NCBI GenBank assembly: GCA_025201805.1
Contig: MU619303.1
Coordinates: 1 to 64,000, forward strand
DNA length: 64,000 nt
Direction of reading: 5' to 3'
Source of the DNA: Parasitella parasitica NRRL 2501
Taxonomy: Eukaryota; Fungi; Mucoromycota
In this document: positions 1-64,000 of the stretch, piece after piece
How positions within the stretch are numbered: position 1 is the first letter of the stretch
How the letters are laid out: the number at the start of each line of letters is the position of its first letter
Notes under the pieces: generated by a model
The model's input: the letters and a program-made list of their open reading frames with translations, nothing else
Told to the model about the DNA's origin: nothing
Database searches by the model: none
Program-made: the position numbers and the translations under genes

Positions 1-399
1 TCTAATCACTGGTGCTTATTTTGGACACCTAGTTGCTAAAGCATCACCAGTAGTTAGGATTTTATCACACAAGTTGGCCATGGTGCCAGTTTCTAGATAC
101 GCACTACTGACAAGACATATACTTGTATCCATGATACTAGCTGCAGATACATCATGTACTACAGACTTGTAATGTCTGAAATATTGTATTTATAGAATAA
201 AGAATCTTGTTTTATTGATTGCTAAGACTACTACTATTTATACTAATTTACTTTGCGTAGTAACTAACGATTATTAATGTCAAGGTACCAATTGATACCA
301 AGATGAATGTACCAGAAGTATTCATCTTGTTATCCTCTATAGGTTGGTACTTTGAGACTTGCTACGCCTTTCTACTCGATTCCAGAATGTTACTAATTG

Positions 400-950
400 G
401 GACTCATCCTTGAGGCGCCGACTGTAGCTGGATACACTACAAGACTTGTACAATATGTGCAATGCTATAGATATGCTTATGGCATGCTATTAGACATGCT
501 ACATATACCAATATATGCTAAGATGAATTCCAAGTGATATACACTTAGACATATACTATTAATATAGACTGGATAAGACTATACAAGGAATGATATACGC
601 TTATTATGGATCGATATTAATAATCTTCGCATAGATGATGATTGATCAGGGTACTACCTCGGGTAAAGTCTATCTCCTCACTCAAACAGATTTAAGTTAT
701 CTTGAGTCTGCTGATATGTTGGTTAGCACTGATCTGCCATAATGTAGGTTAGGAGATCATGATAGTGTACTTCAATTAAAGATTGGAGATTGTCCAATGA
801 TGTGTTGTTATACTGGTCGAAACAGGAGAACAAAGTCTTTGTTTCAAATCAGGAAGGTTATCTGTAACACAGATCTGTATGATTGACAAACAATAAGGTA
901 CTGTCAGATCAAAGATCAATAACCTTGTAGTATAATAATATATCGTACCC
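400..950 (-). mobile_element. Possible heavily decayed DIRS-type retrotransposon remnant (RNase H region)
   Basis: No ORF. Minus-strand translation across frameshifts gives fragments resembling DIRS motifs in the expected order (NNTSL ~ DNTTSL, NISADSR ~ NxxADxxSR, EIDF ~ VDLF, TWN ~ PWN). The match is weak. Confidence 0.25.
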
Positions 951-2636
951 TGTTAAGGATATGATGTTGCTTGCAAATTATTCTTATCGATTAGTATCGA
1001 CTAGTATTTTAAATAAGTCCCCAAAAATTTATGTTGTTGTAAAAAGTATAGATAGCAGATGCAAAGTTGAATCTTTAATAAAGTAATCTCAAGTTTTCGT
1101 ATCTCGTTAATTCAACGTTTTATATTATACTTTTCTTATTTCGATCTTGCAGATCTCAACAAGCACAAAGTTAAGATGCTAGTTACGCAGTATTGTCGTA
1201 CATGTTTGCGAGAATAGAACATTTATCCACAGTTTAAGTATGTAAAGGTTCATCTACCTGGCCAGTAGATGAACGAGAGCTTGATACACTTGTCGATTTG
1301 ATAATAAAACCTATACCTTTATCAAGTTGACTTTATTGTTTTTTTATTATAATTTTTTTCCGTGAATCCATATAACAATTTATGCCGATTCCACAATCAG
1401 TTTAATAAAAATATAAACTCCATTATGTAGAAAACATTTTATTCCTTCGTCTTTTAATTTTGCTTTACGCCTTGCAAATAACAAACTGAAAAGCGTTTTT
1501 ACAGCTTTTAAATTAAAATCATAAATGATGCTGTGTTATACAAGTATCACTTCGTTTGCTACTACTTCAATTTTTTTATTTTTTATAATGAAAAAAAAAA
1601 AAAAAAAAATAACGTAAACATGGCTAGAAATACTCTTGAGCGCGGCAATGCTTAATAAAACCATTACATTATTAATGAGAATGCTTATTTTAGTATACAG
1701 GTTATTCAACAAGGAAGAATGGTCGGTCCATTATGAGCATACCATATGGTTACCATCTTATTTCGTCTCAAGAGCTAGCAAAACACATTCTCTCACATAG
1801 GATAACAGTTGAAATTTAGATACAATTGTTAAGTTTACCACGATACATTGTCTTGATGCTTTAGCCAGGTGCTTGCTTAAAAGTGTGATAGAGTACAATT
1901 ATCTAGTATCAAAAAGGTAGAATAATGTACTACGTTAGTATCAAGTCGGCATTTTTAGTTGCTAACATTGCTATCTGGATCATTACTTTATACTATATGA
2001 TATGCGTGTGGGTATTGCTAGACAAATAGTGATTATTGACGGCAATGTAAGGAGGTAAGTTTATGGTGATAAACTCCTTTATGATGATAGATGTGATCAG
2101 AAGTGGCAGATCAATTGTGATGGTAAAACTAGCTGGACTTTTTATTGTAGTAATAATTAAGATTAGAATAAAAAGAACCAGAACCAGAACTAGGTAATTT
2201 TACTACTGTTCCAATATCTGGCAAGAGTTAAACCTATTTATAATAATTGGATTTTTCATGTAAAATGAGACATCATGTAATGTGAATCATGACAAGATTG
2301 CAACTGAGAGCTTTATAAAGGTTGTTTATCTAGACTTCGTGCAACTGCGACACCCATGAGCAGATATACTTTATTAAGTTAAAAAAATCAGGCGTAATAA
2401 AGTATTGCTTGATATAAAGGTGTCTCAACTGTGATTGATTGTACTTTGACCGTTCACAGACGATTTTGTTATCTAGCTTTACACTTTTCTGCTTGGATTT
2501 TAATATGACTTTGGTTTAAACCGTAGAATTCCATTAAATTAGATAATGGTAGAATAATAAAAGGTGCCATTCGTCGCAAAAACGAAAATGATATTTGCTG
2601 GTTATATCAATCAAGACCAGTAACTANNNNNNNNNN

Positions 2637-2680
<44 letters not shown>

Positions 2681-2811
2681 CATCGTTATAGTTTAAACGC
2701 AAAGGTGTCGCAACCAAAAAAAATTGGCTAATTATCCATTCATCAAGAAATATTGGTATATGGCTTCAAGTTGTTACATCTATCACTCATCGTAGGTCAA
2801 CTTCCTTTTGG

Positions 2812-2818
2812 TCACGTG
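2812..2818 (+). promoter_or_regulatory. TCACGTG E-box (bHLH site) ~75 bp upstream of the BPL1 ATG
   Basis: Literal gTCACGTGt at 2811-2819; function is inferred only. Confidence 0.25.
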
Positions 2819-4911
2819 TAGTTTGTTTTTGCGCTTAAATTGCAAGGAGTGCTTTCGCTAGTTAGATCTCTTTTCCCTTCATTTTCTTCTCGATGAACAT
2901 TCTTATTTACAATGATCTCGGGGCATCACCCAACTCAGTAAAGCAAGCATACAATTCTCTGAAAAAAATTTTGGGTCATGTTTACGATATAATTCAAATT
3001 GATCGAAGAGTTTTACAAAGTGAACCCTGGGAGGAAGGTTGCGTTATGCTTGTCATGCCTGGTGGTCGAGATTTGCCATACTGTGAAGCATTGAATGGAG
3101 AACCTAATGCGCGGATAAGAGCATTTGTCCAACAAGGCGGTCGATATTTGGGTTTGTGTGCGGGTGCGTATTATGCTTCAGCGAGCATCGAGTTCGAAAA
3201 AGGTAGGGCGCTGATGGAGATCATCCAACCAAGAGAACTGGGATTTTATCCAGGACTATGTCGAGGTACTATGTATCCTGGATTTGTATATAATAGTGAA
3301 AGCGGAGCCAGATCAGTAGCTGTGAATTTGGACCGAGACATACTATCTCCATACTACGATGGTGACGATGTGCCCGTCGAGATTAATATGTATTATAATG
3401 GAGGAGGTTACTTTGTACTTCCAGAGAAACATGATAATGTGACAGTCTTGTGCCGATACAAAGAGCCTGGTAGCCTGCGTGAAAATACTGGATCTCAACC
3501 TGCAGCAGCAGTTGTGCATTGTAAAGTTGGTCGAGGTCATGCGTTGCTGATTGCGGCACACCCCGAATATGATATATCATCTCAAGACCTTTTACTTGCA
3601 GATGAGGGTGCTGTTGGCCAATCTATGAAAAACATGCTTTGTGATCTGAGCTTGTCTGAAATAGAACGAAAGCGCTTTCTTCATGCCGCATTTGCTTTAA
3701 TCGGTTTAGACGTGGTTCCTGTTGCAGACATCATTGTTCAAGAAAACAAAATACCAAATGTTGCGCCTTTATATTTCTCTGGTCTAACCAAGCAATGCGT
3801 GTTTAAACCCGCGTCCTATTTGCTGCGAAAAGCCGACCCCATAACTCACATCTTGGAGGATAGCCATGATGTATTTCACGTATCTGCACTAGGCGATGCT
3901 CCTAGCGAATGGGTACGTTTATTATCGCTATGTCGAACCCAAGAGCACAAACCTCCCGTGATTGAGCTTGTATATCAAAGTACCATTAATGCAACAGAGC
4001 CCATATACCCACCAAGATTATTAACTCCCCATTTTGACCTGGAAGAATATTTTAAGCAATTGGTAGAAAAGAGAAATTTGGAAGGGGACAGAGGCGGCTG
4101 GCTGTCATTTGGCAATGGTATATTATATTCTGAAATGGTTGCAAGTACACAATCCGTCATAGACAAGTAAGCTATGTAAATTGAGTCTGTGATTTAGTGT
4201 CATTTACAAATCTTTGCAGGAATTCTAGATTTTCTCAAGCATTACCAACTGGTTTTGTATGCTTGGCTGCAAATCAAGTAGCAGGTCGAGGTAGTTGATT
4301 ATCTAATAACAGCGTAAATTATGGTTTTGACTGAATTGGTAATGTAGGAAGAGGCCAAAACTCATGGATGTCTCAAGCTGGGGCACTCCAATTTAGCTTG
4401 GTTGTTCGACACAATGTGAATATTAGACATGCTCCCGCGGTTTTTATTCAATACATTGTAGCCTTGGCTGTGGTAGAAAGTATAAGAAAAAGAGCAGGAT
4501 ATGAAGACATACCATTGCGATTAAAGTGGCCAAACGACATCTATATTAATACAAAGTCTGGCGAATTAAAGGAGGTGGGAGGCCAATTGATAAATTCAAC
4601 AATTGTCGATGATGAGTTTGTGCTAGTGATTAGTAATAACATTTGAATTATGTTGGAGTGTATCCTATATGTAGAAAAAAACTAATATTACTTGCCTTTT
4701 TTTTTTTTAGGTTGTGGCATTAATCTATCCAATGCAGAGTCTATGGTATCCATCAATGATATCATTAAAGACCACAGCCCAGCAGCCTCTGAATTATCAG
4801 CTGAAGGTTTTTTGGCTGGGATACTCGTAAAATTTGAAGTTTACTACAATCAATTCTGTGAAAAGGGTATGGGACAGTGGTTCCTGCACAAGTACTGCCA
4901 GAATTGGTTGC

Positions 4912-6632
4912 ATGAGCAATAAAATTCACTATTTTGTGGAAGATAATCGAGACTCAATTACCACAAAGGACGATATCGAAGCCATAGACTACATCACTGA
5001 TGAAGGGCATGAGTTTCATTTGAAAAACTTAACTGACTTCACAAATTATAAACTTCTTCAACCCACTCCTATTGAGCTTGGCACTGAAGATGAGACTTCA
5101 GAAAAGCGAATGGCGATTAGATACTGCCAAAAAAAAAGCTAAAAAAAAGCCAAAGAGATGAAGGCTGAAGGCAGCACCTACCAAAACTACATAGATGAAC
5201 AAAAAAACACTGTTTTTTGTACCAAGTTCTTCTCGGCTGCCAAATCCCGAAGATTGGTTGGTATTTCTGAACGAACTGCTCAGGGCCAAAATTTTAGTAA
5301 AAAAGTGTAAAAAACAACAATAGATACAATTTAATTCCTTCTTTATTTTTGAAATAGGATAACGTGCAAAGGTTAGACATTTCTACTCTATTTATATTCG
5401 TTGTTGTAAACGGTCTGTCTGTCAGTTACGCCGTAACTGTCATTCAAGTTTTTCTGTATTTGATTTTACATAATCAAGTACGGTATTCTTATATCGATGT
5501 TTCTGACACATTTGAAAATGACATGCATGGACCAGTCCTTACATTGGTCTGTGCGTTCCAAATGTGGTTTGTGGTTCGATTTCTTTTATAAATGCTTCGC
5601 GGTTTCACGGTTAGATATTTAGGTAATTTGTTCATTAGCTTGATTTGGAATCTCTAAGGTAGCTCCGTAAGAGATGACATTCAATTACTTTTTTGTGGGA
5701 ATTTCCATCACTTCAGCACAAAAATATAATATTTGAGTCTGGATGGAACATCTACGATAAGAGGATCAACATTGGTAGCTGCCCTCGCAGCCAACTTCAA
5801 GAGGAACAAAAAAGTCAAATCTTTGAACTGTATGAAGAAACCCCTTTTGCAACGGAAGCTGTCGAAAGTGCAGCCAGAGAGTTGAGAGCTTTAGCTTAAA
5901 GAAAATCGCAGTCAATAACTTCATCTTGCATAAGTGTTGTCTCTTAGTGAGCTTGCCCACCCTTAGCTCGAAATGATATTGGTCGTATCAACACAAGATT
6001 TGAGTGGCCATAGATACGGATTAAATGCGAAACTTCATTTCCATTGATGAATCCATTACGAAGAACAGTCCAAGCTTCAACGACTGTTCCATTATCTCTA
6101 AGAACTATCCCGGCTGTCCATTGGAAATATTTTTGTCTTCGTTATTTACCGCTGTTCAAAGAAATGTAGTATACTAGCTAATTACAGGATGTATTCCAGA
6201 TCGTGCCCTGTTAAATCGTATCTAATGTTTTCGAGTCTCCTCTGTGCCCTGCTGTTTAGTTACCATTGACTCTGCCCACCATTTGCTATTTACCTGTACA
6301 ACAAAAGAGCGGATTTGGCAAGGCATTATCTTTGAATTCTTATGGCCCACTACTTCAATTTCAGATGTCAGAATGGCTCTATTGTTTCCGGATTTCACCC
6401 AGAAGAAAATAGAAGTCTTATTTATCTCCCTTCTTACTCGCCTGATTTAAATCCAATCGAACAGTTTTGGGCAGTTATGAAAAACAAGATTAAAAATAGT
6501 AAGTTTAGTGGCAATCAAGGCCATCATTCAATAATCTCTGAGACGTGTAACCTCGCGCCAAAAAAAAAAGCGCTGAGAAACTGTATCCAGCACACTGTCA
6601 ACGTCTTCCCCAAGTCTTTAAACAAGGAATAA
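4912..6632 (+). mobile_element. Fragmented Tc1/mariner-IS630-like (DDE_3) transposase
   Basis: Collinear pieces: N-terminal MSNKIHYFVEDN...LKNLTDF (4912-5140), HTH-like SQLQEEQK...AVES (5780-5900), and C-terminal DDE motif YLPSYSPDLNPIEQFWAVMKNKIK (6420-6632). Many stops and frameshifts. Confidence 0.65.
6100..6390 (+). mobile_element. LINE 3' (zf-RVT) fragment nested in the Tc1-like element
   Basis: CCLVTIDSAHHLLFTC...IWQGIIFEFLWPT parallels the zf-RVT region of the LINE at 9715-10200 (DSVDHFLFT...VWQNIITAFLWPT). Confidence 0.65.
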
Positions 6633-6647
6633 TTAAAAAAACTGCTC

Positions 6648-9101
6648 CAGACTTTTATTATTTCTGAAAAAAAAATTCAAGTAAAAAGGTTTCTGAGATC
6701 TAACCTTTTATTTCTGATAAAAGCTGACAAGTTTCTAAGAGAGGAGGAATATCTCCCTAAGAAGATTTTAAGCAGGGACAAGAAGTGTTGAATACTATCA
6801 TATTTTTAGATTTTTACTTAAGATTAAAAATGCCCAAGAATAGAGAATTTTTTATGGTCTAATGATATGCGATTATGCTCCAATTATTTTATTTTTGATC
6901 AAACAGTATTTTTAAATGAATACAGTGAAAGTTCTTTATCGAAATTATCCACGTGTACTGCAGATACCTAAAACTGAACAATCATCAACGGGCCGTCATA
7001 ATAATAAATTATTTCAGGTATGTATCCGATATCTAAATATCTTTTCAAAAATCATAACAAATTCAAGCAATTGGCAATCTCTATTTTTATAACTTCGCAT
7101 TACCATTTTATGTTACATCTGTTGAGTTAAATCAGTATATCAATATCAAAGAAAGAATATACTGTCGGGAATCGTTATAACAGACGGGTTGGTGTACAAA
7201 ATGTGTTTGGTATAGCGAGTTATTCCCCATTCAGTATTTGGTACTTTACAGTACAGTGCCTGGAACCTGGAATCTACCAGAAGCTTATTATGAAGCTTAG
7301 CTTTTGTTAGTAGAATTACCCTCAACCTCAATCCTAACCTCTATTCTACTATTTTTCTACATGTTCAGCATTAGAATCACAAAAAAGGAAACTCGAAGAA
7401 AGACATCAGTCATTATTATGAATAACAATGGTAATAGGGCTTCTTTGCCACTAGCAATTAGCAACTTATGAATTATTCACAAATAACAAGGGGTCATTAC
7501 AGCAAAACGTTGTATTCATGAATTATTTTCTTCTGCTTCCAATCCGATGATCCACATCTGTTTTATCATATTATCGTGAAGAAAGGTATCAAAAATACTT
7601 ACTTTGAAGAGCTGTAGAATTGGTATTGGCGTGGTATCACCTCCAGAAAGATATTTTTACAGTTTAAAAGCAAGACCGTAAACTTCGTGAGCCATTTTTT
7701 GATTAATTTTTATAATCAAAAGTGCCCTGAAAACACGAAAAATAGTATCCATTGGTAAAAAACTATATTATATTTGATTTTGGTGCAATTTGATCATGAT
7801 TTTTTTTTCGATGCAAAATGACAGATTTTTTCGATTTTTTCCTTGTATCCACACATCCAAAATCATTGATTATGCATTATTCTCGATTTTGGCCTCAAAA
7901 ATGCAACTTTTTACTATATTATATATTAGAAGAAAATGATCGTAAAAGACCATTCCTTGATCTGAAAGACTGCAAATGCGCTCTAATTAAGCAAAATCTC
8001 GACTTTTCCCTCTTAATCTGTTTTTGAGATTTTTCAGCAAAATTCTTTCCATAGGCATACGGGGATTATGAAAAGTTACCAGCGTGTAAAGCGCCCAAAA
8101 ATACAGCTATTATCATAGACTGACAGCCGTGGTTTGCATAGTACAAGAGGATGATATTTTGCCCCAAAGGAGTAATTTTGTTTTTTTTTATCCAAATCGA
8201 GTTTCTGGAAGAATTTTTCCTTCCTGATTTTGGACAATTTTATTCGCCGCCATCTAAGAAAAATGGTATTTTTTTCAAGAAAGCATTAGCTTTGAAAAGC
8301 CATAGCTTACCCAATTTACTAGAAAAACAATTGAAATTTAGCTTATTTACATGATGAACTTCTTGGCTTTCTAATGGTAGCACTTGCATGTCTGCAACTG
8401 GCCTGACGATCTCACGCTCCGATTTTGTAAAATAATTTTCGGAAAAAAGTAAAAAAAACTCGCTACCTTCATCTGATATCAATTTGAAAAATATAAAAAC
8501 TTGCTCAAAATTATGCAATTATGTAATCAAAAGGTGCCTTATAGTCTAATGCATTTTTTTTAATTACTTTTTTTTTGTGTTTGAGGTTGCTAAAATTGTT
8601 TTCTTACAGTTTGTCTTTTTTCTGACAATAACACACTAAAGTTTACGTAGATAAAAAAAATTGGCGCCTAGAATCTACGATAGAAAAAATGGCACAGGCT
8701 TGAATTGCTGTTCTACCGTACAACTGGATACAGAGAACCCTGCTTGGTACTTTTCTGACAAGACCTTCTACACTAAAATACGCCAGATCAACCGAATGTA
8801 TAAGAAAATGCAGAGAAAAGGAAACTATCTGCCATCAGGATAATACACCCCCATTCATAAAAATCCATCTGTATATGATTTAGTTAGCTTATTTTGCAAC
8901 ACATTCTCTTTGCATTTTCACTATGAATAAAACAAAGCAACTACTCTTTTTCTCTAAAAATGGAAATCCCTACTTTATCTTTTAGTGAGACATTTCTCGT
9001 CTCTCAGAAACTTATTACCAGAAACCCTAATATTTATTATCACAATTACCATGACATTTATCATTTACTTGAATGTTTTTTCAGAAACGATAATAAGACT
9101 G
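6648..9101. mobile_element. Non-autonomous Tc1/mariner-type element (MITE-like), copy 1
   Basis: Imperfect long TIRs: CAGACTTTTATTATTTCTGAAAAAAAAATTCAAGT at the left and ACTTGAATGTTTTTTCAGAAACGATAATAAGACTG+TA at the right. The interior is collinear with 55727-57611, with extra ~665 bp (~6995-7660) and ~200 bp (~8628-8825). Confidence 0.8.
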
Positions 9102-9617
9102 TATTTGATTTTGTAAAAACTGCCAACTGAAAAATTCCAGCCACTCATTTTATCATACTTTATTTACATAGCCCTCCTCATTGCTCTCTTTGTCTGTTCC
9201 ATTCCCGTCATTGAGGACCTCAATCATCTCATGCTTTTGTGCCCTCCTAAACTGCAAATCTGGCGGCACGTTTTTCAAAGATATCTCGTTACTATTACTC
9301 TCTCTAATGCAGATATGCTCCACCACTTGCTCGCTATCCTTCATTGCTCTCCTTCCTTTTCTTCTACCTGAGATGACTCATTACCTCTGTCGCGTTCTAT
9401 TCATTAATCAAATATTTGCAACTACTCTCTTGACAGTCTGGGCAAGCTCATTGGCGCTGGATCTTTGACTGTATTCCTCTTCTTCCCATTCCAGTGATTC
9501 ACCTTGTTACTCGTGCTTTGGAACGTTTCGTAGCTAAATTACAACTAGATTCGTGGAAAACTGGCTTATTTCATTTACTTTCCCCTCCTCGTTTCAAACC
9601 CTACAGTTTTTACTTAA

Positions 9618-12104
9618 TTTTTTTTTTTTGAAGGTTTTTATTACTTGCAATTAACTGTGACAAAATTTAAAAATAAACTAAAACGAAAAAGTGTTCAAAT
9701 ATCTCTGTAGAGGACTACAAGGAGCGGTGGACTTGATCCTCATCGATTGTTTTTTTGATGTTGAGACGGATGGCGCTGAAGATGGAAGATGGGAGAAAGG
9801 GTTGTTGATTGAAAACCAAGCGATAGTGAGCCTTCCAAATGTTAGCTAGCGTAAGCATGACGATGAGATGAGAAGGAGCTTGGGGCTTTTGACTGTAGCG
9901 AATGGAGTAGAAATCGAGGGAGAGGAGGGAGTTTTGTATATCACGTATATCGACTGTAGGCCAAAGGAATGCCGTGATTATATTCTGCCATACCATGGCT
10001 TTGGGCACAGAGGTGAACAGGAAGTGATCAACAGAATCAACAGTGGATGAGCAGGCGATACAAAGTGGAGACAGATGGATGAGAGGAAATAAGCGGTTGA
10101 GGAAGAACTGGTAAGGAGTGCAAGTATTGATGTAACGGTATAGAACATTGCGCTGGACCATTGTCAGGGTAAGGGACCAGAAGAAAGTCCAAGCAGAGGG
10201 ATCAATCGCACTTAGATGTTGTGGAGCAACAACAGATGAAGAGCACGCTTCTCGAAACGATCTAGAGCTGCAACGAGCTGTTGGGGCTTGAGGATCCAGA
10301 TCCACAAGTAGCTGATCAGTAAATGGACGAAATGATACTGCTGTTGAGGAATTGGTAGTTGGCGCGGCAGGATCACAAAGAGGAAGGAAGAATGGTTGGA
10401 TGAGAATTGAGCCTTGTTCGATGTCTGGCATCAGTTGCCGTGGAACTCGCTTCATAGCAATGAGGAATGGGTGGGCGGGGTCTTTCCAATGTAGGAAAAG
10501 CATAGTAGGATGCTTCTGGAAAACATCACCGACAGACAGAGACGCAAATCTCTGGGAAATTTGTAACTGCTGGTGGAGGCGGTGTATAGAATAGTTTGTA
10601 GCGGAAGCTTGAGCCCGGTAGCGTAGTTGATGGATACAAGGTCATAATCACGAGGCAACATATCCATGGATCTGTATAGCATGTCAATGGTGCTAGTCCA
10701 CCGAATTTTTGTAAAGGACCTGCGTGCATTGGGTAGTAGCAAAGGCAGTTGATGGAATTCAGTCTGATGCTGGTAGTTGATGTGCATCCATAACATGGCC
10801 AATAGAGGGTTACTGCTGGGGTTAAACGTTTCTATTTGCAACAATGACTGTATCCACCGGAAGTAGAGAGCAGCAGACTGCAGTTTGACATCGAGTATAC
10901 CGAGGCCACCTTGATGGCGAGGTAATATCCAGTTAGTCCACGGAATGGCAGGAAAAATGCCTTGTTTCAAGAATTGGATAGCGACCGAGGGAATCAGCCG
11001 GAGTTCCTTTTGGGTCAAAGGGGTGACTCGAAGCAAATACCAGCACTTGGAAAACAGTAGTGTGTTGACAACAGTGGCTTTACCAACCACAGATAATGAT
11101 CGACCAGTGTGAACCTGAATGTCTTGCTTAAGTTTTCGGATGAAGGCAGCAACAAAGTTGGTCCTCTGTTGCGTACTTTGTATCAAGGGAAAACCAAGGT
11201 AGATGAGGGGATCAGGATCTTGGATGGTATGCAAATGGTGGATGTTCATATCCTGCAGAGAACGGCTCCAAAATCGACTAGTGTCTCGACCAGAGATAGA
11301 GAAGGCGTCGACTTTGTTGTAATTGAACCGTGCGTTGGAGGCTCGACAAAATAGGTCCATATAATACTTCAGTAGACGAAGGTCCTGGCGATCATGTACA
11401 AAAACCAGAGCATCATCAGCATAGCACAGGACCTTGGTAGTGATCAGAGCCCGTGGCATTGACCGTGCGTTAGACTGCAGTTGATAACCATGGAAGTCTG
11501 GATCCTAAAATATGCTTTATAAGAAGAGTTCAAATGCCAGATCATAGCAGATACAGGAGATGGGGTCGCCTTGTTTGAAGCCACGGAGTTTGCGAACCTC
11601 ATCCGAGAAGAATCCATTAATGTTGATGCGGATACGGTTTAAAGCCATTAGATTGTATATAAATTATACAATACTTGCAGGAAAGCCATACTGGTTGAGC
11701 ACAGCTCGGAAGTAGGATAGGTTGACCCGGTCGTAGGCTTTTTCTTGGTCAAGAAGTAAGCCAATGTCTTTGTCGAGCGAGGCTATCGAGTCAGTTTGTT
11801 CAGCGATTGTCCAGCGGCGCTCGGCATCTTCCATGAGGATTTGGCAGCGCAATCCATTTTCAGCTATATACTTGCCAGGTATAAAGCCAATCTGTTTGGC
11901 ATTAATCAACTTGGGGGACACAGTCATCATGCGTTGATTGAGGACCTTGGTGAAGCATTTATAGTCGCAATTAGCCAGACTAAGGGGGCGGTAGTTGGCC
12001 ATAGCCTTTGAATCACCCTTCTTCTTGAGGAGGGTCATGATGGATTCATTCCAGGAGTCAGGGAAGATGGCATGGTCCAATGCTGCGTTGAATACCTTCA
12101 AAAT
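9618..12104 (-). mobile_element. Non-LTR retrotransposon (LINE) ORF2, RT plus zf-RVT; 5'-truncated and defective
   Basis: NYRPLSLANCDYK, QIGFIPG, LLDQEKAYDRV, QGDPIS, YADD, YLGFPL, GGLGI and a C-terminal zinc-finger region. Internal stops at ~11500-11665 and a frameshift at ~10480. Stop at 9715, then a 3'UTR and A-tail (T-run 9618-9629). Confidence 0.9.
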
Positions 12105-12106
12105 CG

Positions 12107-13485
12107 TATTTGCACAAAATATTTGAGGGCGCCTGCAAAATCTGAAAATAAATTTCACAATTATGATCTAATCAAACTCACAAAAATGACCTAGTCAATG
12201 ATATAAGGACTATAATAAAAAAGCATCATGCTATACGCATGTTGGCATAGCATATCTATATATAAATTTACTGCCTTCTTCACTTGAAATCTATACTATT
12301 TAGTTTTTTGGAGTTACAAAATCATCTCTTTATATTTAATCTATCATGCTTAAAAACCTTCAACGCAACATCACACATGACCATTTTATGGGTTTCATGT
12401 CAGTAAAAGAGATCTGCCAAAATGTCGAATTGCTGATAAAACATTCAGAGACATTCCTGATCGGTTTCGTAGAACTGACACTGTTAAATACCATCCTCGA
12501 GGTGGCCCACGAAATATAAAGGTTCAGTAAATCCACTCTGAATTTTTAAGAAATATAATTGATGAAGAAGGTGAGGGAAAAATTTTGACATTAGAGAGAT
12601 TTCAGTAGAGACTTACCGTATTGACGAGTTCCTAAAATAGTTCCCTTCAAAAGCTGTGTTTGGCCCTCAAAAGAACATCCCCAATGGAGGAAATACAAAC
12701 AACTGAAAGAATAGCAAGAGAACGAAAAGATTACTGTATTGGCCTTTCGCTCAAGAGTATTAATTACATGACAAATTGTATTTTTGTTGATGAAAGTAGA
12801 TTTAACGCTTGTATGGTACCCGGACGTGCAAGATCAGCCAAAGGAAAGAAGGCCCATGTAATCACAAAGACGGAAAGAGGCAAGAACATTTCAATCGTTG
12901 GTGCTATTTCAGCAAAAATGGTTGAATCTTTACAAGCTGTTATGATAAATAGTTTTACAAACAGGTTTATCTTTGCTGAATTTATCACACAGCTGTTGTA
13001 ATGGGTTGATAAAGAATACCCACATCAAGAATTCTATTTTATTATGGATAATGTAAAATTTCACAAAAGTCCTATAATACAGGATCTTTTTAAACACTCA
13101 AAACATTGCTGCCAATTTTGCCACCATATTCACCTATGCTAAATACTATAGAAACTAGCTTCAAAAAATTGAAAAACTTTGTTAGAAGGAGCCCAAAGGA
13201 AAACAAAGAGACTATTTTGGGAGCTCATTAAGGAAGTAGAGAAGAAAATAACGTATCAAGACTGCGAAGGATGGGTCCATCATTGTGTCAATACTGTTAA
13301 TAGAAGTATTGTTGGAGAAAATCTCACATTTGAAAATTAGTGTTAAATTTTATTGAATAAAATGATTTTCTTTATTAAAGTTGTTATTCCTAAATACTGC
13401 CCGTTCGATAAGTACTTTTCGTGAGATTGACTAGGTCATTTTTGTTAGGTTCTCCCAAATATTTTGTGAGATTGATCTGAAAATA
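12107..13485 (+). mobile_element. Tc1/mariner-IS630-like DNA transposon, near full length but frameshifted
   Basis: FVDESRFN, NISIVGAIS, FIMDNVKFHKS and LPPYSPMLN motifs, spread over different frames. Inverted terminal blocks CACAAAATATTTG and CAAAAATGACCTAGTCAAT at ~12113-12199 and ~13426-13468. Confidence 0.85.
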
Positions 13486-13490
13486 CAATA

Positions 13491-14056
13491 TTCTGCCTGG
13501 ACCTTCTTTTGGTCTCTGTCACTTACCAAGATTCAGCGGAATGTTATACCGTATATCGTTTCATTAACAATTGTATCGCTCTTGCACCGGATTTTTCCTA
13601 AGCACCATAGCTCGGACATATGTGTTGTGTGCTCTTCTACCTCAGATACTCTGAATCACTTCCTATTCCTCTGTCCGATATAGTCAAAAGCCCCGGGCAC
13701 CCTTTCATCTCATATTCATGATTACTCTGGCTAACATTTGGAGGGATCGCTATCAGTTTGTCTTTAACCAGAAGGCTCTTGAAGCCGTTGCCGTAATGAA
13801 CAGTATCCGACTCGACATCTCCAAGATGATCGACGAAGATCAAGTTCATGCTTCTTTATAGGCTCTCTATCTGTATCCTGTCTTTTCCTATAGTTTTTAT
13901 TTTATTTTATATTATCCTTTATCCATTTTATGCTTTATTCTTCATATCTTATCCTTCTATTCTTATATAATTGATGATTGCGCCCGCCGCTTGATTACAC
14001 TCAAAACTCTGTGATTTACGCGGAGCAAGTAATAAAAACCTTTGAAAAAAAAAAAT
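13491..14056 (+). mobile_element. LINE 3' fragment (same family as 9618-12104), internally deleted
   Basis: SAWTFFWSLSLT, LANIW and KMIDEDQVHASL* are shared with the first LINE. Ends in GCAAGTAATAAAAACCTTTG(A)n. Confidence 0.85.
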
Positions 14057-14879
14057 ACGATATTATGTTCAGACACAGTTTAGTTTGCTCTCTTTTTTTG
14101 ATGATGATGCTTGTTGTAAAGAAACGAAATGCCTTTCACTCTTGCTCGGAAGCACCATCTTTTGCCTGAGGAATATCCTTACTCAAACCAAGCGACTTTA
14201 GGATAAAGAACAGATTTTTTTCTTGTGTTCTTGCAGAAGAAAATTTGTTTTCTAGAAAATCTAGTTTTAAGACAATGCTGCAGAACTTCATCTTATTCCT
14301 TAAGAGTGACTCGATGATCAAGCTGAAAACTTTCCAAGCTCAATTGCAAACGAGTTGCTTCTTCGTTAGCACATGATTCTGCTCTATTAAATTCAAAGTG
14401 GCAACAGAAGGAAGAATTTTCATTTCGTCAGTAAAGACAAATTTGAGTAGTGTAGGACTAGGCTTTGTTTGATCTTGTAAAGAAATCTCTTCATGCTTAT
14501 ACAAGCTTTTTCCATTCAAGTAATCTATAGCACTGCTTATATTAATTTGATGCTTTTCTTTTTGTAAAACCAGCTTTCTATTTGGGAGAGTCATGCGCTT
14601 TTTCCAGATCAAATTGACTTCATATAACCCTTTTTATATCGATTCTTCGGTATTGGTATCTGAAGTAGTTTTCTGCTTTTGCTATCATAAGCATTCGGTA
14701 TTTCATCGAGTTGTTCTGCAAGAGACGCAAGTTGCGCTTGACAGTTTGCTCCAAAATAAAAGAATATGACTTCAAATGAAGAGCAAGATGAACGCGGTAG
14801 TAAAACAGACGAAAGTGGAAGAAGGTAATGAATGCTGAAGTATTTTATTCCAAGACATTAATTTAAATTATACGTCTTA

Positions 14880-15334
14880 TTTAATAGCATACATCCGTAA
14901 GAGCAACTTTACAAGGTACAGCCTCGCAATTATTTGTCTTGTTTTGGTTGAGCGTTTGAGCATTCAATGATTGCAGCCGTGAGATAGAACACCATTTGGA
15001 AGCACCTATTTTCTCATACTGGGATCGTAACAACAAGAAGGCCAATGTGGCCACCACCACACAAACTCCAGTTGTTCATGCAAATATGCTTTGGCAAACC
15101 GTCACGACTTGGCTCATCATCCATATTACCACCTTCAAATGTCATCTATAAGAACTGAAACCGCTGTAATATTGAGGCCGGCAGAGCAATAAAAACAAAT
15201 ACACGTTCTTGCGGCTTAAGTTGATTCAGTTAAACGCGCTGCATCAAAGCCAGCCTACTACACACTATAGTAGACAACGTATCTAGCGGTGTTTTGCGAA
15301 AAGACCATCATCTTTTAAAATCTACCGACTTTGA
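14880..15334 (-). mobile_element. Possible decayed Tc1 transposase N-terminal fragment
   Basis: Minus-strand fragments ILKDDGLFA, LSRKNV and RFAKAYLHEQLEF resemble the Tc1 HTH-linker region; they lie in broken frames. Confidence 0.3.
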
Positions 15335-16017
15335 NNNNNNNNNNNNNNNNNNNNNNNNNNNNNNNNNNNNNNNNNNNNNNNNNNNNNNNNNNNNNNNNNN
15401 NNNNNNNNNNNNNNNNNNNNNNNNNNNNNNNNNNNNNNNNNNNNNNNNNNNNNNNNNNNNNNNNNNNNNNNNNNNNNNNNNNNNNNNNNNNNNNNNNNNN
15501 NNNNNNNNNNNNNNNNNNNNNNNNNNNNNNNNNNNNNNNNNNNNNNNNNNNNNNNNNNNNNNNNNNNNNNNNNNNNNNNNNNNNNNNNNNNNNNNNNNNN
15601 NNNNNNNNNNNNNNNNNNNNNNNNNNNNNNNNNNNNNNNNNNNNNNNNNNNNNNNNNNNNNNNNNNNNNNNNNNNNNNNNNNNNNNNNNNNNNNNNNNNN
15701 NNNNNNNNNNNNNNNNNNNNNNNNNNNNNNNNNNNNNNNNNNNNNNNNNNNNNNNNNNNNNNNNNNNNNNNNNNNNNNNNNNNNNNNNNNNNNNNNNNNN
15801 NNNNNNNNNNNNNNNNNNNNNNNNNNNNNNNNNNNNNNNNNNNNNNNNNNNNNNNNNNNNNNNNNNNNNNNNNNNNNNNNNNNNNNNNNNNNNNNNNNNN
15901 NNNNNNNNNNNNNNNNNNNNNNNNNNNNNNNNNNNNNNNNNNNNNNNNNNNNNNNNNNNNNNNNNNNNNNNNNNNNNNNNNNNNNNNNNNNNNNNNNNNN
16001 NNNNNNNNNNNNNNNNN
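15335..16017. other. Assembly gap (N run)
   Basis: Run of N. Smaller gaps occur at 2627-2636 and ~63367-63416. Confidence 0.99.
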
Positions 16018-16528
16018 CAAGCGCAGGGGCAGCATACTTCACAGAATGAGCGCACTAAACACAGTGTTTAATACAAATCTAGACCTTCGACTCGGTATTA
16101 AGTTCCTGTCAATGGCCACAGAACTTAAACGAATACGCTCTATTCTTGAAGTATGCTTGGATCACACTCTAAAAATTGAGAACTATAGTTCAGTTAGTAA
16201 GCGCTGCTGGGAGATTGTGTTGATAAGCGCTTACATTGTCTCCATCTTTGAAGCCAGAGTGGAGTTATGCCGAAAAAAATCGTTTCTCTTTTTTTCCAAT
16301 GTTGCTATGAGCAACTGGTTTCTATTGTAGACAATGTCTTTAATAACGCGTAAAATATTACTTAAAGTGCAATTCATAAAACACTTTATCTTTTTCTTGA
16401 TGCTCATGTTGAACGTAAAGTATCTGAAAGAAAAGCGAATTGAGTAAAAAAAATCGTTATTTAGTTTTTGCAAAAACAGCCAATTGAAAATTTCAAGTAC
16501 GCTGATTGGAATTTTGTAGGCCGCCATT

Positions 16529-16708
16529 TTTTTTAAAGATTTTTATTGTTTGCTTCATGTAGATTAAAGTAGCGATATGGTAACCAAGAGGCGGGTGCAA
16601 TTATATTGATAGTATTAATAAAAAAATAAGTATGAGAAAGAGATAGATAAACTAAAGGAAAGAAAATTACAACATAGAGTGAGCCTGATCTTCGTCGATC
16701 ATCTTGGA
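16529..16708 (-). mobile_element. Extremely 5'-truncated LINE insertion (~180 bp) with an 11-bp target-site duplication
   Basis: The minus strand encodes SKMIDEDQAHSML*, then a 3'UTR ending GCAAACAATAAAAATCTTT(A)n. AGGCCGCCATT is duplicated at 16518-16528 and 16709-16719. Confidence 0.85.
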
Positions 16709-17268
16709 AGGCCGCCATTAAACGTTTTGAATCCGCCAATTGGAATTTTAAAAATCCGTCGATTGAGACCGTAGGCACGAAAAAGTTCACATTGTTGGGA
16801 TCACACCAGACTACGGGCTGCTTCAAGTAAAAAGCCTCAAAAAGCGAGATAAACTATATGGTCTTTTGCCTGATGGTAATAGTTTTGACATGATGAAGGG
16901 TCTTTTGATTCCAAAGAAATAAATTCTACGTTCAGGGGTAATTTTCGTTTTTTGCTGAAGCACATTGTGGACATCAGGAAATGAGTTCAGTAAAATCATA
17001 AAAGCATGGTAATCTGAATTATTACAAGTGCATTAGAAATTGATGCGTGTTATCAAGAAAGAAAACGTTATATGTAAATGGTAGTAAAAGGGCACGACTT
17101 TTACCCACAACATTTGATACGGCTATTATACAGTTGTCATAATAGCAATCATCCTCATGTTTTCAAGACCTGTTCGAAAACCCGACAAAAATTAAGCTTA
17201 ACATTTTTTCTAAAATGTTGTCAGTAACCTTTTCTTCTTCTTTATATTTTATATCACTTTAATTTCAA

Positions 17269-20200
17269 ATGAAAGATTACTACAATAAAAAAACGATCCT
17301 TATTACTGGCGCTACTGGATTTGTTGGAAAAGCTATATTATGGCAATTGTTAAAAGAAGCTGGAACAGTGATCGATAAAGTGTACGTTCTTATTCGCCCC
17401 AAGAGGATTCCGGCTGGAAGCCCTTCACAACGCATTTTAGATGAAATTGTCAATACCCCAGTAAGTTTTTCGCTGATGGTGCTGTCAAAAGATATTCATG
17501 ATTTTGCCTTAGGTGTTTTATAAGCTATTAAGATATTTTGATAACGACAAAGAAGCATTGAGACGAAAGCTAATCCCAATTTCCTGCGATCTATCTCTAT
17601 CACATATGGGATTGTCCATGGAAGACAGCATTCAAATGAAGGACACAAATATTGTTATTCATTGTGCGGCTACGTCAGAATACGAAAACTCGGTGGAATG
17701 GAATCTAGAGGTAAAGCTTGCTGTACATCTCGCTTTCTTTTCTTTCTTGCAATACTGATACCCTATTTTGTTTTTCTTTTTTTTTTTAGACAAATGTACT
17801 GGGAACTATTCGATTAATGGATTATTTGGATGGTTGCGATGATGTTTGTGAGTTTTGGCATTTTTAAAACGTTTGTAATATAACAGCTAATCCGGCCTTA
17901 AATAATCAGGTTCTTTTATTCACATGTCGCCCATTCATATATATCAAGATGCACCCGACGATAGCGATGATACTGTCATTTCAGAATACATTTATGATAT
18001 TGGACTTGGAGATCCTGAGGATTTTCTAAAGCAACTCCTTGGCGCAGATGAAAAAGGTATACAATAGGGTTTTTTTTTAAAAAAAAAGAGACGGGGACAC
18101 TAATATGCCTGCTGTATCACATACATATTCCAGAATTATCAGCATTGGTTAAGCGAATCTTACAAAAATTCTCGACATTACATCTATTCACAAAGGCACT
18201 CACAGAACACTTGATCGCGAAAAGAGTGAATCAAGTTCGAAATGTTGAAAATCAAGGATATCCCCTTGCTATTTTCCGCTCTCATTTTATAGGACCTGCT
18301 GCAGTAGAGCCCACGCCAGGCTGGACAACTGGCATGTCGGGTGTTTCTTCATGGCTGGCACTTTATGGTCATTCTATACCTATCATTCAGCCAGATCAAG
18401 GTCGACAATATGCAAATGTATTTCCTGTAGACTATGTTGCTAAATGTATTATTCACTCAATCCACACAATTAAATACCCGGGTCCTGACTTTGTTGCGCC
18501 GTTTGCTAATAATGTGATTAAGAGAAACTCGACAGCTATCTACCATCCCTATATATTCAACATGTCAACTTCAGCATTCATAAAGCCAATCACATGGTGC
18601 GAAGCATACACTGCCATTCAAGATTACTGGACTAGGCCAAGCAATGTGATTCCCAACAATCAAAAACTGCCTATAGCTGATAGCTATTTTTCCAGTAATA
18701 AAACTTTATCGAAAGCAAGATTTTTGATGCAATATTACTTTCGATCCTCTGCCAACAGCAACAGCAGTAACAGCGGTTTGAACAGCGTATTAAGCAATGG
18801 AAATTCCTCATTCAATTTATACAACGCTCCATCGCGAGACTACAACCAGCAGCAAGATCAGCAAAAATGGATGGAGCTGGCTTCCAACATCCGTAACAAT
18901 CTTGCCAGACAAAACCGTTATCCTTGGGAATACAATACAACACAATTCGATGCTTTGATAGACAAATTGGAAGGCATAGATGTTTTGCAAGACCTGAGTT
19001 GGCATAACTATTTTATGCAGAGTTGCCATGGCGTCCATGTCTACACTTTGCACTGCGGACATCATATGCGCACTAGTGTCCTGCCTTCATTTCAAGTATG
19101 CTCGCTGTACTCTCATTCCAACACGGCTTCTATTATCGACTCTTCGTTCAAAAGCGTAGTGTATACCGAGGAGGAAATGCGACAGAGAGTGCAATATATG
19201 ATTGCGACTGTGATAAGCTCGTTGAAAAATCCTGGGCAGTTTATACAAAATGAAAAGGAATGGAAGCCTATTTGGATCGAGTATCTGAACGACATGCTGG
19301 AAGATTGGTGCGACGAAGGGTCCATTGAAGCCTTGGAAATTAGCATGAAAAAGAAAGAAATTCAGACCAGGTGGCAATTGAAGGTTGACGAGAATAACGA
19401 AATGACCAAAGTAGCCGTTCTGAACGATCCCAGAGTCGGAAAAGCCATTCAGCAGGTAAAATGGGTTGACAGAGACTGAGGACAGACGCTAAAATATGTA
19501 CAAACTTCAGATTTCTGACAGGTCAGGTATGCCTGTTGAAAAAGTAATGGAGGAAGCTATGCGATCATTGAATAGAATCCAAGAGCGAACACAATTGCCT
19601 TACGCTTGGTTTGCTGCGACATTCCTTCAAAAGCTATTCAAAAGTATGTTTAGTGGAATTTACATTGACAAAGCTAGTCTAGAAAAGGTAGCTATGTATA
19701 AATTTGGTGGTTATTATTGCGACTCATGTAGCAAGTAGATCAGAGAATCTGTCAAAAACAAGCGTGTCGTTTATGTGCCTGTTTCCAAGACTACATTAGA
19801 CCCGGTTCTCGTGTGGTATTTAGCCATACGCTACGAGTTGCCTATCCCAGCGCTCGTTTTAGATGAAGCCTTGGCTATTTTGGGTCCCTTCTCTGACCTG
19901 CTTCGACTTGCCGGTGCAGTATTCATCAAACGAGACCCCAATACTAGGTCGACGTTAACTACTGCTGTCACTTCAGCCTACCTTCAACATCTCATGCAGG
20001 AACACGGCGCAATGACACTGATACTGGATAAAGTGAGATCAAGAACGGGCATCTTCCAAAAACCTTACCAGGATGGGCTTGTGGATATGATTATTGGCCA
20101 AGATGTTGTATTTATTCCCATCAATGTGTCATACGAGGAAGTACCTGATATTGTATTGCTGATCGCACAAGATTTGCAAACGAGCAAGAGGAAATCACAA

Positions 20201-21781
20201 CACAATGGCAACAATAATGGTATACAAAGATCGGCCTCCCATCGCATGTCGACACCTACCAAAGTGTCAAGGCCCAGCGAAAGTCGATCCCATCGTGTAC
20301 GAAGCCGCAGCTTGAATGGATGGCAAGAAGAACAAAAGACGAAGTCAGGAGCTGAGCAACAAGCGATGCATTGTGGCAGATTGCTTGTAGGTTTTGGGCA
20401 GCCAATTTCGGTGGATGGCAGTGTTGTTGGGGCGCAATGGGCGGATACGATCCAGAAAGAGCAAAAGAGAGCGACGGTCATCAGTCCAATTTCACTGGTG
20501 GCATCAATTTTGCTATATAGCCGAGTCAGAGGAAACTGCATTGATTTACAGACAATGAAGGACTATTTGGAGTATTTGCGCGTCTTTGTAAAGAGCCAAA
20601 GCATTGCAATGGATTGGCAAGGTAAGCATGCCAAGATAAAAAGGAGCATTCGGTTTAACAGATTGCGCTGTGGGTATTACAAAGACTTTGAAGACACGGA
20701 AACTATCATATTTTACAACATACGGTTATTGGAAAAGACTTCGAATTTGGTTACATGGGACGAACGAAACAGTGGATTTACGTTTAAAATTAGCACTAAA
20801 TCGGAAAGCATACTACAGCTGGCATACTACGCAAACCAGGTAAGCCTCTCAAGTGCTGTTTTGTGTGTAGCATGCTGCTAACGTTTCGTAACATCTAGGT
20901 GCGCGAGCTGTTTGTCTTGGACTCCATCTTTGCGAGCACTTATCTGTCATTTGGTAGCTTAACAAAGGTTGCTGAAATGATTTTTATCGAGAGATTCGAG
21001 TTCTTGGCAACCTTATTTCAGTATCACTTTGAAACGTCGTGGAACATTAAAGAGGAATACCAGAGATTGAAGCTAAAGTACCAAGAGTACATGGGCGGAA
21101 ACGAGGGCACTTTGGAGAGAATAGTAACCAAGGTCAATCTCAGTAAAAAGTACAACCAGTTTGGTCTGTTGGCATCTTTTATCTACCCCATCCTTGATTC
21201 GTTCTGGGTCACTTTGTGTGCATTGTCGTCGCTGAATGATGTCAAAGCCTTACCATTGTCTTTGGTACCAACCCTATCTCAGTGGATAGGCATGCATTTG
21301 ATCAGCGGTAGAAGAACCATCTACAGCGAGGTTCTATCCACTGAATACAATCAAAACACTCTACAGACTTTGGTTCAGTGGGGATTATTGAGTAAGAAAT
21401 CAACAAAGCTAATCCTCTCTCCCGATGCTCAAATGCTGATGCAGGCACTGGGACTATCTACCAATGAAGATTTGATCATTTTAGAGGTAAATCACTTTAA
21501 AAGCAGTGCATTCGTCCAGCCATTGACAGTATTTTTAGCATGAATCTGATGAAATTGCTGAACTGTGTAAAAAAGTTGAACAGCTACGAAAACGAGACGA
21601 AGACGACAGTTTATCCAGATATATTTACGAGAAATGCCAAAATCAAATCAGATCATTAGCCAAAAAGTCCACGTCTTTCAGCAAAAAGCAGGGTGCGACT
21701 GTAGTTGAAGAGAAAGAAGAAGCCATGATTCAGCTTGGCTATGCTTTACTACAAAGCATGGACAATAACGCTACCCTTTGA
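17269..21781 (+). CDS. Fatty acyl-CoA reductase (NAD_binding_4 + FAR_C) fused to a GNPAT/GPAT-like acyltransferase (FARAT-like), with catalytic residues substituted
   Basis: Ten exons: 17269-17460, 17513-17710, 17790-17847, 17910-18056, 18134-19455, 19511-19687, 19739-20621, 20685-20839, 20899-21486, 21539-21781. FAR motifs: ILITGATGFVGK, VIHCAA, TNVLGT, FTKALTEHL, PVDYVA. Acyltransferase motifs: GAVFIKR, RSRTG, IPINVSYE, LAYYANQ. Confidence 0.85.
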
Positions 21782-22028
21782 CAACGAGAATAAGACCACT
21801 GTAGTTACACGTGAACAATAGCGTCATTTGTACTGTAAAACATTCCCTTTTTCGGCAATCTGACAAAGAATCTTGATAGATTTATTAGGTGTAGTGCCAA
21901 AAGATAACATCATTGCTGGGCGATCCCAAACATTCAATTTTGAAACCCATTTAATAAAGGTAATTTACCAAAATGAAGTAGTTTGCTCTTCTTTACTGTT
22001 CTCTGGGGAGATAATAAACATACACAAA

Positions 22029-23421
22029 ATGGCATTATTCACAAGCAATAATTCAAGGTCTAAAGTCAACATACTTTTACTTTTGTTTGCAACTTTTATT
22101 GTGTATTGCATCTATATCATTTCATACAACCTGCCAACCACGACCACAGCTAGACATGAATCATCCACCAGCATCCCAACTAGAAACCCTAAATCTGATA
22201 TCTGCAAAACTGATCAGGTTCTGCGAAATGTCGATCCCAACCACACAAATGCTCATATCGAATTTTGGAGACATTTGAACGAAGCGACGATTCAAGTATA
22301 CAAGAAACGATGGCAAAAGTTTGTTTCTAGTGTCGAGCACACGCACATGCCTCGTGGTGTGTCGGGTCGAGGTATTGTGCTGGTTGCTGGCAACGGAGAT
22401 ACATTCGACCGCGCATTGACAACAATTAAATTGCTGCGACATTTGCAGCGTTGCAAGCTAAATATCGAAGTGTGGCACTTGTCTGATGAACAACCCTCCC
22501 AAGCAATGAGGCAAGAGCTTGAAGACTTGGGTGCGACACCAAGAGATTTATCAGATCCTCAGCTAGTTCGGCCCATCATTCATCGAAGAAATGCAGACAA
22601 GCAATTTCAAATCAAAGCAGCTGCTGTCATCAATTCTGCTTTTAAAGAAGTGTTATACCTTGACTCTGACAATGTGCCGGCTCAGGACCCAACATTTTTG
22701 TTTGACACGCCTGAATACAAATCCATGGGTGCTTTGTTCTGGCCCGACTTTTGGTATGTATGCTTGTGGACGAAACAAATGAACCCAAGTGACTTATGCT
22801 TATTATAGGAAAACTCATGGCGATAACAAGATTTTCAATGTACTCGACATTCCATGTGAGGATGAGTGGGAGCAAGAGTCTGGACAAATGGTGATTGACA
22901 AAGAAAAGTCTTGGGTCCCATTGCAATTAGCCTGGTACATGCAAAAGCATTATGAAATATACTTTCAGTTCTTGAACGGCGACAAAGATACGTTCAAATA
23001 TGCCTGGAAAGCGTTAAATAAGCCGTACCACATGGCAGAAGCTTTTCTTGGTATGGCTGGTACTATGGTCAATAATCGATTTTGCGGCCATACAATGCTT
23101 CAATACACTCCTACCAGTGACCAAGACGACGATCGAATATTGTTTGTGCATGCAAACTTGCTCAAGATTACCGACAAGAATCATTTCATCCATGGTGATC
23201 AGCCTGAGCATCCTTGGGATTTGGCAAAGAGATCTACCATGAATCATGCCAACACCTGGATTAAGCCAGAATTTTATATTTCGAATCAAGGGCAAGCTTG
23301 TATGGATTTCACTCATCGCCAAGGTGAACCAGATGCCATTACTGAAGATTTCGATTATGTTTTACCGGATTTCCAGGCTAATTACTTCAAGTTTGGGGGG
23401 ATCGGTGGCGAAACAAGATAA
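22029..23421 (+). CDS. Alpha-1,2-mannosyltransferase, MNN2/MNN5-like (GT71)
   Basis: N-terminal TM anchor, RGIVL, SAFKEVLYLDSDN, ALFWPDFWKT, EQESGQMVIDK, GDKDTF. One intron at 22754-22808. Confidence 0.9.
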
Positions 23422-24082
23422 TGACGATTGTGAATGGAACCATTACAAGCCCAATGCACCAAGTGGTTATTGATCATCTATTTGTTAAATAAATCTCTTG
23501 GCTGCTGTTTCAACTCTGAACACCCAAAAAAAGATATCGCTAGTTGCTGTGGAATACACATTGTGTATTTGATCTGACCTTGAGTAGAAAAACTTATCAA
23601 ATTACTTTGAATATATAGCGAAAAAAAAAAAAAAAAAAAAGTAGTTTGTGAATTTCGTTTCAAGTATATTTCATTGCCAAAAAGAATTAGCAGGAAAGGC
23701 GATTTATTATGGCAAGCATTCAAGCTGATATATTGAAGAGCAAAAGTCTGTTATTTCATTGTTATTGTTTTAGTCAAAATATAACTACTTTTGCATATAA
23801 ACCTTGATATAAGCATTGCCCAGCTGAAAATAAGATTGCGGTGTCAGACAACTATTATAAGGTGTAATTTGGTTCGTTCTTCATACCTTAAAAGCATGTA
23901 ACAGAAACGACAAGGAATATACCAAATAAAACCGACTCAAGGGTAGGATATGTGTCTAATTTTGGATAGGCAGGGCGTGAAGCTGCACAGACCAAAATGA
24001 CCTGCGTTTTTACGCTGTCATAGTCCTAAGCCCACAATGGGTTGAAATTTTTAAATCTTAAACATTTACTTGTGTGTCAAAT

Positions 24083-25015
24083 ATGTTAAAGTCAATTTTT
24101 CGAGTCAAACCCATTAATGCTAGGCTGTTCTCGAGTGAGAATAGTGCTCCAGTAGCAGCAACAGCCAACTGGGTGCCCAAGAAACGTGTATCTAGACCTA
24201 CTATGGAGAAAATCCGAACTTTAGCAGCCTCTGTAAACCATACGATACATATTAAAAGCCATAATTGGGACTAAAGAAATTGTTTTACATAGCAACCTGA
24301 AGTGTACAACACTGTGTCCTTATCCAAAGAATTCAAGTTGTCTGTTGAAGCTGTACGACGAATTCTAAAATCCAATTATGTGCCTCAAGAACAAGACGCC
24401 GAAAGACAAGAAAGCAACCGCTACAGAGCAATGGGCGATCGTAGAAAAGAGTTTAAAAAGGTCTACAACATTCCTGAGGACAATCCCAAGACATTTTGGA
24501 ATAAAAAGACAACTTCGAAGGAACTAGATTTTTCGACTAGAAGAGAAGAAAGAGGAGGAAAAAACATGTGGTCAAATTCTGTATACAAGAGAAGATCTTT
24601 TGATGACAGTGCTAGTAGATTCGATATTGACAAGGATAACCGACCTCAAAGACATTTCGATAATTATGAGCCAAATGTTCATTCAAGACGAAATTCATAT
24701 AGTAGGGATGATCAGAAAAGAAATGTGGTTAGTGGCGATGCTCGAAGAAATTTTGATCAAAGACAATCTTTCAGAAGAGGTCGTAATGGTGGCAATTATG
24801 GAGAGACATCTTACAGAAAAGATAGATTTAATGCTAATGAAGGACGAGAAAACAAACCCTTTGGACGGTTCACTAATGAAAATAGATCATTCAATGATAA
24901 AAGATCCTTCGAACGAAACGACCGTTATCAAGACACTGGTAAACGACCATTTAATCGTCAAAGAGACAACAACAATGCAGCAGGTGACCGCAGATTCCCT
25001 TCTAACCAGAGATGA
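24083..25015 (+). CDS. Neugrin/RRG9-family mitochondrial protein
   Basis: Mitochondrial-presequence-like N-terminus; WVPKKRVSRPTMEKIR and FKLSVEAVRRILKS motifs. Intron at 24233-24292. Confidence 0.8.
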
Positions 25016-25085
25016 TGTGATTGATGAAAAATGTACCAAATGATTCAACCAATAAAAGCAACAACGACGCGCGTTAATTTCTTCA

Positions 25086-25128
25086 TGTGTGTATGTGTGT
25101 GTATGTGTGTGTATGTGTGTGTGTGTGT
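25086..25128. repeat. (TG)n / (TATGTGTGTG)n microsatellite between convergent gene ends
   Basis: tgtgtgtatgtgtgtgtatgtgtgtgtatgtgtgtgtgtgtg seen directly. Confidence 0.9.
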
Positions 25129-25218
25129 GAGAGAAACAAGAATATTCATGAATGGGTTTTTATTTAATTTAGCCAAGGAATATATCATTAAACTATATGG
25201 ACATTATAGGGTTTTGAT

Positions 25219-25586
25219 TTATTTATTTTTAGCAGCCTTCTCGTCTTCATAACGGCTCTTGTCAGCTTTAGCTTTATCATCATAGGGCTAAATGAATTTT
25301 TTTTAGTGGTTAATTTTAGTAGAGGTGAGGGGAGCTAACCTTCTTTTCTTTAGCATCCAGGCCCTTCCATTTTTCACCAAGAAGCTTACCAATAGTACCT
25401 AATAAATAGAAATTAAGATGCTGCATAGTGGGATGAGATGAATCCGAGGTAGGTACCAAATGAAGCATCGGGGTTCTCTTCCTTGATTTTAGCACGATTT
25501 TCTTGAGAAAAGAACATGTAGGCAGATAAACTACGCTTGGGAGCAGCAGGATCTTTCTTTGATCTTGGTTTGGTAGCTTTGGGCAT
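25219..25586 (-). CDS. NHP6: Single HMG-box non-histone chromatin protein Nhp6
   Basis: Spliced product [85 protein letters not shown]. Two coding introns, and a likely 5'UTR intron (~25587-25919) ending directly at the ATG. Confidence 0.92.
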
Positions 25587-27100
25587 CTACACAATGAAAA
25601 GATGAGTTTTTCGCTTGCTGATGCGAATTTTAAACTCATCATTAGATGTATATACAGTGTGTATTCGATTTGCTTCAATGAAATGAATTCATGATATAGC
25701 AATACAAGAAATAAAAAGGAGATTAACTAGTTATTTATATGGTCAATTGAAAACCGCGTTGAATAGAAAATAATGATTTTCGTAAATGTATGGATGGAGG
25801 AAGGGGATGGAGGTATTGGGAAGGCAAATGTTTAATTTTTTTAAAAAAAAATTAAAAAAAAAAAAAAATATCGCTTACACACTGTATAGTGTTCAATGAG
25901 AGGAGCTTTTATCTCTTACCTTGTTTCAACACTAGAAAGTTGTGTGAGAGAGAATAAGTGTAAAAAAAATAAGGTGAGTGTTCAGAGCGGTAAAAAATAG
26001 CAGTGTAGAAGGGAGGGCAGGTAGTTGCAGCTACCAGTAAGATTCAAGATGGTATCAGGATGTCCAATCATTCCTGTATTGCTGCATCCTTACAGTCACG
26101 TATAAAGGAGGGATGAGGAAGGATGGGGGAATGGCATAGCACAGCCGAAGGAAAAATCTTCCAAAACAGTCGTATTACTCAACAAAACAACACCAAAACA
26201 CGTGTATCACTATAAACTAAGCCTTTGAAGCAATTATTAGCATGATGTTTTTCATCATAACATGAAGATGATAACAATAGTTTTATTCACTTTCTTACAA
26301 ATGTAAATGTTGATAAAATTAGTTCAATCCGAGACACGCAACGTATGTTGAAATTTTCTTTTGCGCATTTAGATCACAATTGAGCTTTTTTTTTTTTTTT
26401 TTTAGTTCGTTTACATCAAGAAGCTGTTGGATTCCTTGTTTGGGAAGTATTCGTATTATTGCCGATTTGCTGTTTACCTCGCTTCTCTATATACTTGCTT
26501 TCATCAGACATAATCCAATCAGTCTCCTGTTAAGATAGCTTTAGTATCTTTCATATTACAAATTTGATTCTAATGATATAAAAATAAAGCAGCATTGAGT
26601 TGCTGATAAAAATATACAAATGTCAACGCTTTCAAAATCCGTTTCAATAAGGATTATAATGTCCTTTGTACGTACATTTACTCGCAACAGAGCAATTTAA
26701 ATTTAGGGACCGTTGCTATGGTTACATGTTACATTTGTTCTCATAGCAACTACAGCCAAATGGACATTGTCAGGTATTCAAACAAGTTTCAAACCATCCC
26801 TCAGCAAATGTCGAATAAATAAATATCTTAAATTGGTAACGTTTAGCTCAGCTGAAAAATAAAATAATAAGGTTCGCCGCCCCATTTCAGGAACATATTG
26901 GTCCCAAAATCCAAGACATATATCGCTTTTAATTCAGTCAAAAAAAATTATTTTTAAACGTCAATTGGAGCCATCAAATGCGTATATTTTGCCCATCATA
27001 CAGAATTATTCCTCCTTCTTATCTTTTTCACTTGTTTTTTTTATTTCTTTTCTATTTGCATAGAATTTGAATCTTAAAAACAAAAAATAAAAGACAGGAC

Positions 27101-30100
27101 ATGTCAAACACACCACATCAAATTAATGGAGATAACCATTTTAATAATGCATATAACAACAGCAATAATCAACATGTCCACCCTCAGTATCACAATGGGT
27201 CATCTAACTTGATTGACCAAAATAATACGAATCGACAAAGACCATCCCAAAATTACATGTACCAACAACAACATAATTTACCCGGAGGTGCTGCTACTAC
27301 CACTGCTATTAATAGAATGCCTCAACCAGCAAGACCATTCAATGGTGTCACCTCAACTCACTTGCAGCCAAGCCCATATCATAGAGAATCTAGCAATATC
27401 AATAGATCTAAATCACTGACCAGACCGGAGCGTCAGAGGCCAAGACCTGGCATGATCAATGCCTCCAACAATCTCGGAGCAAGCCAACGTCGTACATCCG
27501 GCTTGAACCATCGTAGAAGCAACTATGGCCACACCGGAGACATCTCTCATAACACACATAATCAGCCAATGTCAAATAACTTGCAAACGCAGCTGGCACA
27601 ACAAAAACAGCAACTGAATCATGGTGCAGTGCCTGTTGCCAGTAACATTTCTGACGTGAGTGAAGAGAAAGAGGAAAAAGAACCCAGTCCACTCAATAAC
27701 TGGTGGGCGTGGATTGCGTTTCTGTGCACATGCTGCTTTCCTAATTATATCATTCGTGTTTGGTTTGGTAAACCAAACAAAAACATGCAGCAAGCATGGA
27801 GAGAAAAGGTATGCACAAACACAAGTTTTTATTTTTTTTATTTTGCAAGAGATTAATTCAAATTAGGTGACATTGTGTTACTTGGTGGGCTGTTTGTGTG
27901 GATTGTTGGCATACGTTATCTACGGTTTAAATGTTGATCTATGTCCAAGAGATAGATTAAGTTATCCTTACTCTGCCATCAGCGCACAGGGTGTTCGTGT
28001 GCCCTCTCAAAGAGAACAAGTTTCTGTATTCGGCCAGGTCTTCCAGTTTGATACTATGCAAGGCTACTTTTCATCTATCAATATGAATTTAACCTCGGAT
28101 TTCCAAGGAATGGAGCTTGGCTCCGTCTTCGATAGTGATACAAAAGGTTACTGTACTCCATTCAAGCAAGGCGACGTTGATCCCACTCTTCCTAGCTGCT
28201 CAGTCACAAGCCCCTATGGCGCTACATTGCGACAAGCAAATGGCTCGTGTGTTCCTCTTGATAGCTTGCATAGATACAGCAACAATGATGATAGAATCAG
28301 CTTTGACTGGGCAGATATCCACACAAGTCTTTCCGAAAGGGAGAATTCAGACATGGTGATCATTGGGGACAGTGTCCTGAACATGACATCTTATTTCCAA
28401 AAGAATGACCCTTCCATCTTTGGTGAACAAGTAGATAGAGCTATTCGAATTTCTCGTGGAAATGACTTGACCTATGCTCTTTTGTACACTCCAGCGGGAA
28501 AGAATGCACGCCATTGTATTGCTGCGAGATATACAGTTGGCACTGCATCTCAAGAAGCCGCAAGTTGTATTGCTGATAACATTATCATGACAGTTATGTT
28601 TGCAGTTATCATTATTATCATTATTATTCGTTATTCCATGGCTTGTCTCTTCCAATGGTTCATTAGTCGTAGATTGACGACACCAGGTGGTCGATCTAAC
28701 TGGTTGGCTTGGCGTTCTATTAAAGGAGGCAATAATGATCCTGCCAACCACATTCCGGGCCCATACAACAACTATGGTCTCATGGCACAAGGATCTGTCA
28801 ACTCATTTAGCAGCGGCTCTGCAAACAACAACAGCAGCAACGGCAACCCAACACTAAGCGTTCAAAGCTCTAATCATGGTCTTAATGGTCATCGTACAGA
28901 CATTGTGGAAACCGAATTGTATACTGTCATGTTGGTTACATGTTATTCAGAAGGTGAAGAGGGCTTACGAACTACTATGGATAGCTTATCGAACACTACT
29001 TATTCCAACAAGCACAAAATCTTTTTCGTTATTGCGGATGGCTTGATTACGGGGGCAGGCGAAACCATGTCTACGCCTGATATCGTTGTGAATATGATGG
29101 ATTTGACTCCTGCCATGACTAACCCTAAACCTTGCTCTTATCTTGCTGTTGCCGATGGTGAAAAGCAACTAAACATGGCCAAGGTATACGCAGGCCATTA
29201 CAACGGAACTGCCTGTGTTACCATTGTAAAATGTGGTACTGAAGAAGAACAGCAAGGCCCAAAACCTGGAAATCGTGGTAAACGTGATTCTCAAGTTATC
29301 TTGATGTCGTTCTTCCAGCGCGTATTGTTCAATGATCGTTTCTGTGAACTGGATTATGAGATATTTTGGAAAATGACTTGGTTGATGAAGGGCGTTACGC
29401 CTGATAAATTTGAAACAGTATTGATGGTGGATGCAGATACTCAAGTGCTTCCCGAGGCCCTGACTTATATGGTCGCTGCTATGGCGAATGATATCACTAT
29501 TATGGGACTTTGTGGCGAAACACGCATTGCTAATAAGCGTGCTTCTTGGGTCTCTGCAATTCAAGTGTTTGAGTACTACATTTCTCATCATTATACAAAG
29601 GCGTTCGAGTCTTTGTTTGGTATGGTCACTTGCTTGCCAGGTTGTTTCAGTATGTATCGTATTAAATCGCCTAAAAACGGGTCCTGGGTCCCCATTTTGG
29701 CTAACCCAGACATCATTATGGAATACAATCAAAATGTGGTTACTACACTCCACGAAAAGAACCTGCTGCTCCTTGGTGAAGATCGCTTCTTGTCTACTCT
29801 GATGCTGCGTACATTTCCCAAACGCCAAATGATGTTTGTGCCCAATGCTCGTTGTCGTACAGTAGTTCCCGATGAATTTGGTGTATTACTGTCTCAGCGT
29901 CGTCGATGGATCAACTCTACAGTACACAATTTAATGGAATTGGTGCTGGTATCTGATCTCTGTGGCATCTCTTTCTTGTCCATGCAATTTTCTGTGTTTA
30001 TTGATTTGATCGGTACATTTGTTCTTCCTGCAGCCATTGTCATGTCTATTTATTTGATTGTTGAAACTGCCATCACACCCAACCCTCAATGGCAATCGCT

Positions 30101-30536
30101 TGGTCTTTTGATTGCTATCCTAGTTTTGCCTGCGGTCTTGATTACAATCACTACATTGAAGTTTGTCTATGTGTTGTGGATGATTAGTAAGTGCGTCATA
30201 GCGTATATTTGTTTTGCAGTAATTGACTCGTGTATTTTAGTTTATATTTGCGCTTTACCCATTTGGAACATGGTGTTACCCTTGTATTCATTCTGGCATT
30301 TTGATGATTTCAGCTGGGGCGCTACTCGTGTAGTCGTGGGCGAAAAGAAGGGGGATTCACATGGTGATGCAGACGGCAAATTTGACTCAAAGAGATTGGT
30401 CTTGAAGAAGTGGGAGGATTGGGAAGCAGAGCGTACTGGCCATCGTCAAAGTCGTAAATTCCACCTTAAAACGCCTCAGCAGGATGTATTTTCTGCATTT
30501 GATGGTGTAAAGTATCACTCTCCATTCTTTAAATAA
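27101..30536 (+). CDS. Chitin synthase, division 2 (class IV, Chs3-like)
   Basis: [61 protein letters not shown]. Introns at 27809-27866 and 30187-30240. Confidence 0.93.
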
Positions 30537-32236
30537 CGTTTCGTTTGCTTTTTAGAACATCATATCCTCTCATTTCTTTAGGCAGTAATTATTTTGTATT
30601 CTTTCTTGTAATATATATATCGTAGTTGATAATTAAAACTCTTGATAAGCATTTTGGCAAAGTCAAATTGGAATCTCGAACGGCATATCATCCTGTCTAT
30701 ATATTAACTAATTTTCTGCGCTCTAGGAATACTACTCGCATGTGCAACAATCATGATGCTAAAAATAGCTCTGTCAGATTGCGGATGTTTTACATTAACT
30801 CATATATGTCATTTAATATACACCATTATACCTTGGTTCAGTGAACCGTTTAACCATGCAACCCACAGAGAGATAAGCCCCACGGTACAGATGTATATTA
30901 GTCTTATAGCATATATCCATTTACATGAATTGTTCAACATTTTACTAATCGATAATATATATTGGTTTTATAATATTATACAGAAACCCGGATACCACCA
31001 ATTTTTTTTTGTTTTTGTTTTTGTTTGAGAAATTTGATCGATTGTGATGCTAGATTCAGCATGCCACGCTGCTCTTCAATCACCGTTTGACACGATATGA
31101 GAAGTCGATAATGATATTTGCCTCAGTGAGATACAAGTTTCTCAACGATAAAGAGTAAACTTTTTAATTTTGTCATTAATTTGAATTAATCAAGTATAAT
31201 AAGACCTAATGGTTCATATCTTTGGATACTGTAGGCTCTCCACTATAGTACCAACTAGCCCATATGTCGATCAGCTGCAGTAATTGGCCAGGAAGCTTAT
31301 TTACATCTATTAGTAATTTTTATTATACACGAACAACTTTAAAACAATTATTCTTTAAAGAGAGTTGTTCTTTTTATACTGGTTAGTCTATACCAGTAAA
31401 TTTCTTATAAAAAAGCATATACATATCTTTATTTTTTTTTTTTTTTTAATAAAGCGTGTTATATCAAAAGAGCCTTCATATTAGACCCTGGACCAAGACA
31501 CCTAGACGACAAGCACTAATGCATGTATTACACGGTACATTTAAATGTACATTATTTAGCCAAACACTTTATTGACACATAATGCCTTTAAAAGTTCATC
31601 AATAAAAGCTGTTATTTCTGCACAAAGAAAAGTAGTGGATTGGAAATGGTGTTTAATAAGATTTATAAAATCGTAAAGCTGCCTTTTATCTCCTGGTATG
31701 ATTTTGTATAAGGATGAATGCCCTTGAAAATTGACGAGGATGCCAACCAAGCAACAAGTTATGCTTAGTTTGGATTTGTCGTCTTAATCATCACAATCCC
31801 ATTTTCTGTGGATCGCCCAACGTTAACAAGCAATACAGTGAGCCTCAACTGATGACAAATGACACCTTGAGCCGACTTTATTGTACAATCTGTTGATAAG
31901 GATCGCCGTTCCATGGCCCAAAATAAAAGGAACAGGAGCACGCAATTGAACAATTTCGAGCCAATCCAAAGCTTGATTGCATTTGTCTACTACTCAAATT
32001 GACACTGTGAGACGCTAATGTCTCGCTCTTTATACAAGTTTGACGTGACCTAATGCATATCCCATTGGCCGTGGATAGCTCTAAAACGTCACTTTTACCT
32101 GATAGCCATGGCATATAAAAAAAAGGAGACAAAGAGGAAGCCCGAAATTAAAAAAAAAAAAAAAGCACTCTCACCCTTTTTTCCCTTTCTTTTTCAACAT
32201 AAAGGATTTTATCAATTCTAACCAAAAGTCTTCAAC

Positions 32237-33253
32237 ATGACCACGCTTTTATCAAACATGCAATTGATAAACCAACAACAAAAGGATACCCTGCAAAGAT
32301 TCATTCAATCAAGGACTGTCGGTGATGTTTTGGACAAAGCCAAGCCTGGCCTCCGTGATTTGGTTGATCTCCCTCTGACCTGCACTGTGGAAGATGCCTT
32401 GGATCTGCTTTTAGCCAAGGACATTTTATCCGTTCCAATCTATCATATTGAAGGCAATGAAAAGAAGTATGTTGCCATTGTAAGTGCTTTGGATTTACTC
32501 AAGTTGCTGAGTGCAAAGGTAAACGTGTAAAAAAAAAAAAAAAAAAAAAATTTGTGTAATGATCGTGAGAAATTAAAAAACGGGCAGGTCTCCATAGAGA
32601 CGTTGCAATCAAACAGTGACACCCTGTTAATGCAGCTAAGCGAAGCTATATCCATTTCAGAGCCATTGGCTATTCTCAAGACAACTGATAGCTTGGATCA
32701 ACTTCTCCCTCTTCTGAGCGTTGAAAAGGTTCACCGCGTCTTGGTTCAACAAGCCTCTTCCTCAAACTTTGTGTTACTTTCTCAAATGGACTTGATCCGC
32801 TTTTTTCAAGCGAATAATCATCACATTGGCTCGTCCGTGTTGGATCTACCTGTAGATAAAATCAAGTCTTCCGGCATCAGATCAAGCATTAATTTCAAAT
32901 GTACGGCAGCGGTGGCTTTTTTAAAATTAGCTGCTGACGCACATATCAGTGCGCTTCCTATAGTTGATGATAATAACGACCTTATCGGGGAGATCAGCGC
33001 CCAAGATTTACGTGGTTTGAACAGAAACCGATGGGATTCACTCTTGAAGCCTGTTGTGATGTATTTAAAGGCTAGCCATGGCGATTTGTATGCTCCATTA
33101 ACTTGCCATGATCGCTTCACACTGTCCCAAATTATGTCGGCTTTTGTCTTGCGTAAAACACATCGGCTTTGGTGGATGAATTACGAAACTGGGGAACTGA
33201 GAGGCGTTGTTACATTGACTGATATTTTGTCCACTTTTACATCAATACATTAA
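32237..33253 (+). CDS. Tandem CBS-domain protein (AMPK-gamma/Sds23-like)
   Basis: Four CBS-like units (ILSVPI, HRVLV, ISALPIVD, HRLWW...GVVTLTDIL). One intron at ~32519-32588. Confidence 0.8.
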
Positions 33254-33695
33254 AATTATGGATATTCTAAATTTCTTGGCCGTTGAAGATGTCATGTTGT
33301 TGGATTTGAGGTTTTTACACCCTTACTGGGTAATCTGACGGTCAGTTATGACTACAGGCACCCTTGGCCCAAGGAACCTCAATGATTTAATGATCCACCT
33401 CCGAGAATTTTCATGCAGCTTTAACTTTGCAGATACGACGTTGAAAATGCTGCGAGTACTCGCTGCAAGTCGACATATTCTTGTGTTTATTTTTTTTGGT
33501 CTATCACGCCTTCTGTAATGGAACTCCATTAGTAAACTTCTTGATCTCTTGTTTGTTTGTCGTGTTGACATCAGTAATACTGCAGCAGGTTGAGCATCAT
33601 GTGAAGTGACACAAAAAGTGTGCTGAAGAAAAGCAACAATAACACAACGCCTTGTTTTGTCTTCTTTTCCTTATAATATCTTGATTTCTATTAAA

Positions 33696-34223
33696 ATGGA
33701 GGAATCCCCTTTTTATCCACCACAACTGCATCACCAACAAAATATAACAGCCACTGTTCCACCACATCGTGCAAGGTCTTCTTCATCTCCTCATCTCCCG
33801 ATGTCGCCACCATCATTGAATCACAACTCTTTTCCGCCTTCTTCAAATCACTCTTCTCAAAATCACATTTACCCACCTTTTCAACCACAAGGACAGCCAG
33901 CTTTTCAGCCGTATCCGGTGCCGTTACAGCAAAATCGGCAAGTGCGGCGATACAAGACAATAAAACGACTTGTACAAATACCCAAAGGTAAACTCGTACT
34001 GGACTGCCCTGTCCCAATTCAGTATTTGGAGCGAGTGCCACTTCGCGATCCAAAGGAATTCAACATGGTGAGATATACAGCCATCACATGCGACGCCAAC
34101 GAGTTTCACCAAAAGAAATATACGCTTCGACAAGAAATTATGAAAAGAGAAACTGAAATTGCGATTTGTATTACAATGTATAATGTCAGTTCTCGCAGTA
34201 ATTCTTGATCTTGATCTCAGCAC

Positions 34224-34264
<41 letters not shown>

Positions 34265-36594
34265 TTTTTTTTTTTTTTTTTTTTTTGATAGGAAGATGAG
34301 ATTTTATTGTCAAGAACACTACATGGTGTCATGAAGAATTTGACACAGCTAACTAAACGGTATCGGTCTCGTATTTGGGTAAGCTGCTGCCGTTACTTGG
34401 CTCTATGGAAACAGCGTTGATTCGAGTTATTTACTTTTAGGGCGAGCATTCCTGGCAAAAGGTGGTAATTTGCATCATAGCAGATGGAAGAGAGAAAATA
34501 CATCCAAGGGTCCTGGATATGCTCTCTGTCCTGGGAGTCTATCAGGAAGGGATTGCAAAAAGTACTGTCAACGAAAATCCTGTTCATGCGCATCTATACG
34601 AGGTTTGCACTGGTTATACACAGCAGCGAGATGATTTTGTATACTAACGTGTTTTCCACCCAAAAACAAAAAAAAAGTATACGTCTCAATTGTCACTCAC
34701 GCCAGACCTCACGTACAAGGGTGCTATTAACGATATTGTACCTGCACAGATCGTATTTTGCTTGAAAGAAAAGAACCAGCGCAAGATCAACTCTCATCGC
34801 TGGTTTTTTCAAGCAATATGTCCTATTCTCAGGCCCAATGTGTGTATCCTGATGGACGTTGGAACGAAGCCGGGCCCTCACTCGATTTACAAGTTATGGC
34901 TGCCATTTGAAAAGCATCGGGACATTGGCGGCGCTTGCGGTGAAGTACGTGCTATGACAGGAAAGGGTGGTATATACTTGATGAACCCATTAGTAGCTGC
35001 GCAGAATTTCGAGTACAAAATCTCCAATATATTAGACAAGCCATTGGAAAGCGTGCTGGGTTACATTCAAGTATTGCCAGGCGCATTTTCAGCATACCGC
35101 TATGCAGCAATTCAAAACGATTTGACAGGTGAAGGGCCATTGAAAAAGTATTTTCTGGGAGATACGTCTAGTGCCAATGTATCTGAAGGGATTTTTGAAG
35201 CCAATATGTATTTGGCAGAGGATCGTATCCTATGTTATGAGTTGGTAGCAAAGGCAAAGTCGCAATGGAGGCTTCATTATGTGTCTGGTGCGTATGGTGA
35301 AACAGACGTGCCTTTTTCTGTGGCAGAATTTATATCCCAAAGACGACGATGGCTAAATGGTATGCACAAGCCCATGTATAAAGTAACTTGATTATGCTTA
35401 CAGTGTAGATGGTATGTAACTGTATAGGGTCTTTCTTTGCTGGTGTTTACAGTCTGGTGCACTGGGGGAAAATCTTGAATACAAATCATACAGCAGGACG
35501 CAAATGTCTACTGATCATCGAACTGATCTACTTATGTATCAACTGGTTGTTTTCATGGTTCGCCTTGGTACGTATACTGTACTTGTGTGGCCTTATGTCG
35601 AATGCATAGTATTGATGATTCACTAGGGGAATTTTTTCCTCAGTTTTTACATATTAACAGGTTCATTAGCGGTAATGGAACGACCGCCATTCTCATCAGA
35701 AGCAGCGAGCATCGTCCACACAGTGCTGACATACATATATGCGGTTTTGATTATCTGTTTATTTCTGATTGCAATGGGTAATAGGCCCCAGGGGTATGTG
35801 AAGCGAATGTCAAGAATTTCACTAAAGGATACGGGCTAACACACCCTCTTTGCCCTAGATCCCAAGGTTCATACGGCTTAATCATGCTTTTTTTTTCGTT
35901 GCTCATGATTTATGTCATCTTCTCATCTGCTTGGATTGTGTATGTTGGTATTTCAACAGAGCTGTCAAAGCCTCAGGAGATATCCAGTCTACTGTCAAAT
36001 GGGCCATTTCGAGATATTATTGTATCTATGGCCTCAACATTTGGTGTGTTTGTGCTGTCTGGTATTATTTTCTTTGATCCGTGGCATATGTTGACTAGTT
36101 TTGTCCAGTATTTTATGCTGACACCATCTTATATCAACATCCTAAACACCTATGCATTCTGTAATACGCATGATGTGAGTTGGGGAACCAAAGATATCTT
36201 TGAAAATATACCGTACTTAGGTCATGTCAAAACCAAGGCAGACGAGACAACTGCTGAAATAGTGTTACCCCAGCAAAAGGACGTAGGATACCTGTACGAG
36301 GAGTCGTTCCGCAACCTCCAAAAGAAAAGCTCAAAAAAGGGCAAGAAATTCATCGATGCAAAGACACGGCAGGAGGATTATTATCGAAATTTCCGCACAA
36401 GACTAGTTGTATGCTGGATTTTCACAAATCTAATATTGGTCATTTTGGTTGGAACGCTGGATAATCTAGGAAGACTGGGCAACTTTGACGACAGAACAAA
36501 CAGCTACATGTGCTTCATTCTTTGGAGTGTCACTGGCCTCTCTTTGTTTCGCTTTATAGGCTGCATTATTTACAGGCTTTTATCCTTTTTTTAA
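33696..36594 (+). CDS. Chitin synthase, division 1 (class I/II-like)
   Basis: [76 protein letters not shown] across ~7 exons. Confidence 0.92.
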
Positions 36595-36599
36595 TATAG

Positions 36600-37320
36600 T
36601 GTTCGTTTATTTTGGGGCTGATTTTCCTGGAGGGTCAGAATAAGTTGGAGAGGAATGTTTGATGACAGAGGCCTACTCGGCAGATGAGGGGGGTGGATCC
36701 TCAGCCATGTTAGTATCATGGAACAGAATCATGATTTTAGATAGCTTGCTGTCGAAATCCTACTGAAGAAATTGGTCTTGAGAGACCAAGTATTGGGTCG
36801 TTTCAGCACATTCCTGGGAGCTCTACTGGGTGGGTAGTTGCAATAGTGGCGAGCTGAGTCATTGTGGACATCTGAGCGGACAATGATTTGAATTCAGGAG
36901 AGGTGGGATCAGGAGAGGCAGAATCGTCTCCTGATTTGCAGCACACAGGTCCTTCTGAGTGAGGTCGGTCAGATCCGTTTAGAAAAAGAGGCTTTTTTTT
37001 TTTTTTTTTTTTTTTTTTTTGCAGAGAGTCAGAAGGTTTTTCAGCAGGTGCTGGCGAAAGAAGAGGATGATCGATCTCCAAAGGAAAATAGGCGGTGAAG
37101 AGGGCGGGTGGCAAGGTGGGATCGATAAGAAGGAACGATGCAAAGGGCGGGGATGTATCCTCTGGAATGGCGAGGTGATTGTCCAGTAGGACGTTGGAAT
37201 GTAGTGTTGGAGCGGTGGAACCGGTAATGCTTGTGGTGGAGGGTGATAGTGTATAAAGTGACGGGCGGTGTTTCGAACTAGCAAAAGAAGTAATGTCTGG
37301 AGGAAGAACCTGAATGCCTC
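36600..37320 (-). mobile_element. GC-richer island, possibly a LINE ORF1 3' remnant
   Basis: C-rich minus strand encoding a P/S/T-rich stretch, ending near DTNMAEDPPPSSAE*, and interrupted by an A-run. Composition resembles the LINE; there is no diagnostic motif. Confidence 0.25.
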
Positions 37321-37402
37321 TCCTTTTCTCTCCATCTCTCTCTCTTTTTTTCTTGGAAAAAAAAAAAAAAAAAGAACAAAAAAAAACGCATCTTACAGTT
37401 AT

Positions 37403-39151
37403 ATGCCAAACAGAATACCCTTATTTGCACTGTTCATCTTATTGAGAAGTATAGTGGGGCATCCTTTAGCATCTTTATTAAATGAACCCATTGTCGATCC
37501 TCCTGTCATCTATGAATCGCCTGAGTTTTGGGAAAGGCTATTCAGCATCACATTTCTGGTTCTTTTAGGCGGAGTATTTGCTGGTAAGGCAATCCTCAAC
37601 ATGTGAAATCGATTAGTGAGTCTGATCTGCTAAAACTCCCAACGTAGGTCTTACTATTGGGCTGATGGGCCTTGACCAAACGAATCTCCATGTGCTGATT
37701 CAATCCGGATCGCCTTCAGAAAGGGAGAACGCCAAAAAAGTATTGGCATTGTTGGAAAGAGGTAAACATTGGGTTTTAGTGACGTTATTGCTGTCCAATG
37801 TCATTGTAAATGAAACTCTGCCTATTCTTTTGGATGGCGTCTTGGGAGGTGGATGGCAGGCAGTAGTGATCTCCACTGCACTAATTGTAATTTTTGGAGA
37901 GTAAGTTAATTGCATGCTTTTACGGACTGGCTATTGACCATTGCATTTGTCTTGTAGAGTGATACCTCAATGTAAGGTGAAGCATCCCATTTTGACTGAT
38001 TAATCTAATTTTTTTTTTGTTTTTGTTTGGTGTAGCCATATGTGTTCGACACGGTTTAGCAATAGGCGCAAAAACTGCCTGGTAAGATTCAATATAAGCA
38101 TCAGGAGAGATGGGATTCTTGGCTAACCAAGAAATTTTAGGGCCGTTCTCATTTTGATGTACATTATGTATCCAATTGCTTATCCAACAGCATTGTTGCT
38201 GGATTTCTTTCTTGGTGAATCTCATGGAACAGTGTACAAAAAGGCTGGTCTCAAATCGCTCGTGTCACTCCATCAAGCAGTACATCCTTCAGACGTAGAC
38301 GCACTCACAGCAGATGAAGTTACCATTATTGGGGCCGTGCTTGATCTAAAGTCAAAGCCTGTCTCGTTCATCATGACGCCCATGAATGACGTCTTTACAC
38401 TATCGACAGAAGACATTTTGAATGAAGAGCTGGTAGATAAAGTAAGGGACTGATTTACAAAGGAGCGGCTGGCATAATGAATTTACATATTTGTACTAGA
38501 TCTTGACTGCAGGCTATTCTCGTATCCCTGTTCATACACCTGAGGACAAAGAAAACTTCATCGGGATGTTGTTAACAAAGCGGTTGATTGCTTATGACCC
38601 TGAAGACGCATTACCATTGAAGCAATTGCCCTTGAACACTCTTCCAGAAACATGCCCAGATACAAGTTGTTTGGATATCTTGAATTTCTTCCAGGAGGGC
38701 AAAAGTATGCATATTTTAATACCCTATAGTTCAAGTAGTCTTTGTCAATTAATTATCTCCTTGCTTTGGTTTAAAATAGGTCATATGGCAATAGTCTCCA
38801 GCAATCCAGGTAGCTCAAGCGGTGCTCTGGGCGTAATTACATTGGAAGATGTCATAGAAGAATTGATAGGAGAGGTATGCATTAAAGGATTATTGGTGGA
38901 TGTGTTACTCATGCTGTAATCAAACAGGAAATCATTGACGAAACAGACGTCTACATAGATGGTGAGCTCCTTTCACAGTTTGATTTGATATTTAGATACC
39001 CAATTGACTAACCCGTCTTGATGTAGTACGAAACAAAATTCGTGTTGTTCGCCGGCAAATGATGAGCAAACGAAATACGTATTTGACAGCCAGAAAAAAG
39101 AGTGCACCAAACGATAGATCTGCTGAAAAGCCATCCTATGGTGCTATTTAA
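37403..39151 (+). CDS. MAM3: CNNM/DUF21-CBS divalent metal transporter, Mam3-like
   Basis: [85 protein letters not shown]. About nine exons, including a 14-nt micro-exon. Confidence 0.88.
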
Positions 39152-39265
39152 TGCAGTTTTCGCCTCCAACAATACTCAATAAAGTTTTTAACAAAATAAC
39201 ATGTAATATTGATCGTTTCAACGTGATTATTTTTATTGAATGGTGCTGCAAAAGTGAATTGAAAT

Positions 39266-39785
39266 CTAGTTGGCCTTTCTACGGAAAGAGCAACCTACAA
39301 AACTGGATCAATATATGATTCCATCTACCGAAATCAAAGTACTATTACCTTCAGTCAAACGAGCACGGCCACCAGTAGGTTGACAGAGGACGGTACCGCA
39401 AGAAGAACACAAGACAACAGTTTGGGCGTGGCTGAAGACAGTGCTGATGTTCAAACAACCTTTTACAATGTTTAGCTTTTCGAGAATCTTGTAAAAAAAA
39501 AAATGAAAATAAAAAAAAAGACTTACCGGGACACTTGACATCCATGAAATAAGAATTGGGAGATTGCACTAAACGCTTGAGCTTATGAGAACGCTTCTCG
39601 TGTTCGACAGAGGGGTTCAAGAGATCAATAGCCAACTATAAATTGAAATCGTTGGTTAATCTGATACTATTGTGCCTGCAGACACATCCATCCAAAATTT
39701 GAAAAATTCACTGGATCTAATACACATCCATCCTCATACAGATTATCTCTTTTATCTCTTATTATCCAAGTGTACTTACAGTCAT
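39266..39785 (-). CDS. RPS27: 40S ribosomal protein eS27
   Basis: MT|[82 protein letters not shown]; three introns. Confidence 0.96.
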
Positions 39786-41702
39786 TGTTCAATAAGTGAT
39801 CCTACGCAAAAGAAGGAAGGATATCAAGTAGATCTACTGCGGTTACTAACCAGAACGTGGATCGTGTTGGAGGCATCTCAAAGGCATCGGTCTTGTGCGG
39901 ACGAGCTGCATCAAGTCAATGGTTATTCTCGGTCCGGAAACTTTATAATGAAAAAATCATTTGGGTTTTTTGTCCATCTAATTTGAGCCGCTAGATGTTT
40001 TAATTATCCTTTCTATAATCCTTGCCACGTTAAATTTAAATGGATCTTTTTTTTACTTTCATATAATGTAGTATCCAAGCGTATAAATCTGCTCCTTTCC
40101 CACAAGTTGTCGGTTACGGGTTCCAGCTGAAAATATGGTAGTGGTGATACATTTAAAGACAGCAGTAGTTGGCATTTTTTCCTTTCTGGCACTACATTTT
40201 GCGATCTTTTGAAACTATTTAGTCGATTTATCGATAGTTTCTTCAAGAATTGGGTGATATGCGTCAATTCGTTTGCTGAAGGATATTTAGAAAAGTAGTT
40301 TTTAAATGGTTTTTCAATAAACAAAAAAAAAACAAAAAAAAAAGGCAAACACATCTTTTACTCTAAATCACATTTTCGATTAATATTTACGATGGAAAGA
40401 GGCCGAATTTGCACAATAGCGATGCAAATTCAATAGAAGAACTACATAAAGTACAGTCTAAGGATTGCCCGAATACTGTAAAGTGTGGTCGCATTACTTT
40501 ATAGAGAGTTCAAACCATTTCTTTGGCAAGGTACTTACCTATATAACTATTAAAACCCTCGATATTAGTACTATATTATTAGAGATATTTAAATCATATG
40601 AATATCTTCATTTTCGACTGAAATAAACATTATTTCAATGGATCTAAAAATTAATGGTATGGCAGGAAAGATGGGAAATTGGGTTTCAGTGAGCGATACA
40701 ACAGCCTGAGAGATTAATATAGAGAATGAAATAACTTATATAGTTTGACAAAAGATAGCATATACAAAATTGACTAATGAAAAGGGCATGTTTAGGCACA
40801 TTTAAATAAATGCAAAGGCTATAGTAATGTATGGATGCTTAATTTTAGGTTTTACCAGATCAAAGAGTATATTTTAAAGAGCACAAGAAGGTATCTGGAA
40901 GATGAAGGTAATGTGGGCTTCAAGTAAAGATATGATTGGGCATTGATAGTAAAGACTGAAGAGAATTTTGGCAATATAGATGGTGACAATTGACCTTTCA
41001 CAAGCTTGATCCTAATGCGTTGTGTTACAAGCAGCAAAAAAGAAATATGGTGTGTTGTATTTGTACCTTCATATGCTACTGTAAGTGCATGCCAATACGC
41101 CGCCATGTTATTGTTTGATTCAATTAGGCTCTCCAGTGTACAGATTAGCTTTAGCCAATCAAAGTCAAAACGCCCCTTCTGATCAGCAGATTTCATGGAA
41201 AGTCAAGAATAACAACAATGAGACAGTGATAGTGTTTCTGGATAATAAATCACTATCCAAGTGTTTGCTGTAAAGTATATTTTATCAATGTAAAGCACGA
41301 AACGTATGCAGATACATAAAGCTGACAGGAGAACTAAATGCGTTCTTGGGCTAAAATAAATCAGCATGTATACAACAGCAGAGCCATAATATGTGGAATA
41401 ATAGAGAGTTTCCAAAATATGTATATTATAACCACATCTGTTGTATGACAAAGAGATCAGAATCAAAGAGCTTTCTGTACGTTCTGTTCTTAAAGTCGAC
41501 CCCACCTGTTTAAGCGTGTGGACTGGAATATTTCTATGATTGGCTAATTATATTAGATCAAGAAACGCCAGAACTTTTTTAGGATATTCATAACATACAT
41601 ATACAAATATAAAAGAGATCAAAGACTGAAGTCTCGGTATTGCTTGAATCAACCCCTCTTTTTTTTTCTTCTTGTCTTTATCTTTTTTCTCATCATTTAC
41701 AC

Positions 41703-43379
41703 ATGGAGCCTGGTGAGTATACTTGGATTTTCGCTGTTGCCATGGTAGTGGCGTTTGCAGATGCGTTTGGCATCGGTGCAAATGATGTTGCAAACTCATT
41801 TGCCACATCAGTTTCTTCAGGCTCGCTGACCTTGGCCCAAGCCTGTATTGTTGCTTGTTTCACTGAATTTGGTGGTGCTGTGTTGCTAGGTGCTGAAACG
41901 GCCGAGACAATCAAAGGTGGCATCTTGGCAGTTGAGAATTACGTTCAGCAACCTGAAATGCTCATGCTGGCCATGTTTGCTGCTCTCATCGGTTCCGCTT
42001 TTTGGGTGATAACTGCCTCTCGATATGGCTGGCCAGTGAGTACTACTCATTCCATTGTTGGTGCTATTATCGGTACTGGTATCGCTGCGTTTGGCGTTGA
42101 CTCAATTGACTGGGGCTTCAGCGGCGACTTCTCGGGCGTTGCTCAAATCATCACCTCCTGGTTTCTTTCGCCCGTTGCAGCTGGCATTGTTGCTGCCATC
42201 ATTTATATGATTACAAAGTATGCCATTTTGCGCCAAACAGAGAGCTTCAAGTGGGGCATTCGATTGGTCCCTATCTACTTTTTCTTTACTGCTGGCATCG
42301 AAGCCTTTTATATCATCTACAAGGCTCCTGGAGGTGGATCCAAAGAAATGAGTATTGGCACTATTGTCGGTATTGCTGTTGGTGTTGCTGCATTCTGCGC
42401 TGCCTTTGGTCAATTCTGTTTCTGTCCTTGGGTAGTCCGCAAAATCAAGGGAAGAGAAAACCTCAAACTGTACCACATGTTCTACATTTTCCTCGTCAAG
42501 AAGCAGCCGACTATCGATGAACTCATCGCTGCTGAAGAACGCGTCAACTCTCGCCCAGTCTCTATTCACTCTGCTACCGCTGCCGGCAATGACCACGAAG
42601 CCTCTGTCGGTACTGAAGTTGTCGCATGTGCCGATGAAAAGCTGAAAAAGTTAGATTCTGATAGTGAAGTTGTTCAAAGCGAAAACATAGCTAGTGCTCA
42701 AGACGCGGTCGAGGGTACATTCCTTGTTAGAAAGTTTCAGCTTGCAAAAGCCAAGTTTTTGGGTGTTGCTTTAAATGGAATTCGTCAAGATGTTAGAAAT
42801 TTGGACAACAACAAGCTTGCTCATGTTCATCAACACGCTGAAATCTTTGAAGACGATGCTGAGTATCTCTTCTCTTTCTTGCAAGTTATCACTGCATGCA
42901 TGGCCTCTTTTGCTCACGGCTCCAACGATGTCTCCAATGCTGTTGGTCCTATTGCTTCTATTTATGAGGTTTGGGTCAGTGCTCGTGTTGACATTACTGG
43001 TAAAGTTCCTATCCCTATCTGGATTCTTGTATATGGTGGCGTTGGTATCGATCTTGGTCTGGCTCTTTTAGGCTACAGAGTCATGCGTGCTATGGGCAAT
43101 AACATTACCTTCTTTACGCCTTCTCGCGGTTTCTGTGCCGAGTTAGCTGCTGCTCTTACTGTTCTTACTTGCTCCCAAATTGGTTTGCCTGTTTCCACCA
43201 CTCATTGTATCACTGGCGCTTCTGCAGCCATTGGCCTATGTAACACGAACGGCTGGAAGGCTGTCAACTGGAAAATGCTTGCCTGGTGCTTCTTTTCTTG
43301 GTTCATCACTTTGCCTGTTGCTGGTCTTGTTGCTGGTCTTGCGTTTGCTGTCATGGCAAATGCGCCTCATTTTGTGTAA
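41703..43379 (+). CDS. PiT-family inorganic phosphate symporter (Pho89/Pho-4-like), intronless
   Basis: GIGANDVANSF, PVSTTHSIVG, FAHGSNDVSNA, TPSRGF, PVSTTHCITG. Confidence 0.93.
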   Translation: MEPGEYTWIFAVAMVVAFADAFGIGANDVANSFATSVSSGSLTLAQACIVACFTEFGGAVLLGAETAETIKGGILAVENYVQQPEMLMLAMFAALIGSAFWVITASRYGWPVSTTHSIVGAIIGTGIAAFGVDSIDWGFSGDFSGVAQIITSWFLSPVAAGIVAAIIYMITKYAILRQTESFKWGIRLVPIYFFFTAGIEAFYIIYKAPGGGSKEMSIGTIVGIAVGVAAFCAAFGQFCFCPWVVRKIKGRENLKLYHMFYIFLVKKQPTIDELIAAEERVNSRPVSIHSATAAGNDHEASVGTEVVACADEKLKKLDSDSEVVQSENIASAQDAVEGTFLVRKFQLAKAKFLGVALNGIRQDVRNLDNNKLAHVHQHAEIFEDDAEYLFSFLQVITACMASFAHGSNDVSNAVGPIASIYEVWVSARVDITGKVPIPIWILVYGGVGIDLGLALLGYRVMRAMGNNITFFTPSRGFCAELAAALTVLTCSQIGLPVSTTHCITGASAAIGLCNTNGWKAVNWKMLAWCFFSWFITLPVAGLVAGLAFAVMANAPHFV

Positions 43380-43903
43380 ATCCTTTCACAAACTACTTGT
43401 ATTATTAAATTCATGCAATCTTGCACACTTTGAAACATATTAATTATTAAAATAAAATCTAATCTACTCTACTTTATCCTATAATATAGGTACATGTTTA
43501 AGCTTATTAGCGCTAAATGTATACATTTAACGTTATTTCATACTGAACGTTTGAATTTTATCATGAGTTTCATTCATCGAACAAAGAGCAACACATACGT
43601 ACTACTAGCGTCATTTCACAAATATCCTACTATACCATATAAATCCTCAACCTTAGGGTTCCAGAACAACAGGTTACTGAACAATGATGATGATGAAGAT
43701 CATTCATCATTGAAAGGGGGTTGGGGTGGAGCCAAATAATAAACAAAAGCACGTTTTACAACATTTGTCCTACGCTCGTGGCTTCAACTTATGATATTTG
43801 TTGCACCACTGGCAAGTCAATAAAGTACAACTTGTAATGTGCACGCCATCTTTTTCTTTTCTTTACGTTATCTATTACAAAAAACAAAAAACAAAAAAAA
43901 AAC

Positions 43904-46290
43904 ATGGGTCTTTTAAACTTGGGTGGTCTTTACAAAAAGAAAAGCAAAAAAACTGAAACTGTACCTACCCCTGTGACCCAAGTCGAGCCGATTGTGTTGA
44001 AATTAGACCTCGACCTGAACAGCTCCCCCTCAATTCCAGATATCAATACCATAGCAACAACTACGTTACCACAGCAACAACGGAACGTTAGCAATAGCAA
44101 TGCACCTGCTGGATCAGGAAGTCTGTTTGACGATATCTTTGCAGAATTGACCACAACTAGCATTGCTCAAGTAGACCAACAGGGTAAGTCTTTAAAATCG
44201 ATTGTTTACATTAACTAGTCTGTATTAAATAACATAAAGACTCGATGCAAAATGACATTTCCTTGGCTATCGCCCTATCGCAGCAACTTCAATTAGAGGA
44301 GGACAATAGCACAACTGTGGTGACCAACACTCCCAAGAAGAAAGGTGATGCCATGTCGAGTAACAGGGAGAATAAAGCATCCAATTTCTTTCTAGGCGGG
44401 GACAGTATCTACAGCAATTATTCGAAAAAATCTTCAGCATTAGATGGTAATAACGGCCAACCCAATTCAGCGTTCTCAACGTCAATGTTTGACAATTTAC
44501 TCGGTAGTAGTAGTCGAGACATATCCACATCTTCTATTTCTGCTGCAAATACGAATAACACCAAGTTCAGAAGTACCACGCTTACTGTTACTACAAACGT
44601 CGTGCTAGACTCGGATATTTCAGACCCTGACGAAGATGATTCACAAAATGAAAGCCAAGATGGCGATAGACACCTACAAAATGCCGATAGAAATCAGCGT
44701 GTGACAAAAGCTGTGCGGCCCATTATGGAAAGGAAATCACAGCACGATCGACTCTTGGTTCAACATAAAGCTGATAATTGGGCCATTCGAGTAGACCCAG
44801 AAGCTAATCGAGTAGAATCAAACGAATCCGTGATTCATAGAATGAAAGATAGACATAGAAATCAAGTAAGATTAGCTGCGTTAAGACAGCAACAACAAGA
44901 TCAACAACAATACGATATGATGCCCCGCCATATGGTGACACAACCTTATGGCCCATTGCCACCAAATGTCGTATTACCACACCCAGGTATGCTCATGGAT
45001 CCAACCCAAATGTACTTTTCGACTCCTTTAAATGAGCATATTTCAAAAACACCCGGATCCAAGACAACAGCGGCGCCACCTGTTCCTGTACCATTACCTG
45101 CAGGATTTTTTCCAAATCCAACACATGCGACATTGGCTATTTCTCAAAATAAAGGGATAGAGAAGACTGATAAACACACGACACCACCACAGCGACAACT
45201 ATCAGCAAGACCTTTCCCCACACAAAGCTGTTCAACTCCTGCTACATCAGGTCGCCCTAGGCTTAACCTGTCTCCACCAGCAATGCCATTATCAGCAACA
45301 GTCGTGCCACATTCTGCTAATACCAGTAGTAATACAAGCGGCAACATCAACACACAAACACTTGAGCCATCGCCTGCGTCTTCATCGGTCACTTTACAAT
45401 CAGCTCCGTCTTCTCTCCCTACGGATGTCGATGATGATAATATCGATGATAAATCAGCTATCGTTGAATCTCCAATTCAGGAGAACTTTCAGCTCTCAAT
45501 GGAGGAAGACGCTGTTGGAGCTGAAGCTGATGCCGAAAGTAGCGACGATGAAGAAAGAAAGTCTGTCATTATCCGAAAGAAAAAGTCCACCAAAAAGCTA
45601 CTTCAGAAACAACATCAACATGGCACTGATTCGCCGTCTTGTTCGAGTGATACAAACAGCATGAGGAGTCACCAAATACGATCATCAAGATCTGCACCCA
45701 ATCTAAAAAAGAAGCACTCGTCTAAAAAGGTTAGCAAATCGACCAGTCGATCCAGTAGCAGCAGAAATTCACAAGAAGCTTGCACGCCACCTTCTGAATT
45801 GATTGCCACTCCCCCTCCATTGCCTAGTAAACACCAAGAGCAGCTTCACTACCATTTGCCCCGTTCGCATAGCCATCAACAGCAGCAATATCACCATCTA
45901 CAAGACAGACACCGTCATAGTCAACCATTACGACACATGAAGAGCGCATCTGATTTTCCCAGAGGTCAGCATCTTTCTGTCCAACAGCAGCAATTGAACA
46001 ATGAGTGGGAACGTATGCAATACTATCATGGCCATAGTGTACCGCTCATTTTACCGAACAATCAACAACAACAGCAACCAATGCCATATACAATGCCCAT
46101 GTATTCTTCTCCTCTATATTATTCTACGATACCACGACCAATCATGCCATACACAACTAATATTACCATGGAAGCCTACAATCCACAACAAGACAATGCG
46201 CTTCGTGCCAGTATGGTGGGTGGGAACGGTAATATGATGGTGTACCAATCTCCTCCACCACAAGGCTATCAACATTATTCCTTCCAATAG
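43904..46290 (+). CDS. Hypothetical low-complexity (S/P/Q/H-rich) protein with a UIM-like motif
   Basis: Exons 43904-44183 and 44240-46290 join in frame; NDISLAIALSQQ. Confidence 0.75.
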
Positions 46291-46499
46291 ATGTTTGTAC
46301 GTTAATCCGAATAAAAATTTAGGCTTTTTTTTTAGCCCCTATGTTGTATATGTATACATGTACATGGTACTCACGATTTTGTTCTTTATATCTCAGAAGT
46401 TAATTAGTGCATAAATTGATTCCAAAGAAGAGGCATATATCATTGTCTATTAAGTGTTTATTATTTATATATAAAAAAAAAAAGAAGAAACATTGATGT

Positions 46500-48202
46500 T
46501 TAATGAGTGCCACATGTCATCAAAGACATAAAACTATGCCAGAATCCACGATGTTCATGTTTGTTATTTTCATGGTCATAACTGTCTGAAATTCCATGGG
46601 TGGGTCCAGACATTTTCTTGTAGGCATCATCCGCATTAGTTGTTGTAATTGCAGCAGTGGGAATTTTTGGCATAGGTGTATTGTTGACAGTGTTGGTAAC
46701 GGGTAAAGGTGGGATATTATTAGTACTAGTATTTTGGGATATCTTTGGATGTGATGCATGTCGTTTTACAGAGTTGGGCGTGTTGGATCGACGAGATTTT
46801 GATTGCTCGTCTTTAGCTTGGCGTTTACTCTCGCGGGTTTCCAGTTTTCCGTTCAGCAACCAGTCGTAAACACCATCATCAGATTCGCCGAGACGACGAA
46901 GCACTTTATTGAAAAGCTCTCTTACAAAGTCGTAATCTGGCGATTCTTCAAATCCCAGTTTACGAACATATTGTAAATAAATGCCGAATTCTTCAGGAAA
47001 CCCTTCACACAGTTCTTTAATCGGTGTCGTCTGTTTCTTTTCACCAATCCGTTCGTACTTTTGCTTGTTGGTGGCTGCTTTAAGTCCTTGCCAGGGCAAG
47101 GAGCCTCTTAAAAAGTACATGAATACATGACCCAAGGATTCTAAATCATCTCGTCTTGATTGCTCTGTTCAAACAAAAGGTTAGAATAATGTGCTGCAAA
47201 GAACAAATATTTAAAGAGGCGAGTAATATGCATCTGATCTAGCCAATCAAGAAAGGTGTACCTCTTTCCAATTACGTAAATTGAAGTTTTCCCAAGGTAC
47301 ATGATGGGAGAAAGGGGAGAGAAAGAAAAGGACCCAGGGAAGGTAAAAGTGCAGCGTATTGTATATAAAGAAAAAAAAAAAAAGAATAAAATAGACAATA
47401 TTTACCTCTTCCTAGATGAGTATTGATGCTCATATATCTGGCTGTTCCCGACAAATTTTTATGTTCTTGGTAGGGTACATGTACTTTTGTCTTTGGATCA
47501 CGATATAGTTTCGCCATTCCGTAATCAATCATAAACACCATGTTGGCATATTTGGTTCCTGGACGACCAATTAAAAAGTTATCTGGTTTAATATCTCTAT
47601 AAATCAAATTTCGTTCATGGACGCTTTCTACACGGTTGATCTAGGGAATACATGTAAGTTAATGAGCAACGGAACAAAAAGAAAAAATTAAATTTACCAT
47701 TTGTTTGGCCAACATTGCAACTGTTTTCACCGAATGCTTTCTTCCACACATGTCAAATAAATCCTCCAGACTTGGCCCTAATAAGTCAATCACTAGAATG
47801 TTGTGCAATCCCTCTTGGCCATAGTAATAAGCACTCGGAACACCGGCTGCAGGTTCCGTTTCAAGAAAATGGACGTTTAGTATGCTATAGTCAATTTTGG
47901 TGTGTTGCTACATTACGTAAACCAGCCAATACTTTGTAGGTTCTGTATTCACTTCTCAGCTGTGGCGCATCTGATTTTCTAGGCTCGAATTTAATAGCTA
48001 CTAATTGATTATTCAACAGGTTCAAGCCTAATTGTATTGTTGTTAGCTGACCAATCATATTCGAGTACTCGAGCTACCTGCCTTCGTAAAGTACACCAAA
48101 ACTGCCTTCACCCAACTTTTTACCCACTCGGTAGTGTACACCTACAATGTTTGCCGACGGTTTAGATGGATTCTTATGTACTGGTGATTGGTGACCGGTC
48201 AT
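46500..48202 (-). CDS. Casein kinase 1, gamma/Yck-Cki type
   Basis: [57 protein letters not shown], and a C-terminal Cys (LMTCGTH). Intron 1 is GC-AG. Confidence 0.93.
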
Positions 48203-49515
48203 TTTAAACAAAATCTACACTGTTCTTATATCTCTCACACACTACTGTTGTTGCTATTTTTTTTTTTCTTTTTTGCTGCTAAATGCTGCTTCAAATTGCT
48301 TTGAGGGTATTTAAAAAAGAAAAGAAAATATAAAAAGAAAAAAGAAAAAGGACAAAGGGGAAAGGAAGAGAGGGAAAGAGAACAGAGAAAAAAGAACAGA
48401 GAAAAAAAAAAGGGAAAAAGACCAAGAAGAAAGAAAAGGAGAAAAAAGGGGATAATATCACTCTTTTTTTAACTGCTATTAAGCATTTTCCAAACTATAC
48501 TATAGCAAATAAGCAAGTTCTTCTACTTAACTATAGGTGGGATGAAGGCGGAGAAGATAAACCAGACTACTTTATTGATACAACAGGGTAAAGAAGTTGT
48601 TGAGGAAAATGAAAAGAGTTACACTCGTTGTTATTTCTGTAGGACAGGTCCTTCTTGGTGAACATATTGAGGTAACATTTGCAAAATACTGAGCTCCCTA
48701 TCAAGTTCAATTTAACATTTAGGCTTTATAAATATACAATGTAGCATGTTATGCTACATAATGAGCTCCTTGCCATGAACTATAATAAATGAAGACGATT
48801 CAGGCAAAAGCATGGAAATATACAGGCATACGTGATAGACTGAATACATGTTTGTTTATGCATTGGATTACAATATTTATTATCAGGGCAAAGTCTTGTA
48901 AATATAATAATATATATAATCCGTATAAAAATAGATCCACTAACGGGACTAATCATTATCTGTTTTATACTCATCTTCTGCCATGTACACCAACAAGAGT
49001 ATTCGGCTTGCATCCGTTTGATGTCGGTACGAACTTTCTTTGTATCTGCATAATACTCTCCAATACGCGCAAATTTAAACTTAAAACCAACTTGGGCCAT
49101 ACATGTATATCACATACATGTAGTCAGTCGATCTTCTGTAGTCGCAATGTTGTTTGTTGTTACACTCATTAATATCAAATAAACTAGAAAGTTGTTGTTA
49201 GAAGAAGCCCTTTTTTAGTATATATACATTGCAAGGTTCGAAATAATGAAAAACCTCATGTTAAAAGCGTTGCACACATTTGGTTGCAATTATCTAGAAT
49301 TACCTGCTTGATCTGCCGAGGTCTGCTTGGTACATTCACATAAGGAAAATAATGTTTTAAGCTTTATTTCGTTTTACTACTACAATGAATATGTACATAT
49401 GCTCAATGCTAGTCGGAAGTATGGACAAAGATATACGACAAGGTGCATTGCGTATCATGATGTTGTATTTGTATGCAAATCACGAGGTAAAACGTTTATC
49501 TTTATTAAGCTTATT

Positions 49516-52500
49516 TTATGTATTAAATAAACATCTTGCTACTCTCTGATCGTCATCGTAAGCTGTATTATCTTGCAGATAGTCATTTTCATCATAATCA
49601 TCACTGCTAGTATTGCATTCGGAAGACGAGTAGAGTTCCTGATCAAACACCTCAAAGAGCTTGAAATGATAATTGCTACTATCATGCTTATCATCAAACG
49701 AGAGCCATTTCTCGGCTGCTTTTTCTTGTACGTAGAACAAGCGAGACACTATCTCATCCTGCGTTTGCAACTGCCAATCTTCATTTCTTTGTTCCTCTTC
49801 TGCTGGCTCCTCCAATGATAGTGGTCGCAGATAGGTTCTGCTATTCTGAGTACCGTCATACCGGAACAGAGGTGTCAAATTTTTCGGTTTAGGGGGAGAT
49901 TTCCAAGTTTCTTCGCGCTTTTTGTTGTGCGTAGGCGTGATGGTCAATGGCATAGCGGGTCTGAATTCTGCATTAAGCTCTTGAATGTATAGTTTATTGA
50001 TTTCAAAAGTCAGCTCTTCGGGTGTAAATTGCTGCTCATTATCGTGATTTGAAGGATATGGAGACGAGGGAATCGGCGTATCGCAGCCAAACAGCTGTGT
50101 TGGCTCCTGCTCTTCTTCTTGATCTGCATTAAGTACCTCAGTTTCCAACCAGGCGTTATAATGATTGAAAAAATCAGCATCCAATTCAATAGAATTATAA
50201 TCGAGAGACTGATCTAAATCGTAATCTTGAAAGCCATTGAAGCCCGGTCCACCCGACGTACTCACTTCATCATGAGCAGGCAAAAACGACGGCATGTACC
50301 TCTCGCCATTGTAAATTTGAGTTAATATACGTAAATTTTGCTCTTCCGTCTTCAAATATCGTGTATGATGTGAGCATGTATGTGCAATAAAATGGTGATG
50401 TATATATACATATTAAACTCTACCTTTCCATCATCTACGTCTTCATCAGCATTAAGTTTGCTTATCCAATCATCCTGCAAAACTGTCTTGCAGTTTAAAT
50501 AAATAGCAGATATGATCTTCATGTTCTCTGATTATGTGATACATTAAGTACGCATTTTTAATTCACGAGTTGCCAACTTACGAGACTTCCATTTACGTCC
50601 AAGAAAAGGAACCTGGCTCTTGAGTAGCTTAAGCACATACTGCTCTAATACAGGGTGGGATATTTTCAACAACCTTTTTAAAATGGCCTAGTATAGACGA
50701 GATTAGCACACTCTCCATTAAACAATAAAATGACATATGCTTGCTTACTGCTGACTTATACTGCACTAGAAGCATGATGCGATGTGATTTATGCTTGGTA
50801 AGCATTTGCAGGATTCGCAAATGATTGATTGAGCAATACATGTTTCTACAATTTGTGTATAAACCTTCCTCTTTCTTATCGTCTGCGACAACTCGGTTGA
50901 TGTTATAGTCGAAAAAACTGTAGTATGGCACATCTGTACGCGTGCTGACCATTTCGGTTACTTCTTGTAACCCGATCATCTTTAAAATAAGGAGCATGCA
51001 GCCAGAATCTGCCAGCAACTGGGAGATGTACTCATATTTAAGCACATCTAAACGATTTGATGAGTCGATCGCCAGTTTCTTTAAATTGGTTGGAATGCAT
51101 ATGCTTACGAGATGATTTGGACCATTTGAGTAGTAGCAGTAAAATTCCAGATATTGCTTTAGAGTAGATTTCTCGATTTCGTTTTATATCAGCCTCCTCC
51201 AGATCCTCTAATGTAACTATATCGCCTGAGCTTTCAAATTTCTCTTTGCTATCTCGCTCTTCATTGCTCCTATTGCTTGCTGTGTTGGGCGACACGGATG
51301 TCAACAGCAATTTAAGAAGTACTACAATGACATTTTGAAGTTCAGGCAAAATTTTCGCGTATAGCCCCTCCATCAAGGTCTGTTTCTCATCATCAATATC
51401 CTCCTCTGTTGATTTGTTCCTATCCTGCCATTTGTGGATACCTTTTGATCTTTCTTTTATGACTTGAAAATTCGCCAGCGATACATGCATATTCGCAATA
51501 TAGGCATTTCCTGCCTCAGAAATGCTTTGTGGGACGTCAGACCCTGTATGCGATAGTGGTAGTGGAAATGCAGGAGACACATAAGGAGAAGAGGGAAAAT
51601 AATTCTGTAGTAGATGCTGCTGCTGTTTGTTCTTTGCGCTGTTGACTATCGACTTTGGAGGAAACAGTGTCTGGTACAATAATTCGACATTGTCAACTGC
51701 ATTGGCGTAGCCCATGGCTTCTGCTAATCCAGAGGAAGCATTTACGGTCATTGGAGAAGCTTCTTTAAACGGGAAATTAGGCGGTGTGTAGCCTGGATAC
51801 TTTTTCGTGATTTCATGTTGGAATAATAGCAGATCTTGTGGGGTGCATTTGGTGATAATAGACGCTGTTCAAAGGTTAGGGAATAATATCAATAGTCATT
51901 TTATCAGTATATACCTTTGGTATCAAGCCCCATTGCCTCCTTCAATGCCATTGCGGATGATTTGACACATTTTAACCCACCAGACATAAACAACAAGGAT
52001 TTCCAAAGCAGCAAAACTGTCTGTTTTAGACATAGTTAGACCTCCGTAGCTCTCTGAATTAAGCTCCCATACCTTTCTTATAGGAAACTGTTTATCTGGC
52101 AGTCTCTCTCGAAGTTTGGCCAACAATAAAAACAGAAATTCCATTAGGTTTGGCTCTAATGTCACTAATGCATCAAATAAATACATTGTTGCATCTCATT
52201 CAAAGCCATAACTATACTTTACCAAGTTCATTTCTGAAGTTTTGACTTGATTCTGATGGGCTCTGATGTCGTTGCGATTCCAGTAGCAGATAGATTAACG
52301 TAATATACAAATCTATCTCTGCATATATAGCCATCATATTCCTTTGTCTACCTGACTGCATAAATATCATGTTGTACAAAGCTTGTTTATCAACATTATA
52401 CTAACCTATTGATAAGACTATCGTGATATTCAGCGCAGGATTGCTGCAGTTTTTGAAAAAATATAGTAAACGCACCATGGGAGATCAAAATGTTATTATT

Positions 52501-52944
52501 GCGTATCAATCTGTCTACACGTTGCAGTTTTGTTTCCTTTTGATCTGTTGTAAAACATCCAAGTGCAAAGTACGTTATGTGTTTGCAGGTCTGTAATCGC
52601 AATTCCTGATCTTTGAATTCTAGTCCGTCTAATAACGTAGTTATCTGATCTACGGCGCTGATAGGGAACTCTTTTTCAAATGACCTTCGATAGTCTTGCA
52701 ATTGAATAGCAACTTCCGTATGACTGAAAAATTCGTTGATTTCGTTTTCAAACGAATCAGAATCGCTATTGTATTGATAATCGTCATGTTGATGCTATTG
52801 AGACAATAGGTCGTTAAGCAGAATCAACAGTAAAGCGGGAAACCTTACTTTAACCTTCCCAGGCAGGTTTTCGACGATCTTCCGTAGGTTACCTGGTGCT
52901 AAGATAGGGTCAAAATACTCTTGACCAGCGTCTTTTTGAGTCAT
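49516..52944 (-). CDS. FAR11: STRIPAK subunit Far11/STRIP (N1221 + DUF3402)
   Basis: YNSDSDSFENEINEFF, FPIRK, RNREIYSKAISGILLLLLKW, EYISQLLADSGCMLLILK, LVQYKS, GRKWKS-NMKIISAIY...DDW; multi-exon. Confidence 0.85.
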
Positions 52945-53055
52945 TCTCAAAATATATGAATGAAAGAAGAAAAACGTTGTATCATTTCCTTAGTTGATTG
53001 CATAATAAATGATTTAGGGAGATGATCTTCCTAATGTCGGATTCAAAGGTCCCAG

Positions 53056-53063
53056 CACGCGTG
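53056..53063. promoter_or_regulatory. MCB-like element (CACGCGTG) in the 190-bp divergent promoter between FAR11 and the CAF-1 subunit gene
   Basis: ACGCGT at 53057-53062, between ATGs at 52944 (-) and 53135 (+). Confidence 0.4.
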
Positions 53064-53134
53064 ACTCTTCAGGTGATACATCTTGGTTGAATTAAACTAT
53101 TTTTCTCTGTTATTCAAGGCATCAAAAAGCTAAT

Positions 53135-55160
53135 ATGGAAGCTGCTGTCAATGATTGTAACGTCACTAAGTCAAGGATATTATCAATTTCACACCAATTA
53201 ACATTTTACGTTGATGATGATAGTGTCGATTGCAAAACCAAAACCACTGGATGTAAGTCGTGAGCCACGTATTAATGAAATACTAATCTAAGTAATAAAA
53301 AGGGTCATCGTTTTATAGAGAGTGGACAAGTGATATACCATGAAGAGAGATTGAGAATCGAGAACCATGAAGCATTTAGTAATGGTAATTGAGAAGCCAA
53401 ATGGTTGATCTCTAGCAAATATTTACGTAAAGCAGCAATTATGCGTTTTAGAGAATGGAGAGCAAATGTTGAATCTACAAGAACCAATATACGTTCTTCA
53501 GATATACCCCAAGAATACATAAATTTAATAGCCATGTTGACACATGAAAGGTTAGAATCTACTGCTCCCTCCTGACAACCAAAATCGGTTGCCTAGCATT
53601 GTACAAATTGAGATTTCTTACACACTTTACTCTACAGCGACGAGAACTTAAATTCATTAGCAAATCGATTAAATGATCTGCTCTCACCCTTTGAAAAAAA
53701 CCATGAAGGTAGCTATGAATACATAGAAATAACTAGAATTTACCAACTGTTTCAATAGCCTCATTTTCCTTTTTCAAAGCGATCAAACAAATAATTAAAA
53801 TCGCTGCATTTCAAGAGCGGTATGGATTAGCAGATGTAGTGCTACTGATGAAAGGATCCCCTTCCACGATGCCAAAAGTATGACATTTTTTTTTTTTACT
53901 TGAAACAGAGCAAAACTAACGGCTTGTTAATAGAGATTATCAATTTTTCGATGGCAGGCCCTCGATACAACAAAGTTTCCCCCAGATGTGATAAAGGCTG
54001 CTACAAAGAAGCGAGAAAAGCGCAAACTAGTAAGTCAAAACAATTCTGTCACTACTTTGTTCCCTAAATCAACAGCCAAAGTTTTCTTCAATGTTTACAA
54101 ATGCATTCCAGAGTTTATCTGAAAGCGAAAGAAAGGATTTGTTATATGACGATAATGGGAGTTTCATCATCGAATCCTTCATAGACGAAACCAAGGATAC
54201 AAAAACTGCCTTATTCTCATCTTTTAAACGACAAGACTATGTTAGTTTGGCTCCTATTACACAGCTACCACGAAAAAAACTCTGCCCTAGCTTTGATACT
54301 TTATATTATGTTGGATTAAATAATACATTCGATCTTCGCCAACGATTTTTGCAGGAACTACCACTCGAGGCAAAGTTAAAACGAGGGATTCCAAAGCTAA
54401 AGGTTGATTTGAAAAAAGCATGGTCAGATAGTATCAAAACAGGTGCAGTAACTCTCAATGTCTGTGGCCTCAAGATGAAGTTATTACAGTATCATGAAGA
54501 TGTTCGTCCTGCATATTTTGGCACCTGGACAAAAGGGATCAGCAGTCAACGTACTGTAGTAACTGGGCAAAGACCTTTTGCTAAGGACACAGCATTGGAT
54601 TATGACTATGACAGTGAAGCAGAATGGGATAACGACGTTGATGGCGATGATATTTATACATTAGACCTTGATGAGGATGAAGATATACTGTTTCCTACCG
54701 ACGAAGAAGAAGAGGGAGAAATGGGAATTTCTAACTTTTCTATAACTAATGTAAGCTTTTTTTTTTTTTCCTCCGCCAAGAAAAAAGATATTAAATATAA
54801 CGTTTAGGAAGATGAATATGAGAGCAAATGGGTAGTTCCTGAAGGATACCTCTCTGAAGATGAGGGTATCCATGTTGGAAAATTGCAAAAACATAAACAG
54901 GGTGTTGTTAGTCGCCCTGCAAAGCGGCCTATTTTTGGCAATAAGGTAAAAATCTCCTTGCGGTATTTGCAAGACAGATTATCAACTGAACTTTTTTTTT
55001 ATAATAGCACCTTTCAATGAAGCCAGTAGTATCTGGACCGTACTTTGAATCAGCAGAGGAACCAGGAAGCCATCCTCTTTTAGATTTTAGAGTGCACATG
55101 CTGGTTAGCGTGGAAAATTTCGAAGGATACTCCCCATTTTCTATGCTTCAAGCAGAATAA
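53135..55160 (+). CDS. Chromatin assembly factor 1 large subunit (Cac1/p150)-like protein, shortened
   Basis: MKLLQYHEDVRPAYFGTW, RPFAKDTALDYDYDSEAEW and WVVPEGYLSEDEG. About eight exons join in frame. Confidence 0.8.
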
Positions 55161-55726
55161 ATGAAGATCCTCATTGTATAAAAAGGAGGTTTGGAAATAG
55201 TCCTCTTATATTGTAAAACAAACAAACCCCAATTGCACACGATAAATCTTATGACAGGGCTACTTTGAACAGCTAATTTTACATAAGGGATCTATTTAAC
55301 AAGAGTTGGATATACATAATCATAGGTATCTGCTATTTCTGTGAACAAAGGCCGTTGATTTTTCAAATGGATTTCGATATACATGGTCACCTAATGAAAA
55401 TAAAGTATGTCGCAAGTAATACTGATTATATCGATATATATCTGGCAAGTATAATAAAGTTATTCTATTTAAATCAATGTATGTATGGATTCGACTCCGG
55501 ATAATGGATGAGGAAATATTTGAGTAAAACTATATTGTTCAGGGAAAGATCTCCTTATTACATGGAAGATATGATGCTTTACATAATACTTAAGTGAATC
55601 TAAGTGATGAACTAGTGAGAGGATAAGGCACAAGTATGGGACATGGAGCAATTTAGGTAGTGGGACGCTAAATTGTCTCTATTGTCCATAAATATATGTT
55701 GAGTTATGAATATGGAGCACGATCTA

Positions 55727-57611
55727 CAGTCTTTTTATGGTTTCTGATAAAAAAAATTCAAGTGAATGATAAATCTATTAGGGTTTCTGATAACAAACCT
55801 TTTATTCTGATAAAAGTTGAGACGTTTCCAAGAAAAGAAAAATGTCTTCCTTAGGATATTAAGCAGGGACAAGAAATATAAACTATTACAATCACATTTC
55901 AAGATTTCTATTCCAGATAAGAATGCTCAAGAATAGAGAACATTTTATAATGATATGCGAAATTGCGACGCTCTGATTTATTTTATTTTGATCAAATAGC
56001 CATTGTGCAGGAGCAATAAGTACTTTAAATGAATGAGTATTTGGGTTTTTTTATTATCCAATTTGTCGATACAATAAACATTCTTTATTAGCACTATTCC
56101 CATGTACTTCAGATACCTGAAACTGAACAATCACCAACGGGCCAAAAAGCTTAAAAGCAAGAACTTTAACTTTGCATGTCATTTTTTGACCGATTTTCAT
56201 AATCAAAAGTGTCCTGAAAACGCTACAAATAGTATCCAATGGCAAAAAACTGTATTATATATGATTTTGGTGAAATTTGAGCATGATTTTTTTTTCGATG
56301 CAAAATGACAGATTTTTTCAATTTTTCCCTTGTATCCACACATCTAAAATCATCGATTATGCATTATCCTCGATTTTGACCTCAAAAATGCAACTTTTTA
56401 TTATATCATATATTAGTGGAAAATGATCGCAAAAGGTCATTCCTTGATCTGAAAGACTGGAAATACGGCCTGTTTATGTAAAATATTAACTTTTACCTCT
56501 TGATCTGTTTTGAGGTTTTCTAAGCAGAATTCCTTCCATAGGCATACGGGAATCATGAAAAGATACCATCGTGTAGAGCGCCCAAAAATACAGCTATTAT
56601 CATAGACTGACAGCCGTGGTATGCATAGTACAAGAAGATAATATTTTGCCTCAAAGAAGTAATTTAGTTTTCGAATCATCCAAATGGAGTTTTTGAGAGA
56701 ATCTTTTCTTCCTTATTTTGGACGCGTTTAATCTCCGCTATCAATGAAAAATAGTGTTATCTTTTGGAGAAGGCATTAGCTTTGAGAAGCCATGGCTTAT
56801 CCAGTTCAAAAAAAAAAACTACTAAAATTTAGTTTATTTAAATGGTGTGCTTCTTAGCTTTTTAATGGTAGTCCTTGCATGTCTGTACCTGGCTTGGTGA
56901 TCTCACGCTCCGATTTTGAAAAATACTTTTCCAAAAAAAGTCAGAAAAGTCGCCGCCTTTATCTGATGTCAACTTAAAAAGTACAAAATCTTGCTCTAAG
57001 CTATCTAACTTTGTAATAAAAAGGCGCCGTATAGTTTAATGCATTACTTTGAATTACTCAATTTTGCGTCTAAAATCGTTAAACATTGTTTTATTACAGT
57101 TTTTGTCTTTTTCCTCGACAACGATTTGCCACCAGGAAAGCATACCCATTTATAAAAAACTATCTGTATAGAAATTCATGAAATTCCAAAGATATAAATG
57201 AACGTTACTCTCCGTTTTTGAATCTAATTAAAGGTTTTAGAGGTTTTTGATCAAAGTCATCAGACACATTTACACCCAAAATCACAGATGTTTGTCAATA
57301 GACAACCATAAATTTTTGTAAAAGCTACTTTGAACTTGAAGGTATAATGCAGATAGCTTTTTATACAACACATTCTCTTAATATTTACACTACGAAGCAA
57401 ACAAATTAAAGCAATTACTCTTTTTCTTTTAATATGGAAGTCCCCACTTGAAATCTTTTTAGGGTGACATTTCTCATCTCTCAGAAACTTCTTAGCTTTT
57501 ATCAAAAATAAGAGGTTTGTTACCAGAAGCCCTCATATATATATTATCACAATTACCAAAACCTTTATCATTTACTTGAGCCTTTTTTTATCAGAAACTG
57601 CAAAATGACAG
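55727..57611. mobile_element. Non-autonomous Tc1/mariner-type element (MITE-like), copy 2, 1885 bp with TA flanks
   Basis: TA|CAGTCTTTTTATGGTTTCTGATAAAAAAAATTCAAGT ... ACTTGAGCCTTTTTTTATCAGAAACTGCAAAATGACAG|TA. Imperfect TIRs of ~130-150 bp; homologous to 6648-9101. Confidence 0.85.
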
Positions 57612-59913
57612 TAGTGAGATGTGTTCCTGCGTTAGGAAATTGACAAATCAACAGACAGCCATTACGTTGGCATTTAACCTCCTGAATTGCGTGTTGCTTG
57701 CTGAATCCTTTCAATATCGATACATCCGCCACTATTACACGAAAGTTTAAGAAAAACATAGCGGCAACTTTGCTGGACTCGGCAATGTTTTACACATTTC
57801 CAATTCTTTGACATCCAAGTTGTGTGAAATATTTTTGCATTTTACAAAAAAACCATGCAATGTTTTTGCATATTACTCTGAATAGATATGTCATTCTAAC
57901 ACGTAACAACTGGGAGAAGATAGTGGCAGCTTTTGCGTATTCAGCAACCTATTTTGTACCTTTGCATGTCTCTTAGACGGTATGTCATGGACGATAGTGT
58001 CATATTTCCTGCAAAATCACTTCAACATTGTTGCTTTTGTTACTTTGGATAAAGACATCACACTTATATGAAGCTGTACAGAGGAGTAGAAATAACGTAG
58101 GTGAGTACTGCAGATGTTATATTATATTTTGAATCCGTTATTGTGAAATATTGGGGTATTGTATTATCGGACTACATATACAAAAATTATGTGAAGATGG
58201 ATATTTTTTTAGCGCAGCACACATTAGTTTTATTCGCAACTTTAATGTCAATTTCGTGATGTAAACTTTAATAAACATTTCAGTTACCAAAAGGTATATT
58301 CATAAAGACATTGTCTATAAACAAGTCCATATTATAGTTGTCAACCTATACCTTTATCATCATCTACATTCAATCTTTTTGTCAGAATCATTAGTCACTC
58401 ATACATCAAGTGATGTCAAAAGTCAAATAGAAATAAATCTGCCAATTAAAGAGTTACACTTTTTTACGAATGCATCCTATAGGTGTATTTATACACAATG
58501 TCATCATGCTAAGGTTAGCATATTATAAACTATAATAAAAGGGTTTTACTATCTAAAATTTGTGGAATGTAGGATTACCCATGATTTACCTTAGATATCT
58601 GCAAAACTAAGGATGAGACCTTGTAGAAGAGACCTATGTGATAGCCTTGATATAATACATCACAATGTATATTTCCTCGCATTTTTATATTGCGCATTCA
58701 GTATAAATAGCAATAGATCTGCAGAAGAAGTATACAAATTTTGATTAATGGCAGCAGTGAAAAAAGAAGCCCAACTTGCCCCCCCCCAATTCTCTCTTGT
58801 AACTGTAAAAACTAGAGAAAATAATAAAATAAAATTCTTTTTAAAATGTTGTTTTATACTTGTGGCCAAGAATAATATGCGTCACTCAGTCAAAATAAAG
58901 CATATATCAGTTGGCCCTGATCATGGCGGCATCAGACAACATATATAAACGTGGATTGGTTTGCTCCTTATGCAAGCGTTTACTTGAATTTTTTGTGATC
59001 TTTGTTTGTAAAGGCGCACAGCAAGAACATTAACGTATGCATAAAATGAAACTGCCTCCAAAAGATATACGATATGTCTAATCTTGGATAGTAGGCAGTG
59101 TCTCTAGTAGAATCTCAGACTAATCCTTTACATTGTAGTGGCGAAGTGAAGGTAGTATCAAGGATGTCACACTATCGTTAGAATTAACTGTTTGCCATCA
59201 CCAAATGTGGCGCGATAATGATATTGAACAGCTTTGCTTTTTTCGTGAAGCGAAACAAACTTGCAGACCAGCTCTTTACGTGTAAAAAAAATGAAACTTT
59301 ATCTATGAGTACCTGTTTAGCATGTCCTATGGGTTCTTGCTGAATTAATAAGATATTTAGGTGATATAAAATAGAGTAGAAAGTGTATCTTTTAAATTGC
59401 TATGCAATCAACCTTGCTTCTAATCAAAATTTAGTAGAGCGACATGGTTTCAGTTTGCGTATTACATTCCAAATTGTAATACGAGGGATGTCTGAAACAG
59501 AGATCAGCAAAAAAAAAAAAAAAAAAAAAAAAAGGAGGCTCGTCTTTTCATTGTTTTGTGAGTGATCTGCTATTGTATTGTAAACTCAATAAGCATTTGT
59601 GTCCACTTGCAAGCCATAGTATACAAATATCACGACAGACTTCCTTTTTCACTTCTGTAATTTGCATTGGAATCATTTGATGAAAGGTATAATGAAAAGA
59701 AGCGTGTCCTGATGTTAACAATTTTGAAGATGTAAAAACCATGCAAGCTAAAAGAGGTGATCGTGATGATGAGAGATTTTTTTTTTTTTTTTTTTTTTGA
59801 AAAATGATTGATTTTGTTGGTTTACCATTGCATTAAACTCTCTTTCTTCTCTTCTCCTTTTGTTTGGTTGTGTATCGACTAAAACAGACAACTGCGTCCC
59901 CAACAAGAAAATA

Positions 59914-60709
59914 ATGCTCAGTTACTACAGTAAATTCTGGAACGGAAAACTTGGACGTATTTCGAGCCTTCATAAGACTACAACCCCTTCAACGTCTACA
60001 TTAGAACTGCTACCAAACGATGACAGTAAGAAATTGAAGAATGATTTAGATTTGATGTTATCTTCACTTTCAAAGGATCAAGGCAACAATAAAACCAATA
60101 AAACCAATAAAACCAATAAAACCAATCAAACCAATAAACAAGAAGCAGATGCAGGATACCCACTGCAGGAAGCTCTATATGGACTCATTGAAAAAATACA
60201 GCAAGCAACAGAACGATCACTCGACAATCAAAGAGTAGATCCAAGTGCAAGGTTGCAGCAACAATTAGATGTTGCTTCGTTTGGTGCATTAGTAGATCGC
60301 ATGAATAAAAGAAGACTGATAAGCCAAGTAAGCAATTCTTATTTGTGTCGGATGTTCGTGTATTGAATAGATTTGGAAAAAGGAATGGATATCGAATTCA
60401 GAGCAGCTAAGCATTGATATCGCGGAATTGGTTGCAAAATCATCATGTTTTTTCAAGGTTGAAGATGAATATGACGAGCAGCGATACGAACTATCTCCCA
60501 TCAAAGAGAGAGATATGTACTTGTGCCATATATTCAGTAAGATCAACCGACAATCAGCCAGAAGAATGGCCAACCAAGATGCCGAGATAAAACCTAGGAG
60601 GTCTATGGAAGATGAAGAGGACGACGACTTGTTTTCACTTATCCACAAAGCTTCGAGCCATAATGCAAAATTCGCAGATCAGCGAGCCACCATGAAACTG
60701 CGCCCTTAA
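59914..60709 (+). CDS. Small hypothetical protein built from five GoLoco-like repeats
   Basis: Exon 1 is 59914-60327 with a GTAAG donor; in-frame acceptors at 60370 or 60406; stop at 60709. Repeats end DNQR, ISQx, DEQR, ANQD and ADQR. Confidence 0.7.
60088..60138 (+). repeat. In-frame 9-bp tandem repeat (AATAAAACC) x ~5.5 encoding NKT repeats
   Basis: aataaaacc x4, aatcaaacc, aataaa seen directly. Confidence 0.9.
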
Positions 60710-60837
60710 TCGACACAAAAACAAAACCCCTCTTGTTCTTTTCTCCTTGTGAACACAAGATGATCGAAAGAAATAAATATTTTACATGTTTTTTTTTAGC
60801 TATTTTATTACAATATTTAGTATAGACATATAAAATT

Positions 60838-63333
60838 TTATTCTTCCATAGCTGTGCTCTTGGCTACAGAAGATGTTTCAACAGATTTATCTAATCCACC
60901 TCTATATAATTCGGTGTTCCACTTGGGAAAAATACGTTTGTAGAGACACATCATGATAGTGTCTTGTTGTGTCAAAGTGCCGTCGAATATACACTTCATA
61001 TAACCGTGCGTACCTAATGATTCACTGATATGACCTACTCGGCCGTACTTTGTTGTGAGTTGGACAGGCTTAAACCAGTAGATGTCCTCTACATTAAAGA
61101 ACATGAATCGAATAACGGCTGATCTTTTGTGACACTTGAAGGGGTGGCCGCTCAAAATGATACGCTTGGCAATAATACGCTTGATATCCACATCCATAAA
61201 TGTGCCTGAAGACACCAAAATTGGTTCTATCGCAGTGAAAGCAAGCAAAATTAAAAATGCGATTCACTCCATACATCATATCAACATACCATTCACATTA
61301 TCGGTTTCTTTGTAAAACATGACAGGCATTTTACCAAACACGACAGGTCCATAGATGGTGGCAACATATGAGCGGCCCAGTTTCATGAATCTTTCGAATT
61401 TATGCACATGGTTGGTGCCCTTGCTGGTATTTTGGGAGTAGATGGGCTTAACATTGTACCTTCTAAAGCCCATGTGCATAACCATAGGGTCCTTTGATCT
61501 GACAGTCTCTTCGTATGCATTGTCGCGCTGCACTTGCAAGTTGATAAGGGACATTTTGTGCTCGTACTGCAAAAGACCAAATAGAATATATGGTCTAGTT
61601 CTATCATAAGCCTCTACAAATGCATCCATTTTAGAAAAAATATATATAGCGACAAATGCTGTTTGAAGCTGCTACTAACCATAAGCCTGAAGAGGGACAT
61701 TGCTGATCCATACTGTAATTCTTGAGGCAGGCTTGACATTACCAACAATAGCTTGGCTAACAACACGATGTTTGGTGCGTCCAAAATTTTCAAACTGGAA
61801 AATCCTACCATAATCAATGGGCAAGTTTTCATAGGGATCCCAAGGAGAAGTTCTGAAAGACTGGAGGCCACGATAGCGGGCAAAGCGTTCTCTAGCTGTG
61901 ATGTGCATAGGCGTATCGATCTCATCAGGAAAGTCGTTGTGAGACTCAAATTCAGTTTGTCGCTTTTTAAGGTATTCCTCGTACTCTCTGGCCTCTTCTT
62001 CGGCGTTAAATTCATCCTTGTAGGTCTCCTTGGATTCCATATCAATCTCTTCATACTCCTCATCGTCCTCTGAAAGAGCACCAATAGCTGGTTGGACAAT
62101 ATCATCATCCTCCTCCTCTTGCATTGTGGTGTCTTCTTCGTCTTCCTCTTCGCTATAATCTGCATCATCATCATCGAAAATCCACGCAGCTTGATAGGAC
62201 GATGTGCCCTTGGGGACTCTTTTCTTTGTTGGTTCTCCACCGTCTAAATTGCGCATACGACGCACATGGGCATCTGCTTTGGCCAATTCCTCTTCTGTAG
62301 GCCAAGTCTGCTCATTGTTCATGAAATCAGGTTCATTTTCAGCTATCAAGTCATCTTGTTCTTCGGGTTTGGGGGTATCAACGACTTGAATATCTTCTTG
62401 CATGTCAGATGCTGCAGTAGCAATAGAGGCACTAGTGATTTGCTGTATCTGAAAATCGCCAAAGTTTTGCAAATGAACCAAGCGATTCGCATTAAAGGGG
62501 TTGCCACGGGCATAACCAGTGACCTTCAATGTACCTGTTTCAGCAGAAGTAGGGTCGAATTCGACTTGTTCCGCTAACATGTAGGGATGATTATCACGCC
62601 ACGACATGGGCTTGGGGCGTTGCGATGTGATGAAACGTAGGGCATTAATGCATTCATTGTCAGAATCCAACGTAAACAGGTGTTCTTCCTCTGGGAAGAA
62701 TTGCTGAACAAATGCAGTCAGTGATTTTCTAGTGCTATTACGAAGTTTTGCGGGTGTGTTCTCCATGTTCTGAACAACAGGAACGACATTAACAATGCCT
62801 TGATTGAGAATAGCTAGCAAGCAGTTGATGCCAAATTGATCCACCTCCACATCAGCCGACATGAGAAGGATACCGAAATCAGCAACCTTGAAAGCATCAA
62901 TGACGTCGATAAAGTTGCGCTTGAGAGGCACTAGCTGAATCTTTTGCTTGAATCGCTCAACATGGAGGATAGTGGCTTCTTGGGTGGCATGTGCAGGCAT
63001 CTCAAGGGCAAGAGATTTGTAAATGGCTTCAATAGCGGAATCAACGTCACTGTCAGGGCACAATGGCAAGACAGGAACAATCTTTGGGGCTCCTTGACGT
63101 CCCTCAAAGATACGGCTGATACGAGTAATGTCCTCACGCTTCTTTTGCTGGATGATCTTTGCAGCATGGCGACGATCGGTTTTGCTGACGATTTTGACAT
63201 TGTTGCCTTGTTTGATAGCATTGCGATTAATTTTACCTTTGGAGGCCTCCCTCAATGCACTCTTGGTGGCATGTCGACTCTTGAAAGGTTTGTTAGACTG
63301 GTGGGAGCTACCAGCTCTATGGCGATGTTCCAT
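60838..63333 (-). CDS. TSR1: Pre-40S ribosome assembly factor Tsr1
   Basis: [70 protein letters not shown]; two introns. Confidence 0.95.
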
Positions 63334-63507
63334 GATGGATGGTGGTTGACAAGGCAAGAAAGGCTTNNNNNNNNNNNNNNNNNNNNNNNNNNNNNNNNNN
63401 NNNNNNNNNNNNNNNNGCTATTATTCGGCAGTCACCGCTTTGACATTTTTTCCTGGAAGCCATCATTCATGTAGCGAATGCCTTCTTCTGTATCAGCCAC
63501 TTTAAGC

Positions 63508-64000
63508 ATGAGCATAAAGAGCATTAATCCACTCCATGATTTGAAAGGCCATCAAGCTTCGGTTATTGCTGTTGAATACTCTAAAAAATCATTTTTGGGC
63601 GAACATCTGCTTGCTTCGGGATCAGGTAATGCATGGTCTGCCAAACATCTGTAACAAAATTCATTGAACATTTCAGAGGACAAAACTTGCAGAATATGGG
63701 ATTTGAAATCAAGAAAGGTTCTCAAGGGCATTAAAAATCTTGCTGACCCAGTAAATACATCCATGCATTCAATAAATTTGTATAGATACTGGGCTAAACC
63801 CATCTATTTTCAGGTCACATGCATCAAATTTGCAAAAAAAAACCAACCCTACATTTACCTGTCTTCTGGGACCAAGGTAGCGTATGCCTGCGAGATATTA
63901 AAGCCTGTTCTAATGGGAATTGTTTAATCAGGTGCTAGTGTATGACCTTGGGACTGAAGGCATAATTATCACCAACCCAATTCGAACATACGAGTTTAGC
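63508..64000 (+). CDS. WD40-repeat protein, 5' part (runs off the window)
   Basis: LKGHQASVIAVEY...LLASGS|EDKTCRIWDL over short exons; divergent from TSR1. Confidence 0.8.

What the first reader, a model, noticed from the sequence alone, without database searches (positions are those of the whole stretch)
17269..21781. Fungal FARAT-like fusion in which both enzyme domains appear catalytically dead
Seen: one ten-exon ORF joins a full FAR domain to a GNPAT/GPAT-like domain. The FAR YxxxK motif reads HLFTK (His codon 18181-18183). The acyltransferase HxxxxD motif reads SKTTLD (Ser codon 19784-19786), and block III FxEGTRSR reads LDKVRSR. The nucleotide-binding TGATGFVG and blocks II and IV are retained, with no stops or frameshifts. 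Known: FAR-DHAP-acyltransferase fusions (FARAT) start ether-lipid synthesis in Tetrahymena and Dictyostelium and are not a standard part of fungal lipid pathways; atypical SDRs lacking the Tyr (NmrA-like) act as redox sensors. Inference: a conserved double pseudoenzyme that may sense NADPH or acyl-CoA, or scaffold lipid enzymes, or a relic of an ether-lipid pathway. The C-terminus -ATL is a near miss for a PTS1 signal.
Basis: partly seen in the sequence, partly recalled or inferred. Interest (0 to 1): 0.85.

Follow-up and report, generated by a model that had tools for sequence, protein, structure and literature searches.

The report
Conserved FARAT-like fusion lacking catalytic residues
This mould (Parasitella) gene makes one expressed, strongly conserved protein that joins a fatty-acyl reductase to a lipid acyltransferase, with the key catalytic residue of each half replaced; it belongs to an undescribed three-gene family of Mucor-like fungi that descends from ether-lipid enzymes but probably no longer makes ether lipids.

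Summary
Window 17269-21781(+) is one ten-exon gene. A perfectly matching spliced cDNA contig shows all nine introns removed. The protein has NAD_binding_4 (FAR), Acyltransferase and GPAT_C domains. It reads HLFTK where FARs have YxxxK, SKTTLD where acyltransferases have HxxxxD, and LDKVRSR for block III.

It is not a decaying copy. All 13 orthologues from nine other Mucorales genera have His (12) or Gln (1) at the Tyr site. Against Mucor, about 50% of third codon positions differ but only 7-13% of first and second positions.

The wider picture changes the reading. Parasitella has three such fusions. The other two keep the Tyr. None of 35 Mucoromycotina family members has the acyltransferase His (32 Ser, 1 Cys, 2 Tyr), while protist FARATs keep it. 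A separate Parasitella GPAT gene has intact motifs. No alkyl-DHAP synthase was found, and no PTS1 is conserved.

Best reading: a FARAT-derived protein that no longer works in ether-lipid synthesis and that probably binds NADPH and lipid without the classical chemistry. Loss of activity is inferred, not shown; the conserved His could still catalyse.

The scan's first readers noted the two paralogues on other DNA of this genome. No paper describes the family.

The parts
17269..21781 (+). Whole coding span of the FAR-acyltransferase-like fusion gene (10 exons, 1320 codons plus stop). The transcript reaches at least 21949.
   Evidence: The spliced cDNA contig covers 17276-21949 with 0 mismatches. 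Exon translations match P0065.
17269..17460 (+). Exon 1: start codon and the first part of the Rossmann fold, with TGATGFVG at 17305-17328.
   Evidence: NAD_binding_4 profile positions 1-47, E 1.7e-9. The joint 17460>17513 is in the cDNA.
17513..17710 (+). Exon 2: FAR domain continued (HCAAT segment).
   Evidence: NAD_binding_4 positions 52-104; cDNA joints.
17790..17847 (+). Exon 3: FAR domain (TNVLGT segment).
   Evidence: Sequence read; cDNA joints.
17910..18056 (+). Exon 4: FAR domain. The Ser156 codon TCG at 17927-17929 is the retained Ser of the Ser-Tyr-Lys triad.
   Evidence: S156 is invariant in 38 sequences; cDNA joints.
18134..19455 (+). Exon 5: end of the FAR catalytic domain plus the FAR C-terminal/linker region. 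The His215 codon is at 18181-18183 (HLFTK in place of YxxxK) and the Lys219 codon at 18193-18195.
   Evidence: NAD_binding_4 positions 170-258. In alignment A1, 12 clade-A sequences have H, 1 has Q, and K219 is invariant.
19511..19687 (+). Exon 6: helices that lead into the acyltransferase-like domain.
   Evidence: cDNA joints; conserved in A1.
19739..20621 (+). Exon 7: acyltransferase-like core. Block I is SKTTLD (Ser714 19784-19786, Asp719 19799-19801). Block II Arg763 is at 19931-19933. Block III LDKVRSR is at 20024-20044. Block IV Pro825 is at 20117-20119. A disordered Ser/Arg-rich insert lies at about 20183-20362.
   Evidence: PF01553, E 5e-9. Aligned to PDB 9vuq. The AlphaFold model has pLDDT 87-94 outside the insert. 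The best structural match is human GPAT1, 8e4y.
20685..20839 (+). Exon 8: GPAT_C region (LAYYANQ motif). The start is set by the cDNA, 9 nt upstream of the public model's acceptor.
   Evidence: The cDNA joint skips 63 nt. The Mucor orthologue has the same DFED residues.
20899..21486 (+). Exon 9: GPAT_C region with the family-specific motif HLISGRRTIYSEVLSTE.
   Evidence: PF19277, E 1.6e-10. These columns are nearly invariant in A1.
21539..21781 (+). Exon 10: C-terminal tail ending -ATL and the stop codon. There is no conserved PTS1.
   Evidence: Sequence; orthologue C-termini differ.

Best explanation
The gene encodes 'clade A' of a Mucoromycotina family of FAR-GPAT-like fusion proteins. The family descends from the bifunctional ether-lipid enzyme FARAT.

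Shown here:
- It is one spliced, expressed gene under strong purifying selection.
- The whole fungal family has replaced the acyltransferase catalytic His. It keeps the Asp, the block II Arg, the RSR-G of block III and the block IV Pro.
- Clade A alone has also replaced the reductase Tyr with His. It has also lost the Asn of PNTY and the Asp of PGWxD. It keeps the NADPH motif, Ser156 and Lys219.
- The genome lacks alkyl-DHAP synthase, and the protein lacks a conserved peroxisomal signal.

Inferred:
- The protein no longer starts ether-lipid synthesis.
- It most likely still binds NADPH and an acyl or phosphate ligand but performs neither classical reaction.
- It probably acts as a regulatory or scaffolding paralogue, possibly together with the two Tyr-retaining paralogues, in fatty-acyl or neutral-lipid metabolism.
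For: - Single spliced cDNA contig, 0 mismatches, all nine introns removed.
- Pfam architecture.
- Tyr column in alignment A1: 12 H and 1 Q in 13 clade-A sequences from Parasitella, Mucor, Thamnidium, Pilobolus, Choanephora, Rhizopus, Apophysomyces, Spinellus and Phycomyces, plus one unnamed. Eight Mucorales clade-B and ten clade-C sequences have Y.
- His column in A1: 0 of 35 Mucoromycotina sequences have His (32 S, 1 C, 2 Y). Thecamonas and two other canonical FARATs have HRSYxD and FxEGTRSR.
- Invariant or nearly invariant in A1: S156, K219, D719, R763, P825, R798, S799, R800, G802, G14, G17, G20.
- Paralogues in the same genome: C68 has YLYSK and VSKSLLD; C122 has YTFTK and VSKTIID.
- A standalone canonical GPAT gene on C31 has SHKSHID and FVEGTRSR.
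- Differences from the syntenic Mucor orthologue, counted by hand from the invariant-column lists. FAR part: 10 first, 10 second and 44 third positions over 90 codons. Acyltransferase part: 18, 9 and 70 over 138 codons.
- Parasitella-Mucor protein identity is 82% for clade A and 87% for clade C.
- PF01553 scores 27-36 bits in the fungal proteins and 71 in Thecamonas FARAT. NAD_binding_4 scores 131 bits here and 154-165 in the others.
- The four FAD-oxidase_C genes best match D-lactate or D-2-hydroxyglutarate dehydrogenase. AGPS is not among their PDB hits.
- C-termini are not conserved, while FARATs end -SKL or -ARL.
- The acyltransferase-like core folds confidently and best matches human GPAT1.
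Against: - No activity was measured.
- His at the Tyr site is conserved rather than random. It also occurs in Umbelopsis proteins that otherwise look like clade B. That pattern fits a working residue as well as a dead one.
- Full retention of the NADPH motif, Ser and Lys would be expected of an enzyme.
- Some atypical SDRs work without the Tyr (my own knowledge, not tested here).
- A partner role with the paralogues is pure inference.
- The AGPS search was a six-frame Pfam scan that scores only the best candidates.
- No phylogenetic tree or formal dN/dS could be computed because the script machine was lost.
Confidence: 0.55

Rival explanations
1. The reductase half is still an active NADPH-dependent acyl-CoA (or aldehyde) reductase. 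His215 serves as the proton donor together with Ser156 and Lys219. Only the acyltransferase-like half is non-catalytic and serves substrate binding or localisation.
For: - The GxxGxxG motif, S156 and K219 are invariant.
- His is fixed in 12 of 13 clade-A sequences and occurs independently in Umbelopsis.
- Purifying selection on the FAR half is as strong as on the rest.
Against: - Clade A also lost the Asn of the PNTY motif and the Asp of PGWxD, both kept in every Tyr-containing relative.
- One orthologue has Gln, which cannot donate a proton in the same way.
- The NAD_binding_4 score is 23-34 bits lower than in the paralogues and Thecamonas FARAT.
Confidence: 0.3
2. The acyltransferase-like domain still transfers acyl groups, using a non-canonical base in place of the block I His. 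This could be Asp719 with the neighbouring Lys, or a residue from the conserved HLISGRRT motif.
For: - Asp719, Arg763, the RSR-G of block III and Pro825 are all conserved.
- The fold is confident and GPAT1-like.
- Selection on this half is very strong.
Against: - No His is conserved anywhere in the acyltransferase core.
- The block III Gly is replaced by Lys/Arg/Gln, and in this subgroup Glu by Asp.
- The His is considered essential in this superfamily (mutagenesis of PlsB; my knowledge, not checked here).
- Entomophthoromycotina relatives erode a different block, which suggests the activity became dispensable in early fungi.
Confidence: 0.1
3. The gene is a decaying relic (unitary pseudogene in the making) of a lost ether-lipid pathway.
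For: The catalytic residues of both halves are substituted, and AGPS is absent.
Against: - The 1320-codon ORF is intact and correctly spliced in cDNA.
- Full-length orthologues exist in at least ten Mucorales genera.
- The third-position excess is about 5-fold.
- Synteny with Mucor is conserved.
Confidence: 0.02
4. The fusion is an annotation artefact and there are really two adjacent genes.
For: None found.
Against: - One cDNA contig runs in frame through exons 5-6-7, which link the two halves.
- The same architecture is seen in about 40 proteins of many species and in protist FARATs.
Confidence: 0.01

Closest known systems
FARAT (bifunctional fatty acyl-CoA reductase / DHAP acyltransferase) of Tetrahymena, Dictyostelium and other protists (PMC7375469, PMC13012113)
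   Same: Same domain order in one polypeptide: NAD_binding_4 FAR, FAR C-terminal region, GNPAT/GPAT-type acyltransferase, GPAT_C. It aligns end to end with Thecamonas FARAT at 22-23% identity.
   Different: - FAR Tyr is replaced by His, and acyltransferase His by Ser.
- Block III EG is replaced by DK.
- There is no PTS1, whereas FARATs end -SKL or -ARL.
- The genome has no AGPS partner.
- The gene belongs to a fungal family of up to three paralogues.
The two Parasitella paralogues (G000 C68:73491-77955 = P0089, and C122:82743-86958) and their Mucoromycotina orthologues
   Same: Same architecture. Block I is the same SKxxxD, block III is xERxRSRTG, and the same GPAT_C motifs are present.
   Different: - They keep YxxxK, PNTY (clade B) and PGWxDG.
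- They carry long N-terminal extensions.
- Identity to the window protein is only 34-39%.
Human GPAT1 (PDB 8e4y) and bacterial PlsB-type GPAT (PDB 9vuq)
   Same: GPAT1 is the best structural match of the modelled acyltransferase-like core (Foldseek E 5e-7, TM 0.62). 9vuq is the only PDB sequence match.
   Different: The solved GPAT 9vuq has HRSHMD and FIEGGRSR where the window has SKTTLD and ILDKVRSR.
Atypical, non-catalytic SDR-fold NAD(P)H binders (NmrA, HSCARG) and redox-inactive R* domains of fungal PKS-NRPS enzymes
   Same: A Rossmann/SDR fold with the catalytic Tyr replaced. This is a functional analogy recalled from memory only.
   Different: These are different SDR subfamilies. The NmrA Pfam hit is below cut-off and covers exon 1 only. 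R* domains have also lost NADPH binding, whereas this protein keeps GxxGxxG.

Membership tests
FARAT (bifunctional FAR + DHAP acyltransferase) | FAR domain N-terminal to a GNPAT/GPAT-type acyltransferase in one polypeptide | tested here: met
   Pfam on exons and on P0065; one in-frame spliced cDNA contig.
FARAT (bifunctional FAR + DHAP acyltransferase) | FAR catalytic Ser-Tyr-Lys (YxxxK) | tested here: not met
   HLFTK, with the His codon at 18181-18183. Ser156 and Lys219 are present.
FARAT (bifunctional FAR + DHAP acyltransferase) | Acyltransferase block I HxxxxD and block III FxEGxRSR | tested here: not met
   SKTTLD and LDKVRSR, aligned to HRSHMD and IEGGRSR of PDB 9vuq and to the FARATs P0035, P0049 and P0051.
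FARAT (bifunctional FAR + DHAP acyltransferase) | C-terminal PTS1 and peroxisomal location | tested here: not met
   The protein ends -ATL. Orthologues end -IIV, -TIL, -EDA, while Thecamonas ends -SKL and P0049 -ARL. Localisation itself was not tested.
FARAT (bifunctional FAR + DHAP acyltransferase) | Co-occurrence with alkyl-DHAP synthase (AGPS) | tested here: not met
   All four FAD-oxidase_C loci of the genome best match D-LDH or D2HGDH in the PDB, and none matches AGPS.
Extended SDR / NAD_binding_4 (PF07993) | Profile match above the curated cut-off and a GxxGxxG dinucleotide motif | tested here: met
   131 bits against a cut-off of 20.1. TGATGFVG lies at 17305-17328.
GPAT/GNPAT-type LPLAT (PF01553 + PF19277) | Profile matches above cut-off and a GPAT-like fold | tested here: met
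   PF01553 scores 35.7 bits and GPAT_C 89.7 bits. The model has mean pLDDT 77.9 and its best match is GPAT1, 8e4y.
Pseudoenzyme (conserved homologue lacking catalytic residues) | Key catalytic residues missing, yet conserved, expressed and under purifying selection | tested here: met
Pseudoenzyme (conserved homologue lacking catalytic residues) | Demonstrated lack of the ancestral activities | not testable with these tools
   This needs enzyme assays.
NmrA-like redox sensors (PF05368) | Profile match above cut-off | tested here: not met
   18.5 bits against a cut-off of 27, on exon 1 only. There is no NmrA hit on full-length P0065.

The most novel reading that the evidence does not exclude
Mucoromycotina (and, in a differently eroded form, Entomophthoromycotina) inherited FARAT vertically from the opisthokont ancestor. 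They lost AGPS and ether lipids, then repurposed the fusion. Up to three paralogues carry a non-catalytic GPAT-like module. One of them (this gene) is a doubly substituted NADPH/acyl-ligand sensor or regulatory subunit that controls fatty-acyl reduction or lipid storage in these oleaginous fungi. This would be a new class of lipid-metabolic pseudoenzyme. It would also contradict the published view that fungi lack FAR/GNPAT homologues except through recent HGT.
Probability: 0.3. Interest if true: 0.8.

Novelty: new variant of a known kind. Interest (0 to 1): 0.62.

Why it matters
Two recent papers disagree on fungal ether-lipid capacity. One infers from BLAST hits that Mucoromycota and other fungi can make plasmanyl lipids (PMC11225845). 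The other reports FAR, GNPAT, AGPS and PEDS1 absent from 53 fungal genomes and FARAT present only in a few ascomycetes through HGT (PMC13012113).

This gene family helps to explain both results. Mucor-like fungi do carry FARAT-derived genes, up to three per genome. However, all of them lack the acyltransferase His, one clade also lacks the reductase Tyr, and Parasitella has no AGPS. This argues against ether-lipid synthesis. It also shows that FARAT has an older, probably vertical, history in fungi.

The three natural versions make a ready experiment on how a bifunctional enzyme becomes a pseudoenzyme: Tyr/His in protists, Tyr/Ser in clades B and C, and His/Ser in clade A. The host organisms are genetically tractable (Mucor, Phycomyces, Rhizopus), oleaginous and medically relevant.

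Tried and rejected
- Script-based tree, motif table and dN/dS: the first alignment script timed out and the script machine was then lost. There is no phylogeny, no ancestral-state test of His versus Tyr, and no formal dN/dS. I replaced these with MAFFT alignments read by eye and hand counts by codon position.
- I searched exon by exon by reference and used the public model P0065 (3 aa shorter) for full-length comparisons.
- Decaying pseudogene and two-gene artefact: rejected.
- PTS1 near miss: rejected because it is not conserved.
- NmrA membership: rejected because the hit is below threshold.
- AGPS: looked for among all FAD-oxidase_C loci and not found. One search failed on an intron stop and was redone on one ORF.
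- Literature: searches for the family, for Mucorales ether lipids, fatty alcohols or wax esters, for locus tags and for His-for-Tyr SDRs found nothing relevant.
- tRNA scan of the window: none found.
Full report
**What is there.** The window comes from Parasitella parasitica (Mucorales). Exon translations are exact substrings of the NCBI protein P0065, 'male sterility protein-domain-containing protein [Parasitella parasitica]'. Reading the DNA gives a ten-exon gene from the ATG at 17269 to the TGA at 21779-21781.

A public run holds a 4148-nt contig that matches 17276-21949 with no mismatch and skips nine GT..AG introns. An adapter sequence precedes its 5' end. It is therefore cDNA, and the two enzyme-like halves lie on one spliced, in-frame RNA. 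The cDNA uses a 63-nt intron 7 (20622-20684), whereas the public model removes 72 nt. The true product is 1320 aa and contains DFED, as the Mucor orthologue does.

**Domains and motifs.** Pfam finds NAD_binding_4 (131 bits), Acyltransferase PF01553 (35.7 bits) and GPAT_C (89.7 bits).
- TGATGFVG at 17305-17328.
- HLFTK with His215 at 18181-18183.
- SKTTLD with Ser714 at 19784-19786.
- LDKVRSR at 20024-20044.
- C-terminus -ATL.

A solved GPAT (PDB 9vuq) aligns HRSHMD and FIEGGRSRTG to these positions. An AlphaFold model of the exon-7 core is confident outside a disordered Ser/Arg-rich insert (pLDDT 87-94). Its best PDB match is human GPAT1.

**It is not a lone decaying copy.** An exhaustive profile-free search with exon 5 found only 59 relatives. 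A word-indexed search with the Spinellus orthologue named them.

In alignment A1 (38 sequences) the window protein groups with 12 others, here called clade A. They come from Mucor, Thamnidium, Pilobolus, Choanephora, Rhizopus, Apophysomyces, Spinellus and Phycomyces, plus one unnamed metagenomic sequence, at 42-83% identity (59-83% among the Mucor-like genera; 42-47% for Apophysomyces, Spinellus and Phycomyces).
- At the Tyr column, clade A has His 12 times and Gln once.
- Ser156 and Lys219 of the triad are invariant, and the GxxGxxG glycines are nearly invariant.
- Clade A alone has also lost the Asn of PNTY in nearly all members (Spinellus keeps it) and the Asp of PGWxD.

The Mucor gene is syntenic, with a Mannosyl_trans3 gene downstream in both genomes.

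I counted differences by codon position from the invariant-column lists:

| Region | Codons | 1st | 2nd | 3rd |
|---|---|---|---|---|
| FAR part | 90 | 10 | 10 | 44 |
| Acyltransferase-like part | 138 | 18 | 9 | 70 |

About half of third positions differ, against 7-13% of first and second positions. I estimate roughly that dN/dS is of the order of 0.1-0.2. Protein identity between Parasitella and Mucor is 82% for this clade and 87% for the Tyr-retaining clade C, so constraint is almost as strong.

**The family context changes the story.** Parasitella has three such fusions:
- The window gene.
- C68:73491-77955 (P0089), with YLYSK and VSKSLLD.
- C122:82743-86958, with YTFTK and VSKTIID.

In A1 none of 35 Mucoromycotina members has the block I His (32 Ser, 1 Cys, 2 Tyr). 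This covers Mucorales, Umbelopsis, Gongronella and Bifiguratus. All conserve Asp719, Arg763, the RSR-G of block III and Pro825. Protist FARATs (Thecamonas P0051, P0035, P0049) have HRSYxD, FxEGTRSR and Tyr.

PF01553 scores only 27-36 bits in the fungal proteins, against 71 in Thecamonas. The acyltransferase substitution is therefore ancient and family-wide. Only the Tyr-to-His change is specific to this clade, and His also occurs in Umbelopsis proteins that otherwise resemble clade B.

Entomophthora and Conidiobolus relatives keep the His but have lost the RSR of block III, and Entomophthora has Gln at the Tyr site. As a control within the genome, a standalone GPAT-type gene on contig C31 has canonical SHKSHID, FIRR and FVEGTRSR.

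**Pathway context.** Canonical FARAT is a peroxisomal-lumen enzyme with a C-terminal SKL that feeds alkyl-DHAP synthase (PMC7375469). In Parasitella:
- The four FAD-oxidase_C genes best match D-lactate or D-2-hydroxyglutarate dehydrogenases, and none matches AGPS.
- Clade-A C-termini are not conserved (-ATL, -IIV, -TIL, -EDA), while Thecamonas ends -SKL and P0049 ends -ARL.

The protein is therefore very unlikely to start ether-lipid synthesis.

**Most likely mechanism.** Shown: the protein is expressed and conserved, its folds are intact, the NADPH-binding and phosphate-binding residues are retained, and the canonical catalytic acid (Tyr) and base (His) are both substituted. Inferred: it binds ligands without the classical chemistry and has a regulatory or scaffold role, perhaps with the Tyr-retaining paralogues.

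The main rival is that His215 with Ser156 and Lys219 still supports reduction. The fixed His, its recurrence in Umbelopsis and the intact cofactor site leave this open. The Gln in Apophysomyces ossiformis and the loss of two further FAR motifs argue against it.

**Novelty.** The proteins are in databases under generic names, or wrongly as 'cyclin-dependent kinase inhibitor far1'. I found no paper on the family or on its locus tags.

PMC13012113 states that FAR, GNPAT and AGPS are absent from 53 fungal genomes and that fungal FARAT is limited to a few ascomycetes by HGT. PMC11225845 infers ether-lipid capacity in Mucoromycota from BLAST hits. This family is relevant to both claims.

First readers of this scan had flagged the two paralogues, and the SKSLLD motif of one of them, on other pieces of this genome.

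**Limits.** No tree and no formal selection test were possible because the script machine was lost. Catalytic loss is an inference from motifs. The expression evidence is one assembled contig from one run.

Noticed in passing
window 20622-20693: The public gene model (P0065) removes a 72-nt intron 7. The cDNA contig removes 63 nt (acceptor at 20684), which adds the residues FED that the Mucor orthologue also has.
   Followed up: yes
L032 (G000 C31:109500-114500), about 1585-3994: A standalone GPAT/GNPAT-type gene has fully canonical blocks (SHKSHID, AIFIRR, FVEGTRSR, IVPISLGYD). It is the likely real PlsB/GPAT1-type enzyme of this fungus.
   Followed up: partly
P0122/P0021 (Entomophthora muscae), P0123 (Conidiobolus coronatus); alignment A2: Entomophthoromycotina FARAT-like proteins keep the block I His (THNSNVD, THSSSLD) but lack the RSR of block III. 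E. muscae has Gln at the FAR Tyr site. The acyltransferase half has therefore eroded independently and differently in another early fungal lineage.
   Followed up: partly
P0070, P0073, P0007/P0118 (Umbelopsis); alignment A1: Umbelopsis proteins that otherwise resemble the Tyr-retaining clade B read PNTHLFTK, with His at the Tyr site. This is either an ancestral state or a convergent Tyr-to-His change. It cannot be resolved without a tree.
   Followed up: no
window 21296-21346 (exon 9) and orthologues: The motif HLISGRRTIY(S/R)EVLSTE in the GPAT_C region is nearly invariant across all Mucoromycotina members but absent from protist FARATs. It may be a family-specific functional site.
   Followed up: no
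window about 20183-20362 (exon 7 insert): A disordered Ser/Arg-rich insert lies between block IV and GPAT_C. It holds a conserved RPS(E/D) core (S878 nearly invariant) and RVRSRSL in clade A, which looks like a phosphoregulatory loop.
   Followed up: no
names: Rhizopus and Apophysomyces orthologues are annotated 'cyclin-dependent kinase inhibitor far1'. This is a name transfer error from the unrelated yeast Far1.
   Followed up: no
window 21873-22808: The downstream gene is a Mannosyl_trans3-family glycosyltransferase, in the same relative position as in Mucor circinelloides (L038). In Mucor the upstream neighbour is a biotin-protein ligase.
   Followed up: partly
window 10001-12000 and 14001-16000: Composition outliers in the 2-kb profile: GC 0.47 with GC skew +0.22 at 10-12 kb, and GC 0.25 at 14-16 kb. 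Not examined.
   Followed up: no
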